A DNA stretch of 61,327 nt from an uncultured Gammaproteobacteria bacterium (GTDB lineage Bacteria; Patescibacteriota; Patescibacteriia; UBA9934; GWF2-40-263), in contig CAYNRK010000002.1 in assembly GCA_964399675.1 (NCBI GenBank), positions 112,982 to 174,308 on the forward strand. Direction: 5' to 3'. The translations under genes were made by a program, and so were the position numbers. Positions 1 to 61,327 of the stretch are shown piece by piece (position 1 is the first letter of the stretch; the number at the start of each line of letters is the position of its first letter). The notes below the pieces were generated by a model, which was not told the DNA's origin, did not search any database, and worked only from the letters and a program-made list of their open reading frames with translations.

Positions 1-1040
1 CGTATAATTCTCTTGGCTGCAATGCGGTGCATGAGATGATGTGACCAATAATTCTTTTCATCTTTTGCTGCTTCAAACAAAAGCTCAATAACAGCTCCAT
101 CACGTAGATTTGTATAAGCGTATGGATCTGTTGGAATTTGTAAGTCGATTTCCTTTTGTTTAATTGCTTGTTCAAGACAATGAATAAACCCTGCTTTTGT
201 TTTGTGAAAATAAACTTGATCAATCATGTGATAACGCGCAAGCAAAATATCCTCAAACGCACGAACTCCATTCTCTGACAATGTAAAAATCAATTCCCCT
301 TCTCGTTCTGCAACGCTGATCGAAGAAATCAACCAATCAAGATCATAACTGCCATACGCTACGCCGCAGTAATAACTATCTCGCAAAAGATAATCCATAC
401 GATCACAATCCACCTCACCTGAAATCAAACCTTTGAGAACTTTTTGCAAACCCGGAATGCGTTCAATCAAACTCATGAAATACGATGAAGGTTTTATTTG
501 TCGATGAATCAATGAACAAATATCTTGTGCAAAGTCTTTTTCAAGTAAACCTTCTTTAGCAAGTGTTTGAATCAAAAGAACACTGTAATCTTCGTGAACA
601 GCTTGGCGGGTAAATTCCCCCCCTGCCCGAGGGGGGGTTAGGGGGGGTGGGAGTTTCCACCAATCCCAATTAAATGGCAAGTCTGACAGCTTTGGAAAAA
701 CCTCTTCTGAAGCATGAGAAAAAGGACCATGACCAATATCGTGCAAAAGCCCAGCGATTCTAACTCGACTGCGCAAAGACTCCAATTCTTCACTTGACAA
801 CTTTTCTTTTAAAGAATGCGAGCCCAAAATCATTTTTCCAAACAATCGCCCTGCAACATGCATTGCGCCAAGCGAATGTGTGAATCGATCATGAACAGCA
901 CCCGGATAAACATATGATTGCAAAAACCCAAGCTGGCTTATAAACCGAAGACGTTGAAAAAATGGATGATCAATAATCTCTTTTTCAAAATCATTAAAAG
1001 AGATACGTTTGTGAATTGGATCCCGAAGCTCGTAATTCAT
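1..1040 (-). CDS. HD-domain phosphohydrolase (SAMHD1/YdhJ-like dNTP triphosphohydrolase family), 3' end outside window
   Basis: Absent from the ORF track because there is no stop in the window. Manual translation from ATG 1040: MNYELRDPIHKRI...FQRLRFISQLG...HDRFTHSLG...LLHDIGHGPFSH...HEDYS...DCDRMDYLLRDSYYCGVAYG. Confidence 0.9.
   Translation of the reverse strand, partial: MNYELRDPIHKRISFNDFEKEIIDHPFFQRLRFISQLGFLQSYVYPGAVHDRFTHSLGAMHVAGRLFGKMILGSHSLKEKLSSEELESLRSRVRIAGLLHDIGHGPFSHASEEVFPKLSDLPFNWDWWKLPPPLTPPRAGGEFTRQAVHEDYSVLLIQTLAKEGLLEKDFAQDICSLIHRQIKPSSYFMSLIERIPGLQKVLKGLISGEVDCDRMDYLLRDSYYCGVAYGSYDLDWLISSISVAEREGELIFTLSENGVRAFEDILLARYHMIDQVYFHKTKAGFIHCLEQAIKQKEIDLQIPTDPYAYTNLRDGAVIELLFEAAKDEKNYWSHHLMHRIAAKRII
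617..651. repeat. G/C-tract palindromic repeat (family A), in frame inside the HD gene (PPPLTPPRAGGE)
   Basis: CCCCCCCTGCCCGAGGGGGGGTTAGGGGGGGTGGG matches the family-A pattern; reading frame stays open to HEDYS. Confidence 0.75.
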
Positions 1041-1096
1041 ATAATGGCATCTTAACGAGCATTGCCCCCCTTTTCAAGAGGACGTTCAAACTGTAG

Positions 1097-1181
1097 AGTT
1101 CCCCTCCTTTTCAAGGAGGGGTTAGGGGTGGTTATGCTTATGAAACGCTAACCCTCTGTAGTCCCCCTTGAAAAGGGGGAC
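1097..1181. repeat. Family A inverted doublet (intergenic)
   Basis: CCCCTCCTTTTCAAGGAGGGGTTAGGGG...CTAACCC..GTCCCCCTTGAAAAGGGGGAC; first 40 bp identical to 21977-22016. Confidence 0.85.
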
Positions 1182-1191
1182 TTTCGACATA

Positions 1192-1232
1192 CAAACAGAA
1201 ACACCCCAACCGTTTTCGTTTCGGCTGGGGTG
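1192..1232 (-). terminator. Intrinsic terminator of the 1258-2127 gene
   Basis: CACCCCAGCCG/CGGTTGGGGTG stem followed by TTTCTGTTTG on the minus strand. Confidence 0.7.
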
Positions 1233-1257
1233 AAGGAGAGGTGGCTCGACTTGAGCG

Positions 1258-2127
1258 CTATTCAGCGACGCGGCGCTCGGGTTCTACGAGACGATCTGGA
1301 TCCCCGTGGCTCCAACATGTGAAGAGCGCAACCAGCTCGAGCAGGGTTCTGCCACCCTCTTGGAACTTTGCAGCGGCCATGTTATCCCCAGGGGACTTGA
1401 ACCGCAGAATGTCTCCGCAGAACCTGAGCAAGCGGTACTGATCCCCATACAGCTCAGAGCATTGACTCTCGTCCTCGAGACGAGCCTGAAGAGTACGGAG
1501 TCCGGCAGGTGTGAACTCGGTTTCAGACCAGCCAGACCACAGCGGAGTCTGGTGCGTAACCACGGCCCTAGCACAACCCATCAGGTCGAGACAGCTGTTG
1601 AGCAGGGCGTAGAGCGGGGAGATCGCTTCCATGACCCAATACTCTCGAAGCAGGTGGAACGCACGTGCTTCCAAAGTCGCCTTGAGCAGAAGACCTTGAC
1701 CCAGAGCTTCGTTCGAAGCCATCCTCAGACACTCCCACTCACGAGACATGAACTCGTGAGCGTTCTTCACGTCACGCGCACTGAGTCCGGCAAGAGCGTT
1801 TGGTTCGAGCGCCAGGAACATGAGAACACGCTCTCTTGCGAACTTGGTTCTGACCCTTGGCACAACGTGCCGGACCAACACCTTCTTGGCGAGCTTGCGT
1901 AGGGAGGCATCCGGTTCTACGATCTTGACCTCGCTCGCAACCTCGATAAGGAAGCCAACTGTAAGGTCACGTTCAGCACTATTCCGACTGTCGCGCTCTT
2001 GTGCTGCATGAATCAGTCCCGCAGCCTCCTCTGGACGCGTCGTGCGCCTGTATCGATTGACGATTTGAGCAATCACCATCCGGGTTCGATCTCGAGGAAC
2101 TGCGTTTGGAAAAAGCGGATCTGCCAT
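1258..2127 (-). CDS. Hypothetical protein (GC-rich, predicted mostly helical, ~289 aa)
   Basis: 299-aa ORF; start moved to ATG 2127, which follows an AAGGGAGAGG RBS. No recognisable family. Confidence 0.75.
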   Translation of the reverse strand: MADPLFPNAVPRDRTRMVIAQIVNRYRRTTRPEEAAGLIHAAQERDSRNSAERDLTVGFLIEVASEVKIVEPDASLRKLAKKVLVRHVVPRVRTKFARERVLMFLALEPNALAGLSARDVKNAHEFMSREWECLRMASNEALGQGLLLKATLEARAFHLLREYWVMEAISPLYALLNSCLDLMGCARAVVTHQTPLWSGWSETEFTPAGLRTLQARLEDESQCSELYGDQYRLLRFCGDILRFKSPGDNMAAAKFQEGGRTLLELVALFTCWSHGDPDRLVEPERRVAE

Positions 2128-2238
2128 GATTTCCTCTCCCTTTTGCGTGCTTAGCATTTGTGCTTAGCACAGGATTGGTTACATGTTCACTCGCTGCCGG
2201 CGAGCACGGGCCAACGCTTTGTGCGCCTAACAAAAAAA

Positions 2239-2267
2239 ATCGTAGTTGAAAACCACGAGCTTGTCAA
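2239..2267 (-). promoter_or_regulatory. Sigma70-type promoter TTGACA-N17-TACGAT
   Basis: Read directly; upstream of the 1258-2127 gene. Confidence 0.6.
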
Positions 2268-2292
2268 TCCCGCCTCTCGCGAGAGGCGGGAT
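2267..2292. repeat. Perfect 26-bp palindrome ATCCCGCCTCTCGCGAGAGGCGGGAT
   Basis: Self-reverse-complementary; abuts the -35 element. Confidence 0.8.
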
Positions 2293-2323
2293 CACTGGTT
2301 TTTAATATTTTCAAGACTCACAT

Positions 2324-2357
2324 GTACATTAAATCCTCATATGAGGATTTAATGTAC
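2324..2357. repeat. CATATG-centred perfect palindrome (34 bp, subtype Y)
   Basis: GTACATTAAATCCT-CATATG-AGGATTTAATGTAC. Confidence 0.9.
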
Positions 2358-2401
2358 GCCTAACTGAACCGCAATAGACCGCAAGCAAGTAGCGATCTAG
2401 A

Positions 2402-2437
2402 TTGATGTAAAGTTTCCATATGGAAACTTTACATCAA
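2402..2437. repeat. CATATG-centred perfect palindrome (36 bp, subtype X)
   Basis: TTGATGTAAAGTTTC-CATATG-GAAACTTTACATCAA; same outer arms as the sites at 30161 and 30756. Confidence 0.9.
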
Positions 2438-2471
2438 TGCTTTTTTAAATATTTTAATTTTTTCAAGACTC

Positions 2472-2513
2472 AAGTGTACATTAAATCGCCATATGGAAGT
2501 TTAATGTACACTT
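2472..2513. repeat. CATATG-centred imperfect palindrome (42 bp, subtype Y)
   Basis: AAGTGTACATTAAATCGC-CATATG-GAAGTTTAATGTACACTT; overlaps the uppP stop codon. Confidence 0.85.
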
Positions 2514-3294
2514 ATGTTAAAAGAATCATCACACCAAGCAGGATTCGGAAAATGGCAATTCCTGTGTATGAATTTGTTTTTAAAAATGTGAGAAGGAATT
2601 TGATTGTAAGAAAAGCAGCTACAACTGAAGTAATAAATCCAATCAAAAGTGGCGCGTACCCAATCGATGCACTAGCAGTAACCCCCCCTAACCCCCCCTT
2701 GAAAAGGGGGGGGATGGCTTTCAAAAGACCTGCGGCTGCAATGGTTGGGATTCCAAGCAAGAAAGAAAACTTGGTTGCAGTCTCGCGAGTTAATTTCCCA
2801 AACAACCCAGCTGTAATTGTAATTCCAGACCTAGATGTTCCAGGAATCAAAGCAAGAACTTGAGCGAATCCAATTACCAATGACTTTTTCCAACCAACCA
2901 TTTCAACTGAATCTTTTTTTGTTCCAGCAGCACGATCAGCAAAGTAAAGTACAATTCCCCAAACTATAAACGACCAAGCAACAACCTGAGTTGAACGAAG
3001 CGCAAGCTCAACAAAATCTTGCGCAAAAAAACCAACAATCACAATTGGAATCGTTGCGAGGATAATCCAATATCCTAAGGATTTCCATTTTTTAAAGCCA
3101 AGCAGTACTTCTGGCCAGAGCGCCCAGATCACTGCAGCAAGAGTTCCAAAATGAACAATGGCATCAAATGAAAGACTCTGAATCTCCCACCCAAGCCACT
3201 CTGGTATCAAAATCAAAAATCCCGAACTTGAGATCGGGAGAAATTCTGTTATTCCTTGAACAATTCCAAGAGTAAAGGCTTGAATCAAACTCAT
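2512..3294 (-). CDS. uppP: Undecaprenyl-diphosphatase UppP (BacA)
   Basis: GIVQGITEFLPISSSG and ALIPGTSRSGITI motifs; likely start MSLIQAF at 3294. Confidence 0.95.
   Translation of the reverse strand: MSLIQAFTLGIVQGITEFLPISSSGFLILIPEWLGWEIQSLSFDAIVHFGTLAAVIWALWPEVLLGFKKWKSLGYWIILATIPIVIVGFFAQDFVELALRSTQVVAWSFIVWGIVLYFADRAAGTKKDSVEMVGWKKSLVIGFAQVLALIPGTSRSGITITAGLFGKLTRETATKFSFLLGIPTIAAAGLLKAIPPLFKGGLGGVTASASIGYAPLLIGFITSVVAAFLTIKFLLTFLKTNSYTGIAIFRILLGVMILLT
2679..2715. repeat. Family A repeat in frame inside uppP (PPLFKGGLGGV)
   Basis: TAACCCCCCCTAACCCCCCCTTGAAAAGGGGGGG. Confidence 0.85.
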
Positions 3295-3295
3295 G

Positions 3296-5194
3296 TTAAT
3301 CAAACTTTATTGATTGACCTGTTTTAAGTGTTCCAGATTGAGCGTCTGGTTTGTTTTCATTTTTTTTTGGTTGGCGCTCTTCTTGTTTAGGTGCTTGTTG
3401 TGAAGAACCTCCTGAGCTTGGTTTCTTTTTCTTTCGTTTTCGTTTTCGTTTCTTTTTTGGCCCATCTCCCCCGGTGTCTTTGCGAGGAGTCTGATCTCGA
3501 TCAGACGACGAAGCAATCTTCGTATTCTTTTCGTTTTCTTTTACGGGGTTTGCTTCGGTCGCTTCGCTCCCTCGCAATGACGCAGGTGGCAAATCCCCCA
3601 ACGAAATCGACGGTTCTTCCGGAGCCTTTTCAATCACCTCACCTTCTGAAGGCTTTGGTGGTGCTTCTTGTTTTGGTTTTTCTTTTTTACGTACCTGTTT
3701 CTTCTTTTTTCCTGACTTTCTTTCCTCTCTTACAATTTCAATACAATCTTCACAATAGATTGGTCGCGAGCGATCAAGCTCAACCGGCAAAACCATATCT
3801 TTGTTACAGCGCGTACAATTATACTCGTGTCTTGGCTTGCGAGATTGTTTAGCAGCCTTCTTTTTCTCTTCAGCCTCTTTGTACATTTGCTCATCATCTA
3901 TTTCATCCATTCCAGACCATTTCACAATTTTTTCCTCAATCTCAGCACGTTTATGTGCATATCTTTCTCGTGAAATTTTAATTACTTTTTCTTCAGAGTG
4001 TGTAACATTTGCAATTGGCGGTAAAGTAATTGCTGAAAATGGTTGACTTGTAACTCCATCAATTAAAAGTTTCAAATAAATATTAAACTTTGGAAGGTTG
4101 ATAATGTCTTCTGGAGTAAAGCGCGGCATGAACTCGGTTTCCATGTACGTTGCATCAGGCGAACCAACACGAAAAGCAATAATGCTTCCAACGTTTCCAA
4201 ACACAGCTTCACGCACCTCATCTGTAAGTTGAGCAATATACTGGTGAGCCATTGTAAGACACAGTCGATACTTTCTGGCCTCAGACAAAATACCGGCAAA
4301 CGACTCAACAGCAAAGTTTTGAAACTCATCAACATACAAATAAAAGTCTTCACGTTCGATCTCTGGGATATCAACACGTTCCATTGCGGCAAGTTGGATC
4401 TTGGAAATCAAAAGACCTCCTAAAAGCCTTGAGTTGTCTTCACCAATTCGCCCTTTTGACAAGTTGATAATAAAAATTTTCTTATTATCCATTATTTCGC
4501 GAATATTGATTGAAGATTTTACCTGAGCAACAATGTTTCGAATAATTGACGCGGAAAGAAACTGACCAATCTTGTTTTGAATTGGAGCAACTGCTTCTTG
4601 AGCATACTTATCGTTGTAACTTGCAAACTCTTTAAGCCAGAACTGCTTCACAACAGGATCTGTTACATTGCCAACCATTCGTTTTCTGTAATCTGCGTCA
4701 GACAAGATTCTATTAATACCAAGCAATGTTGAACCAGGATTATCAAGAAGCGCAAGAATGGTGTTATTTAAAATGTATTCCATTCTGGAGGACCACATGT
4801 TTTCCCAAATCTTTTTGAAAACCGCCATCATTCCACTTGTAACCAAATGTTTATGGCGCTCACTAACTGCTTCCAAGATATTAAAACCAATCGGATACTC
4901 AACATCAGACGGATTAAAATACACAACATCATTCATTCGCCAGCTTGGAATATAATCAATAATTTTCTCTGCAGTATCTCCGTGAGGGTCAACATAACAA
5001 CAACCATGACCGGCATAAATATCAGACAAGATGTAATTTTCAAGAAGAGTCGTCTTTCCCATACCAGTCTTTCCAATAACATAAACGTGCCGACGTCTGT
5101 CATCGGTTTTGACACCAAACTTTGTCATTGAATTTCTAAAATTCGTTTTTGCAAAGTAGGTCACCTCATTTTCGTGGTCATGATTGTATGGCAT
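3296..5194 (-). CDS. VirB4/TraD(TrwB)/HerA-like P-loop ATPase with CxxC-x17-CxxC Zn module and a basic disordered tail
   Basis: IGKTGMGKT Walker A, YVDPHGD, LYVDEFQNF Walker B, LSEARKYRL; CTRC...CEDC. Confidence 0.85.
   Translation of the reverse strand: MPYNHDHENEVTYFAKTNFRNSMTKFGVKTDDRRRHVYVIGKTGMGKTTLLENYILSDIYAGHGCCYVDPHGDTAEKIIDYIPSWRMNDVVYFNPSDVEYPIGFNILEAVSERHKHLVTSGMMAVFKKIWENMWSSRMEYILNNTILALLDNPGSTLLGINRILSDADYRKRMVGNVTDPVVKQFWLKEFASYNDKYAQEAVAPIQNKIGQFLSASIIRNIVAQVKSSINIREIMDNKKIFIINLSKGRIGEDNSRLLGGLLISKIQLAAMERVDIPEIEREDFYLYVDEFQNFAVESFAGILSEARKYRLCLTMAHQYIAQLTDEVREAVFGNVGSIIAFRVGSPDATYMETEFMPRFTPEDIINLPKFNIYLKLLIDGVTSQPFSAITLPPIANVTHSEEKVIKISRERYAHKRAEIEEKIVKWSGMDEIDDEQMYKEAEEKKKAAKQSRKPRHEYNCTRCNKDMVLPVELDRSRPIYCEDCIEIVREERKSGKKKKQVRKKEKPKQEAPPKPSEGEVIEKAPEEPSISLGDLPPASLRGSEATEANPVKENEKNTKIASSSDRDQTPRKDTGGDGPKKKRKRKRKKKKPSSGGSSQQAPKQEERQPKKNENKPDAQSGTLKTGQSIKFD
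3550..3583. repeat. Family B (GTCAT..ATGAC-type) repeat unit in frame (SLRGSEATEA)
   Basis: TTGCTTCGGTCGCTTCGCTCCCTCGCAATGACGC resembles the units at 47462-47580. Confidence 0.75.
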
Positions 5195-5197
5195 AAA

Positions 5198-6772
5198 TTA
5201 AATAGGAAGATTTGATGGCACTGAATCATCTTTTTTAATTTCATCAGACGGAGCCTCTACGCTAGGCAAAGCTTCTGAAAGTGGTTCACCAAGTTCTGAT
5301 GGCAAACCACGTAGAGCTTCTACTTCACGTGGCAAGCCAATTGGCGGTTCAGCTTTTGCCACAGGCGATGCGGGTTCAACAGGAATGTCAGCAAGAGGTT
5401 GCGTGTCCACCCCTAAACCAGGCAGTGTGTTTTCATCAAGTGTAATTGGCAACCCAACCGGTGGTTCTGCTTTGCGAGCCTCAGCTTTTTTAACAAGCGG
5501 AGCTTTGATTGCAATCGTTGGGAAATGCCAAAGGCTAGCCAACTCTTCAGTATTAAGAAAAATCGGATCAGCCCCAATTCCCCAATTACGAGTTTTATAA
5601 CCTCTCATAAGCGCCTCCTGTTTTTTTGTATAAACCCATCGCATCCAAAAATAATCATCTTTTGGTACTTGTGGAATATAAAGCGTGAATTTGTTCCAGT
5701 TAAGGTGAGAATACTGAAGTAAAATTCCCTTAACCATTCCAGTTCTTTCAACTTTTACAAAGGCATTTTTCTTTGCTGTATATAAAATTCGAATCTTGGC
5801 ACCATGACCAACCTTTGTGGCTTTTCGTAGAATTGCGTCTGCTTCTTCTTTTTCAGTTAAAGAAATCTTAAAAACCTTCCACGGATCATCTTCTCCATTT
5901 TCCCCTTCAGAAAAAAGCATTGGTTTTAAATTAACTTCTGTTGCGTGTTCAACAAGTTCAGCTGGCAATGTTAACGCAGCTTCTGTTGCCTTTCCTACCA
6001 TGCTTTTTTTCTTTTTTTCCTCTTTACCATAAATCTTATTCACATAAGCAACACCTTCATCTTTCCAGCTGCCTGTTGAAGGCTGAACAAGAATTTGGAT
6101 CCAAAAATGTTCCCCTGGTTTCATTCGAGCCATTTGTTCAAGTGTATACCCAAGTGGATCTTTAATTTCCTGGGTCAAACGATCCTCAAAATCAATATAG
6201 GTTCTGATCGGATACATGTAATGTTTATCAAGTGTTAATTCCCCTCCCCACATCTCATATTCATCATCTGGAAATTCGCTTGGAAACTTTTCTGTGTAAT
6301 CATCAACCTCTGTAATCTCAGCATCAGGATAGTGAGCATAAATTCCTGCCTCAATTGAATCTCTAAATCTTGTTTGAGTTCGGATAAGAAATTGAATATA
6401 TCCTTCTGATGAAATAATTTCAAAAGAAAAAACAGGATGAAGTCTTCCATAAATCCAAATCTCCTTCCAAGTAAGAGAAGATTTGCATCCGTAAATACTT
6501 GCAAAAAGATTTTCAAGAGCCTTTGGTGTTTGCTCGGTCATTGCAGGAACATCAATAGCAAGTAAAACGTATTTCAGTGATCTGGAAAAAATACCTTGAC
6601 GGTAGTTCTTCCACATTTGAATAAATCCCCAAAACAATGTGATAACAATCGGTATCCAACCAAACCAAACAAAGATACTAAAAATAATCTCATCTGCTGG
6701 CAGAGAGAAAAAAGAAGGGGCTAGGGTTGGTGTCGTTTCTTGAACGATCGGAATTGCGAATAATGGAAGCAT
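5198..6772 (-). CDS. Membrane-anchored protein of the type commonly found beside CPR VirB4-like ATPases
   Basis: N-terminal TM helix; SFEIIS, YPDAEITEVDDY and LNTEELASLWHFP motifs. The track's start runs through a repeat; ATG 6772 follows a TGCTATAAT extended -10. Confidence 0.75.
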   Translation of the reverse strand: MLPLFAIPIVQETTPTLAPSFFSLPADEIIFSIFVWFGWIPIVITLFWGFIQMWKNYRQGIFSRSLKYVLLAIDVPAMTEQTPKALENLFASIYGCKSSLTWKEIWIYGRLHPVFSFEIISSEGYIQFLIRTQTRFRDSIEAGIYAHYPDAEITEVDDYTEKFPSEFPDDEYEMWGGELTLDKHYMYPIRTYIDFEDRLTQEIKDPLGYTLEQMARMKPGEHFWIQILVQPSTGSWKDEGVAYVNKIYGKEEKKKKSMVGKATEAALTLPAELVEHATEVNLKPMLFSEGENGEDDPWKVFKISLTEKEEADAILRKATKVGHGAKIRILYTAKKNAFVKVERTGMVKGILLQYSHLNWNKFTLYIPQVPKDDYFWMRWVYTKKQEALMRGYKTRNWGIGADPIFLNTEELASLWHFPTIAIKAPLVKKAEARKAEPPVGLPITLDENTLPGLGVDTQPLADIPVEPASPVAKAEPPIGLPREVEALRGLPSELGEPLSEALPSVEAPSDEIKKDDSVPSNLPI

Positions 6773-6791
6773 ATTCCAGTAATAATTATAG

Positions 6792-6823
6792 CAAAAAATC
6801 AGGGCATTGTCCCTGATTTTTTG
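6792..6823. promoter_or_regulatory. 13-bp-arm inverted repeat overlapping the promoter (operator or terminator)
   Basis: CAAAAAATCAGGG-CATTGT-CCCTGATTTTTTG next to TGCTATAAT. Confidence 0.45.
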
Positions 6824-6826
6824 TAA

Positions 6827-6948
6827 TGTCATCTCGAGCGAGACAAAGTCGAGCCGAGAGATCTCGAACATGCGAGATTTCTCCGCTCCGGCCCGTCTGA
6901 CGGGCCTCCGGTCGAAATGACATAATAATTACTCGGTCGAGATAACAA
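6827..6948. repeat. Family B nested palindromic element
   Basis: TGTCATCTCGAG...GAGATTTCTCCGCTCCGGCCCGTCTGACGGGCCTCCGGTCGAAATGACA; core shared with 15983 and 39609. Confidence 0.85.
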
Positions 6949-6951
6949 AAC

Positions 6952-7833
6952 TTACTTCCTTCTCAACTCCCAGGCAACAAGCAGTGGGGAGGCAATAAAA
7001 AGAGAAGAGTAAGTTCCAACCGCAATTCCAATTATCAGAGCCAAAGCAAACGGTTGTGTTGTTGCTCCTCCAAAAAGGAAAATTGCAATAAGTGCGAGTA
7101 ATGTGGTGACACTTGTGTTTACTGAACGTGAAAATGTTTGTTGAATACTTTGTTCAACTGTTGATTCAAAAGTATCTGCAGTTCGTCTTATTAAATTCTC
7201 ACGAGTTCTGTCAAAAACAACAACTGTGTCGTTGATTGAATAACCAAGGATCGTAAGAATTGCTGCCACAAACGCTGCTCCAACTTCCCAACCATACAAA
7301 TTTCCAAGAACAGAAAAAATTCCAATTGTGATTATTACATCATGAAATGCAGTAAAGATTGTAAGAAATCCGTATTTCCAGGACGCAACCGGCTCGGAAA
7401 CTTTGCGGAACGCCCATGCAACATAAAGACCGATCAAAATAAGTGTAAGCAAAACACCCGAAACTGCTGTTCGACGAAGCTCGTTTCCAATAATCGGACC
7501 AATGGAATCAAATCGAAGCTCATCAACTGTTTCAAACTTTGTCTGTAAAACCGATAACAATTCCTGATGTTGATCTTCAGAAAGGTCTTCGGTTCGAATC
7601 AAAATACCCGTCTCCCCTGTTGTTTGAATTGATGCTCCTGTAAAACCGGCACCATCAATTGCTGACCTAATCTCTGAAACTTCAAACGTTTCTGATACTT
7701 CAACTTCCAAAAGAGACCCGCCTGTAAAGTCGATTCCGAATTTTAGTCCCCAGACAAACAAAGAAATTATGCTCAGCACAATTAACACGCCTGAGAAAAT
7801 AAACCAAAGTTTTCTATTATCTACAATTTTCAT
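6952..7833 (-). CDS. secF: Protein translocase subunit SecF
   Basis: GIDFTGGS, IGPIIGNEL and GYSINDTVVVFDRTREN motifs; start MKIVDNRK at 7833. Confidence 0.95.
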   Translation of the reverse strand: MKIVDNRKLWFIFSGVLIVLSIISLFVWGLKFGIDFTGGSLLEVEVSETFEVSEIRSAIDGAGFTGASIQTTGETGILIRTEDLSEDQHQELLSVLQTKFETVDELRFDSIGPIIGNELRRTAVSGVLLTLILIGLYVAWAFRKVSEPVASWKYGFLTIFTAFHDVIITIGIFSVLGNLYGWEVGAAFVAAILTILGYSINDTVVVFDRTRENLIRRTADTFESTVEQSIQQTFSRSVNTSVTTLLALIAIFLFGGATTQPFALALIIGIAVGTYSSLFIASPLLVAWELRRK

Positions 7834-7846
7834 ATATCTACAATTT

Positions 7847-17712: not shown

Positions 17713-17816
17713 GTTATCCACAATTTGCTATTTTTTGACTAAGTCGAGTAAAGGTGAAATTGTCAAGCAAAAAACACATTTATGCAAAAAAGGGGGGAAC
17801 GAATCTTGTCAATCCT

Positions 17817-19184
17817 TTACTTGGATTGGACAAGCCTGCGCGCAACAGAATCAACATCCCCTGCTCCCATTACAATAAGAACATCCGTAGAAGGCGCGAT
17901 TTCTCTAAAAAGCTCGTGTGCATGATCTAAATCACGAGCGAATTGAATTTCTGGTTTTTGTATTTTATTCACAATATCTTGTGATGAAATTGATTGATCT
18001 TCATTTCTCCCAGCAACATCATAAACTTCGCTCAAGATTACAGGGAGATCTAGTTGACTTAACACTTTAATAAAATCATCAAACAGCTTTTCTGTTCTTG
18101 AGTGTTGATGAGGTTGATAACACAAAACGATTTTTTTATTTGGGAAAAATTCTTTTGCTGCTTCAATCGTGGCCTTAATTGCTGTTGGATGATGACCGTA
18201 ATCAGAAATCACTTCTGTATTCTGATGCGTTCCAACGCGTTCAAAACGGCGCCAGATTCCACCAAATGATTCAAGCGCTTTTTTACAGGTTTCAAATGGC
18301 ACACCAAGTTCCATTGCAGCTGTTGTGGCTGCAAGAGCATTCATGACATTAAAAGCACCAGGAACTGCAAGAGATAGTTTTCCAAGCTCAGTTTTAATTT
18401 CTTCATTGCGACAAATGTTAACCGCTTGCACACCAGACTTTGTTTCTCGATTCGCACCAAAATAGTCTGCGCTGGTTTCTAATCCATAACTTACGCCTTT
18501 GGAGATGTTTAGCTTTTTAATCTGCTCATCGTGTTTATTGAAAATAGTCAAACCTTTGCCTGTAAGTTTGTCTACAAAAATTTGGAACGTCTCTCTAACA
18601 TGATCAATGTTACGATAATAATCCAAATGATCCTCTTCAATATTTGTGAGCACAATCATCTCAGGAGCCATCTCAATCATGTTGGCTTGATACTCACAAC
18701 CCTCTACAACAAAAAACCTTCCTTTTCCAATTCGCAAATTTCCATGTTCAAATCCAGGAACCAAAGAACCAACCAAAACGGTTGGATCATAACCGGCCTC
18801 TTCAAGAATAAGACCGAGCATTGTGGTTGTTGTGCTTTTTCCATGCGTGCCTGTAACTACAATTGTTGAAAATTCTTTTGAAAGTTCTCCAAGAGCCTGA
18901 GCATAAGAAAGTTCTTGAATACCCTTTTCTCTTGCAGCAATTCGCTCAGCATTATCTTCTGGTACGGCAATTGAATAAATAACAAGATCAGCATCCTTAA
19001 CCTGATCTGCAGCATGACCTGAAAAAATCTCAGCTCCTATTTTTTTAACCCCATCTGTAATTTCACTCAAACACAAATCCGAACCGGAAACTGATTTGCC
19101 CTGAAACAAGCACCATTTTGCAACGGCTGCCATACCAATTCCTCCGATTCCAATAAAATGTATTTTGTTTGCTTTTTGCAGCAT
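17817..19184 (-). CDS. murC: UDP-N-acetylmuramate--L-alanine ligase MurC
   Basis: IHFIGIGGIGM, VTGTHGKSTTT, NIEEDHLDYY, DYGHHPTAI. Confidence 0.95.
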   Translation of the reverse strand: MLQKANKIHFIGIGGIGMAAVAKWCLFQGKSVSGSDLCLSEITDGVKKIGAEIFSGHAADQVKDADLVIYSIAVPEDNAERIAAREKGIQELSYAQALGELSKEFSTIVVTGTHGKSTTTTMLGLILEEAGYDPTVLVGSLVPGFEHGNLRIGKGRFFVVEGCEYQANMIEMAPEMIVLTNIEEDHLDYYRNIDHVRETFQIFVDKLTGKGLTIFNKHDEQIKKLNISKGVSYGLETSADYFGANRETKSGVQAVNICRNEEIKTELGKLSLAVPGAFNVMNALAATTAAMELGVPFETCKKALESFGGIWRRFERVGTHQNTEVISDYGHHPTAIKATIEAAKEFFPNKKIVLCYQPHQHSRTEKLFDDFIKVLSQLDLPVILSEVYDVAGRNEDQSISSQDIVNKIQKPEIQFARDLDHAHELFREIAPSTDVLIVMGAGDVDSVARRLVQSK

Positions 19185-19278
19185 ATTGAGTAAAAAACCT
19201 ACACCAAATATAACAGATTGTCAATGAATAAAATAGGAGCAAAAAATTTTCAAAAAGAAAAACGCCAGGACAGTGTGC

Positions 19279-20526
19279 CTAGCGCCGCAGTTGTTCTGTG
19301 CGATCGGTCGTGGACACGACCAGATCGTGGAACACAGAGTTGTATCGAACCGAACCGTCGGGGTTCCACCCTAGATTCCAACAGAAAGGAACCGGGCTGT
19401 GTTTACGTGTGTACACACATGGTCTGTGAAACGTTCCGTCATCAAGAACCACGGATGCAACATGACCAAGGTCATCAACCAGAACGTCCTGAACAACCTG
19501 ACCTGGCTCTGCTGTGAAGACCTGGTTTGGTGTGACAACTTGCTGAGTGCTCTGAGCACTCCAACGATCGTCTGTTACAATCGCTGCGATCGTTTGGCCT
19601 TTTGGCGACCATCGAAGATCTTGCTTTCGCATGGTGAATTGGCCCTCATGCACCAAATCACCATTGAGATACAATTCTCTGCCTTCTTGCTCGCTCGTGC
19701 TTCGCACAAGCCATGCAAGCGAATGTGTTGACGGCGATGTCCAGGCGGCTTCTACAACACCGGGAACCACAATCTCGCGCGCAACTGCAGAGCCGTTATC
19801 GCACTGCAAGCCAATCGGTCTGATCACAGAACACGGCCCTTTACGAAGAACCGCCAGGAACGAGTTGTTCCAGCAGAGGATGTCTAGCGGTCTTTCCCCC
19901 TTGTGGAGATAAACAGCTGCCCAATCCTTGAACAAACCGTCTTTGACGCGATAGCGGTAGTATGTTCCATTGATCTGCTCAAGAACAAGTAGACTGCCGT
20001 CGTGTAGCACGTTGACAATCGCACCCTGTTCCAGATGCAAAGGTCCTTGTGGCAAGAGTGCGGTGTGTGTGCCAATCGGATCCTTTTCGTTACGCCCGAT
20101 CGGCATCAGACCTTCTGGAGTCGGTCTCAGGCTTGTAAGCTCCTGGAGCTCGTGAAGAAGACAGACTCCGTCACAAGTTACGTGAAAGACACCAACAACC
20201 CAGTTGAACCAACCCCACACCTTTACCGACTCTGGATAAACTCCCAAGATGCGAAGGCCTTCACGAGCCTGCTTGGGATTCGTGGACCCAAACGCATATC
20301 TGGAAAAGTCTGCTCCGCTGTGAACCAGCCTTTGTTCTCCGTACGAACTTGACTCAACCATGCAGAAATGTTCACCATCTCCGCTTGTGGCAAACTGGTT
20401 GCCGTTGATCAAATCCCGGAGCATCTTAGGATCAGGAACACCGGGAAGTCGGTGGATATAAGCGAAGTCGCCCGTGAGCAAGGAGTTGTCCACGGCGAAG
20501 TGTATTGGCAGCCTTTCAGCTGTCAT
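19279..20526 (-). CDS. Hypothetical protein (GC-rich, beta-rich, possibly propeller-like)
   Basis: 415-aa ORF with GGAGG RBS; WSPKG/WNPDG/TSPST blade-like motifs. Confidence 0.75.
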   Translation of the reverse strand: MTAERLPIHFAVDNSLLTGDFAYIHRLPGVPDPKMLRDLINGNQFATSGDGEHFCMVESSSYGEQRLVHSGADFSRYAFGSTNPKQAREGLRILGVYPESVKVWGWFNWVVGVFHVTCDGVCLLHELQELTSLRPTPEGLMPIGRNEKDPIGTHTALLPQGPLHLEQGAIVNVLHDGSLLVLEQINGTYYRYRVKDGLFKDWAAVYLHKGERPLDILCWNNSFLAVLRKGPCSVIRPIGLQCDNGSAVAREIVVPGVVEAAWTSPSTHSLAWLVRSTSEQEGRELYLNGDLVHEGQFTMRKQDLRWSPKGQTIAAIVTDDRWSAQSTQQVVTPNQVFTAEPGQVVQDVLVDDLGHVASVVLDDGTFHRPCVYTRKHSPVPFCWNLGWNPDGSVRYNSVFHDLVVSTTDRTEQLRR

Positions 20527-20582
20527 GTAGCACCTCCGTAGAACATCTCTTTTAACACCCGCGAGATTGAGAGCGTCAACTA

Positions 20583-20611
20583 AACCTAGCTATTTTATGT
20601 ATATTTGTCAA
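20583..20611 (-). promoter_or_regulatory. Promoter TTGACA-N17-TAGGTT
   Basis: Upstream of the 415-aa gene. Confidence 0.55.
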
Positions 20612-20727
20612 CATGTATTTGACCACGTAAAATGGTCTGGCTGACTCTTTTTAAGAAAATAAATTCTATGTTGTAAAAGGCAAAAAAACACACTTTCTCT
20701 TTTATTCTTTTTTTGCCTAAAAAACAT

Positions 20728-21969
20728 ATGAATTTACGTACATTTGATACTGACACGTCTCAGATGCTTAACGCTGAGCTAAGACGCCAACAGGAAGTGT
20801 TGGAAATGATCCCATCTGAAAACTTTGTTTCCACTGCAGTACTTGAAACGCTTGGATCAATTGCTACAAATAAATATGCCGAGGGTTACCCTGGGCAAAG
20901 GTACTACGGTGGTTGTGAAAATATTGACGGACTTGAATCGCTTGCCATTGATCGCGCCAAGCAACTATTTGATGCTGAGCACGTTAATGTTCAGCCACTG
21001 TCTGGTGCACCGGCAAACCTTGCTGCTTATGCTGCGCTGGTTAAACCCGGTGAAACAATTTTAGGAATGGACTTGTCACACGGTGGCCACCTTACTCATG
21101 GCCATCCTGTAACTTTTGTGGCTGGTGTATGGAACTTTGTTCGATATAAAACAACCAAAGAAGGAATGATTGATTATGATGACATTGATGCAAAAGCTCG
21201 TGAACACAAACCAAAACTAATTCTTGTTGGCTATTCAGCTTATTCAAGAGAGATCGATTACGAGCGAATTGGAAAAATTGCAGATGAGGTTGGTGCACTA
21301 ACAATGGCAGACATTGCTCACATTGCAGGACTTATTGCTGCAGGTGAGATGAACAACCCTGTTCCGTATTTTGACTGCGTTACAACAACCACACACAAGA
21401 CTCTTAGGGGTCCGCGTGGTGGAATGATCATGAGTAAAAAGAAACACAAGAAGGCTATAAACAAGGCTGTCTTCCCAGGACTGCAGGGTGGGCCACATGA
21501 AAATGTTATTGCAGCAAAAGCTGTTGCATTCAAAGAAGCTTTGCAGCCTGAATTTAAGCAGTATGCAAAACAAATAAAATTAAACGCAAAGGCACTTGAA
21601 AAAGAATTTTTAAATAAAGATTACAAACTGATGTTTGGCGGAACAGATAATCACCTTCTACTTATTGATGTAACAAACAAAAACGCAACCGGTAGTGAAG
21701 CAGAAAAAGCATTGGATCTGGCCGGAATAACAGTTAATAAAAACGTAATTCCAGATGATCCTCGTTCACCACTTGACCCATCTGGAATTCGACTTGGAAC
21801 CCCGGCCCTGACAACCCGTGGCATGAAAGAAGAAGAGATGAAACAAATTGTAGAGTGGATTGATCAAGCGATTCAAAATCGTAAGCACGAAAACAAACTT
21901 ACTTCTATCAAAGAGGAGGTCAAACAACTAACAAACAAATTTCCTTTGTATCCAGACCTGAGTTACTAA
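20728..21969 (+). CDS. glyA: Serine hydroxymethyltransferase
   Basis: LEMIPSENF, NKYAEGYPG, TTTHKTLRGPRGG, PSGIRLGTPA. Confidence 0.98.
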   Translation: MNLRTFDTDTSQMLNAELRRQQEVLEMIPSENFVSTAVLETLGSIATNKYAEGYPGQRYYGGCENIDGLESLAIDRAKQLFDAEHVNVQPLSGAPANLAAYAALVKPGETILGMDLSHGGHLTHGHPVTFVAGVWNFVRYKTTKEGMIDYDDIDAKAREHKPKLILVGYSAYSREIDYERIGKIADEVGALTMADIAHIAGLIAAGEMNNPVPYFDCVTTTTHKTLRGPRGGMIMSKKKHKKAINKAVFPGLQGGPHENVIAAKAVAFKEALQPEFKQYAKQIKLNAKALEKEFLNKDYKLMFGGTDNHLLLIDVTNKNATGSEAEKALDLAGITVNKNVIPDDPRSPLDPSGIRLGTPALTTRGMKEEEMKQIVEWIDQAIQNRKHENKLTSIKEEVKQLTNKFPLYPDLSY

Positions 21970-21976
21970 GTAAGCA

Positions 21977-22060
21977 AGTTCCCCTCCTTTTCAAGGAGGG
22001 GTTAGGGGTGGTTATGATTCAGAATACTAACCCCCCATAGTCCCCCTTGAGAAGGGGGAC
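21977..22060. repeat. Family A inverted doublet (intergenic)
   Basis: 40 bp identical to 1097-1136, plus a second inverted unit. Confidence 0.85.
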
Positions 22061-22069
22061 ATTTTAATA

Positions 22070-22098
22070 TTGACGAAATCGGGTTTTTTTGATAGCAT
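22070..22098 (+). promoter_or_regulatory. Promoter TTGACG-N17-TAGCAT
   Basis: Upstream of the 22167 gene. Confidence 0.5.
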
Positions 22099-22166
22099 TT
22101 TTTCTCGGTTCTTGTAAGATGTACTCGGAACCGACTAGAGAAAACTATCGGCTGCCAGGAGACACG

Positions 22167-22616
22167 ATGTCTGACAAACCAGGTCTTTTCGCTCGACTGC
22201 GCAACTGGTGGCGGTTCTGGCCGCGCGACTGGGAGCTGCGACGACTGATCAAGCGTCAGATGTGGGTGACAGCATTCACACTCGTGGTGTTTGGTGGTAT
22301 TCACTTGGCAACAAACAGTCTCGCCATCGCCACTTTCGCTACAGTGCTCTTGACCATGCTTGGCGTCGCCTGCAACTCCACAGCCTTATCAGCCTTTGTC
22401 GCAGCGGCTTTCAGCACCATGTCTTTCATGACCTTCGCGACCCCGTATCTAATCGCCATCATTCCTGTCCTCGTCATTTCCGTGGTTGTCATTGCCGCTG
22501 CCGCTGCTGCAGAAGAAGTTCCTTGGCGGCACGCAGCTCTTGCACTTCTTGTGCAGGCCGGGCTCATCTGGGTTGTCCTGGCAGGTGTGTCTACCGTACT
22601 TCACCTCTTGGCCTAG
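22167..22616 (+). CDS. Small multi-pass membrane protein (GC-rich)
   Basis: AGGAGA RBS before ATG 22167; several hydrophobic segments; terminator-like hairpin at 22627-22661. Confidence 0.7.
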   Translation: MSDKPGLFARLRNWWRFWPRDWELRRLIKRQMWVTAFTLVVFGGIHLATNSLAIATFATVLLTMLGVACNSTALSAFVAAAFSTMSFMTFATPYLIAIIPVLVISVVVIAAAAAAEEVPWRHAALALLVQAGLIWVVLAGVSTVLHLLA

Positions 22617-22683
22617 CACCGAACTTGACGTCTTGTGAGCCCAAACTTGCAGGACGTTTTTCAATTACCAAAACCTTCACGAA

Positions 22684-22727
22684 ATTCCAATACTATTCTT
22701 TACGATCGACGATAATAGTATTGGAAT
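22684..22727. repeat. CGATCG-centred imperfect palindrome (44 bp)
   Basis: ATTCCAATACTATT outer arms around CGATCG at 22703-22708. Confidence 0.75.
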
Positions 22728-22788
22728 CTTTTCTGCTTCCTAAGGGCTTTCTGTTGAAACAAATTCCAAAAAAACAAAAACTGAATCT

Positions 22789-22826
22789 CTTATAAAATAC
22801 TTCACGATCGTGAAGTATTTTATAAG
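22789..22826. repeat. CGATCG-centred perfect palindrome (38 bp)
   Basis: CTTATAAAATACTTCA-CGATCG-TGAAGTATTTTATAAG. Confidence 0.9.
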
Positions 22827-22907
22827 TATTTTGTCTAATCGCCTCGTGGTATCTTTGTGGTATCTTTGTTGAAACAAATCACTAAAACTGATATCCTTCT
22901 GTCACTT

Positions 22908-23759
22908 ATGTTTCAAATTCTTGATGGGCGCGCTTTGGCAAAGCGCATCCGTGACAAAATTAAATCGCGAGTTGAACAGCTTGACACGCCGCCAGGGCTT
23001 GCTGTTATTTTGGTTGGAAATGATCCTGCTTCTCACACCTATGTTGGCAAGAAACAAAAAGCATGTGAAGAAGCTGGAATTTATTTTGAACAGTTTTTAT
23101 ATTTTGCAACCGAGCCTGAAGAAAAAATTATTGAAAAAATTAAAGAGTTAAACATTCGCAATGATATTCATGGAATACTTGTTCAACTTCCTCTTCCTTC
23201 TCAAGACGCTAACAGAATCATTGCTGAGATTGATCCCAAAAAAGACGTAGATGGATTTCATAAAAAAAATATTGAAGCATTGAAAGCCGGTAAGCCTGCA
23301 ATTGCTCCAGCGGTTGCACTAGGAATCATGAAACTCGTAAGCGAAGCAATTAGATTATCTACAACAAGAAGCAAAGCAACAAGAAGCAAAGCAACCATTA
23401 TCTCAAGCAAACTATTTGCAGAACCACTCATCCCACTTCTTCATAAAGTTGACATTGAAACAGAAGTGGTTGGTGCAAATGACGCCGAACTTTCAAACAA
23501 AACAAAAACCGCTGACATACTAATAGTTGCGGTTGGAAAACCCGGAATGATCACAGGCAACATGATCAAACCAGGAGCTATTGTGATCGACGTTGGAACA
23601 ACAAAAATTAATGGACATCTTCTGGGAGATGTTGACTTTACTTCTGCGGAGGAAGTTGCTGGATTTTTGACTCCTGTTCCCGGAGGCGTTGGTCCAATGA
23701 CGGTTGCGATGTTGCTTGTAAACGTGCTGAAAGCTTACCGGTTGTTGGCTTTGCAATAA
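22908..23759 (+). CDS. folD: Bifunctional methylene-THF dehydrogenase/cyclohydrolase FolD
   Basis: GLAVILVG, HGILVQLPLP, KDVDGFH, DVG, TPVPGGVGPMTVAML. Confidence 0.95.
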   Translation: MFQILDGRALAKRIRDKIKSRVEQLDTPPGLAVILVGNDPASHTYVGKKQKACEEAGIYFEQFLYFATEPEEKIIEKIKELNIRNDIHGILVQLPLPSQDANRIIAEIDPKKDVDGFHKKNIEALKAGKPAIAPAVALGIMKLVSEAIRLSTTRSKATRSKATIISSKLFAEPLIPLLHKVDIETEVVGANDAELSNKTKTADILIVAVGKPGMITGNMIKPGAIVIDVGTTKINGHLLGDVDFTSAEEVAGFLTPVPGGVGPMTVAMLLVNVLKAYRLLALQ

Positions 23760-24129
23760 GTGCTCCAACTATAACCGCGATGAAATTTACCCAATTTGCA
23801 GAAATCACCGGCCAGTTAATAATTGATTGCCAAGAGAATCCATAAATAGGCTGAACAAGAAGTGCTGAAAAGAAAAAGAACAAAAACATCCAAAAAATTG
23901 AAATAAGAATCCTTGACCACCAATCATTTCTTGCTTTTCGAAAATATAAAAAAGCAAATAAAAGTACTAAAATTGGTGTAAAAAATTGATAGACAAGACC
24001 CAAAGATGGATTTTGAGTTACCTCAATTAGAGAATACAAAATAAGTGAAATCGGATACCAAACCACAAACATAACAACAAAGTAACCAATGGATCGTTTG
24101 TTAAAAATTGTTTTGAGTTCCTCTAACAT
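23638..24129 (-). CDS. Membrane protein overlapping the folD 3' end in antisense
   Basis: About 4 TM segments; likely start MLEELK at 24129. Confidence 0.65.
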   Translation of the reverse strand: MLEELKTIFNKRSIGYFVVMFVVWYPISLILYSLIEVTQNPSLGLVYQFFTPILVLLFAFLYFRKARNDWWSRILISIFWMFLFFFFSALLVQPIYGFSWQSIINWPVISANWVNFIAVIVGALIAKPTTGKLSARLQATSQPSLDQRLREQESKIQQLPPQK

Positions 24130-24134
24130 ATATA

Positions 24135-25310
24135 TTAGCTTACAAAGATTGAAATAATTTGAAAAGCAATACCGCCGGCAAAAATCGCAATAACCAACCA
24201 CGTTAATACATCTGGAAAGTTCAAACATTTATGGCTCCTGCAAACAGGGCTTTTTTTCATTTTTTTATAAGTGAGTGCTAAAAGAATTCCTGTGATACCA
24301 CCAAACACAGCCCCAACAAATCCAATAAGGTTAATAAACTCTCTAACTCCACTGGCAAACAAAATGATTGGCACACCTGTTACAAGTAACCATGAAATCA
24401 CGCGCTTCATGTGAAAGTCATAACGTAATGTATTTTGCAACTCAATACCCAACACCATATAAATCGACAAGATCGTTATGGAACCCAAAAGTGTTGCAAC
24501 AATTCTAAACGTTGGCCCAAGCACTGGAATCAAACCATCAAATGCTGTTTGTGAAGTTTCCGCACCTGTAACACCAACCACAGTCAATGAAAACAATCCA
24601 AACAGCAGCATGATAACTGACATGCCAATAATAATTACTCTTCCAAGATTATGTTCTTGTTTTTTTCCAAGCACGTCTTTTAATTCAGGAACAATTCCGG
24701 TTCCAGCCATTGAGAAAAGGATCACACCATAAGGAAGAAAGAAGCCGGACAAACTGGATACTTGAAAATTGCCCAACTGTATTTCCGGAATGCTTAGCAA
24801 AATAATAAAAGTAAACAAAAATAAAAGCGCGCCAATAAGAATCACTTCCAGTTTAGAAGCAAATATTAAGCCGCGGTAAATAAGATATGTTGCAACAACT
24901 GCAACGATTATTGAGTAAACAAGTTCAGGGCCACCAAAAAGTGGATTTAGAAGCAGAAATAAAAAACGTCCTCCCACAATGATATAAGCTGTCATTGCCC
25001 CCCAAATACCTGATGCCAGACCAAACATTCCAATCCATGACAATTTTCTGCCCAAATATATTTCTATGTACCCGGCAAGTCTGTGCTTGCCTTCAGTTTG
25101 CACCACCACTTCTGCAAACATCAGTTGCAAAATAGTCAACAATCCACCCACAATTATCAACCAAAATAAGCCAATCGCTATCCCAGACTGCGCAAATGCA
25201 TAAGGAAGCCCAAAAATACCAACGCCAATAATTGCGCCGATCATCATTCCGACTGATCGTAAAAATTTTATGTTTGGATGAGTCACAAGTTCCTCACAAT
25301 TATAACACAA
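24135..25310 (-). CDS. Aromatic amino acid transporter family (TyrP/Mtr-like) permease
   Basis: GMMIGAIIGVGIFGLPYAF, LPYGVILFS; many TM helices; start uncertain (GTG nearby). Confidence 0.85.
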   Translation of the reverse strand: MCYNCEELVTHPNIKFLRSVGMMIGAIIGVGIFGLPYAFAQSGIAIGLFWLIIVGGLLTILQLMFAEVVVQTEGKHRLAGYIEIYLGRKLSWIGMFGLASGIWGAMTAYIIVGGRFLFLLLNPLFGGPELVYSIIVAVVATYLIYRGLIFASKLEVILIGALLFLFTFIILLSIPEIQLGNFQVSSLSGFFLPYGVILFSMAGTGIVPELKDVLGKKQEHNLGRVIIIGMSVIMLLFGLFSLTVVGVTGAETSQTAFDGLIPVLGPTFRIVATLLGSITILSIYMVLGIELQNTLRYDFHMKRVISWLLVTGVPIILFASGVREFINLIGFVGAVFGGITGILLALTYKKMKKSPVCRSHKCLNFPDVLTWLVIAIFAGGIAFQIISIFVS

Positions 25311-25354
25311 TTTCAGCTTGATTCCTTGGGCTAAAGTGATAAGATGCCCGGGCT

Positions 25355-26860
25355 ATGCCTAATCTACTTGAAAAAATTCCTCCACAAAACCTAGAAGCTG
25401 AACAATCCCTACTTGGGTGTTTGTTGATTGATCAGGATTCTATTGTCCGAATTGCCGATCGTGTCCACGGCGATGACTTTTATCGAGAAGCCCATGAAAA
25501 AATCTATGAAGGAATTTTGGAATTGTTTGATCGACATGACCCAATTGACATTTTGTCTTTAGGAAACCGGTTAGAAGAAAAAGAATTGTTACAACGCATT
25601 GGAGGTAGAGCTTATTTAGTTGAACTCTCAAACATGGTTCCAACTTCAGCAAACGTTGTGCACTACGCTGACATTGTCCAAAAGAAAGCAACACTCAGGC
25701 GTTTGCTTAAAGCTGCAACAACCATCACATCATTGGGCTATGGAGAAGAGGCTGAAATTGATTCAACATTGGATGAAGCTGAACGAGCACTTTTCACTGT
25801 TTCACAAAAATATAACAAGAACACATTTATTCCAATCAAAAGCGTGCTTACTGATGCGTTTGATCGTATTGACGAACTTCACAAAGAGCGCGGGAAGCTC
25901 CGCGGACTCACATCCGGTTTTAAAGAAATGGATAATTTGTTGGCTGGTTTTCAACGTTCGGATTTAATCGTTCTTGCTGCGCGTCCATCTGTTGGAAAAA
26001 CATCGCTTGCTCTTGATGTTGCTCGTCATATTGGTGTTAATGCCAAAACTCCTGTTGGACTTTTTTCTCTTGAAATGTCAAAAGAACAGTTGGTTGATCG
26101 TATGATTTGCGCACAGTCTGGTGTTGATTTATGGAAACTTCGAACAGGGCGGCTTTCAGATCAAAAGGATGACTTTCCAAAAATCGGGCAAGCGTTTGGT
26201 GAACTTTCTGAAGCACCGATTTTTATTGACGACTCTGCAACGCTTAACATTATGCAGTTGCGCACCAAAGCACGTCGCTTGAAAACCGAACACGGACTTG
26301 GGATCATTATTATCGATTACTTGCAGCTCATGGAAGGCAGAAATAGAAATAGTTCTGACAATCGTGTTCAGGAAGTATCAGAAATTACTCGTGGGCTAAA
26401 ACAAATTGCAAAAGAATTGGATATCCCGGTTTTGGCTCTTGCACAGCTTTCGCGTGCTGTTGAACAAAACAAACCAGCTATTCCGCGACTGTCTCACTTG
26501 CGAGACTCAGGATCAATTGAGCAAGATGCTGATGTTGTACTTTTTATTTATCGAAAAGCTTCTGATCGAAACTATCAAAAAGATGAGTTGTCACCTGAGG
26601 AACAAAACATTGCTGAGATTCACATTGCAAAACACAGAAACGGTCCAACCGGCCTTGTCAGACTTTATTTTGAACAAAAGAAAGCGTCGTTTAGAGGCCT
26701 TGATGCTAGATCAACACAACACATTCCTACAACACAAGACGATCCATTTGCACCTGTTGCAAAACCTCCAACAGAACAAAAAGCACCGCCACCGATTGAT
26801 CCAAATCCAACAAAAACTAAACCAAACATTGAACCACCGCCCCTAGGTGCGGTATCATAA
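25355..26860 (+). CDS. dnaB: Replicative DNA helicase DnaB (Pro-rich C-terminal tail)
   Basis: PPQNLEAEQ, AARPSVGKT, IIDYLQLM, LRDSGSIEQDADVV, KHRNGPTG. Confidence 0.98.
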   Translation: MPNLLEKIPPQNLEAEQSLLGCLLIDQDSIVRIADRVHGDDFYREAHEKIYEGILELFDRHDPIDILSLGNRLEEKELLQRIGGRAYLVELSNMVPTSANVVHYADIVQKKATLRRLLKAATTITSLGYGEEAEIDSTLDEAERALFTVSQKYNKNTFIPIKSVLTDAFDRIDELHKERGKLRGLTSGFKEMDNLLAGFQRSDLIVLAARPSVGKTSLALDVARHIGVNAKTPVGLFSLEMSKEQLVDRMICAQSGVDLWKLRTGRLSDQKDDFPKIGQAFGELSEAPIFIDDSATLNIMQLRTKARRLKTEHGLGIIIIDYLQLMEGRNRNSSDNRVQEVSEITRGLKQIAKELDIPVLALAQLSRAVEQNKPAIPRLSHLRDSGSIEQDADVVLFIYRKASDRNYQKDELSPEEQNIAEIHIAKHRNGPTGLVRLYFEQKKASFRGLDARSTQHIPTTQDDPFAPVAKPPTEQKAPPPIDPNPTKTKPNIEPPPLGAVS

Positions 26861-26876
26861 ATCAATAAAAATACTT

Positions 26877-27176
26877 ATGTTCAACAAAATAAAATCAATC
26901 AAAGACATACGCCAACAAGGCAAAAAAATACAGGGTGAGCTGGAAAAACTAACAGCTGAAGGAACAGCTGCTTGGGGGAAAATTCGTGTTGTTGTTGATG
27001 GAAATCAAGAGATTAAAAAAATTGAGATTGACGATGAGCTTCTTTCAAGTAAGTCAAAGCTGATAGATGGAATTATTGAGGCAACAAACAGCGCGCTTAA
27101 AAAAGTACAAAAAGACACGGCAATGAAAATGAAAGATATGGGAGGGCTTGATATGCTTAAGAAGCTAGACATGTAA
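26877..27176 (+). CDS. ybaB: YbaB/EbfC nucleoid-associated protein
   Basis: Sequence pattern (IRVVVDGNQEIKKIEID) and position before recR. Confidence 0.9.
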   Translation: MFNKIKSIKDIRQQGKKIQGELEKLTAEGTAAWGKIRVVVDGNQEIKKIEIDDELLSSKSKLIDGIIEATNSALKKVQKDTAMKMKDMGGLDMLKKLDM

Positions 27177-27178
27177 CT

Positions 27179-27784
27179 ATGCGGCGGTTTCCAGAACCAA
27201 TTTCAAATCTTGTTGCTTCTTTTTCTCGACTACCCGGCGTAGGGCCCAAAACGGCACTGCGCTATGTTTTCTATTTGCTAAAGATTCCAAAAACCGAAAT
27301 CGTTCAATTTGCACAAACGCTCATTGATCTGTCTGAAAAAATTCTTGTGTGTGATTCTTGTTTTACTTACACAGAAAAAACTCCGTGTGAAATTTGTTCA
27401 AATGAAAAGCGTGATAGATCTGTTATTTGTGTTATTGAAGAGGCCAGAGATATTTCAACTATTGAAGATACGGATTCGTTTCAGGGACACTATCACGTTT
27501 TGGGAGGTTGTTTGAATCCGATTGAAGGCATGACAGAAGACACTTTGCGCATTAAAGAACTGATCAATAAAATTGAAACGCAACCGGAAATTACCGAAGT
27601 TATTTTGGCCTTGTCACCAACTGTTTATGGTGAGGCAACGATGATGTATCTTTCAAAAAAATTAAATGGCTATGGAAAACGTATTACACGACTAGCGCGC
27701 GGTTTGCCTATTGGCGCAACACTTGAGTATGCAGATGATATAACTCTTGGAGATGCGATTAAAGATAGGAAAACGATAGAATAA
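27179..27784 (+). CDS. recR: Recombination mediator RecR
   Basis: LPGVGPKTA, CxxC-x8-CxxC, Toprim region, RLARGLPIG..LEYAD. Confidence 0.97.
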   Translation: MRRFPEPISNLVASFSRLPGVGPKTALRYVFYLLKIPKTEIVQFAQTLIDLSEKILVCDSCFTYTEKTPCEICSNEKRDRSVICVIEEARDISTIEDTDSFQGHYHVLGGCLNPIEGMTEDTLRIKELINKIETQPEITEVILALSPTVYGEATMMYLSKKLNGYGKRITRLARGLPIGATLEYADDITLGDAIKDRKTIE

Positions 27785-27813
27785 GAAATCTCGCCAACGG
27801 GCTGTGGCGAGAT
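27782..27813 (-). terminator. Terminator hairpin (minus-strand U-tract)
   Basis: ATCTCGCCA/TGGCGAGAT followed by TTCTT. Confidence 0.65.
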
Positions 27814-27824
27814 AAGAGAGAAGC

Positions 27825-27939
27825 AACGACCTCTGGAGTGGAAACCCTTGACCAAAGGTCTCGACAAAACCTCATTGCCCCTATACCCCATGACCCAGCA
27901 AACAACAAGGCTAAGTGGTTACAGCTGCCAGAGGTCGTT
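27825..27939 (-). ncRNA. Compact 6S-RNA-like structured RNA candidate
   Basis: 12-bp closing stem AACGACCTCTGG/CCAGAGGTCGTT, CCTTG/CAAGG helix, GACC-TTT-GGTC hairpin then CAAGGGTT; own promoter and terminator. Confidence 0.45.
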
Positions 27940-27945
27940 CGTAGT

Positions 27946-27974
27946 ATTTCATCAACAAACAAAAAAGTTGTCAA
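27946..27974 (-). promoter_or_regulatory. Promoter TTGACA-N17-TGAAAT
   Basis: Predicted start site coincides with the 5' end of the closing stem. Confidence 0.45.
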
Positions 27975-27989
27975 TTTAAAATCAACATT

Positions 27990-28376
27990 ATGAGCAAAAC
28001 AATATTGGTAGACGCTTGGAATACATTTGTTACCAAGGATGGTGTTTTTCAAGAAATGAAACAGCTTCTTGATAAGTTTGACAATAAAAAAATAATCCTG
28101 ACCAATGCAAACGATGAGGAAAAGCAAGAGTACGGCATTGTTGATATGCCATACGAAGTTTTTGGTTTATCCCACAACCCAGACAAAACAGATCCGGAGT
28201 TTTACAGAAAAATGTTGGATCATTTTTCATTGTCTTCTCAAGACGTTGTTTACTTTGAGCACAACACAGAAGCTGTTGAGTCAGCTAAATTAGCTGGGAT
28301 ACAGGCCGTCTATCACTATGACAAGGACAAGAAAGATCTTGTTGGTTTAGAAAAATTTTTAACTGCAAATATCTAG
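27990..28376 (+). CDS. Small HAD-like hydrolase
   Basis: ILVDAWNTF, ILTNA, PDKTDP, YFEHN motif order. Confidence 0.7.
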   Translation: MSKTILVDAWNTFVTKDGVFQEMKQLLDKFDNKKIILTNANDEEKQEYGIVDMPYEVFGLSHNPDKTDPEFYRKMLDHFSLSSQDVVYFEHNTEAVESAKLAGIQAVYHYDKDKKDLVGLEKFLTANI

Positions 28377-28402
28377 AAGCTGTCGATTATTTTCGCTTTG
28401 CA

Positions 28403-28456
28403 AAAAAACACTTATACCAACCGTGACGATCGTCACGGTTGGTATAAGTGTTTTTT
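28403..28456. repeat. CGATCG-centred perfect palindrome (54 bp)
   Basis: AAAAAACACTTATACCAACCGTGA-CGATCG-TCACGGTTGGTATAAGTGTTTTTT. Confidence 0.9.
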
Positions 28457-28534
28457 ACCGACCTTTTATGAAATCAATATTTACCAAAATAATCCAAACA
28501 AAAAAACTCCGAAATTGTTCTCGGGGTTTTTTAA

Positions 28535-28563
28535 TTGACCTGTATAACAAAGCGTGTTATCGT
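28535..28563 (+). promoter_or_regulatory. Promoter TTGACC-N17-TATCGT
   Basis: Upstream of the P-loop gene. Confidence 0.55.
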
Positions 28564-28592
28564 TCTCCATCGCCCTTTCCATGGAGGGAGAA

Positions 28593-29162
28593 ATGCTGGT
28601 TCTGGTAACGGGAATCGGAAACGTTGGCAAAAGTCACTATCGCCGGCTTCTCGTCCAGACTCTGAGAAGCAACAGATTCAAAGCAGAGCACTTTGACGTT
28701 GACCGATTCGCAGAACTGCGCGATCAAACAGACAGTGATCTACTGACGATCCTGCCTGATTGCCTCGAAGACGACGTGATCTACATCGTTGAAGACGTGC
28801 ATGCTCCAACAGACCAGGCGCTGCTTCCGCTTGAGCGCTACGACCTCATCTTCCTCGTGACAACCGATCTGCGATCGCATTTGCGCTTCTGGTTTGGACG
28901 CGCGCGACACTGGCACAAAGACGGCAAGTTTGACTGGGATCCTGAAACCGGATTCAAAGGCAGCGGTCGTTCAAATGACTGGCGGAATCTTCCGAAAATC
29001 GTCCGGACTGTTCTGCGTCATCTTGCACACCGCAAGCACCTGGAGCATGACAGGGTTTCGCTAAGCGGTTGCGGGGTCATCACTCAAAAGGTGGAATCTG
29101 TCTGGTCGAAAAACGGCCCAGTGTTTCCACCAATCTCACTCATGCTCTTCCCGCCTCTTTAG
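28593..29162 (+). CDS. P-loop NTPase / nucleotide-kinase-like protein (GC-rich)
   Basis: LVTGIGNVGKS Walker A; GGAGGGAG RBS; CCGCCT/AGGCGG terminator with T-run at the stop. Confidence 0.75.
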   Translation: MLVLVTGIGNVGKSHYRRLLVQTLRSNRFKAEHFDVDRFAELRDQTDSDLLTILPDCLEDDVIYIVEDVHAPTDQALLPLERYDLIFLVTTDLRSHLRFWFGRARHWHKDGKFDWDPETGFKGSGRSNDWRNLPKIVRTVLRHLAHRKHLEHDRVSLSGCGVITQKVESVWSKNGPVFPPISLMLFPPL

Positions 29163-30117
29163 GCGGTTTTCTTATTTGTGGCAATAATTTTGAAATAGTT
29201 CTCCAGGCAAACTCTGCATCTTCATCATCTTTAGTGATCTCAATCGCTCTTAACATAAAAGATATTGCACGTTCAACAAGTGCAAAACGAATTGCATCAG
29301 GAACCAAGTTTCTTTCTTCCTTTGTTAATTTTCTTTTTGTTTCATAACCTTCAAGCAAAGCCTGGAACCGAGTCTTATCCCATTGTTTCCAATCATCAAT
29401 AAAACACCAACCGCGTGCAGCTTGGCCAAGGTCAAGTAAAAGTGTTCCAAAATAAGCGCGATCAAAATCTAAAATCGAAACTATTTTAGAACCTTGCCAA
29501 AGCACATGACGCTTTCCCAAATCCTCGTGCAATATTCCTTGTGGAAGCGAGTTTGGAAAATTTAAAAATTCAAGTTCAAATTCAACTTGGTTTACAAACT
29601 CTTTTGCAAAATCATAATCAGAAGACAAAATTACTTGCTTCTTTTTTTCAAAATAAGCTTTTGTGTTTTCAAGACCCCAAACGTGTTTGCGAACATGCTT
29701 TGTTTTAAAATCTTTTGTTAACGAATGCATCCAACCTATTGTTTCACCAAAAGTTCGAAGCTCTTCCAATGTTGGATCTTCCTTTGCATGAGCATCAACA
29801 AATTCCCGCAAGTATCCAAAACGACCATCCCAACCAACCACAAACTCGTTAGTTCTCGTTTTTATAATTTTTGAAACAGGAAAATTATTTTTATAGAGAT
29901 GTTGCAATATCTCAACCTCTGATTCAATCTCTTCTTTTGACCGCCAACGCACACCCAAAGGATTAAAGCGCAATATATAACTACTATTTTCTGTCTTAAT
30001 TTTGTACAAAAAATTACCACTTGTAGATATTGATTCAATCCCAATGATTTCACCAAAATCGTATTGACCAAGTATTTTCTCAAGTTCCTCTTTTGGTATT
30101 TCTTGTTTTGTAAGCAT
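29140..30117 (-). CDS. APH/choline kinase-like phosphotransferase (homoserine kinase type II-like)
   Basis: EIGIESIS..GNF.YKI, HEDLGKRHVL, ILDFD. Confidence 0.8.
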   Translation of the reverse strand: MLTKQEIPKEELEKILGQYDFGEIIGIESISTSGNFLYKIKTENSSYILRFNPLGVRWRSKEEIESEVEILQHLYKNNFPVSKIIKTRTNEFVVGWDGRFGYLREFVDAHAKEDPTLEELRTFGETIGWMHSLTKDFKTKHVRKHVWGLENTKAYFEKKKQVILSSDYDFAKEFVNQVEFELEFLNFPNSLPQGILHEDLGKRHVLWQGSKIVSILDFDRAYFGTLLLDLGQAARGWCFIDDWKQWDKTRFQALLEGYETKRKLTKEERNLVPDAIRFALVERAISFMLRAIEITKDDEDAEFAWRTISKLLPQIRKPPKEAGRA

Positions 30118-30160
30118 GTCTTTATTATTGATTGTAATGTAAAAGTGTAAACTTTAACAA

Positions 30161-30196
30161 TTGATGTAAAGTGACCATATGGTTAGTTTACATCAA
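30161..30196. repeat. CATATG-centred 36-bp imperfect palindrome overlapping the stop of the Cas2/PaaX-like gene
   Basis: TTGATGTAAA-GTGAC-CATATG-GTTAG-TTTACATCAA. Confidence 0.9.
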
Positions 30197-30742
30197 TGCT
30201 TCTTTTCCTATGTAAACCTTTACCCAATCAATAATACCCAAAAGATGTGCAAGGGCAACTGTGTCCTCGACAACATCTTTTTTTGTTGCAAAAACACTTA
30301 ACTGGATCATACGAAAATCTGCTGAGCAAAGAAATCGTCGCCAATAATTTCGTGCCTTGGTTGCACCGTTTGGAAAATCAAACATCACAATACATTGCCC
30401 GTCGTCTGGCAAATCAGTTTCTTCATTTCTAATTGAATCTTTTAAAACAGAAATAATTGCATCAGCGTTAAGTTTAACAATAACCTCTCCTCCCCGCTCT
30501 CTATCCTCAATCCATTTTTTCCTACGCAGTTCTTTTAATACCCGATTCTGTTTCCATCTTTCAATATCATCCTCATACATTTCATTCCACTGCTTTTTTG
30601 CTAAAGAAGCTTCATAGAAATATTTTGGTCCAGTATACGACCAATCAAAAAGAGGAGAAAGTAAATCTTGACCCTCCAATATTTTTAACAAAATTTTACT
30701 CTGAAGAGTTTGCCTCTTCTTTAACCTCTTTTTCTTTAACAT
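30188..30742 (-). CDS. wHTH plus Cas2/PaaX-C-terminal-like protein
   Basis: LKELRRKKWIE...VKLN (wHTH-like), then IVMFDFP..ARNYWRRFL...FRMIQLSVF, matching the Cas2/VapD/PaaX pattern; start MLKKKR at 30742. Confidence 0.75.
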   Translation of the reverse strand: MLKKKRLKKRQTLQSKILLKILEGQDLLSPLFDWSYTGPKYFYEASLAKKQWNEMYEDDIERWKQNRVLKELRRKKWIEDRERGGEVIVKLNADAIISVLKDSIRNEETDLPDDGQCIVMFDFPNGATKARNYWRRFLCSADFRMIQLSVFATKKDVVEDTVALAHLLGIIDWVKVYIGKEALM

Positions 30743-30755
30743 AGTGGAAAATAGA

Positions 30756-30791
30756 TTGATGTAAAGTTTCCATATGGTCATTTTACATCAA
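30756..30791. repeat. CATATG-centred 36-bp imperfect palindrome upstream of the Cas2/PaaX-like gene
   Basis: TTGATGTAAA-GTTTC-CATATG-GTCAT-TTTACATCAA. Confidence 0.9.
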
Positions 30792-30826
30792 TTCACTCTT
30801 TGTTCCAAAACCAAAATAACACAATA

Positions 30827-30853
30827 GAAAAACCGGGGTTGTGTTCCCCGGTT
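30827..30853 (-). terminator. Terminator of the ABC exporter
   Basis: AACCGGGG/CCCCGGTT stem plus T-run. Confidence 0.65.
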
Positions 30854-30854
30854 A

Positions 30855-32621
30855 TCACATGAATCCTCCTGCTTGGATTTCCCACAAATTTCGATACATG
30901 CCGTTTTTTCTCCGCAACAGCTGTTTGTGAGTTCCAGAATGGAGAACTTTTCCGTCCTCGATCTCAAGGATTCGATCCATCTTCATGATTGTGGAGAGTC
31001 TATGCGCGATCACAATAGTGGTTTTTTCGCTCATCAACTCGTCGAGCGCTTCTTGGATTAGTGCCTCAGACTCGGAGTCAAGACTTGATGTTGCTTCGTC
31101 AAGAATTAGAATCGGAGCGTTTTTGAGAATTGCACGAGCAATAGCCACACGCTGACGCTCACCGCCTGAGAGCTTAACGCCACGCTCACCAACATAAGTT
31201 TCGTAAGCATCTGGAAGCTCCATGATGAATTCGTGACAGCGCGCCTTTTTGGCAGCTTCCATCACCTCTTCATCTGTTGCATCACGCAAGCCGTAGCGGA
31301 TGTTGTCCATGATTGATCTGTGAAACAGAATCGGATCCTGTGGCACCATTGTAATTTGACTACGCAAACTGTCTTGAGTTACACGATCGATCCGCTGGTT
31401 TCCAACAATAATCTTCCCTCGCTCTACATCATAAAGACGCATGAGAAGCTTAACAATTGTTGTCTTCCCTGCCCCAGAAGATCCTACAAGAGCAATCTTT
31501 TCTCCTGCTTTGATCTCAAGATCCAGCCCCTTTAACACACGACGTGTCTTGTGAAAACTAAAGTAAACGTTTTCAAACACGATTCGTCCGGTTTGCACAT
31601 CAAGCTCTTTTGCGTTTCTCCGATCCGTAACTTCAAGAGGGGTATCCAGAACCTGAACCATTTCATCGGCATTTGCAAAAGCTTCGTACATGTAACGAAC
31701 TGATCGCCCAATGTCCCAAAGCTTTCCAAACATCACAATCAGATAACTTTGAATCAAGGCAAAGTCACCAATTGTGAGAACGCCTTTTTGCCAAAGCTGG
31801 ATTGCAAAATACATAAGCCCAAACTCGATAAGAACCATGAGTCCGGCTTGTGTTGCATCCACAACCTCACCCAGGTTCCAGGTGAATGTACGCATCTTTC
31901 GAAGCTTTTCAGTTACTTTCTTGTAACGCCCGATTTCGTCATCAAAACCTGTGAACAATTTCACGGTTACTGCGTTTGTGATTCCATCAGCCAGTACTGC
32001 TGTTGCTTTGGAATCAAGCTCTGCTTTTTCAGCATCATATTTGATCTTCCACATTGCAAAGCCAATGTTGAATGCCAAAAAGACAATGAGCCAAACCGCA
32101 AGTATTCCTGCAAGTCCTGGATGTCGACCGTAAAGCACAATCAAATACCCGGTCAAAACCACTGCCAAAGGAAGGAATTTGAAAGATACTTGATCAGTAA
32201 GATTCTCAAATGCTCGCGAAAGCCTGTTTACTCGCTTAACAAGCGATCCTGTGAACATGTTGTTAAAGAATCGATATGAGTGTTTATGAAGGTACGCTTG
32301 AGCGGTCTGTGTTAGATCCGCCATAATGCGCGGTTGAAGTTTGTTGTTCAAGAGCGCAACCATTCTCCAAGATGCCCAGCATATTCCGTTAAGAATCAGG
32401 ATGATGAAAATTGTATTGATGAGTTGATCGCTAACGGTTGTTCCTGTTAACACAACCTCACCTGCAATCACATCAAAGAAGCGTTTATAAAACATCGGCA
32501 CAACCAGATAAACACCTTCTGAGATTACAATACCGGAAAGCATAATCATTACCGGCAACTTGTACGGTTTTACATGATCAAACATTACTCGGATGATGGA
32601 TTTGATGTTGATTTTTCTCAT
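30855..32621 (-). CDS. ABC exporter, fused permease/ATPase (MsbA/MdlB-like)
   Basis: TM domain; GSSGAGKT, LSGGERQR, ILDEATSSLD, IAHRLST. Confidence 0.95.
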   Translation of the reverse strand: MRKINIKSIIRVMFDHVKPYKLPVMIMLSGIVISEGVYLVVPMFYKRFFDVIAGEVVLTGTTVSDQLINTIFIILILNGICWASWRMVALLNNKLQPRIMADLTQTAQAYLHKHSYRFFNNMFTGSLVKRVNRLSRAFENLTDQVSFKFLPLAVVLTGYLIVLYGRHPGLAGILAVWLIVFLAFNIGFAMWKIKYDAEKAELDSKATAVLADGITNAVTVKLFTGFDDEIGRYKKVTEKLRKMRTFTWNLGEVVDATQAGLMVLIEFGLMYFAIQLWQKGVLTIGDFALIQSYLIVMFGKLWDIGRSVRYMYEAFANADEMVQVLDTPLEVTDRRNAKELDVQTGRIVFENVYFSFHKTRRVLKGLDLEIKAGEKIALVGSSGAGKTTIVKLLMRLYDVERGKIIVGNQRIDRVTQDSLRSQITMVPQDPILFHRSIMDNIRYGLRDATDEEVMEAAKKARCHEFIMELPDAYETYVGERGVKLSGGERQRVAIARAILKNAPILILDEATSSLDSESEALIQEALDELMSEKTTIVIAHRLSTIMKMDRILEIEDGKVLHSGTHKQLLRRKNGMYRNLWEIQAGGFM

Positions 32622-32697
32622 AGTTTTAGTCCTCCTATTATACCTCATTCGGGGCTAGCCAATTCCGGAAACTTTTATTTAAATAAATACCGCCCTT

Positions 32698-33021
32698 TTA
32701 GGCGGCGCTTATCTGATCGATTTGGATCTTAGTGTATGGCTGTCTGTGTCCAACGTTTCGTCTGTAACGAGACTTGGATTTAAACTTGATCACGGGAATC
32801 TTTTTCGCGCGACCATGCTCAACTACAGTTGCCTTCACTTTAGCACCGCTTACAGTTGGTGTTCCAACCGCTGTATCTGTTCCATCTTCGTTTGCAACCA
32901 ACATGGCATCAAACAAAAGACTAGCCCCCTCATCATTTGGTAGTTTTTCAACTCGAAGCACTTGTCCTTGTTTGACAAGGTATTGCTTTCCTCCGGTGTT
33001 GATAACGGCTAGTTTTGTCAT
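32698..33021 (-). CDS. rplU: 50S ribosomal protein L21
   Basis: AVINTGGKQYLV...GHRQPYT. Confidence 0.98.
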   Translation of the reverse strand: MTKLAVINTGGKQYLVKQGQVLRVEKLPNDEGASLLFDAMLVANEDGTDTAVGTPTVSGAKVKATVVEHGRAKKIPVIKFKSKSRYRRNVGHRQPYTKIQIDQISAA

Positions 33022-33045
33022 AGTTTTGAGTTAACGAGAGCAATA

Positions 33046-33549
33046 TTACTCAATTGGAATATGTATGTCAAGCCGATCACCAATCTTGATATTATGCTCT
33101 TTTACAAAACCTGCGTTAACTTCCAGCACACGATTTACCGGAGTTTTAGCAAAATAATCACTCTTTGGCGGATCTTCTGGAGGAACATTTTCTGTTATGT
33201 CCACAATCTCGTTATCATCAATCCAAATAAAATCTAATGAAAACCTCATGTCTTTCATCCAATATTGATGCTTTGCCTTATTTTCATAAATGAAAAGAAG
33301 GCCGTGGTTTTGATCTAATGAATCACGATTTGAAAGTCCTTGAGATCTTTCTTTAGACGAATCAGCAATTTCTACTTTGATTTCTGTTCCATTTTGAAAA
33401 ACAATTTCTCCAAACGACAACTCTGATTCAGATCTATCAAACCTATCCAAAAGTCCTTTATAAAAATCCGGACCCTCAAGCAAATACGCTCCAGTCAAAA
33501 GCAATACCAAAAAAATTAATAAAACAGATGATGTGCTACGAAGTCTCAT
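33046..33549 (-). CDS. DUF192 family protein
   Basis: VEIAD..ERSQGL..R, GLLF, WMKDMRFSLD, VLEVNAG. Confidence 0.9.
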   Translation of the reverse strand: MRLRSTSSVLLIFLVLLLTGAYLLEGPDFYKGLLDRFDRSESELSFGEIVFQNGTEIKVEIADSSKERSQGLSNRDSLDQNHGLLFIYENKAKHQYWMKDMRFSLDFIWIDDNEIVDITENVPPEDPPKSDYFAKTPVNRVLEVNAGFVKEHNIKIGDRLDIHIPIE

Positions 33550-34586
33550 ACTTTATTTTGTTTTTCTTTTTGAACAAGAAATGTTGCGCCTAAAAACATA
33601 AGTAAACACAAGATGATGAGTGCAACAAGTTTTTCGCGACTTTGGAGAAACAATGTGCTTACACCAAAAATAGTCGCAATTATTATGTAAAGTAAAATAA
33701 CTCTGTTCTGTCCCCAACCTAATGAAAATAATCTATGGTGCAAATGTTTTTTATCTCCATGAACAATTCTTCTTAAACCACCTTGTTTAAATCGTCTGAG
33801 AACCACCCACACAACATCAAGCAAAGGAATACCTAAAACCAAAAGTGCTGTGGCAAGTTTTCCTCCAGAGATCACGGCAAGCACACCAATAAGAAAACCA
33901 ACAAGCGTGCTTCCACCTTCTCCCAAAAAAATCGAAGCTGGATGAATATTCCAAAACAAAAACCCAAGATAAGAACCAATCACGATCGCACTTAAAAGCG
34001 CAACGTCAGGTTGATAATACGCAACTGTCATGGACAGTAAAAAAACCATTAATGCGCCAACTGAACTGATTGAGGTTGCAAGACCATCAAGTCCGTCCAA
34101 AAACTTTGTTGTGTACATCACAACCATAAGCCAAACAAAAACTAAAATGTTTGATTGAATTGCAGTTAAATAAACAACGCCGCCAAAAGGGTTGGTCAAC
34201 TTTTCCACTTCAATACCAAACAAGATGGTAACCAAAGACGCGACGATCGGCGCAATAATGGACGAATGCGCTGGAAGATCGTATCTGTCATCAATGATCC
34301 CGCCAATAATCAAAATCAGTCCTGCCAATAAAACTCCAATGTAGTGCTGCGTTGTGATTTGTCCTGAAACAAGATTTGGTGAACTTGCAAGCACGCCAAT
34401 CACTGTTGCAGCAAATGCAAAAAAAATCGCCAACCCTCCAAGTTGTGCGGTTGGGCGTTTGTGAACCTTGCGAGGTTTTTCCGGTTTATCAACAAGTTTT
34501 ATTGAAATGGCTAAGCGCTTAACAAAAACTGTTGCAAGAAATGAAAGCAAAAACGCAAATAAACCCCAGGCAATCATCGTTGTCAT
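33546..34586 (-). CDS. MraY/WecA/TagO-family undecaprenyl-phosphate GlcNAc-1-phosphate transferase
   Basis: GIIDD, FLDGLDGLA, IFLGEGGS, DKKHLHHRL. Confidence 0.9.
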   Translation of the reverse strand: MTTMIAWGLFAFLLSFLATVFVKRLAISIKLVDKPEKPRKVHKRPTAQLGGLAIFFAFAATVIGVLASSPNLVSGQITTQHYIGVLLAGLILIIGGIIDDRYDLPAHSSIIAPIVASLVTILFGIEVEKLTNPFGGVVYLTAIQSNILVFVWLMVVMYTTKFLDGLDGLATSISSVGALMVFLLSMTVAYYQPDVALLSAIVIGSYLGFLFWNIHPASIFLGEGGSTLVGFLIGVLAVISGGKLATALLVLGIPLLDVVWVVLRRFKQGGLRRIVHGDKKHLHHRLFSLGWGQNRVILLYIIIATIFGVSTLFLQSREKLVALIILCLLMFLGATFLVQKEKQNKV

Positions 34587-37204
34587 AGACTTTCTGATTT
34601 TTCAATTCTAATCTTTCCTCCTTTTTCCAACACAATTTTATCCCGTCTTTGAATTTTTTCTTCAAGTAATGCATTTGCAATTGCATTTTCCACCTCTTCC
34701 TGAACAACACGCCTAAGCGGCCTTGCACCAAACTTTGGATCAAAACCTTTTTGCGCAAGCTCTTGCAACACCTCACCAGTTACTGAAAATCGAATTCCTT
34801 TTTCTTCAAGTCGGTTCTCAACTTTTTGAATCATAAGCTTAGCAATCTCAATCACATCATTTTGAGACAAAGGCTTAAATACAATAATGCCATCAAAGCG
34901 ATTAAGAAATTCCGGACGATAAATTCCTTTTAACTTTTCTTCTATAAGTTCAGTTTTAATAGATTCAATATCTCGATTTTGACCCAGGGCATCTTGAATA
35001 AATTCGGTTCCAGCGTTTGATGTTGCAATTATAATAGTGTTTGTAAAATCAATTGTTCTTCCGGTTGCATCTGTAAGCCGACCATCATCGAAAACTTGCA
35101 AAAATAAATTCAAGATTTCAGGATGTGCTTTTTCAAGTTCATCTAGCAAAAGAAGTGAGAATGGATTTTGTCGAATTGCTTCAGTAAGCAATCCACCTTG
35201 TTCAGATCCATGAGCGCCAATAAAACGTCTGATGCTGGTTGGGTCCTGATATTCAGACATGTCAAAACGAATCATTGAATCCTCGCTTCCAAAATAAGAT
35301 TCAGAAACTGTTTTAGCAAGTTCTGTTTTACCCACTCCTGTTGATCCAAGAAACAAAAACGTTGCAATTGGACGATCGCCTGAACGCATGTCTGATCGAG
35401 CGCGTCTTAGCGCGGCTGAAACAGCCTCAACTGCTTCGTCCTGACCAATTACCCGACCATGAATCTTTTCCTCCATATGAAGCAATGTGTCGCGTTCGTC
35501 TTTTTGCACACCAGTCACAGGCACTCCGGTTTTTGCAGAAACAATTTCACCAACATCTTCTGCTGTTACAAGCGCGTTCTCTCCTTTTGTTTTTGAAACA
35601 GAAAGCGCAACCTCACTTGCAACATTAATCGCCTTTTTTGGCAAAAATGATTCGTGCATGAATCGATCAGAAAGTTCAACAGCTTTTGCAACAGCATCAT
35701 AACTAAACACAACTTTGTGCTCGTATTCAATGCCTGCTATTTTTGATTCTAAAACCTGAATTGCTGTTTGAAGATCTGGCTCAGGAACATCTACTTTTTG
35801 GAAAACCCGACCAAGAATAGAACGTTCAACCGCAGCTGTGTATGCTTGTGGTGTTGAAGTTGCAATTGCAAATGTTCCACTGCGCGAAAGAAAATCCACA
35901 AACGTTGCAGCAAGATCTGCCGTTTGAGCGCTGCCGGCTGTTAGTCCTGTCATTTGTTCAATATCAGAAACAGCCAAAATAATATTACGAGATTTTGCAA
36001 CTTCATTAAGCCCTTGTATAAGACGCTGTTGTGCAATAGCCGGATCAACACCTGCAATCAAATGAGGAATTGACAAACGCACCAAACGCTTATCTTTTAA
36101 CACATCCGGAACCCTCTCTTCTACCATAAGCTCTGCAATACCAGCCAAAACATTTGTCTTCCCAACCCCATTTTGCCCAACCAAAACAACACTTTGCTTT
36201 CCACCTTCAATTATTCTAAATATGGATTCCAACTCTTTTTCACGACCAATAAGCATTGGCAAAGCTCCATTCACAGCTGCAGTTGTAAGATCTTCTGAAA
36301 ATGCATCCAGGATTGGTGTGGCAATAGAAGTCATTGCCCTGTTCATAGGACCGGTTGGTTTAAAAGCCGCTGCTTTTTGAAACTGTTTATAACGCTCTAT
36401 CATTTTTTCATTAATGCGAATCCAGTCAATCATGTTAACGAATTTTTGCTCATCAATGCCCTGGTCATACAACAATTCCTGAATGTATTCATCAGCGCGG
36501 TAACTTTCAAAAAAAATCTCAAGCGGACTTACTTCAGATCGTTTATTTTTTGCTGCATTGAAAAACGCACTCAATAACACGCGTTCAGTTAATTCTGAAA
36601 CCTGGGTTGCATCTCCTATTTGTCTGGTTGCCAAACGTTTTCCAAGCGGATCTTTTACTGAATCAAACGTAATACCCAAACGCCCAAAAACCACTGATGC
36701 TGTTTGATCGGCCATTGCAGCAACAAAAAGATGTAATGGTTCTATTTGTGTGTGTTTAAATTTCTGAGCAAGTGAAAAAGCTGCTTCAACAACCTCAGTG
36801 CTTGTTGAAGAAAAAAATTGTTTGATATGAACATTTGTTTCTGAAGATGTAACTTGTTCTATTTGAGACAGTTCATCAGGTGATGCGTGTGGGATTGCTT
36901 CGCGTGAAACATTTGTTAAAACTCGGTGATAAATAGTAAAAGCCAAAGCAAGAAGTCCAAATGAAAGAAGCAGCGTTGCAAGAGAAGGTGTAAACCAAAA
37001 GGTAAGTGAAAAAAGAGAAGTGATTCCTAAGGTCAATAACAAGAGCAACAAACCAAGAACAATAAACAATACTCCCAAAACAAACGAAACAACTCCGATG
37101 ACTTTTGTGGAAGTTTTTTTGCTAAGACGTTTTTGAATCACTGCAATATCAATTTCCTCGTCCCAAACAAATGTTTTATTTTGAAAGCTAAGTCCTAAAG
37201 GCAT
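34583..37204 (-). CDS. ClpA/ClpC-like double AAA+ ATPase with N-terminal TM segments
   Basis: Clp-N repeats; D1 GQNGVGKT; D2 GSTGVGKT, LDELEKAHP, RPEFLNRFD, GARPLRR. Confidence 0.9.
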   Translation of the reverse strand: MPLGLSFQNKTFVWDEEIDIAVIQKRLSKKTSTKVIGVVSFVLGVLFIVLGLLLLLLTLGITSLFSLTFWFTPSLATLLLSFGLLALAFTIYHRVLTNVSREAIPHASPDELSQIEQVTSSETNVHIKQFFSSTSTEVVEAAFSLAQKFKHTQIEPLHLFVAAMADQTASVVFGRLGITFDSVKDPLGKRLATRQIGDATQVSELTERVLLSAFFNAAKNKRSEVSPLEIFFESYRADEYIQELLYDQGIDEQKFVNMIDWIRINEKMIERYKQFQKAAAFKPTGPMNRAMTSIATPILDAFSEDLTTAAVNGALPMLIGREKELESIFRIIEGGKQSVVLVGQNGVGKTNVLAGIAELMVEERVPDVLKDKRLVRLSIPHLIAGVDPAIAQQRLIQGLNEVAKSRNIILAVSDIEQMTGLTAGSAQTADLAATFVDFLSRSGTFAIATSTPQAYTAAVERSILGRVFQKVDVPEPDLQTAIQVLESKIAGIEYEHKVVFSYDAVAKAVELSDRFMHESFLPKKAINVASEVALSVSKTKGENALVTAEDVGEIVSAKTGVPVTGVQKDERDTLLHMEEKIHGRVIGQDEAVEAVSAALRRARSDMRSGDRPIATFLFLGSTGVGKTELAKTVSESYFGSEDSMIRFDMSEYQDPTSIRRFIGAHGSEQGGLLTEAIRQNPFSLLLLDELEKAHPEILNLFLQVFDDGRLTDATGRTIDFTNTIIIATSNAGTEFIQDALGQNRDIESIKTELIEEKLKGIYRPEFLNRFDGIIVFKPLSQNDVIEIAKLMIQKVENRLEEKGIRFSVTGEVLQELAQKGFDPKFGARPLRRVVQEEVENAIANALLEEKIQRRDKIVLEKGGKIRIEKSESL

Positions 37205-37205
37205 A

Positions 37206-37586
37206 CTAAATAAATGGCACTGTTCCGATTTGATAAATGAAAGCGAAAAAGAAAAGTGGAAGCGCGATTATATACAGGATCAAAAAGAAGACGTTGATGA
37301 TTGCCCAAACAAGCACACCAAAACCCCGAGCAACAATCATGACTAGTCGAATAAAAAAACTAATAGCTCGCCCGGCAAAACCTGTTTCTCCATACATTGG
37401 AACAAACAAATTTTTCACCCAAACGTTCAGTCCAAAAATCTGCGATGCTGAACGAATTGATTTAACAAGATAAGCCACTGCGCGCTTGAGTCCTTTTGTG
37501 TACCACCAAAACGGAAACAAAAGTAATTCACGAAAAAAATCCGTGATTACATATTGCATCACAAGTGACGGCACTGCTTTTGCCAT
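37206..37586 (-). CDS. Small membrane protein co-transcribed with the Clp ATPase
   Basis: FPFWWYTKG, NLFVPMYG; stop 1 nt from the Clp start. Confidence 0.75.
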   Translation of the reverse strand: MAKAVPSLVMQYVITDFFRELLLFPFWWYTKGLKRAVAYLVKSIRSASQIFGLNVWVKNLFVPMYGETGFAGRAISFFIRLVMIVARGFGVLVWAIINVFFLILYIIALPLFFFAFIYQIGTVPFI

Positions 37587-37779
37587 GTATGTATTTTAGC
37601 TGAAAACGCACGTCCACGAAAGCACGTTTTCCACCCCACTCGTAACCAGGTTACGATAAAGCCTTTAAAAATGGGGGCTAAACCGCTACCGGGTTACGGT
37701 TTAAAAGAAAAAACCTGGTTGTTCTGCAGAGTTTGATCTGCAATACGTTCCAGGCAGTCGAGAATTTGCACAAACAGCA

Positions 37780-38169
37780 TTAGCCGTCTGGGCTTGAATG
37801 TGCGCTGTTTTTTGAACGCCTGAGTACAACAACCCAAGCCATCCAAGCGGTTGCGCAGTTTGCGGAAAAGTACAGGATGTCGCTGATTGGGTCTCCCCAT
37901 TTCCCCAATAACGTTGACAAGAAATCGACCACGATCGCCAGCAACCACAAACCGATCGTGAGCAGAAACGCATGAACAGCTCTTTCCATCCAGCGTTGGT
38001 GATATGTGCTTTCCTTTGCGAACCTCAAGAACACTTCCTTAGAAGCAGAAGCCCACTGATGCTGGCACAGATCGAGATGGCCCCTGGCAGAAACACCAGC
38101 AAGAGAAATGTGCATTCCGACATCACGGCTTGCCTCCCTCCAAAAAAAGCAACAAGCCAAATGTCGCAT
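37780..38169 (-). CDS. Small hypothetical membrane protein (GC-rich)
   Basis: Two hydrophobic segments; start uncertain. Confidence 0.5.
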   Translation of the reverse strand: MRHLACCFFWREASRDVGMHISLAGVSARGHLDLCQHQWASASKEVFLRFAKESTYHQRWMERAVHAFLLTIGLWLLAIVVDFLSTLLGKWGDPISDILYFSANCATAWMAWVVVLRRSKNSAHSSPDG

Positions 38170-38288
38170 ACTCTGATTCTCTTAACACCACAACACAAAT
38201 AACAACCGATTCATTTTAAGTGTTAATGGAACTATTTTTAGTTTAACATATTGTGCCAAAAAGCACTTTTAGCAACCTAAATTTCTTA

Positions 38289-38320
38289 GACTATTTTACA
38301 ACGATCGTCGTAAAATAGTC
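38289..38320. repeat. CGATCG-centred palindrome (32 bp, 1 mismatch)
   Basis: GACTATTTTACAA-CGATCG-TCGTAAAATAGTC. Confidence 0.85.
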
Positions 38321-38380
38321 CTTTTAAATTTTTTCAAATGTTTTGTTCATAAAAATTTATTACCGAAATACCACCTGGTT

Positions 38381-38413
38381 CTAACCCCTTGTAGCCTCCC
38401 TTGAAAAGGAGGG
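38381..38413. repeat. Family A single unit downstream of tgt
   Basis: CTAACCCCTTGTAGCCTCCCTTGAAAAGGAGGG. Confidence 0.75.
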
Positions 38414-38433
38414 TTTCCTTCAAAATTATGTCA

Positions 38434-39597
38434 CTAAGAAAGTGCGTTACGCAAAGAATGCATGAGATCAAGATAAAAAGCCAAATTGTGGATTGTTGCG
38501 AGTCTTAAAGCCAAAATTTCGTTTACTTGAAAAAGGTGACGTAAATATGCTTTTGATGTTGTTGCGCAAGTGACACATGAACAATGCGGATCAATTGCTG
38601 AATCATCAAAAGCAAATCGTTCGTTTGTGATTCTTGTTTGATTATAAAAATCTAAGCTAACCCCCCTTAATCCCTCCTCAGTGCTAACCCCCCTTAATCC
38701 CCCCTTGAAAAGGGGGGAAAATACTTTGCTTGGATCTTGTTTCCAGGTAAACAAAGTTCCGTGGCGTGCGTTTCGAGTTGGAATAACACAATCAAACATA
38801 TCAACTCCAAATGAAACATACTGAACAATTTCTTCTGGCATACCACCACCCATAAAATACCGAGGTTTGTCTTCCGGTAAATTGTCGCAAGTAAACTTTG
38901 TAAATTTGTAACAGTCTTCGCGCGGTTCACCAACAGACAAGCCGCCAATTGCGTAACCATCAAATCCAATTTCTGTTAATCCTTCTGCTGATCGCTTTCG
39001 CAAATCTTCATGAATTCCGCCTTGGACAATGCCGAAAAGCTTTTGATCATAACCCCCCTTAATCCCCCCTTGAAAAGGGGGGAGATTTTCCTTGCACCTC
39101 TTTGCCCATCTTAGAGATCGCTCCATTGCATCTTCAAATCGATCGTAACTGGATGTTCCTGCAGCAACATCATCAAACTGCATGATCATGTCCGCGCCAA
39201 TTGCAGCTTGCATTTCCATGGATTTCTCAGGAGTGAGTTCGATTCTTGATCCATCAACATGCGACTGAAACAAAACCCCCTCTTCAGTAATCTTATTCAA
39301 CTTTGACAAACTAAAAACCTGATAGCCTCCGCTATCAGTTAAAATCGGTTTATTCCAATTCATGAATTTGTGAAGTCCTCCGTACTTCTTCATTGCATCC
39401 ATTCCAGGTCTTAACAAAAGATGGTAAGTATTTGAAAGCAAAATCTGTGCTCCCAGATCCTCCATGTCTTTTGAAGACATTGTCTTAACCGCACCCTTTG
39501 TTGCGATTGGCATGAAAAACGGCGTTTCAATTTCACCGTGCGCTAGTTTGATTTTCCCTCTTCTTGCTTTTCCAGTAGTTTTTAAAAGCTCAAACAT
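38434..39597 (-). CDS. tgt: tRNA-guanine transglycosylase
   Basis: ETPFFMP, SNTYHL, LTDSGGYQVFS, GIVQGG, GYAIGGLSVGE, DMFDCV, CSCxxC...HN Zn site. Confidence 0.97.
   Translation of the reverse strand: MFELLKTTGKARRGKIKLAHGEIETPFFMPIATKGAVKTMSSKDMEDLGAQILLSNTYHLLLRPGMDAMKKYGGLHKFMNWNKPILTDSGGYQVFSLSKLNKITEEGVLFQSHVDGSRIELTPEKSMEMQAAIGADMIMQFDDVAAGTSSYDRFEDAMERSLRWAKRCKENLPPFQGGIKGGYDQKLFGIVQGGIHEDLRKRSAEGLTEIGFDGYAIGGLSVGEPREDCYKFTKFTCDNLPEDKPRYFMGGGMPEEIVQYVSFGVDMFDCVIPTRNARHGTLFTWKQDPSKVFSPLFKGGLRGVSTEEGLRGVSLDFYNQTRITNERFAFDDSAIDPHCSCVTCATTSKAYLRHLFQVNEILALRLATIHNLAFYLDLMHSLRNALS
38657..38718. repeat. Family A repeat with partial tandem duplication, in frame in tgt (SPLFKGGLRGVSTEEGLRGVS)
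   Basis: CTAACCCCCCTTAATCCC occurs twice, followed by CCCCTTGAAAAGGGGGG. Confidence 0.85.
39050..39084. repeat. Family A repeat in frame in tgt (LPPFQGGIKGG)
   Basis: TAACCCCCCTTAATCCCCCCTTGAAAAGGGGGGAG. Confidence 0.85.
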
Positions 39598-39608
39598 ATC
39601 TTAGACCC

Positions 39609-39767
39609 TGTCATCTCGACCGATCCAATTTTCTTCTTGTCATCCCGAGCGGAGCCCGGCAGCTGCCGGGCGAAGCCGAGGGATCTCGAATATGCGAGAT
39701 TTCTCCGCTCCGGCCCGTCTGACGGGCCTCCGGTCGAAATGACATAATAATACTCGCTCGAGATGAC
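39609..39767. repeat. Family B nested palindromic element
   Basis: Near-identical to the reverse complement of 15983-16144. Confidence 0.9.
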
Positions 39768-39803
39768 AAAAAAATAATTAACTCTTTCAGAATAACATGA
39801 ATA

Positions 39804-40856
39804 TTACTCTTTTAAACCCAACTCATCTAACAATTTCTTTTCCTGGCGGCTTAACTTTTTTGGAGTAACAACATTAACCTGAACCATATGATCTCCTCTT
39901 CCGTGTCGAGTTGGCACACCTTTTCCTTTGAGTTTAAATTGGCTGCCTGATTGAGTTCCGGATGGAATTTTTAAATCAACTGTTCCATCAACTGTTTTGA
40001 TTTCAATAGTATCTCCCAAAGCAGCTTGTGTGAATCCAATATCAGTTTGAGTATACAGATCAGATCCATGACGCTCAAAACCGGGATCGCGTCTTACGTG
40101 CAAACGCACAAACAAGTCCCCTGTTTCACCGGCAAGAATTGCCTCGCCTTCTCCTCGCACTCTTAAAATACTTCCGTCTTCTATGCCAGCGGGGATTTGA
40201 ATGTTTAACTTTTTGTGCTCTTTGTTTACTCCTGCCCCATGACAAGTAGAACACTTCTCTTTTGGAACCTCACCTTGGCCATTACACTCTGCGCATGCGT
40301 GCTTGCGCTGCATTGTTCCAAAAACAGTTCTTTGAGCTGAAACCTGAACACCGGAACCATTACATCCGGTACACGTTTTCAAACCCTTTGCAGGCTCGGC
40401 TCCGTTTCCACTACATCGCTCACAATTTTCAGGTCGTGTAATTTCGAGTTCTCGCTCACCACCAAAAACAGCTTCTTTAAATTCTAAATCAAAATCAACT
40501 TGAATGTCTTGCCCGCGACGTTTTTGTTTACGAGTTCTTCCGCCAAAGCCTCCAAAAATGTCTCCAAAAATGTCGCCCAGATCCTCAAACCCAGCTCCGG
40601 AAAATCCTTCAAAACCTTGCCCTCCTCCAAAACCCTGGAAACCCTCAAAGCCGGCTGAGCCAAATTGATCGTACTGTTTTCGTTTTTTATTATCACTAAG
40701 AACTTGATAAGCTTCATTGATTTCTTTGAACTTTTCTTCATTTCCATCCTTTTTATCCGGATGGTATTTATGTGCAAGTTTACGAAAAGCACGCTTAATC
40801 TCATCAAAAGAAGCGCCTTTGTCTACATCTAAAATTTTGTAATAGTCCTTGGACAT
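39804..40856 (-). CDS. dnaJ: Chaperone DnaJ
   Basis: J domain with HPD, G/F region, four CxxCxGxG repeats. Confidence 0.97.
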   Translation of the reverse strand: MSKDYYKILDVDKGASFDEIKRAFRKLAHKYHPDKKDGNEEKFKEINEAYQVLSDNKKRKQYDQFGSAGFEGFQGFGGGQGFEGFSGAGFEDLGDIFGDIFGGFGGRTRKQKRRGQDIQVDFDLEFKEAVFGGERELEITRPENCERCSGNGAEPAKGLKTCTGCNGSGVQVSAQRTVFGTMQRKHACAECNGQGEVPKEKCSTCHGAGVNKEHKKLNIQIPAGIEDGSILRVRGEGEAILAGETGDLFVRLHVRRDPGFERHGSDLYTQTDIGFTQAALGDTIEIKTVDGTVDLKIPSGTQSGSQFKLKGKGVPTRHGRGDHMVQVNVVTPKKLSRQEKKLLDELGLKE

Positions 40857-40870
40857 AGATTCAGAACAAA

Positions 40871-40899
40871 ATGGTACTTTATCTTGGCCTTTTTTTCAA
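40871..40899 (-). promoter_or_regulatory. dnaJ promoter TTGAAA-N17-TACCAT (no CIRCE)
   Basis: Read directly. Confidence 0.5.
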
Positions 40900-40962
40900 G
40901 TGTTGAATCAAAAAAATCTGTTATACTACTTCATACTGATAAAACATTTTAGAACCTTTTAT

Positions 40963-43900
40963 ATGTCCAAACACATGGGGGTTAAACTTTTAAAAACAAG
41001 CGGCATCTTTTTTGCACTATTTATAGCTCTGTCTGCATCAGTTGCATTTGCTGCAGATGGGCCGCGATTTTCAAATGAAGACATTGACAACATCCTTCAG
41101 GCGCAACAAGAAAACTTTGCAATAGTAAAAAAATGCGATGTTGATTCGTTTGTTCCAATGGACCCTGATGGAAGTATTACAAAAATTGAAGTTCTTGGTT
41201 TGGAAGATGGTTATTGCAAATTAAGAGCCCACACATCAACTGAAAGAGCAGAATATTTATTGCCAGAAGAAGTATACAAAAACATTTCTGATATAGAAGA
41301 TTTGTTTAAAGGAGAATGCTCTGGCGACTGTGGAAATGTGGAAGAAGCAAGTGAAGCACCAGAGCCGGCTGATGAAAGCGAACAATGTGTACGAGATTGT
41401 ATTGTTAGAAATTGTAGCCTTAGCTCGTTGGAGTGCGAAAGGCTGAACAAAGACGCATGTGATATTGAATGTTATGGAGAAGCGCCTTCAACAGAAGACA
41501 TGAGTGAGGAGGAGCTTTGTATTTTAGAGTGTGTTGGTGACGATATAATTTGTTCTGCTGGCGAGGGCGGTGAACAAAATCCTGAATGTGAAGAATGTGC
41601 AAACAAATGTTCGGTACTTTATGAAGGGCCGTGTCTGACTGATGAACAATGGAAGCTAAAAGAAACTGCGTGTTTGGCAAGAGGCACAACATGGTCAGCA
41701 GATGAAGTTAAAGGAGATTCTGGTGAAGGTTATCAATGTGTGGTGAATCTTGATTGTGTAGATCATTCTGATGAATGGGGTGATGATGCTGGCACAGGAC
41801 CCGCTAGTTATGAAAAAGGACATGAGCCAAGTGAGGATCAGGTTTATTGGTGGGATTATGAAGAAGAAGAAGAGGAGGTTGAATTAGAAATCGAAGAGGA
41901 AGTAGAAGTTGATCGAATTGACGACAAGCTAATTCTAAAAACAGATGAAACCGAAATTATTGTTGAAGATCGGTCTGAAGAAATAATTGCTGAGTACTTA
42001 GACAAAAATGAACGTGTAGAAAAAATTGAATTGCTAATGGAAGATGAAAAACCAATATATAAAGTTAAAACCATTGAACAAAAGAAGTTGCTTGGTCTTT
42101 TTTCAATAAACATGAGAATAGACAAAAAAATAGATGCCGAGAATCTGGATCTTATTAAGGAAGAAAAACCTTGGTGGGCGTTTTTAACAAGCGAAGAGCT
42201 TAAAGATCTGCGGCCCACTTTTATTAGTCATGAACCTGATCAACAAAAGGATGAGGCAGATGACCTTGCTGAACCAAGTGGATATGGCAGTGATGTCTAT
42301 ACTGGAAAGGCCACAAATGAAGAAGCGCTGGATACTGAACCTTTGGATTATGAAACTGATTGCAGTCCTCTGCCTGAAATTGGTACACCGGAAAATGCAG
42401 TTCTGCAGGATACAGAACTGGGACAACATGCATATTATAATGAATCAGATTGTGAAGTGATCCAACGTGATAGTTACAAAGAAAAAGTGATTGAACAGGC
42501 AGAGGAATACTACAATGAACTTTCCGGAGTTTATCTTCAAATGAAAAATGTTCTTAAAGAAACTGAGGCAAAAGCAGAGGATGCAAAATCAAAACTTGAT
42601 AGATGCATTGGAACTTCTGTTGGTTCAAGCAATAATCAACCAGGAGAAACCGATATAAATCATATTTCAGGCATTCTCATAAAAATGAGGGAGTTGGCAG
42701 TACAAAGCTCAAGCCCGGACATTGCACAACATTCAACTTATTATTCCTCAGACTATGTAGTCTCAGGCAATCTGAATAACATGTACCACTCTATAAGTTA
42801 CGCTTATATTGATTTGTACAAGTTTGACAAAATTAATCTCACCTTGAATAAATATTTGGATTTTGTTTTTGAAGTATGTGAAAGTGGGGCTTGTCTTTCG
42901 CCAGACATGAAAGAACATATTAAAGAAATGATTGAAGAAGATTTGGCGAGTTTACAAGAATTTGTTGATAATGTTTATCAGGATGCACTTGATTCACTTG
43001 AAGCATATGGAAATCTTCAAAGTCGCGTAAAGGAACTGTCTGAGGGTGAGAGTTGTAGCGATTATCTAAATGAGTACTATTATAATTCTAATGGAAAACG
43101 AAAAGAAGGTGGCGCCACTGAATATAATGATCAGGAGCTGCTCGGGGATGTAACTTTTGATGTTGGTATTGAGGATTCTGAAGATGATTCCGGGGTCGTA
43201 AGGATAACGTCAGAAGATGATTCCTATTTATCAAAAGAAGATAATCGATTTATTGTTGAAAAGGAAGATAAGAGTCATGAGTTTGATGAAGATGTGATTG
43301 CCGAACTGATCGAAGAAAAAGGTGAAGATGTTCGAAGTGTTGAGCTTGGTTTCGAAGATGATGAGCCTGTTTTAAAAATCAACAAAATAGAAAAAAAGAA
43401 CTTGCTTGGATTTATTCCAATAACTCTGGAAGAGACATCTATTATTGATGCTGAAACTTTAGAAGAAACAGACATTGACAAACCTTGGTGGGCGTTTTTG
43501 GCAAGTGAAGAAGATGAAAACGAAGAAGAAGCAAGTGAGGAGGAGGAAGATGAGGTAGCCCCAGGCTTTAGCCTGGGCGAAGAGGAGGAAGAAGATGAAG
43601 GGAATAATTGGTTTAATTCTTTATTACTGCTTTTTTCAAATGAGGATGAGGGAGATATAATTTGCGGAGATAATTTTTGTCATGAAAGTGAATATGAATC
43701 TTGCCCGGCTGACTGCACCACAATATGTGGAGATGGAATGTGCCAGACACAGCTTGGAGAGTCATGGAATAATTGTCCGCAAGATTGCGAGCCTTATGAG
43801 GAAGAAGAGATAAATAGCGTATGCGGAAATGGTGTTTGCGAAATGGGAGAAAATCCTGATGTGTGTGCTCAAGATTGTGGGGCTTGCGGAGATGGGCTTT

Positions 43901-45399
43901 GTGGAAATCATGAAGTAATGGCCGGAGATAATTATTGTCCTCTTGACTGTATTGAACCTTGTGGCAATCAAAAATGCATGGGTGGTGAAACTTATTTAAG
44001 TTGTCCTGTTGATTGCGGAATTTGTGGTGACAGTTTCTGTGGTTTTATGGAGAATGCTCAGAACTGTCCAAACGACTGTAAGGGAACGTGTGGAAATACT
44101 ATTTGTGAAATAATGGAAAACTTAGAATCTTGTCCTGTTGACTGTAAACCACCATGTGGAAACAACGTTTGTGATGGCAGTGAAAATCCTGACAACTGCT
44201 GGGTTGATTGTGGACCATCTGAACTTACATATAAAGAGAATAATTGTGGAAATGGTGTCTGCAATGGAGGTGAAAATCCTGAAAATTGTGCAACAGATTG
44301 TGGTTGGTGTGGAGACGGTACGTGTGGATTCGATGAGCTGGCCTCCCTTCTCTGTCCAAGCGACCATCCAATTTGTTTAAAAGACTTTGGAACTTCTCCG
44401 TGGTGCGCAGTTGGAATTGATTGTGGTTCAGATTGTGGAAATGGAATTTGTAATGTTGGAGAAAATTCCAAGTCATGTCCATTTGATTGTTTAGTTTGTG
44501 GAGATGGTATTTGTGCTCTTACTGAAACCACAGAAAGTTGTGAAAATGATTGTCCGGACGTTCTACTTAGTGGATGTGGAGATGGCGAATGCTTGGGGTT
44601 AGAAGACAGTGCAAACTGCGCTGCTGATTGTGCTTCAGGGTGTGAAGATGGAACATGTTCGAGTAAAGAATCAATACTGAGTTGCTCTGCGGATTGTAAT
44701 TTTTCGTGTGGAGATGGCGTTTGCACTGTAGGTGAAGATTGTGATCAGGATTGTGATTTTAATTGTGGAGATGGAGTTTGTTATGGAGCTGAAACTGTAA
44801 ACAGTTGTCCAGACGATTGCTCAATGTATCAACAAAAAGAAATAACTTATGCTGCAGATGGAGAATTTTGTGGTGATGCAGAATGTACTCAAAGTGAAAA
44901 CCAAACAAGTTGTGCATTAGATTGTGAATTTACGTGTGGAGATGGAGTTTGTAGTATTGGTGAAAGTAATGCGTCCTGTAATGCTGATTGCGATCCCTCC
45001 TGTGGGAATGCGCAGTGTGAAGTGGGCGAAGGCAAGGATGTTTGTCCAAAGGATTGCGGATGGTGTGGTGATGGTTTCTGTAGCGAAAATGAAAGCCTTG
45101 AAATTTGTCCACAAGATTGTGATGCATGTGGAAATTGGATCTGCGATTATTTTGAAGATGAAACTTCCTGTTCAGTAGATTGTAAGGTTGAACCAATAAC
45201 AACAAATCCAATGTGCGGCTTTGCAGAGTGCGGGGATGGTCAAGGTTTTTGTGTAAAGAGTTGTGGACTTTGTGGCGACTGGGTATGTGCACCAAGTGAA
45301 AAAGGAGTTTGTGATCTGGATTGTTCTTCTGCGTGTGGAAATGAAATCTGCGAAGCAGACGAGTCAACAGAAAACTGTCCATCTGATTGTTCTTCTTAA
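40963..45399 (+). CDS. Large secreted/surface acidic protein with ~24 Cys-rich CG(D/N)GxC..C..DC repeats and two KPWWAFL-type domains
   Basis: Signal-peptide-like N-terminus (FFALFIALSASVAFA); repeats counted by hand from 43663; start moved to ATG 40963. Confidence 0.85.
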   Translation: MSKHMGVKLLKTSGIFFALFIALSASVAFAADGPRFSNEDIDNILQAQQENFAIVKKCDVDSFVPMDPDGSITKIEVLGLEDGYCKLRAHTSTERAEYLLPEEVYKNISDIEDLFKGECSGDCGNVEEASEAPEPADESEQCVRDCIVRNCSLSSLECERLNKDACDIECYGEAPSTEDMSEEELCILECVGDDIICSAGEGGEQNPECEECANKCSVLYEGPCLTDEQWKLKETACLARGTTWSADEVKGDSGEGYQCVVNLDCVDHSDEWGDDAGTGPASYEKGHEPSEDQVYWWDYEEEEEEVELEIEEEVEVDRIDDKLILKTDETEIIVEDRSEEIIAEYLDKNERVEKIELLMEDEKPIYKVKTIEQKKLLGLFSINMRIDKKIDAENLDLIKEEKPWWAFLTSEELKDLRPTFISHEPDQQKDEADDLAEPSGYGSDVYTGKATNEEALDTEPLDYETDCSPLPEIGTPENAVLQDTELGQHAYYNESDCEVIQRDSYKEKVIEQAEEYYNELSGVYLQMKNVLKETEAKAEDAKSKLDRCIGTSVGSSNNQPGETDINHISGILIKMRELAVQSSSPDIAQHSTYYSSDYVVSGNLNNMYHSISYAYIDLYKFDKINLTLNKYLDFVFEVCESGACLSPDMKEHIKEMIEEDLASLQEFVDNVYQDALDSLEAYGNLQSRVKELSEGESCSDYLNEYYYNSNGKRKEGGATEYNDQELLGDVTFDVGIEDSEDDSGVVRITSEDDSYLSKEDNRFIVEKEDKSHEFDEDVIAELIEEKGEDVRSVELGFEDDEPVLKINKIEKKNLLGFIPITLEETSIIDAETLEETDIDKPWWAFLASEEDENEEEASEEEEDEVAPGFSLGEEEEEDEGNNWFNSLLLLFSNEDEGDIICGDNFCHESEYESCPADCTTICGDGMCQTQLGESWNNCPQDCEPYEEEEINSVCGNGVCEMGENPDVCAQDCGACGDGLCGNHEVMAGDNYCPLDCIEPCGNQKCMGGETYLSCPVDCGICGDSFCGFMENAQNCPNDCKGTCGNTICEIMENLESCPVDCKPPCGNNVCDGSENPDNCWVDCGPSELTYKENNCGNGVCNGGENPENCATDCGWCGDGTCGFDELASLLCPSDHPICLKDFGTSPWCAVGIDCGSDCGNGICNVGENSKSCPFDCLVCGDGICALTETTESCENDCPDVLLSGCGDGECLGLEDSANCAADCASGCEDGTCSSKESILSCSADCNFSCGDGVCTVGEDCDQDCDFNCGDGVCYGAETVNSCPDDCSMYQQKEITYAADGEFCGDAECTQSENQTSCALDCEFTCGDGVCSIGESNASCNADCDPSCGNAQCEVGEGKDVCPKDCGWCGDGFCSENESLEICPQDCDACGNWICDYFEDETSCSVDCKVEPITTNPMCGFAECGDGQGFCVKSCGLCGDWVCAPSEKGVCDLDCSSACGNEICEADESTENCPSDCSS

Positions 45400-45410
45400 T
45401 AAAAATAGAT

Positions 45411-45854
45411 GTGAAAAACAAACCAAACTTAAAAAGAACTTTTTATTCTTTAATAATAATATTCATTTTAATATTGGCTTTTTTCCTACTTCCTGACATA
45501 TCAATAATTGAAAACATCCAACGCAAACTTTTCCTTTTGGCTGCAGTATTGGGATTAATATTCCTCATTCAAGGCACCAGACTTGCATTCATTGCCAGAA
45601 AAGAAAAAGGGTTGTTAAAAATATTTTTAATGTTAACTGGAATTGCAGCACTGGCCCCTTTACCTTTTTCAATACTACACAACGCATTCTATGCCCTGGC
45701 TATAGTTTTTGAAAACTTTGAATTTTTATTTGAAGTGTTGCATGTAGCCTCTTTTATTATAGCTTTAGCTGTGGCGCCGATAACATTTATTGTTGGTGTA
45801 ATAGGAAGCTTAATAATTTTTCATAAAAATAAAAAAGAGGTGGCTACAAGTTAA
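45411..45854 (+). CDS. Small multi-pass membrane protein
   Basis: About 4 hydrophobic helices; probable GTG start. Confidence 0.7.
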   Translation: MKNKPNLKRTFYSLIIIFILILAFFLLPDISIIENIQRKLFLLAAVLGLIFLIQGTRLAFIARKEKGLLKIFLMLTGIAALAPLPFSILHNAFYALAIVFENFEFLFEVLHVASFIIALAVAPITFIVGVIGSLIIFHKNKKEVATS

Positions 45855-45891
45855 ACTCGTTACTTAGCGAACCTGATCCCTCTTTCAAACC

Positions 45892-45986
45892 AAAAATACT
45901 TATAAAATACTTCTCGATCGAGAAGTATTTTATAAGTATTTTTTTCTAAAGCAAAACAAGCCTACTCGGCTTGTTTTGCTATTGTT
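45892..45986. repeat. Module: perfect 52-bp CGATCG palindrome plus AGCAAAACAAGCC hairpin (copy 1)
   Basis: AAAAATACTTATAAAATACTTCT-CGATCG-AGAAGTATTTTATAAGTATTTTT, then AGCAAAACAAGCC-TACTC-GGCTTGTTTTGCT. Confidence 0.9.
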
Positions 45987-46046
45987 ATATTGGACATAGA
46001 AAGAAAGGACGCCCGTTGGCTGAAAAACCAAACGGGCGCAGATGCG

Positions 46047-46313
46047 TAGTGGAGCGACCCGGAGTCGAACCGGCGCCTCCCTTCCAGAAACCCAGCAACA
46101 GCTCTTCCCAACAGGGTTGAGACTTTTCAGTGTGACGGTGAGTCTTTCACCCCTCCGTCCTCCTCCCGCGCCTACCACTACTCGCGGTACTGGTTCAACA
46201 CGGACGCTCTCTGCCTGAGCTAATCCACACTTACTTTAGTGTCAGCCGCTCCTCGACTGATCTATTGCCTTCGTTCCAGAGGACGCTCTTCCCAATGTTG
46301 AGCTTGTCGCCCC
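46047..46313 (-). ncRNA. 267-nt tRNA-like RNA with Ala-type acceptor and an extended anticodon-arm domain (tmRNA-like or intron-containing tRNA; unresolved)
   Basis: 5' GGGGCGA pairs with 3' TCGCTCC-A (G3:U70); GCTC/GAGC D-stem; GGTTCGACTCC T-arm; long-range helices CCTCT/GGAGG, GGAAC/GTTTC, GGCAATAG/CTGTTGCT. Confidence 0.6.
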
Positions 46314-46327
46314 TAACTGCAGATCGA

Positions 46328-46356
46328 AGATTACTTCACCTAAGTGTCCATGTCAA
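46328..46356 (-). promoter_or_regulatory. Promoter TTGACA-N17-TAATCT of the tRNA-like RNA
   Basis: -10 element 14 nt upstream of GGGGCGA. Confidence 0.65.
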
Positions 46357-46375
46357 GTTTGTTTTAAAAACCAAA

Positions 46376-46468
46376 AAAAATACTTTGAAAAAAGTTCACG
46401 ATCGTGAAATATTTTCAAAGTATTCTTCTAAAGCAAAACAAACCTACCCGGCTTGTTTTGCTATTGTT
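46376..46468. repeat. Module: CGATCG palindrome plus AGCAAAACAA hairpin (copy 2), overlapping the YbaK-like stop
   Basis: AATACTTTGAAAAAAGTTCA-CGATCG-TGAAATATTTTCAAAGTATT, then AGCAAAACAAACC-TACCC-GGCTTGTTTTGCT. Confidence 0.85.
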
Positions 46469-46914
46469 GCAACTATTGGTTTTTCGATTTCTAGATAGTC
46501 CTTATAAAGCATGCTAACTGAATCTGTGAGCGAGCCTGCGTTGAAATGAATTGTTTCGTTTTCTTTTAAGTGCGTGTCAACATATGTCTGGAGTCCGATC
46601 ACTGACCCAAACGGCGGAACCGCTCCTGGTACGCATCCTGTCACCTCTTCAACATTTTTTGCAAAGCTAACTCGCTCGCCAATTACTTGCTTAACTGCTG
46701 AGCCTTGCAACTTCATATTAGCTGGCATAACAAACAAAAAGTGATTCCGAGTTTTTTCACCTCGAACCACAATTGCTTTTGCACCTTCTTTCAAATCAAC
46801 ACCCCGAACCCTCGCAGCAATCTCCGAAGTCCGAGTCGGCTCATGGTGTTGTGTTTCGTATTCACAACCGTTCTCATCGAGTAATGCGATTATTTTTTTG
46901 TAAGTGTTAGTCAT
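46444..46914 (-). CDS. YbaK/ProX-family aminoacyl-tRNA deacylase (YeaK/ProXp-y-like)
   Basis: GAKAIVV (Lys), GCVPGAVPPFG (GxxxP), FNAG. Confidence 0.85.
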   Translation of the reverse strand: MTNTYKKIIALLDENGCEYETQHHEPTRTSEIAARVRGVDLKEGAKAIVVRGEKTRNHFLFVMPANMKLQGSAVKQVIGERVSFAKNVEEVTGCVPGAVPPFGSVIGLQTYVDTHLKENETIHFNAGSLTDSVSMLYKDYLEIEKPIVATIAKQAG

Positions 46915-47300
46915 TTTTGTTGTTCAAATCCACTGCGACACATCCGCTCTGCACAAGGCCAGAGAAATTTAATTGATGAAAGTTCGTCCTCAGAAACCCA
47001 GCGAGCCTGCGAATGCTCGTCACTTAACGCAACCTCTTGAATATCCGCATCTATAAGATAAGCAATCCCACACATCGGATTTGAATTTTTTTTAACATAC
47101 CAAACATCTGCATCAACAAGCTTGATGATTTCAAACTTATCAAGATTTATTTCTTCTTTTAGTTCTCTTTTGAAAGCTTCTCGCGGATCTTCACCCTTAT
47201 CAATACGCCCGCCAGGAATAACATAGGTACCAGGATTGGCTGCATCTTCAAGAACTAAACACTCACCGTCTCTGATAATGATAGCAACCTGACTTACCAT
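46911..47300 (-). CDS. NUDIX hydrolase
   Basis: PGGRIDKGEDPREAFKRELKEE; the track's N-terminal extension is repeat-derived, so the true start is near 47300-47330. Confidence 0.85.
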   Translation of the reverse strand: MVSQVAIIIRDGECLVLEDAANPGTYVIPGGRIDKGEDPREAFKRELKEEINLDKFEIIKLVDADVWYVKKNSNPMCGIAYLIDADIQEVALSDEHSQARWVSEDELSSIKFLWPCAERMCRSGFEQQK

Positions 47301-47461
47301 GAATTTTTCGAAGTTGTCTGTTATATTCAAATCATTATAATATTTCACAATCCTCCAACGAACCCCCAGTATCTCCACAACAGGTACGTTGTATATAATT
47401 TCGCCAGCACGGAGCCACGCGAGTACTGCCGAAATTATATACAACGTGACTGTCCCCCAAA

Positions 47462-47580
47462 AATTCTTAACGGAGATTGCTTCGCTTCGCTCGCAATGAC
47501 ACAGGATGCAGGACACAAGGGAATTCTTAACGGAGATTGCTTCGTCGGCCGTCGGACGGCCTCCTCGCAATGACACAGGA
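47462..47580. repeat. Two tandem family B units downstream of dnaK
   Basis: AATTCTTAACGGAGATTGCTTCG...TCGCAATGACACAGGA twice, with different inner hairpins. Confidence 0.85.
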
Positions 47581-47606
47581 GGATGGGCGAGCAAAGACGC
47601 GGTGTG

Positions 47607-49517
47607 CTATTCTTCCTTCTTTTCCTCAAACTCAGCATCAATTGGTTCATCTGTTTTCTCTGCATTTTGCTTATTGGTCGAATTGGTCGTATCGGACCCA
47701 TCAGAACTTTCGGCTTGTTCAGCCTGATACATCTTTGCCCCAACCTTTTGAGCAGCCTCAGTCAACTCATCAGCCGCTTTCTTAATAGCCTCGTGATCAT
47801 CATTGTCTTTAATCTTCTTAAGCGCCTCAACTTTTTCCTCAACCTCTTTTCGCTCCTCATCAGTAATTTTATCCCCGGCATCCTTTAACATTTTCTCAGA
47901 TGTGTAAATCATTGTGTCGGCCAGATTCTGGTGTTCAACTCGCTCTTTGTGCTTTTTATCTTCATCAGCATGTTGCTCAGCATCTTTTTTCATTTTATCA
48001 ACTTCCTCATCAGACAACCCTGCAGAACCTTGAATTGTAATTTTTTGACTTTTTCCAGAAGCCTTATCTGTTGCTGACACATTTAAAATTCCATTTGCAT
48101 CAATATCAAACTTAACCTCAACCTGCGGAACTCCGCGTGGTGCCATTGGCAAACCTGACAAAATAAAACGTCCAAGAGTCTTGTTACCTTCTGACATTTC
48201 TCGTTCGCCTTGTAACACATGGATTTCAACTGTTGTTTGATTATCAGCCGCTGTTGAAAAGATCTGTGACTTTGATGTAGGAACGGTTGTGTTTCTCTCA
48301 ATCAAACTTGTCATGACTCCACCCAATGTTTCAATTCCAAGTGAAAGCGGTGTGACATCCAAAAGCAAAACGTCTTTAACTTCACCTTGCAAAACACCTG
48401 CTTGAACAGCAGCTCCCATTGCAACAACCTCATCAGGATTCACTCCAACGTGCGGCTTTTTGCCAAAAAACTCTTCAACTATTTTTTGAACAAGCGGCAT
48501 GCGTGTCATTCCTCCAACCATTATAATTTCTTCAATATCACCTTTTTCAAAGCTGGCATCAGAAAGTGCTTTTTTAACAGGCTCAAGAGTTTTCTTAATG
48601 AGCTCACCACACAACTCCTCAAGCTTTGCTCGTGTAACTGTTAACACAAGGTGCTTTGGACCGTTTTCATCAGAAGTAATATAAGGTTGGTTGATTTCTG
48701 TTTTCTGTGCAGTTGAAAGCTCGATCTTTGCACGTTCAGCTGCGTCTTTGATTCTCTGCAAAGTCAAAGGATCTTTTGAAAGATCAATTCCCTCTTGTTT
48801 TTTAAACTCTTCCAAAATCCAATCAATAATCACGCGATCAAAGTCATCTCCGCCCAAATGCGTATCTCCGTTTGTTGACTTCACCTCAACTGTGTCTTCT
48901 GAAACATCAAGCACTGAAACATCAAAAGTTCCACCGCCCAAATCGTACACAACAATCTGCTGCCCCTTCTTTTTATCAAAACCATAAGCCAAAGCCGCAG
49001 CAGTTGGCTCATTGATGATTCGTTTTACTTTAAGCCCGGCAATTTCCCCTGCAACTTTTGTTGCAGCACGCTGAGCATCATCAAAGTACGCAGGAACTGT
49101 AATCACAGCATCTTCGATCTTTTCACCAAGACGCTCTTCTGCATCTGCTTTTAATTTCTGAAGAATCATTGCTGAAACTTCTTCTGGTGTGTGATCCTTA
49201 CCAGACATTGTCACGCTCATGCCATCACCCCGCTTTTTCATTTCATAAGGCATGACCTTTGTGTCGTGTTGCACTTCAGGATCTTCCCAACGTCGACCAA
49301 TAAGACGTTTAATGGAAAACAATGTGTTGTGCGGATTTGTAACAGCTTGGCGTTTTGCAGCAAGACCAACAATACGCTCATTATTTTTCGAAACTGCTAC
49401 GATTGATGGTGTTGTGCGATTTCCCTCCTTATTTTCCAAAACCTTTGGCTGACCACCTTCGATAATTGCCATGCATGAGTTGGTAGTACCAAGGTCGATT
49501 CCGAGAATTTTTGACAT
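47607..49517 (-). CDS. dnaK: Chaperone DnaK (Hsp70)
   Basis: [36 protein letters not shown]. Confidence 0.99.
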
Positions 49518-49555
49518 AGTGGTATCATGTCATCCTAACTTTGTAGCTTTTTTAA

Positions 49556-49664
49556 TGTCATCTCGACTAAGGCCGAAGGCCGCACGGAGAGATCTCGAAT
49601 TTTGTTTAAGTAATTCGAGATCCCTCGGCTTCGACCCGTCGAACGGGTCTTCGCTCGGGATGAC
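49556..49664. repeat. Family B element between grpE and dnaK
   Basis: TGTCATCTCGAC...GAGATCTCGAA...TTCGAGATCCCTCGGCTTCG...CGCTCGGGATGACA. Confidence 0.8.
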
Positions 49665-49703
49665 AAGAAAAACGATTAACTCAGTTAGGGTGACAGTTTA
49701 TAA

Positions 49704-50183
49704 TTATTTTTTTGTTATGTTGTTAACTGTCACGTTTGCTGGACGGATAATTTTTTCTCCTAATACCCATCCACGTTTATTTACTTTTAAAATTATTTGA
49801 TCTTCTTTTGTTTTATCTGTCTCCTCTGAGTTGGCCTCATGTTTGTTTGGATCAAAGACCTCTCCCTCTTGTCCAAACGTTGTTACACCAATTCCTTTCA
49901 GCACATCCTCTATTTGCGTTCTAATGTGCATAATCCCTTGCAACCAATTTTTCATCTCATTGCTTAAACCTTTTGGTTGAAATTTGAGAGCTTGATCAAA
50001 ATTGTCCAAAACCGGAATAATCTGCTGGACCAAGTCTTCACGCTCGTGTTTTCTCATCTGATCCTTTTCTCGAACCAAATCTTTTTTCAAGTTGTCATAG
50101 TCAGCAAGTGCACGTTTCCAACCTGTAAGCGCCTCTTCTAATTGATCCTTTATTTTTTTCTTTGGTTTCTTTTTATCTGTCAT
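49704..50183 (-). CDS. grpE: Nucleotide exchange factor GrpE
   Basis: RALADYDNL, IPVLDNF, FDPNKHEA, RPANV. Confidence 0.95.
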   Translation of the reverse strand: MTDKKKPKKKIKDQLEEALTGWKRALADYDNLKKDLVREKDQMRKHEREDLVQQIIPVLDNFDQALKFQPKGLSNEMKNWLQGIMHIRTQIEDVLKGIGVTTFGQEGEVFDPNKHEANSEETDKTKEDQIILKVNKRGWVLGEKIIRPANVTVNNITKK

Positions 50184-50877
50184 ACATTGAATCGATCACG
50201 TATTTTGCTCGATTAAGAAGCGCTAAGTTTTTTGAATAATTCATTCTAAGTGGTCCAACTAATCCAAGCAATCCTCTTTGCTCTGGCGCAACTTTGTAGC
50301 GCACAAGCATTGCGCTCATTCCGTTTCCAAATGGATTCTTTGAACCAATAAGGATTACTGGCTCATCTGGTACAACTCCAAATAAAGAAAAGATAACTTC
50401 ATCAAATCGATCAACAATTTCTGAAAGAGTTTCAACAAGTTCTAAAGTTTGGAAATCCGGTTTGGAAAATAAATTTGAAACGCCAGTATAATAACTCCAT
50501 TCCGGTTCTGATGCAACGATTGCAGTCTCGCCTGAGACTTCAACAAGTTGGCGAGCAAGTTGTTTTAATGTTTGTTGAACTTCATTTTTGTTTTTTGCAG
50601 CATCTTTAAAAGGCTGACCTTTTACTTGCACCTGTTCTTTTGAAACAACATTTTTCAAATAATACTGATATGCTTTTTCAGTTGGAATCCGACCGGCTGA
50701 TGTGTGAGGTTGACGAAGATAGTCTTCATGCTCAAGCGACACCATGTCATTGCGAATAGTCGCGGGTGAAACATTGAGTTGAAAATTGTCGCACAAAAAC
50801 TTTGATCCAACAGGTTCTGCTGACTGAATATATTCCTCAACTATTAATTTTAGAATTATTTCTTGTCGCGGATTCAT
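50173..50877 (-). CDS. hrcA: Heat-inducible repressor HrcA (short form)
   Basis: EPVGSK, SPATIRNDM, QPHTSAGRIPT, GLVGPLRMNY. Confidence 0.93.
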   Translation of the reverse strand: MNPRQEIILKLIVEEYIQSAEPVGSKFLCDNFQLNVSPATIRNDMVSLEHEDYLRQPHTSAGRIPTEKAYQYYLKNVVSKEQVQVKGQPFKDAAKNKNEVQQTLKQLARQLVEVSGETAIVASEPEWSYYTGVSNLFSKPDFQTLELVETLSEIVDRFDEVIFSLFGVVPDEPVILIGSKNPFGNGMSAMLVRYKVAPEQRGLLGLVGPLRMNYSKNLALLNRAKYVIDSMYDR

Positions 50878-50885
50878 AAATAAAA

Positions 50886-50925
50886 TTAGCACTCTCTATT
50901 ATAGAGTGCTAATTTTTTCTGTCAA
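50886..50925 (-). promoter_or_regulatory. CIRCE operator overlapping a consensus TTGACA-N16-TATAAT promoter
   Basis: TTAGCACTC-N9-GAGTGCTAA at 50886-50912, a perfect match. Confidence 0.95.
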
Positions 50926-50928
50926 GGA

Positions 50929-52680
50929 TTATCCTGCTAATCTAATTGCCTCGTCTCTTGCAGCTTTTTGATCTTGTGCTTCCTGAGCCTGTTGCTGTTT
51001 TTTCGCTGATGCAATTTCTGCTTCAATACCCCTCATTCGTCTAAGCTCAACTTCTTCATTACGTTTTGCAAGCGCGCCTTTTCTTAATTGCTCACGAACC
51101 CTCTTGTTTGCATCTGTTTCCTTCATTGTTGCACGTTGGAATGATTCACCTGAAAGTTGTCGTGTCAACGTAACTTCTCCATCACTTATGTCAGCCACTC
51201 CAAGTTTTGCAATCTCTCCGTTTTGTGCTGGCATTGAAATTGTGTCTTCAAGACGAACAAGCGACCCTTGTTGCCAAAGCTCTAAAATAAATCGATCTAC
51301 TCTTTGATAAGCTCGTCCTGCAGGGCTTTCCATTAAATATTCTCCTGTTGGCTCATTAAATTCTGCAACCTTCCAATCTTGTGGAAATGGTTGTGGTGGA
51401 CTTTGTTTTAAATCCATTACAGCAACCATATCACCCACACCAAATCTTGGAGGAACTTCTTTGGCAATCTGTCTGCTCTCAACATAAGCAACAGAATATT
51501 CAAGATGAGCACGCTTATGTTCTTTTGTCTTAAGCATTAGTTGAAGAGCAATGCGTTCTTTATTTGGAATATCCGGTTTTTCCAAACTCGCGCTTAACGC
51601 ACTAATCTCTTGTTCAAGCACTGTTATCTGATTCTGCCATGCATCAACATCGTTTGGAGTGAATCCCTCTCGAACCTCTCCGACCTCTTCTCCCTCTCCA
51701 ACCTCTTCTTTCAAATAACTTCTATCCGGACCTCTTTCTCCTATTGTACGAACAGCGGCTGCAATATCATCTGGCTTTGAAAGTGGATGATTCTCATCAG
51801 CAGCTCGTGCGTCTGCTGCATTTTGCAAAACCCTTTCAGCCCCACGATCATCGCGCGATTGATCAAGTTTTCCTTTAATTTCGTCATTAGAAAACTGATC
51901 TGAAACCCCGTCTGACACAATAAGAATCCTGTCGCCCGGCAGAACATCAACAGCTTGCACACTCACTTCTAAATCAGATTGCCCACCAATACTTTTAACA
52001 ATAGCGTGCTTTGACTGCGGCATATTTCTTTCAATGCTTGCCGCTGCAGCTTCCCTATCCTGACCTTCTGCCACCCGTTTATCCAGTAAAAAATTAAAAA
52101 GGTTGTCGTCTTTTGTGAGCTGAAATAGTTCTCGACCTCGTTTAACATAAATCCTACTGTCTCCAGCGTTTGAAAAAAACAATCTCTGCACTCCATTTGG
52201 CATTTCAACCAACTTAGTCACAGACGCTGTTGTGGCTGAAGATTTCATTTCCGGATTTGATGCAGCTTCTGTGTGAATTTTTGTGTTTACTTCAAGCAAC
52301 GTTGCTTCAATTCGATCTCTTACAAGTGTATCTACTTTTGCCATTTGCTGATCTTGATCCAACCCATCAACTGACAATTCATTTTCTATTCCTTGATCCA
52401 AAGCTTCTCCCAAATTTTCCTGAACAGCTGTAGCTAACTCTCGTGCTGCAAACCAACCTGCTGCCATTGACACCCCGTCCCCAACCAAAAGCAGACCCTT
52501 TTCCGGGTCATTTAATTTCACATCTTCACACATTTCTTTTCGTCCACTCCGGTCTTTATTCAAACCAGTAATTGTTGGCTCACCAACATTAACAAACTCG
52601 GTTTCTTTTTGTCGCTGAGCTTCTCTTGCAATTTCTATGGCAGAAATTTGAGGGTCTGTGTCTGCTGTGCCTAAATCCAT
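50929..52680 (-). CDS. PP2C-family protein phosphatase with coiled-coil C-terminal extension
   Basis: ED, VGDGVS, NAGDSRIY, LTKDD, VSDGVSD, DDI motifs. Confidence 0.85.
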   Translation of the reverse strand: MDLGTADTDPQISAIEIAREAQRQKETEFVNVGEPTITGLNKDRSGRKEMCEDVKLNDPEKGLLLVGDGVSMAAGWFAARELATAVQENLGEALDQGIENELSVDGLDQDQQMAKVDTLVRDRIEATLLEVNTKIHTEAASNPEMKSSATTASVTKLVEMPNGVQRLFFSNAGDSRIYVKRGRELFQLTKDDNLFNFLLDKRVAEGQDREAAAASIERNMPQSKHAIVKSIGGQSDLEVSVQAVDVLPGDRILIVSDGVSDQFSNDEIKGKLDQSRDDRGAERVLQNAADARAADENHPLSKPDDIAAAVRTIGERGPDRSYLKEEVGEGEEVGEVREGFTPNDVDAWQNQITVLEQEISALSASLEKPDIPNKERIALQLMLKTKEHKRAHLEYSVAYVESRQIAKEVPPRFGVGDMVAVMDLKQSPPQPFPQDWKVAEFNEPTGEYLMESPAGRAYQRVDRFILELWQQGSLVRLEDTISMPAQNGEIAKLGVADISDGEVTLTRQLSGESFQRATMKETDANKRVREQLRKGALAKRNEEVELRRMRGIEAEIASAKKQQQAQEAQDQKAARDEAIRLAG

Positions 52681-52720
52681 ATATAAAAGTTTATCATATT
52701 TTACCTAAAAGAAAACACCG

Positions 52721-53143
52721 TCACTGGGACGGCAGAAGTAGCGGGGTTGGAGATTCCTGCAAAGGGCTAGCCTGAGGAATTTTTCTCCAGTTTGTTCTGA
52801 TCATGAGGTACACGCCGTCGTTGCTCAGAAATGGAAGTGGCGAAGTTGGTATATAAGACACGAACGCTCCGCAGTGGAGCCGAACATGTCCATTGTCTCT
52901 GGATGTCTGCACAACATCAGAGATATACCGTCTGCCTTTCACAACAACTATGACAAGTGCGATCCCGAGGGATTCTGCTTGCACGGTTGTTTCCAAGGTC
53001 AGAACATCTTTGAGTCCTTCATCAGCGCCCAAAGACATTGTTGTGAATCCAAGATGTTGCTCCACTCTTCTGAGCAAAGCACTGTTCCAGTTCGGCCGGC
53101 CATCAAGCCGGCAGACAACGGATGTGTCGTCTGTTTGGCTCAT
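52721..53143 (-). CDS. Hypothetical protein (GC-rich)
   Basis: GGGAGG RBS before ATG 53143; promoter TTGACA-N17-TAGGGT at 53169-53197. Confidence 0.65.
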   Translation of the reverse strand: MSQTDDTSVVCRLDGRPNWNSALLRRVEQHLGFTTMSLGADEGLKDVLTLETTVQAESLGIALVIVVVKGRRYISDVVQTSRDNGHVRLHCGAFVSYIPTSPLPFLSNDGVYLMIRTNWRKIPQASPLQESPTPLLLPSQ

Positions 53144-53199
53144 GTTGACCTCCCGATCCCAACAAACCACCCTAGTCCAGAGACCCCTTTTTGTCAAGT

Positions 53200-54870
53200 C
53201 TATTCTGCTTCTCTTGCGATTTTTTTATTGAATAAGCCCCAGGATTTTTTGCTTGTTTTTTTATTTTTAAGTATTTCGGAAAATTTCATACTACTCAACA
53301 TGCTTGGCACAATTACGTAAGTTGCGCCTAATTTATAACATTGTTCAGCCTCTGCTCTTGTGTGAACTGAAACAATTGAAACACCCGTGTACTTTCTTGA
53401 ACGAAGAAAGCTCAAAATGGCCGAACTGATCATAACATCAGGAATTGTTGAAACAACAAGACGGGCTTTGTGAGCCTTTACATCTTCCAAGAAATTCTCA
53501 TCCCCAGCATCTCCATAAACACCAATCTCGCCCATTTCAGCAAGCTCCTTGATAACTTGCGGATCAAAATCAACAATTGTATAAGGTTGTTTTAATTTTT
53601 TGATTGGATCCAAAAGAACTGAACCGGCTCTATGGAATCCAAATAAAATAATTTTCGATGGTTTTCTTTTTTTCAAACGTTCAGCCTCAAGCATATGAGG
53701 TGGTTCAAGCCATTTAAACAATGGATGAAGTCTTTCATAAAACCATTCGTTGTGCTGGATAAGAAAAGAGCTGCCGGCAATAGTTACGATTCCAACTGTT
53801 GTAGCCAGCGCCAAAACTTGTGCGTCCAAATGCCCGGCTGCCATTCCGGCGATAATAACAATAAATGAAAATTCTGAAATTTGAGCAACTGTTGTTCCAG
53901 CCAAAAATCCTGTTCGAGGGTGATAACCAAGTGATCGCATGATTAACATTACAATCATTGGGTTTCCAATCAAAATAAAAAGTGAGAAAACTATTGTTGG
54001 AACAATTGTTGCAGTGATTGCATCAAAACCAAGCCTGGTTCCTAAAACAATAAAAAATATTATCAAAAAGAAATCTCGAAGCGGACGAATGCGCGAGTTA
54101 ATTTCTTTTTCAAAAACACTTCCCGAAAGTGTGATTCCTGCAATAAGCGCACCCAGCTCAACACCAAATCCAAACATGTACAAAGTTCCTGCAATCAAAA
54201 AGCACCAAGCAATTGAGAAGATAAATAAAAGTTCTTGAGACTTGGCAACATACTTTAAAACCTTTGGCAAAACCTTTGTTGCAACAAACCACAAAACCGG
54301 AACAATGAAAAATGCTTTAAGAAGTGAGCTGACAAACACTTGTTCCGGAGCTGCGCCTGATTGAACTGCATTTAATCCTAACAGAACAATCATTGCCACA
54401 AAGTCCTGAACCAACAAAAATCCAATACTAATACGACCATACAAACTATCAAGATCGTCTTTGTCCATTAAAAGTTTGACAATAATGATTGTGCTTGAAA
54501 GAGCAAAAGCAATTGCCAGATAAATACTGGTTAAAAGCTCAAACCCTAAAGCGCTGGCAATAATAAAACCTGCAATTGATGTAAATAAAACTTGACCTAT
54601 TCCTGTTGCAAGTGAAATTCCTCCAACGTCTTTTACACTTCGCCAGTTAAGCCCAAGACCTACAGTGAATAACAAAAACGCAACACCAATCTCTGACATG
54701 ACTTCAAAAATTTCCGGATTTTGAGCAAGTGCAAAAACACTTGGGCCAGCAATAATTCCTGTAAGAATGTAAGCAATGATCAATGGTTGTCGAAAACGAA
54801 AAACAGCCATGGAGAATGCCGCGGCAATAACTAGAATAATTCCAATTTCAAAAAAAAGTCCCTCCAACAT
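53200..54870 (-). CDS. CPA2 cation:proton antiporter with RCK/TrkA-N domain (KefB/C-like)
   Basis: IGVAFLLFTVGL, LSSTIIIVKLL, AQISEFS, VYGDA; start MLEGLF after TGCTATAAT. Confidence 0.9.
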   Translation of the reverse strand: MLEGLFFEIGIILVIAAAFSMAVFRFRQPLIIAYILTGIIAGPSVFALAQNPEIFEVMSEIGVAFLLFTVGLGLNWRSVKDVGGISLATGIGQVLFTSIAGFIIASALGFELLTSIYLAIAFALSSTIIIVKLLMDKDDLDSLYGRISIGFLLVQDFVAMIVLLGLNAVQSGAAPEQVFVSSLLKAFFIVPVLWFVATKVLPKVLKYVAKSQELLFIFSIAWCFLIAGTLYMFGFGVELGALIAGITLSGSVFEKEINSRIRPLRDFFLIIFFIVLGTRLGFDAITATIVPTIVFSLFILIGNPMIVMLIMRSLGYHPRTGFLAGTTVAQISEFSFIVIIAGMAAGHLDAQVLALATTVGIVTIAGSSFLIQHNEWFYERLHPLFKWLEPPHMLEAERLKKRKPSKIILFGFHRAGSVLLDPIKKLKQPYTIVDFDPQVIKELAEMGEIGVYGDAGDENFLEDVKAHKARLVVSTIPDVMISSAILSFLRSRKYTGVSIVSVHTRAEAEQCYKLGATYVIVPSMLSSMKFSEILKNKKTSKKSWGLFNKKIAREAE

Positions 54871-55015
54871 GATGAGACCATTATAGCAGAATAATCGAGT
54901 AGAAAAAAATCTCTTAAACAATATTGCCAATTAAAAAATAAGCCGTCGTGTTTTTAGCTTTTTGTCAATGAAAAAACAACGATCACTAAAAGTGTTTGTT
55001 GTTTTATTTGCATTA

Positions 55016-56161
55016 TTATCCAATTTTTTCTACCTGTTCTGCAATTAGCTTATTAAACAATTCAACGCGTGCTTTTGCAAAAGGACTACCATCTTGCTTG
55101 GTAATCATTGCGCGTGAAAGCATATCAAAAATTCTTGTGAGTCGAAAATTCTTGACTTGTTGTGGATCGCCTTTTGTTACTTTTTGAACAATCTCATCTT
55201 CATCAAACCGAACCTCACCATTAAGCCACATATCTTTTACATTTTTTGCAATTGCTACATATTGATCAGGAAGTGTTTGTTCTACATGTTGAAGAAAAGC
55301 CGCTTTGTTTAAAATTTCCGACCAGTCATGGTATTGAGTTGAAATACGAAGACCCTCAATATCTATTAAAGAAAGCTCAAATTCACCTTCTTCTTTTTTT
55401 TGAACAAAAATATTATCACCATGAGCATCACCATGAACAAAAACCGGTTTTTCATCTGCTAAATCAGCGCGAGCGGCTCTAAACAATTCCGTTAATCTGT
55501 CTGCCATTGCATCATTAAAATAACCACTTCCCTTCAAAGTACTAACAAAGTATTGGCCATCACGAGAAATATTTTCTGCATCACAAACTCCTAACCCGCT
55601 TTCAGATAAAACCTGATCAGTCACATCAAGTTTTTGCAATCCTTCAATCACCCTTCCAATAATTTCAACTTTCTGTTCACTTGTAAGTGCTGCTTTAGCT
55701 TCTGGATCATCTTCAAGATACTCGGTTGCGAAACCTGTCATTTCACCATCTTCAAATAATTCACCAACCTGACGCACAATGTGAATATCAAGCGGAGAAT
55801 CAAGTTTGCTCTCAGCTGCTTCCAATACTTTTAAGTTGCGTGATTCATCCACCAAGCGATCAGAATTTGCTGTTTCCCCAACTTTGAACACAACTTCACT
55901 TCCAGCAAGTTCTCCTTTTTGAATAAAAAAACGTTCATATTTACTCTCATCAAACTGCTTATAAGCTGCGGTATTAGTATCAATTGAACCATCAACATGT
56001 TCAATCAATGTCTTGGATCTGGCAATGCTGCGTTCTTGTAATGACTCTGGTTCAGGCTCTTCATCTTTTTCTGCAGCCTCAACACAAAGATTACAAGGCG
56101 GACGATTCCCATGTGTGCAATAACCTGATTCCTCAAGTTTTCTACGTTCATCTTTTGTCAT
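55016..56161 (-). CDS. APH-like phosphotransferase with N-terminal CTHGN..CNLC Zn-like motif
   Basis: VVFK, FVHGDAHGDNIF, LIDIE. Confidence 0.8.
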   Translation of the reverse strand: MTKDERRKLEESGYCTHGNRPPCNLCVEAAEKDEEPEPESLQERSIARSKTLIEHVDGSIDTNTAAYKQFDESKYERFFIQKGELAGSEVVFKVGETANSDRLVDESRNLKVLEAAESKLDSPLDIHIVRQVGELFEDGEMTGFATEYLEDDPEAKAALTSEQKVEIIGRVIEGLQKLDVTDQVLSESGLGVCDAENISRDGQYFVSTLKGSGYFNDAMADRLTELFRAARADLADEKPVFVHGDAHGDNIFVQKKEEGEFELSLIDIEGLRISTQYHDWSEILNKAAFLQHVEQTLPDQYVAIAKNVKDMWLNGEVRFDEDEIVQKVTKGDPQQVKNFRLTRIFDMLSRAMITKQDGSPFAKARVELFNKLIAEQVEKIG

Positions 56162-56256
56162 AATATAATCTTAATTAATCGAAAAAATACCACAATTAAA
56201 GATTTGAGTAAAGAAAAAATCCGTCCATCTTTAAGAGTAACTAAAAATGAACCGTG

Positions 56257-61327: not shown

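Follow-up and report, generated by a model that had tools for sequence, protein, structure and literature searches.

The E. coli repressor PaaX recognises two inverted hexamers 27 bp apart (TGATTC-N27-GAATCA, 39 bp in all) and represses its own promoter (PMC9493321). The stretch of DNA analysed here, which we refer to as the window, is 61,327 nt long and corresponds, by its uppP coordinates, to the last 61,327 bases of ERZ23499079 scaffold_12; it carries the gene of a short PaaX-like protein, P0001, with a 38-bp palindrome at either end. The second protein of relevance is Cas2, and in Cas1-Cas2 complexes the Cas2 dimer runs along duplex DNA. Reading the sequence against these two precedents, we think it reasonably likely that the palindromes of the two types described below, X and Y, are the cognate double-stranded DNA binding sites of P0001 and of a paralogue, P0003, serving as operators in autoregulation and, at one place, in an array.

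Five long palindromes with a CATATG centre are found in the window, two of the Y type (2324-2357 and 2476-2509) and three of the X type (M, 2401-2438; A, 30160-30197; B, 30755-30792). Three of the five form a cluster in the order Y-X-Y at the 3' end of uppP (2300-2513), where the initial annotation had placed CATATG cores at 2338, 2417 and 2490 together with a direct repeat that has a 21-nt leader identical at 20 of 21 positions; both descriptions agree with the sequence. The features of this region, from uppP through the array to the gene beyond it, are:

2512-3294, minus strand: uppP (bacA), PF02673 (2.4e-70), upstream of the array
2472-2513: Y3, a Y-type palindrome, of which the core part at 2476-2509 is GTACATTAAATCGC-CATATG-GAAGTTTAATGTAC
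2452-2472: leader copy 2, TTTTAATTTTTTCAAGACTCA, part of a direct repeat of about 60 nt
2401-2438: M, a solo X-type site and perfect 38-bp (19+19) palindrome, ATTGATGTAAAGTTTC-CATATG-GAAACTTTACATCAAT
2322-2360: Y1, a Y-type palindrome, perfect (17+17) at 2324-2357, GTACATTAAATCCT-CATATG-AGGATTTAATGTAC
2300-2320: leader copy 1, TTTTAATATTTTCAAGACTCA, part of the same direct repeat
2267-2292: a G+C-rich perfect hairpin at the edge of a high-GC island, abutting the -35 of the promoter-like site of the island gene
1258-2127, minus strand: orphan ORF of 289 aa (299 aa from an upstream ATG), downstream of the array

Y1 and Y3 each lie inside one unit of the direct repeat (2300-2362 and 2452-2514, 83% identical), and the centres of the three palindromes are spaced 79 and 73 bp apart. 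The inner spacer of Y3 is imperfect, and this palindrome overlaps the stop codon of uppP (2512-2514). The window has 15 CATATG hexamers; the five at these sites are symmetric at 13-16 of 16 flanking positions and the others at no more than 7. The X and Y motif patterns were observed three times and twice, against an expectation of 0 by chance as judged from shuffles, and among all 64 palindromic hexamers only CATATG (five sites) and CGATCG (six sites) centre several long palindromes in the window, ACATGT centring one. On the minus strand, each Y unit holds a weak promoter-like arrangement in which TGTACA is followed after 18 nt by TAAAAT or TAAAAA in the leader; in the unit made up of the Y3 arm and leader copy 2, where the -10-like TAAAAT lies 18 nt past the TGTACA of the arm, the promoter-like score is 9/12 (minus strand, 2480->2451). 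Because of this arrangement, the Y-X-Y array may be a doubly controlled promoter or an insulator.

The array has the uppP stop codon on one side and, on the other, a high-GC island of 1.1 kb with the orphan ORF; it is 60-240 bp upstream of the -35 of the orphan gene. The ORF is about 57% GC in a genome of 40% GC and comes with a promoter-like site, a Shine-Dalgarno sequence and a terminator-like hairpin of its own. Neither Pfam, NCBIfam, PHROG nor PADLOC yielded a match for it, no homologue turned up among 5.8 billion proteins, and Rfam offered no credible family for either the cluster or the high-GC island. There are two such islands in the window (1200-2292 and 56280-57900; 55-60% against 40%), the second of which carries an M17 leucyl aminopeptidase on the strand opposite to its neighbours, and both are probably horizontal acquisitions. 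A link of the sites with horizontally acquired islands was considered and rejected, since the second island (56.3-57.9 kb) is devoid of such sites.

The two remaining X-type sites are found some 28 kb away at the ends of the P0001 gene:

30755-30792: B, an X-type site 13 nt upstream of the P0001 ATG, overlapping the -10 of the best promoter-like match
30188-30742, minus strand: P0001, 184 aa, a winged-helix domain and a Cas2-fold domain (short PaaX-like)
30160-30197: A, an X-type site overlapping the last three codons and the stop of the P0001 gene (..ALM*)

The end of site A is 9 nt upstream of a -35-like hexamer belonging to the APH gene, and a separate G+C-rich terminator serves the ABC-transporter gene that lies upstream of B. 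The arms of the X half-sites, six in the window, are all identical (11/11), whereas the spacers between arm and core are poorly complementary in A (3/5) and B (2/5), as they are in Y3 (1/4). Since the X arms are identical and the spacers are not kept complementary, recognition of the sequence is favoured over maintenance of a hairpin.

The protein P0001 matches PF20803 (PaaX_M, 'central Cas2-like domain') with 25.6 bits against a cutoff of 24, and the Pfam and TIGR models of Cas2 score just below their cutoffs; PaaX_M and Cas2 are its only Pfam matches. An AlphaFold model built with 136 homologues (pLDDT 89.5) has two domains, a winged helix at residues 13-106 or thereabouts and a beta-alpha-beta-beta-alpha-beta domain at 116-179, with a strand at E116-121 before D122. 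In Foldseek this model matched E. coli PaaX best (8A39; E 1.7e-4 over 176 columns), with many Cas2 chains next in line. Consistent with this, the family profile of the C-domain aligns to type II-A Cas2 through FDxP..R..FRxxL..GF..QxSV, and that of the N-domain to the winged helices of ArsR/SmtB and AspA. D122, which occupies the position of the Cas2 catalytic aspartate, is the sole invariant residue among the 136 family sequences; with the near-invariant residues the set is D, P, R, R, F, S, W and W, and includes no HUH and no Tyr. As modelled, P0001 is a protein resembling the PaaX repressor without the PaaX C-terminal domain. No second family member was found in the window or in the 3.5 kb past its left end.

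Word-indexed protein searches returned almost nothing beyond the query, and it required a full HMMER scan with the P0001 family to recover 415 clusters at E <= 1e-3; among the 150 best, the majority are close to 180 aa in length. The 136 aligned members were chosen at 150-230 aa. By their gene neighbourhoods, the members that were located belong to Patescibacteria-like genomes. Viral contigs contained no family relatives and no sites, and neither the family nor its gene-bracketing sites were described in the literature retrieved for PaaX, Cas2 and related terms. A genome scan and a metagenome scan each provided five loci, one of which, L018, is a pseudogene without recognisable sites. Every one of the 14 homologue loci with an intact gene, which come from different organisms, has a matched pair of sites around that gene. 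The bracketing was scored, ungapped, as a repeat shared between the regions from -130 to +15 of the start and from -25 to +130 of the stop. The 14 family loci scored 13.5-34.5, whereas the maximum for 96 control genes from the same loci was 13.5 (median 8.5) and none of the 96 scored above the weakest family locus.

The arms of the sites are unrelated between loci, whereas conservation of the 6-bp core follows the clades. Eight loci have CATATG at the centre (the window, L012 as T/CATATG, L013, L014, L015, L017, L027 and L028), three have a core of the CCCCGG type (L016, L019 and L020) and three have CGATCG (L022, L038 and L039). The core class broadly tracks protein similarity, with the CATATG and CCCCGG groups closer within than between, although the three CGATCG proteins are no closer to one another than to the others. 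These cores are classic restriction and methylation targets (NdeI, PvuI/Dam-containing and SmaI/HpaII-like), and methylation-sensitive binding at them is conceivable. Relative to the start, the upstream copy falls within -73 to +10, and it overlaps the best promoter-like hexamers in the window, L015, L017 and L027; relative to the stop, the downstream copy falls within -11 to +75. The next gene downstream is convergent in five loci or more, among them L012 with recR and L017 with murJ, which indicates that the 3' site belongs to the gene unit and not to the next promoter; an operator of the next gene was therefore rejected as a general explanation of the downstream site.

The orientation of the site pair is mixed, being direct in L015 and L022 and inverted in L013, L017 and L020. 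In L013 the pair forms true inverted terminal copies of 37 nt with one mismatch, and a further 34-nt upstream copy brings the total to three identical copies; flank similarities at this locus were considered as recombination hybrids, a view rejected because a longer palindrome, AAAnGAACCA...TGGTTCnTTT, explains them. In L022 the pair consists of direct repeats of 38 nt, with the stop codon included on one side and ATGAAGC, the gene's first 7 nt, on the other. Non-palindromic positions are shared by both copies in L013, L015 and L022. L038 has one further upstream copy of its site. With the exceptions of L013, L028 and L038, extra copies are absent from the surrounding 3-4 kb or so on either side in most other loci.

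The initial annotation had predicted that Y-subtype palindromes would be found beside a second paralogue, and this proved to be so. P0003, of 181 aa and 40% identical to P0001, is encoded on contigs of the same assemblies and samples as the window, such as ERZ23499079 scaffold_357 alongside scaffold_12. These contigs have the G+C content of the window (0.40) and contain its repeat families, and it is very likely that P0003 and P0001 are encoded in the same genome. The sites that bracket the P0003 gene have the form GTACATTA-N6-CATATG-N6-TAATGTAC, with the arms of Y1 and Y3. Over 39 nt, asymmetric flanking bases included, Y1 and the P0003 downstream site are 84.6% identical, and the core-adjacent spacers of that downstream site are not kept paired. 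Since P0003 is bracketed by Y-like sites, the cluster at the uppP 3' end can be understood as a Y-X-Y array of solo sites belonging to two paralogues. In about 100 kb of this genome that was read, there are three X-type and five Y-type sites, three of them solo. On the P0003 contig L028, the order is site, NUDIX gene, site, P0003, site, epimerase gene (sites at 9425-9462, 9965-9998 and 10539-10572), so that sites alternate with genes and a gene outside the family can be bracketed too.

Several other repeats were observed in the window. The six CGATCG palindromes (22687-22724, 22789-22826, 28403-28456, 38289-38320, 45892-45943 and 46376-46427) comprise at least four arm types, and several have the A-run and T-run flanks of a bidirectional terminator; as their core is that of L022, L038 and L039, they may be sites of further paralogues encoded elsewhere. 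Two of them belong to direct repeats of about 95 nt (45892-45986 and 46376-46468), each with a second hairpin, and between these repeats there is a G+C-rich non-coding stretch (about 46047-46340, minus strand) that ends in a tRNA-like T-arm/acceptor sequence. This stretch gave a weak Rfam tmRNA match (19 bits, E 1e-5, below gathering), was missed by ARAGORN and is probably a divergent tmRNA gene. G/C-run hairpin repeats (TAACCCCCC..TTGAAAAGGGGGG) occur at 613-660, 1097-1184, 2677-2715, 21977-22063, 38381-38417, 38656-38721 and 39048-39086, and in L028 at 3687-3737; the copy at 2677-2715 is in frame within uppP and is translated as ..IPPLFKGGLGGV... A repeat of about 196 nt with an internal inverted repeat (window 47349-47544; L028 11770-11964 and 15405-15544) is 92% and 82% identical between the window and the P0003 contig, and some contigs end there. 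A 78-nt intergenic repeat (6852-6929 and 39674-39751, 97% identical), with a related pair at 16063-16122 and 49614-49672, could be a shared 5' leader or a small RNA. Finally, an ORF of 1516 aa at 40849-45399 (plus strand) contains many tandem Cys-rich CG(D/N)GxC units and is the source of a local reversal of GC skew.

We propose that the sites are tripartite operators of the PaaX type. The arms covary with the protein lineage and the core with the clade, as would be expected if the winged helices read the arms and the Cas2-like dimer the centre, and it is this covariation, together with the identical X arms around unpaired spacers and a size of 34-38 bp like that of the PaaX operator, that leads to this reading. 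P0001 and P0003 both join a winged helix of the ArsR/PaaX kind to a Cas2-fold domain, and we infer that each protein binds as a dimer joined through its Cas2-like domains. The two winged helices would then read the lineage-specific outer arms, ATTGATGTAAA in X and the P0003-type arm in Y, and the Cas2-like dimer would lie over the clade-conserved central hexamer, CATATG, leaving the 4-6-nt spacers between arm and core free to vary. In every member a site lies over or next to the gene's own promoter or 5' UTR, where its occupation would be expected to cause autorepression, and the second site, at the stop codon, might act as a looping partner, a roadblock or a terminator. The Y-X-Y array at the uppP 3' end is most likely a protein-bound regulatory or insulating element between uppP and the foreign orphan gene.

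Four observations count against the operator reading. An autorepressor would not usually have a site at the stop codon of its gene. The Cas2 catalytic Asp position is invariant, for which a pure repressor has no obvious need; to our knowledge, E. coli PaaX lacks this residue. The array, at the 3' end of uppP and at its distance from the orphan -35, is not in a classical repressor position. In addition, the conserved non-palindromic positions of L013, L015 and L022, together with the short flank identities between solo and gene-flanking sites, suggest that sites have been copied and not shaped by selection for binding alone.

This last point would be accommodated by an explanation that we regard as unlikely, namely that protein and sites form a selfish or dispersal system in which the winged-helix/Cas2-domain protein would act on the central hexamer as a site-specific nuclease or recombination factor. 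In one version, the site-gene-site unit would be a minimal self-excising cassette and M the relic of a circle junction. In a second version, similar to REP/RAYT systems, a domesticated single-copy gene would be bracketed by palindromes that it copies elsewhere, the Y-X-Y cluster being one such place. The tight bracketing, with sites overlapping stop codons and abutting start codons, is as found in insertion sequences and RAYT genes, and the inverted terminal copies of L013 and the direct repeats of L022 reaching the stop codon and the start are in keeping with it. M and Y1 are perfect palindromes while the gene-flanking copies are imperfect, Y1 has asymmetric flanks in common with the P0003 downstream site, and an origin de novo of sites of 34-38 bp is unlikely; the invariance of the catalytic Asp position also points this way.

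The initial annotation had described M as the two inner flanks of a gene-bearing element joined together. Its left 26 nt (2398-2423) are indeed identical to 30752-30777, and the minus-strand translation ending ...LSLEKIKIFKKALM*, likened to the end of the P0001 gene, was confirmed. On the right, TTTACATCAATGCTT (2428-2442) is identical to 30187-30201 as claimed, but 11 of these 15 nt are conserved arm and the extra identity amounts to only 4. By our own count M agrees with the predicted junction at 42 of 45 positions and with A or B at 37-38 of 45. The flank on the gene-3' side has a 4-nt run and 16/24 identity, a value equalled by 33 of 12,060 AT-rich 24-mers (p ~0.003 uncorrected, and marginal, p ~0.04, after 15 comparisons), and on the gene-5' side there is a 3-nt run and an identical 5-nt spacer. 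The flanks of M find their best matches in the gene-facing flanks, but its right inner spacer is GAAAC whereas that of A is GTTAG, which means that M is not simply two inner halves joined. At a corrected p of about 0.04, the resemblance of its sequence to a circle junction is real but weak.

Against dispersal, 12 contigs contain the APH gene and P0001 is present in each that reaches far enough, so that no presence/absence polymorphism was found and mobility is unsupported. P0001 was at the same place in 8/8 contigs read, with one copy in the window, and the triple cluster is base-for-base identical in five fetched loci representing 11 uppP contigs. In L012 a homologue 37% identical to P0001 lies between the ABC transporter and recR, as in the window, although this shared position calls for caution since the L012 protein is slightly nearer to P0003 (42%). 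The copy number is low (one X and two Y solo sites in 61 kb), the pair orientation is mixed across the family, no target-site duplication is evident, the viral contigs yielded no matches, and the family has neither an HUH nor a tyrosine motif. We also know of no case in which Cas2 alone recombines DNA.

The initial annotation's gene-bearing element finds no support as a mobile unit in the far-reaching APH contigs, the L012 synteny or the mixed orientation. Its suggestion that M is a deletion scar, a re-integrated circle junction or a gene-less derivative keeps a third copy of the site and a certain likeness to a junction in its favour, but faces the lack of polymorphism and the marginal p value. 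The flank likeness of M and the L022 copies carrying parts of stop and start do leave copying as a possible origin of the sites. As bracketing is a trait of the whole family, however, the sites are best read as cognate binding sites, and the bracketing does not speak for a single recent excision or reintegration. That the stand-alone Cas2-domain protein, directed by its winged helix, is itself an active nuclease or recombination factor, with its Cas2-like domain catalytically engaged at the core and cutting or joining DNA at the central CATATG or CGATCG, seems less likely still. If it were, the site-gene-site unit would be a new minimal mobile or palindrome-dispersing element in Patescibacteria with M and the Y copies as its footprints, and the protein could be a relative of the ancestral, pre-CRISPR state of Cas2.

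It is distinctly improbable that the palindromes work as hairpins in RNA or single strands, whether as terminators, mRNA-stabilising 3' hairpins or 5'-UTR structures, with the protein either binding the RNA or being unrelated to it. Y1, M and Y3 all fold strongly (z = -9.1), a core of the form C-NNNN-G would fold into a tetraloop with a closing C-G pair, the downstream sites are at terminator positions with T-runs after several of them (L012, L013, L014 and L019), and the A-run/T-run palindromes centred on CGATCG have a terminator-like appearance as well. M followed by GCTTTTTT scores as a plus-strand terminator, but it is alone among the three in doing so, and that strand is antisense to the flanking genes; Y1 and Y3 have no U-tract, and on the minus (coding) strand none follows Y3, M or Y1. 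Moreover, the core-adjacent spacers are unpaired in A, B, Y3 and the P0003 downstream site and the hexamer is still invariant, the sites of L015 and L022 cannot be described as simple hairpins, a G+C-rich terminator is already in place for the ABC-transporter gene upstream of B, and matched pairs are specific to the Cas2-domain gene family. The last possibility, chance or low complexity of AT-rich intergenic DNA, to which the AT-rich genome and the location of the flank similarities within A/T runs might have pointed, is refuted by the shuffles (0 expected against 3 and 2 motif matches), by the hexamer census, in which several long palindromes share a centre only for CATATG and CGATCG, and by the 14/14 bracketed family loci, and can be dismissed almost entirely.

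With the operator reading preferred, the locus can be set beside the systems that it most resembles. ArsR/SmtB autorepressors and the archaeal centromere-binding protein AspA match the N-domain profile and bind palindromes at their own promoters; unlike P0001 they have no Cas2-fold domain, and their operators, of about 12-25 bp, do not bracket the gene. Elements of the IS200/IS605 type are similar in being a unit with one small gene and a palindrome at each end (about 630 bp here), and M resembles a circle of joined ends. In contrast to them there is no TnpA or TnpB, the position at the ABC transporter and recR recurs in L012, and the gene is single-copy without insertion polymorphism. REP/REPIN-RAYT systems and BIMEs share with the present loci a single-copy gene between its own cognate palindromes (14/14 loci), distinct palindrome classes for each paralogue, and solo copies clustered just past stop codons. 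Unlike a RAYT, P0001 is not an HUH/Y1 enzyme, the copy number so far is very low, and no dispersal or polymorphism was seen; we class the system neither as a RAYT nor as an insertion sequence.

In type II-A Cas2 (for example 5ZYF and 5XVN), the beta-alpha-beta-beta-alpha-beta fold aligns with the C-terminal 65 residues of P0001. Unlike in CRISPR Cas2, the domain in P0001 is fused to a sequence-specific winged helix. There was no cas1 in the gene lists of the fetched loci and no array of identical repeats in the window, and P0001 is for these reasons not a CRISPR Cas2; a CRISPR array consists of identical direct repeats, whereas the Y-X-Y cluster has a repeat-like period of about 75 bp but different palindromes. 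The family presents a Cas2-fold domain with the catalytic-position Asp outside CRISPR, tied to palindromic repeats, which bears on the role of Cas2 before CRISPR. Regulation in Patescibacteria (CPR bacteria) is almost unknown, and the bracketing sites offer a testable protein-site assignment for at least 415 protein clusters, each member having its own 'bar-coded' site of 34-38 bp at both gene ends. If the proteins only bind, they would represent a small collection of repressors and operators orthogonal to one another; if DNA is cut or recombined by them, a new type of element.

The closest parallel is PaaX. The E. coli protein (PDB 8A39), the best full-length structural match, has like P0001 an N-terminal winged helix and then a Cas2-like middle domain, but it continues into a C-terminal helical ligand-binding (aryl-CoA) domain to a length of about 300 aa, whereas P0001 ends after the Cas2-like domain at 184 aa. 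Its operator has inverted half-sites about 27 bp apart in 39 bp, a size close to the 34-38 bp of the X and Y sites. The upstream site often overlaps promoter-like hexamers, and binding is predicted at these palindromes of 38 bp and 34 bp. Unlike the situation with PaaX, there are no paa genes near P0001, the Cas2 signature is kept together with the Asp at the catalytic position, and the sites combine a central hexamer that is conserved with a further copy at the gene's 3' end. The P0001 system would in its working be like a PaaX-type repressor with its operator, but P0001 is not a PaaX orthologue.

Follow-up and report, generated by a model that had tools for sequence, protein, structure and literature searches.

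What a small gene achieves that joins a winged helix to a Cas2-like domain and lies enclosed by two copies of one 36-bp palindrome is the question raised by a locus within a 61,327-nucleotide stretch of Patescibacteria DNA, the whole of which was analysed and is referred to as the window. An initial annotation had reasoned that protein and palindromes form a system analogous to REP/RAYT, in which the protein binds, processes or mobilises its cognate palindromes. The names borne by orthologs of the ABC transporter encoded beside the gene point to a Candidatus Uhrbacteria as source organism. To our knowledge, the regulators of Patescibacteria (CPR) are almost unstudied. On the evidence assembled here, the locus looks like an unusual self-regulating repressor with two operators and not like a jumping element.

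Two copies of one palindrome enclose the gene

The description of the locus is based on the following features, the palindromes being given without strand:

30188..30742, minus strand: gene of a 184-aa protein, stop included (stop codon 30188-30190)
30756-30791, no strand: upstream cognate copy, a 36-bp palindrome and putative autoregulatory operator, ending 13 nt before the ATG
30161-30196, no strand: downstream cognate copy, overlapping the end of the gene, TTG ATG TAA (two codons plus stop)
2402-2437, no strand: orphan cognate copy, a perfect 36-bp palindrome, intergenic between uppP and a 299-aa gene
2324-2357, no strand: related palindrome with a CATATG centre and differing arms (GTACATTAAATC)
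2476-2509, no strand: second copy of the palindrome with the differing arms (GTACATTAAATC), adjoining the uppP stop codon

The ATG at 30742 is backed as start codon by public gene calls (184 aa) and by the alignment of homologs, and the longest open reading frame extends to an ATG at 30781, i.e., into the upstream palindrome. Eight contigs of the same species were found to encode an identical 184-aa product in public gene calls. The motif TTGATGTAAA-N5-CATATG-N5-TTTACATCAA has three exact matches in the window and none in 100 dinucleotide-preserving shuffles, two of the matches being those at the gene borders. The delimitation of the gene by two homologous 36-bp palindromes, as described in the initial annotation, was thereby reproduced, and the coordinates confirm that one copy supplies the terminal TTG ATG TAA and that the other ends 13 nt before the ATG. 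The third exact match is the orphan, which had been described together with relatives nearby, now identified as the two GTACATTAAATC palindromes. The lack of CRISPR components holds true likewise, as no tandem or CRISPR-like array was detected in the 61 kb scanned and cas1 is absent among the genes called within 10 kb either side of the module.

Comparison of the three cognate copies revealed no difference in the 26 arm and centre columns and variation in 5 of the 10 spacer columns, a split for which the count over these three copies gives a hypergeometric p of about 7e-4. The two arms comprise 10 bp each and their centres are about 26 bp apart, corresponding to roughly 2.5 helical turns. In the two copies next to the gene, the spacers lack self-complementarity, and their mismatches include none of the G.U type. 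The conservation of arms and centre, together with spacers that drift, are non-complementary and carry non-G.U mismatches, suggests that the palindrome is a duplex-DNA operator; the asymmetric spacers argue against the hairpin or cruciform substrates that had been considered initially. Beyond the palindrome itself, 12 of 13 additional bases next to the orphan agree with those that flank the downstream copy on the side of the gene; the site has the look of a remnant left by the 3' end of a module. The palindrome at 2324-2357 is similar to the cognate motif of one of the homologs described below (L015) and is probably the site of a paralog encoded outside the window, no paralog of the protein being found in the window or in the 3.7 kb beyond.

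Altogether 16 long palindromes were counted in the window as compared to 0-1 in shuffles, hence a palindrome as such is not special here; the specific feature is the pairing of the cognate motif with the Cas2/PaaX-like gene. A second palindrome class, possessing a CGATCG centre, resembles bidirectional terminators and brackets a tmRNA-like gene. For the CATATG class, a function as intrinsic terminators was considered and rejected, since A-run/T-run flanks are absent and since the upstream copy follows a real terminator, namely the GC-rich one (30853-30831) with which the upstream ABC transporter gene ends. Avoidance of CATATG, which would have been a sign of restriction-modification, was rejected as well, the hexamer being observed 15 times with 9 expected. 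Rfam at gathering thresholds reported a tRNA alone, and its E-value mode gave only spurious microRNA matches on the palindromes.

The protein resembles PaaX without its effector domain

Two domains account for most of the protein:

Residues about 13-106: ArsR-type winged helix
Residues about 116-180: Cas2-like PaaX_M domain

A winged helix plus a Cas2-like domain, including the Asp within FDFP, had been described in the initial annotation, and Pfam, alignment, AF2/Foldseek and profile search agree with this. The Pfam model PaaX_M (PF20803) is matched by the query protein with 25.5 bits (cut-off 24) and by 37 of 40 family members, the best E being 6.6e-15; the Cas2 models score below their cut-offs, i.e., PF09827 with 19.8 vs 23.8 and TIGR01573 with 21.7 vs 24.5. 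No HUH/Y1 domain was matched in Pfam or NCBIfam, and the invariant columns contain neither His-x-His nor Tyr. A match to PaaX_C is likewise lacking, the protein stopping about 4 residues past the last strand of the Cas2-like domain. PADLOC reported weak Cas2 matches to the C-terminal domain and no defence system.

The AF2 model of the protein has a mean pLDDT of 90.1, and its best full-length Foldseek match is E. coli PaaX 8A39 (E 7e-4, probability 1.00, 186 columns). The TM-score towards this structure is low (0.38) because the domain arrangement and the C-domain differ. For the C-terminal 70 residues, Foldseek identified Cas2 chains with probability 0.99-1.00. With the family profile, residues 18-108 aligned to CzrA, an ArsR/SmtB repressor (E 4e-5), and residues 115-151 to Cas2 (E 1e-4). 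Within the 40-member alignment (mean column identity 26%), D122, P124 and S149 are invariant and G84, R131, R135 and W173 nearly so; D122 is the Asp of FDFP in the Cas2-like domain, and the family consensus reads LVxFDFPxxAxxARxxWRxFLxxxGFxxxQLSVW. In its architecture, an ArsR-type winged helix followed by a Cas2-like domain, the protein resembles a PaaX that lacks the C-terminal effector domain.

The bracket recurs in homologs and co-varies with the protein

The exhaustive search for homologs yielded 415 representatives at E <= 1e-3, nearly all of 160-220 aa, and the family size amounts to about 415 clusters at 50% identity. A word-indexed search returned the query protein alone and, with a profile, 5 proteins. 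The 40-sequence alignment was too diverse to scan loci; a closer alignment gave 6 genome and 5 metagenome loci. The comparative set comprises 15 distinct homolog loci with 25-47% identity, the host genomes of which have 41-62% GC. By inspection, 14 of these 15 loci possess a related motif beside the ATG and also beside or over the stop, whereby the motif varies from locus to locus; the bracket is absent in L023 (27% identity). The palindrome centres of a bracket are 556-660 bp apart, which is the gene length. The following motifs and brackets were documented:

L007: AAAACGCG-TATATG-CGCGTTTT
L009: GACATTCAAT-N4-CATATG
L010: ACGTATTTGTTCGTAC|GTACGAACAAATACGT
L011: TTTGTTA-CATATG-TAACAAA
L012: perfect 35-nt direct repeat
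L015: ACATAAACTTCT-CATATG-AGAAGTTTATGT
L017: GAACCAAAAA-N4-CATATG-N4-TTTTTGGTTC
L021: TTTGGTCCGATCGGACCAAA, the module sitting between ftsA and ftsZ
L024: arm9-N6-TGATCA-N6-arm9, with the stop codon within the centre
L025: two copies upstream, one downstream
L026: bracket present

In 11 of 12 loci, the local-alignment score of the upstream with the downstream copy of the same locus is 19.5-39, as compared to a mean of 8.4 +/- 1.8 and a maximum of 16.5 for pairs across loci. Complementarity reaches about +/-18 nt, frequently with a dip at offsets 3-7, and the family loci, too, preserve arms and centre but have spacers that diverge and become asymmetric. Similarity of the motifs correlates with that of the proteins (Mantel p about 0.004), and the centre hexamer tracks deep protein clades, i.e., CATATG vs CGATCG/TGATCA/GTAC (84% bootstrap). 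The sister paralogs L008 and L009, which are encoded in one MAG, have their own palindrome pair each. As had been anticipated, the motifs flanking the homologs change along with the protein, in 11 of 12 loci according to the score and in 14 of 15 according to inspection; a protein-specific palindrome code therefore exists. Each family member seems to be accompanied by two copies of its own binding site next to its gene; the family would offer self-labelled protein-DNA pairs for the winged-helix recognition code and a possible source of orthogonal repressor/operator pairs. The initial annotation had set an ordinary PaaX repressor with a single operator against its own reading, of which one part stands, as the protein models as PaaX-like, but the other does not, as the putative operator is double and brackets the gene family-wide. 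A two-operator bracket around a PaaX-type regulator gene was not found described in the searchable literature.

Promoter-like signals and a proposed model of autorepression

Two promoter-like sites are located next to the palindromes of the module:

30780..30808, minus strand: promoter-like TTGGAA-17-TAAAAT (consensus match), the -10 being inside arm and spacer of the upstream palindrome
30151..30124: promoter-like site for the APH-like kinase gene, with the downstream palindrome copy just upstream of it

TAAAAT is given only by the spacer of the upstream copy, the other two cognate copies reading TAAAGT and TAAACT. Hexamer pairs within the upstream palindrome were, as consensus matches, also identified at L008, L009, L012, L016, L025 and L026. 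For 5 of 15 family genes, as compared to 2 of 67 control ORFs, a -10 hexamer with 5 or more of its 6 positions matched was found 8-9 nt before the ATG, and as a Shine-Dalgarno sequence is absent in 14 of the 15, some family genes may be leaderless. The neighbours in the window are an ABC exporter, the APH-like kinase, RecR, YbaB and DnaB; no paa genes were found near the module in the window or at the homolog loci, and no partner gene is conserved across the homolog loci. A GC-rich terminator is lacking 3' of the 184-aa gene in the window. The next gene is convergent at L007, L008, L010 and L016, and also at L024 and L026. That the downstream copy is the operator of this next gene was considered and rejected in general, as the gene is convergent in four or more loci; the downstream copy therefore concerns the gene's own 3' end.

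The overlap between the upstream copy and promoter-like hexamers makes autorepression by a PaaX-like protein, with two operators around the gene that encodes it, the best-supported mechanism; based on sequence features and the analogy to PaaX, it is held to be somewhat more probable than its contrary. The suggested mechanism assumes that the protein is a sequence-specific dimeric DNA binder of PaaX type, the Cas2-like domain of which probably serves as dimer or oligomer module, and that the cognate 36-bp palindrome would be read as duplex DNA at arm, centre (CATATG) and arm. Binding to the upstream copy would occlude RNA polymerase from the gene's own promoter and hence result in autorepression, as in the case of E. 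coli PaaX at Px. The downstream copy would be a second operator at the stop codon; most likely both copies would cooperate via dimer-dimer contacts in forming a repression loop of about 0.6 kb, and/or the downstream copy may serve as roadblock to transcription over the 3' boundary of the gene, or else mark the end of a cassette. The orphan copy, 28 kb off, might serve as an additional target or be a remnant. Of these assumptions, that of specific binding is much better founded than that of any function of the downstream site.

Several findings speak against the autorepressor. A regulator that binds mainly round its own gene has no evident physiological output, and the position of the downstream operator, which abuts the stop in most loci, fits a cassette boundary too. 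The invariant Asp, the two Arg and the Ser of the Cas2-like domain hint at a function beyond dimerisation, and the spacing of about 26 bp between the arm centres (about 2.5 turns) is awkward for a simple dimer. Also sister paralogs having their own pairs and the presence or absence of the module as a unit in a syntenic slot were counted on this side, as was the GC content of the gene, which in all 14 loci compared falls short of the surrounding locus by about 7 points and which tracks host GC (r = 0.91). A low gene GC is common for accessory genes, and the Lys-rich composition could explain it as well.

Evidence on mobility and alternative explanations

One alternative is the idea that palindrome, gene and palindrome together form a minimal mobile or excisable element, the protein of which synapses the palindromes, with the Cas2-like domain and its invariant Asp cutting or recombining at the central hexamer. 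An orphan palindrome would then be a scar, a target site or an empty site. This idea is judged unlikely. The stricter postulate of a minimal selfish Patescibacteria element, in which a winged-helix-guided Cas2 fold cuts or recombines DNA at the cognate hexamer, is less likely still; such a module could excise, leave a solo palindrome (e.g., that at 2402-2437) and then reinsert, and its protein would, if this holds true, be a relative of Cas2 that targets DNA in its own right, independently of CRISPR. What speaks for an excisable unit is the tightness of the bracket at both ORF ends (14 of 15 loci), the location of one module between ftsA and ftsZ, the separate palindrome pairs of the sister paralogs L008 and L009, the retention of gene 3'-end sequence next to the orphan (12 of 13 bases), the invariance of D122 and the GC content of the gene, which in all 14 loci compared is lower than in the surrounding locus. 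Moreover, the conserved gene order ClpB-GT4-DUF192-L21-ABC-[slot]-RecR-YbaB-DnaB of Uhrbacteria holds the module between ABC and RecR in the window, L007, L015 and L017, whereas L018, L019 and L020 possess neither gene nor palindrome in this slot. The genomes thus compared are distant, however, their ABC orthologs being 60-67% identical, hence gene loss explains the slot differences as well as insertion does. The outer palindrome halves match each other better than the inner halves do, and better than each copy matches itself, in the window, L007 and L016, as an inserted unit would suggest, but this pattern fails in at least four loci, being reversed in L009, L010, L017 and L021.

Several findings speak against movement. 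Near-identical copies in different contexts were not found, since contigs with the same protein share its neighbours: the 8 contigs of P0001 present one context, so do the 4 contigs of P0048, and L013-L015 show one context in three metagenomes. The presence/absence polymorphism anticipated initially was not seen, as neither module nor orphan is polymorphic among 6 and 5 same-species contigs from different samples, and slot differences occur only between distant genomes. Nor did spread of the palindrome receive support: the 61 kb contain a single cognate orphan, and at ten other loci of 5-10 kb each the cognate motif was not found elsewhere in the 5 kb to each side of the module. Integrase, transposase or recombinase genes are absent near the module, and a viral contig scan and phage and plasmid protein searches gave no phage, plasmid or viral relatives. 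The protein tree is star-like with deep branches, and as the members are 25-47% identical, recent spread did not occur; the four genes sharing the syntenic slot (window, L007, L015 and L017) do not form a single supported clade. Taken together, mobility of the palindrome-gene-palindrome unit is not supported, and neither is the proposal of REP/RAYT-like mobilising or processing of palindromes, in view of no HUH/Y1 domain, no spread and no copies in other contexts.

A second explanation assumes an autoregulated single-chain toxin-antitoxin or defence effector, meaning that the winged helix and two operators silence a harmful Cas2/VapD-like nuclease and that the module persists as an accessory, fast-evolving gene. 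It is regarded as improbable, and somewhat more so than the excisable element in its general form. In its favour, the slot among housekeeping genes is variable, the homologs within it are only 37-41% identical as compared to 60-67% for the neighbouring ABC orthologs, the gene has a GC content under that of its locus, a conserved partner gene is lacking and the Cas2-like Asp and Arg residues are invariant. The same residues may, however, serve contacts to the DNA backbone or the dimer interface, as they do in Cas1-Cas2, and neither an antitoxin-like partner nor, with its weak Cas2 matches, a defence system according to PADLOC is present.

Control at the RNA level, which is rated lower again and considered quite improbable, would require the palindromes to be 5' and 3' mRNA hairpins that are bound or cleaved by a Cas2/VapD-type RNase fold, with the protein thereby setting stability or translation of its own mRNA. 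RNase activity has been reported for Cas2-family proteins, a DNA palindrome yields an RNA hairpin, the copies are found at both ends of the transcription unit and a GC-rich terminator after the gene is missing in the window, all of which fits. On the other hand, the spacers are non-complementary and show no G.U-type mismatches, a DNA-binding winged helix of the ArsR/PaaX type makes up the N-terminal domain, and the orphan sits outside any module. Further, the predicted -10 hexamers fall within the upstream palindrome or past it, and a number of family genes have a leaderless appearance, in which case the mRNA would not include the 5' copy.

That generic intergenic palindromes (terminators or repeats) flank the gene by chance deserves next to no credence, for although the abundance of long palindromes in the window and the terminator-like CGATCG class bracketing a tmRNA-like gene would suit it, this reading is contradicted by the co-variation of motif and protein, and the bracket recurs with a locus-specific motif at 14 of 15 homolog loci in genomes of 41-62% GC, the upstream copy follows the bona fide GC-rich terminator of the ABC gene, and the motif lacks A-run/T-run flanks and is found nowhere else in the flanks.

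Comparison with known systems

With REP/RAYT and IS200/IS605, the module shares a small gene that is flanked by cognate palindromes of which extra copies exist elsewhere. In these systems, a Y1 HUH transposase acts on single-stranded hairpins and REPs are present in hundreds per genome. The window protein, in contrast, has no HUH domain, 3 cognate copies were found in 61 kb and their spacers are not hairpin-compatible.

Cas2 and VapD have in common with the C-terminal domain the ferredoxin-like beta-alpha-beta-beta-alpha-beta fold, an Asp ending beta1 and the Q-x-S-V-W/F in beta2-3. In Cas1-Cas2 complexes the Cas2 dimer is aligned along duplex DNA. The module differs from Cas2 in that scores stay under the cut-offs, cas1 and an array are lacking and a winged helix is fused to the domain. 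This bears on the roles of the Cas2 fold outside CRISPR, as the Asp/Arg signature is kept in a protein that is transcription-factor-like by all sequence evidence.

The winged helix relates the family to ArsR/SmtB repressors such as CzrA, with which the family profile aligns over residues 18-108. ArsR/SmtB repressors are dimeric autoregulators acting on inverted repeats in their own promoter. They dimerise via helices of their own, sense metals and bind 12-2-12 sites, whereas the window protein carries an additional Cas2-like domain and its putative site comprises 36 bp.

For the arrangement of gene and operators, lambda CI provides a parallel. Its gene lies between the OL and OR operator sets, and a protein-mediated DNA loop tightens autoregulation. 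The window module likewise has its repressor-like gene between putative operators, and looping would be the corresponding assumption; the fold differs, and CI belongs to a prophage context with three sites per operator.

The two-operator autorepressor finds its closest counterpart in PaaX (PDB 8A39, 3L09), the phenylacetyl-CoA-responsive regulator of E. coli and Pseudomonas, in which likewise a winged helix is followed by a Cas2-like middle domain (PF20803). The operator of PaaX, similar in this respect to the putative one of the window module, is a long palindrome of about 36-39 bp with half-sites far apart. The E. coli PaaX operator reads TGATTC-N27-GAATCA, and its own promoter Px is repressed by steric hindrance (PMC9493321). 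Repression of the own promoter is thus established for PaaX and putative for the window protein. PaaX possesses the C-terminal helical effector domain PaaX_C, which binds phenylacetyl-CoA, and is associated with paa catabolic genes, neither of which applies to the window module. The window family, in turn, retains the Cas2-type FD(F/I)P Asp, its putative operator has a conserved central hexamer and, unlike in PaaX, two copies of this palindrome bracket the gene across the family.

Operator-like cluster upstream of the 299-aa gene

Three operator-like sites lie within a 190-bp stretch upstream of a gene that is GC-rich and unannotated:

1258-2157, minus strand, 299-aa gene

The cluster is composed of two direct repeats of 63 nt (2300-2362 and 2452-2514, 83% identical), between which the orphan copy of the cognate palindrome (2402-2437) is located. 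Each repeat contains a GTACATTAAATC...CATATG palindrome together with the common flank TTTTCAAGACTCA, whereby the arms of these palindromes are similar to the cognate motif of one homolog of the PaaX-like protein (locus L015).

Variable slot, Cys-rich ORF and dispersed repeats

The ABC transporter and RecR/YbaB genes are separated by a slot whose content differs among Uhrbacteria (29140-30117 in the window, minus strand, and loci L018-L020): it holds an APH-like kinase and two small genes in the window and TSP3-repeat genes, HD and UDG genes or no gene at all elsewhere. An ORF of 1516 aa (40849-45399, plus strand), with a C-terminal third built from numerous Cys-rich repeats that have diverged from one another (CGDG-C-x-ENxxxCxxDC units), probably encodes a large surface protein. 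Hairpin repeats of one C-run/G-run family (TAACCCCCC..CCCCCCTTGAAAAGGGGGG) are dispersed across the window:

1148-1184, 2679-2715, 22027-22063, 38381-38417, 38685-38721 and 39050-39086, hairpin repeats
613-660, 1097-1144 and 21977-22024, further positions

Next to these, a 78-nt repeat with internal hairpins occurs in two copies (6852-6929 and 39674-39751, 97% identical) with shorter relatives at 16063-16122 and 49614-49672; all four are directly followed downstream by minus-strand genes, and the repeat may represent a leader common to these genes or an RNA element with a regulatory role.

CGATCG palindromes

A second class of palindromes (36-54 bp) is centred on CGATCG:

22688-22723, CGATCG palindrome
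22784-22831, CGATCG palindrome
28398-28461, CGATCG palindrome
38287-38322, CGATCG palindrome
45888-45947, CGATCG palindrome
46376-46427, CGATCG palindrome

Two of them enclose a non-coding, GC-rich stretch (45960-46370, minus strand) with a tRNA-like 3' end, and each of the two is adjoined by a repeated hairpin, GCAAAACAAGCC-N5-GGCTTGTTTTGC (45941-45986 and 46423-46468). Within this stretch a sub-threshold tmRNA match was obtained (46047-46153, 19 bits, E 1.2e-5). Neither ARAGORN nor Rfam at its gathering thresholds detected a tmRNA here.

Several CGATCG palindromes are perfectly symmetrical, are accompanied by A-runs and T-runs and resemble bidirectional terminators. The copy at 22688 shares the layout arm10-N5-hexamer-N5-arm10 with the CATATG class. 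As a different clade of the PaaX-like proteins (L021, L025) likewise uses CGATCG as its centre, some of these palindromes may be sites for paralogs encoded outside the window.

Follow-up and report, generated by a model that had tools for sequence, protein, structure and literature searches.

In tmRNA, the 5′ side of the tRNA-like domain holds a stemless D-loop analogue, typically GGNUUCGAC, which is bound by SmpB. In YrlA/Y RNA, the tRNA mimic is internal and the ends of the molecule form a Ro-binding stem. The allo-tRNAs of Mukai et al. (2017), which are grouped with the bacterial tRNA-Sec, reportedly have an 8/4 or 8/5 acceptor/T-stem geometry.

The RNA gene described here lies in a 61,327-nt stretch of DNA, the whole of which was analysed (the window). 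The RNA works most like the tRNA-like domain of tmRNA, yet it does not qualify as a tmRNA. As in tmRNA, the two ends of the molecule combine into an alanine-type acceptor (G3:U70, A73) with a T arm, the tRNA-like domain continues through a long helix into a large interior, the gene has its own promoter and terminator, and alanylation is predicted. It differs from tmRNA in having a true 4-bp D stem, in lacking a tag frame with a tmRNA-like end, in its length (264 nt versus roughly 350 nt) and in an interior that is made of tRNA-like repeats. It is similar to YrlA in that a tRNA-like domain serves as part of a larger non-coding RNA. Unlike YrlA, it has its acceptor stem at the ends, and Rfam gives no match. 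The internal tRNA-like repeats are a new observation, and the RNA is best filed as a variant of tRNA-like RNA that is known from a single lineage.

The features of the locus are collected in Table 1. A position p of the RNA corresponds to window coordinate 46314-p. At the 3′ end, A264 is followed by CUA, without an encoded CCA. The sequence-only reading had given the RNA a length of 267 nt. The RNA is present, but it measures 264 nt to the discriminator A, and the larger figure counts the trailing CUA. The G+C content of the gene is 0.576, compared with 0.411 for the window; a value this high is reached in just 2.9% of 264-nt windows. Within the central 160 nt of the RNA the value is 0.56, as opposed to 0.30-0.35 in the flanking intergenic DNA. 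The fold energy of the RNA is -105.4 kcal/mol (z -3.0), which is better than that of all 200 dinucleotide shuffles. The RNA sequence is identical in nine contigs that were assembled independently (ENA, JGI, Logan) and is therefore not an assembly artefact. The contigs that carry it are 100% identical over up to 6.4 kb. They thus offer no usable covariation or population variation, and the structure is a prediction from one sequence.

The promoter of the RNA has a -10 element, TAATCT, that agrees with TATAAT at three of six positions. A generic sigma-70 scan missed this promoter because the -10 element is weak. The motif TTGACA-N16-18-TANNNT is seen 10 times in the window, where 3.0 copies are expected, and this count is reached in none of 100 shuffles. 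The majority of the copies are located just upstream of genes, including hrcA and murC. The enriched motif is therefore taken to be the promoter type of this organism. A dedicated promoter had been claimed for the RNA, and the motif enrichment agrees with that claim, as TTGACA-17 nt-TAATCT is of the local consensus type. Transcription is predicted to start about 6-8 nt ahead of the mature 5′ G. At the other end, the terminator hairpin begins 10 nt past the 3′ end of the RNA and has a fold energy of -19.6 kcal/mol (z -4.9). These analyses show an independently transcribable, G+C-rich and stably folding RNA gene.

Table 1. Window coordinates of the RNA gene, its parts and the neighbouring elements
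Feature	Coordinates	Strand	Detail or basis
RNA gene	46050..46313	-	G1 to discriminator A264, 264 nt
Promoter	46328..46356	-	-35 TTGACA (46351-46356), 17-nt spacer, -10 TAATCT (46328-46333); sequence
Intrinsic terminator	45998..46039	-	Hairpin GCGCCCGUUUGG..CCAACGGGCGU (46009-46039), then U-rich CCUUUCUUUCU
Acceptor 5′ strand (RNA 1-8)	46306..46313	-	GGGGCGAC, carries G3 of G3:U70; helix list
Acceptor 3′ strand (RNA 256-263) and discriminator A264	46050..46058	-	GUCGCUCC, holds U70; sequence, helices
T arm (RNA 241-255)	46059..46073	-	CCGG-UUCGACU-CCGG; fits GGTTCRANTCC
Module 1 D arm (RNA 11-29)	46285..46303	-	GCUC-AACAUUGGGAA-GAGC, GG in loop; sequence
Long segmented helix, 5′ strand (RNA 31-52)	46262..46283	-	Minimum-energy fold, pair probabilities 0.4-1.0
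Module 1 (RNA 1-82)	46232..46313	-	Repeat alignments against modules 2 and 3
Module 2 (RNA 83-186), degenerate self-contained tRNA-like unit	46128..46231	-	Helix list, repeat alignments
Module 3 (RNA 187-264)	46050..46127	-	Helices and repeat alignments
Two-hairpin intergenic module (~88 nt), upstream copy, overlapping the 3′ end of ybaK	46383..46468	.	Direct repeats
Two-hairpin module, downstream copy, flanked by the RNA terminator and the convergent 155-aa ORF	45899..45986	.	Direct repeats

The ends of the RNA carry the elements of an alanine-type domain, namely G1-C72 to G4-C69 with G3:U70, A73, the GG of the D loop and the UUCGA of the T loop. All eight pairs of the acceptor stem, G3:U70 included, are formed between RNA positions 1-8 and 256-263 with a pair probability of 1.0. 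The T arm has 4 bp above a G.G and a canonical loop, and its pair probabilities are 0.98-1.0. The D arm is absent from the minimum-energy fold, and enforcing it costs only 2.2 kcal/mol. The acceptor and T stems form a stack of 12 layers as in a normal tRNA, which can be read either as 8 + 4 or as 7 + (G.G + 4). U8 is missing. The acceptor stem is joined to the D arm by the linker A9-A10, which becomes C8-A9-A10 when that stem is counted as 7 bp.

The long helix occupies the site of the anticodon arm. It is built of three segments (31-33/234-236, 34-40/225-231 and 45-52/213-220), the innermost of which has a pair probability near 1 in the partition function, and it encloses 160 nt (RNA 53-212). 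The central loop contains seven hairpins in the minimum-energy fold, which was computed with a method that does not handle pseudoknots. The sequence-only reading had named an alanine-type acceptor with G3:U70 and without an encoded CCA, a T arm, a D stem, and a long segmented helix in place of the anticodon arm. Each of these elements is recovered, the T arm with a loop that fits GGTTCRANTCC and the D stem, 4 bp of GCUC/GAGC, outside the minimum-energy fold.

The RNA shares with tRNA(Ala) an acceptor (GGGGC...GCUCCA) that has G3:U70 and A73, a D stem of GCUC/GAGC whose loop carries GG, and the T loop UUCGACU. It differs from tRNA(Ala) in that about 205 nt replace the anticodon arm. Additional differences are the 8-bp acceptor stem, the 4-bp T stem, the absence of U8 and a score below the Rfam tRNA threshold. 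There is no match to RF00005, and no complete tRNA cloverleaf is present as the anticodon arm is absent. The 8-bp acceptor and 4-bp T stem, with their 12-pair stack, agree with the geometry of tRNA-Sec and the allo-tRNAs, and the D-arm hairpin of module 3 resembles the long-stem D arm with a 4-nt loop of tRNA-Sec. Unlike those tRNAs, the RNA has neither an anticodon stem-loop nor a variable arm. The 3′ 80 nt of the RNA score 16.7 bits with the tRNA-Sec model (RF01852), with several non-canonical pairs and against a cut-off of 47.

Internal alignments show that the RNA consists of a tRNA-like unit present in three tandem copies, which have diverged. Module 1 contains the acceptor 5′ strand, the canonical D arm and a middle part, GAGCGUCC..CUGGAAC. 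These are followed by the hairpin CAGUCG-AGGAG-CGGCUG (55-71) and then ACACUAAAGUA, so that a 6-bp hairpin is found where a T arm is expected. Module 2 ends with ACACUGAAAAGU. Module 3 has a D-arm-like hairpin, CUC-AA-CCC-UGUU-GGG-AA-GAG (193-212), which is followed by the 3′ side of the long helix at 213-236 and then by the canonical T arm and the 3′ acceptor strand. An acceptor 5′ strand of its own is absent.

The similarity is strongest between modules 1 and 3, which align with a score of 37 (18.6 +/- 3.5 for shuffled sequences, z 5.3, reached in 0 of 1000 dinucleotide shuffles). In this alignment RNA 6-47, GACAAG-CUCAAC---AUUGGGAAGAGC..CUCUGGAACGAAGGC, is matched to RNA 186-239, GAAAAGUCUCAACCCUGUUGGGAAGAGC..UUCUGGAAGGGAGGC. 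Modules 1 and 2 align with a score of 35 (z 3.2, 4 of 1000 dinucleotide shuffles), where the leader and RNA 1-75, AGUUAGGGGCGACAAGCUCA..AGAGCGUCC-UCUGGAAC, are matched to RNA 79-148, AGUAAGUGUGGAUUAGCUCA..AGAGCGUCCGUGUUGAAC. The same module registers are recovered by a repeat finder and by MAFFT. Two further D-arm-like motifs had been noticed earlier, GCUC..GAGCGUCC (94-112) and a second UUGGGAAGAGC (203-213). Both are present, as parts of the internal repeats and not as isolated elements.

In the outer acceptor stem, module 1 supplies the 5′ strand and module 3 the 3′ strand. Similarly, the long helix is formed between the middle parts of modules 1 and 3, both of which carry the wobble-self-complementary motif UCUGGA, and this aids the pairing. 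Because strands from modules 1 and 3 pair with one another, the ends of the RNA are predicted to close into a single alanine-type tRNA-like domain. In the predicted fold, modules 1 and 3 form this domain, and module 2 together with a spare D-arm hairpin lies inside it. The arrangement is similar to a tandem tRNA cluster in that tRNA-like units follow each other head to tail between one promoter and one terminator. It differs from such a cluster in that the units are fused without spacers, and in that only the outermost strands pair, which gives one composite molecule and not three tRNAs.

Module 2 contains the strands of a possible cloverleaf of its own. These are an acceptor-like pair AGUGUGG/UCACACU (83-89/179-185), a D arm GCUC-AGGCAGA-GAGC (94-108), a 5-bp stem UCCGU/ACGGA (110-114/156-160) with a 41-nt insert inside, and a T-like arm GGUG-AAAGACU-CACC (163-177) that has the same G.G base as the outer T arm. 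There is a small chance that the RNA is a precursor from which RNase P and a 3′ endonuclease also excise this inner unit (RNA 83-186). The products would be a two-piece alanine-accepting RNA, whose pieces stay joined through the acceptor stem and the long helix, and a free 104-nt tRNA-like RNA. The 7-bp acceptor-like stem on a 4-bp T-like arm, the shared G.G base, and the possible D arm and 5-bp stem are consistent with this. However, the inner cloverleaf lies 7-9 kcal/mol above the minimum-energy fold, its helices have a pair probability of about 0, and its T-like loop, AAAGACU, does not contain the UUC that is needed for the elbow. On the same energy difference, folding of module 2 as a cloverleaf was rejected, and the cloverleaf is read as a trace of ancestry and not as the predicted fold. 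The inner copies are degenerate, as the AAAGACU loop illustrates, whereas the outer domain keeps canonical loop nucleotides and perfect helices.

A reduced or divergent tmRNA had been one of the identities first suggested. Such an RNA would be alanylated, would enter stalled ribosomes with SmpB, and would have a short internal frame translated as a tag. The alanine-type domain that closes a long helix around a large interior is congruent with this identity, as is a partial match to RF00023. This match scores 19.1 bits, which is far under the cut-off of 47 bits, and it covers only the 3′ 107 nt. ARAGORN finds no tmRNA at default or lowered thresholds (-ps80), and at default settings its only call in the window is a single tRNA. 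The 5′ side of the RNA, AAGCUCAACAUUGGGAAGAGC, forms a 4-bp GCUC/GAGC stem, that is, a real D stem where tmRNA has the stemless loop bound by SmpB.

The internal frames of the RNA are AIDQSRSG, GNRSVEERLTLK, ADTKVSVD and AREEDGGVKDSPSH, each closed by a stop codon. They include ADTKVSVD, which had been picked out as the best short frame. None of them is similar to a tmRNA tag, as the earlier reading had also concluded, and a hydrophobic end of the ..AA type is absent from all four. The frame GNRSVEERLTLK ends with UAA in the loop of the hairpin 72-87, as tmRNA stops often do. No pseudoknot is seen ahead of the candidate frames or their resume codons in the helix list, which comes from a fold method that does not handle pseudoknots. 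Neither smpB nor a second ssrA is found in the 61-kb window and the 9 kb past its left end, a region of about 70 kb that contains no further RNA gene in its outer 9 kb. On the right, the window stops about 0.9 kb short of the contig end. The lack of another ssrA in the region of about 70 kb favours the tmRNA identity, and the lack of a nearby smpB counts against it. Canonical tmRNAs are annotated in other CPR genomes, which also counts against it, and the interior is explained by the tRNA-like repeats. A divergent tmRNA is thus quite improbable.

The second identity that had been suggested, an intron-containing tRNA, fares worse and is very improbable. In this case a tRNA(Ala) gene would hold a self-splicing or enzyme-removed intron and would give a normal tRNA after splicing. 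The ends of the RNA do resemble the 5′ third and the 3′ third of tRNA(Ala). Against this, no group I or group II intron is matched in Rfam at E ≤ 10 in the 311-nt and 1-kb regions. ARAGORN with introns of 0-300 nt gives nothing at default settings, and at -ps80 it makes a few calls, none of which is on the acceptor stem of the RNA. No junction or deletion restores an anticodon arm with a 5-bp stem and a 7-nt loop that has U33 and an alanine anticodon. The earlier failure to build a clean group I splice product by hand agrees with this result. The only U-UGC context (RNA 214-218) is buried in the long helix, and the 8-bp acceptor stem and missing U8 are not the geometry of a canonical tRNA.

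Among other families, Rfam 15 at gathering thresholds gives no match at the RNA when the whole window is searched. At E ≤ 10, searches of 1 kb and of 311 nt return only the sub-threshold tmRNA and tRNA-Sec matches and hairpin noise. RNase P, SRP and 6S RNA were rejected as identities, as Rfam gave no match to them. A CsrA-type GGA sponge was also rejected: there are eight GGA motifs, compared with about seven expected from base composition in a hand estimate.

The RNA gene is flanked on one side by hrcA, grpE, dnaK, a NUDIX gene and ybaK, and on the other by dnaJ and tgt. The closest homologs of YbaK belong to taxa named Candidatus Uhrbacteria or Patescibacteria. Between ybaK and dnaJ there is a 5.6-kb island that contains the RNA gene, a 155-aa membrane ORF and, on the opposite strand, a 1516-aa acidic protein with cysteine repeats. 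In each of nine related loci, one or two small genes directly after ybaK separate it from dnaJ, and all of these genes share one strand. Across these syntenic intervals there is no copy of the RNA, no T-loop motif and no nhmmer match. YbaK is a tRNA-editing-domain protein. It is considered unlinked to the RNA because it occupies the same position in relatives without the RNA. The RNA is also absent from three loci that have homologs of the neighbouring 155-aa membrane ORF.

More distant relatives were sought with a two-anchor pattern of the architecture, GGGG-N4-(not T)-AGCTC, a gap of 201-261 nt and GGTTCRANTCC-N6-CTCCA, with a close variant of it for the second collection. In 185,579 GTDB species genomes the pattern has 34 matches, all of them false; in 29 of the 34, a tRNA-Ala comes after a tRNA-Ile or tRNA-Val. 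Among the JGI metagenomes the refined pattern has 48 matches, all due to chance. The source contigs are missing from these matches, and the collection therefore does not include the source samples. The matches from six pattern scans of IMG/VR are limited to coding sequence, a single unrelated tmRNA and ordinary tRNAs, and those to a loose 3′-end pattern are ordinary tRNA-Tyr and tRNA-Ala genes. A blastn search of phage records gives no match to the RNA. Within the collections and loci searched, the best reading is that the RNA appears restricted to one Uhrbacteria-like lineage.

Two explanations of the modular architecture carry most of the weight. There is about an even chance that the locus encodes a functional, tRNA-derived composite RNA. 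Alternatively, though this is somewhat unlikely, it is what remains of a decaying triplication or of a small tandem cluster of tRNA genes, and its transcript, if one is made, has no function. In a remnant of this kind, the promoter and terminator of the old cluster would survive, the T arm and 3′ acceptor strand would be gone from module 1 and the 5′ acceptor strand from module 3, and the ends would pair only through the shared ancestry of modules 1 and 3. The modular repeat structure itself and the degenerate inner loops are congruent with decay. So are the lack of a homolog in the collections searched, the absence of the RNA from the same site in relatives, and its location in a variable 5.6-kb island from ybaK to dnaJ.

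The state of the outer domain counts against decay. The modules are old, with many substitutions and indels, yet the acceptor stem is paired at 8 of 8 positions, the T loop is canonical and the segments of the long helix are intact. The G+C content of 0.56 in the central 160 nt, versus 0.30-0.35 in the flanks, and the fold z of -3.0 also count against a remnant. In a streamlined genome, pseudogenes should not persist for long, which is a further point against it. As the outer domain is intact and the inner copies are degraded, the pattern is the one expected under selection on the outer domain. Function is thus favoured over decay in that the outer helices and loops are kept and the RNA has not followed its surroundings in their drift to A+T. 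The missing homologs, the variable-island location and the missing U8 are the points against function.

If the composite RNA is functional, its maturation can be proposed from the established behaviour of tRNA(Ala), tmRNA and alanine minihelices. RNase P would trim a leader of about 7 nt at G1, the 3′ trailer would be removed and CCA would then be added. AlaRS would charge the RNA with alanine through G3:U70, G1-C72, G2-C71, G4-C69 and A73. By this analogy the RNA is probably cut by RNase P, given CCA and charged with alanine. The RNA has no anticodon arm and therefore cannot decode, and as it has no tag frame, trans-translation is unlikely. It could act as an alanine donor or as a decoy. The tRNA-like domain could also be a mere processing and stability handle for the interior of the RNA.

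A new class of tRNA-like RNA had been put forward as a third identity. A tRNA-like RNA is the best description of the molecule, but it is a single orphan gene, which does not demonstrate a class. It is rather doubtful that this is the first one seen of a new set of alanine-accepting, non-decoding tRNA-like RNAs that were built by module fusion and serve in the CPR for something other than canonical trans-translation. For an RNA built from fused modules, example uses would be as an alanine donor for a non-ribosomal reaction, as a decoy for tRNA-binding factors or as a novel ribosome-rescue RNA.

If it is expressed and charged, the composite RNA would be a tRNA-like acceptor of alanine outside both the tRNAs and the tmRNAs. 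It would then be a clear case of a new structured RNA that arose by duplication and fusion of tRNA units. This would bear on the origin of tmRNA-like molecules, and also on translation-related RNAs that have gone unrecognised in the candidate phyla radiation, a poorly studied group. If the locus is instead a relic, it would indicate that tRNA-like ends with G3:U70 around a long insert are insufficient for a tmRNA call, and that a check for internal repeats should precede any appeal to pseudoknots or introns.

The RNA gene and its terminator lie between the two copies of the two-hairpin intergenic module (Table 1). These copies correspond to the direct-repeat families D4 and D8, which have a spacing of 482-484 nt.

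The 264-nt alanine-type tRNA-like RNA gene lies between two copies of an ~88-nt module, each composed of a CGATCG-centred palindromic hairpin and a second hairpin (AGCAAAACAAGCC..GGCUUGUUUUGCU). The two modules form a direct repeat with a spacing of 482-484 nt. CGATCG-centred hairpins occur as a family within the window and are likely bidirectional terminators. Insertion into one of them, or duplication together with one, may have brought the RNA cassette to this site.

Positions of features discussed in the text
Feature	Position	Strand	Remark
CGATCG-centred hairpins	45899-45986; 46383-46468; 22789-22832; 28411-28454		first two: the ~88-nt modules
Variable island	40849-45854		encodes 1516-aa and 155-aa proteins
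TTGACA-N16-18-TANNNT, examples	2239-2267; 19196-19224; 20583-20611
TTGACA-N16-18-TANNNT, example	50898-50925	-
tRNA-Ser(UGA)	11874-11950	-	label from anticodon
78-nt element, two copies	6852-6929; 39674-39751
G/C-run hairpins	1097-1184; 2679-2715; 21977-22063; 38381-38417; 38685-38721; 39050-39086		intergenic
M17 leucyl aminopeptidase gene	56345-57823	+

Next to the RNA gene is a variable island that related Uhrbacteria loci lack. The larger of its two proteins contains approximately 20 cysteine repeats (CGDG.C...E....C..DC) and has no Pfam match. This protein is secreted and strongly acidic. The smaller is a multi-pass membrane protein with homologs elsewhere in unrelated contexts.

The promoter pattern TTGACA-N16-18-TANNNT, also present in front of the RNA gene, is more than 3-fold enriched across the window and is located mostly upstream of genes, with TAGGTT or TAGATT as frequent -10 forms. 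The pattern can thus serve as a promoter consensus for the host CPR genome.

The sole tRNA call in the window barely passes the Rfam cut-off (29.4 bits versus 29). Despite its tRNA-Ser(UGA) label, this tRNA is class I, with a variable loop of 4 nt. The acceptor stem is GGGGCUG/CAGCUCC and includes G3:U70; A73 is present, CCA is encoded, and the anticodon loop is UUUGACA with C at position 37. Alanine identity elements therefore stand alongside a serine anticodon, and this tRNA would possibly be a mis-assigning or otherwise unusual one.

Two further kinds of repeat are present. The copies of a 78-nt element are 97% identical and contain a hairpin (GGCCCGUC..GACGGGCC); related shorter versions occur at 16096 and 49646. 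One copy (minus strand) lies between dnaJ and tgt, and the other overlaps the start of a 557-aa DUF8128 gene directly downstream of secF. An Rfam search of the window returned no match to this element. The second kind is a family of G/C-run hairpins (CCCCCCUUGAAAAGGGGGG), flanked by TAACCCC and dispersed among intergenic regions.

The highest-G+C stretch of the window is the M17 leucyl aminopeptidase gene (~65% versus 41% for the genome), which looks like a recent horizontal acquisition. A long spurious ORF lies opposite this gene on the other strand.
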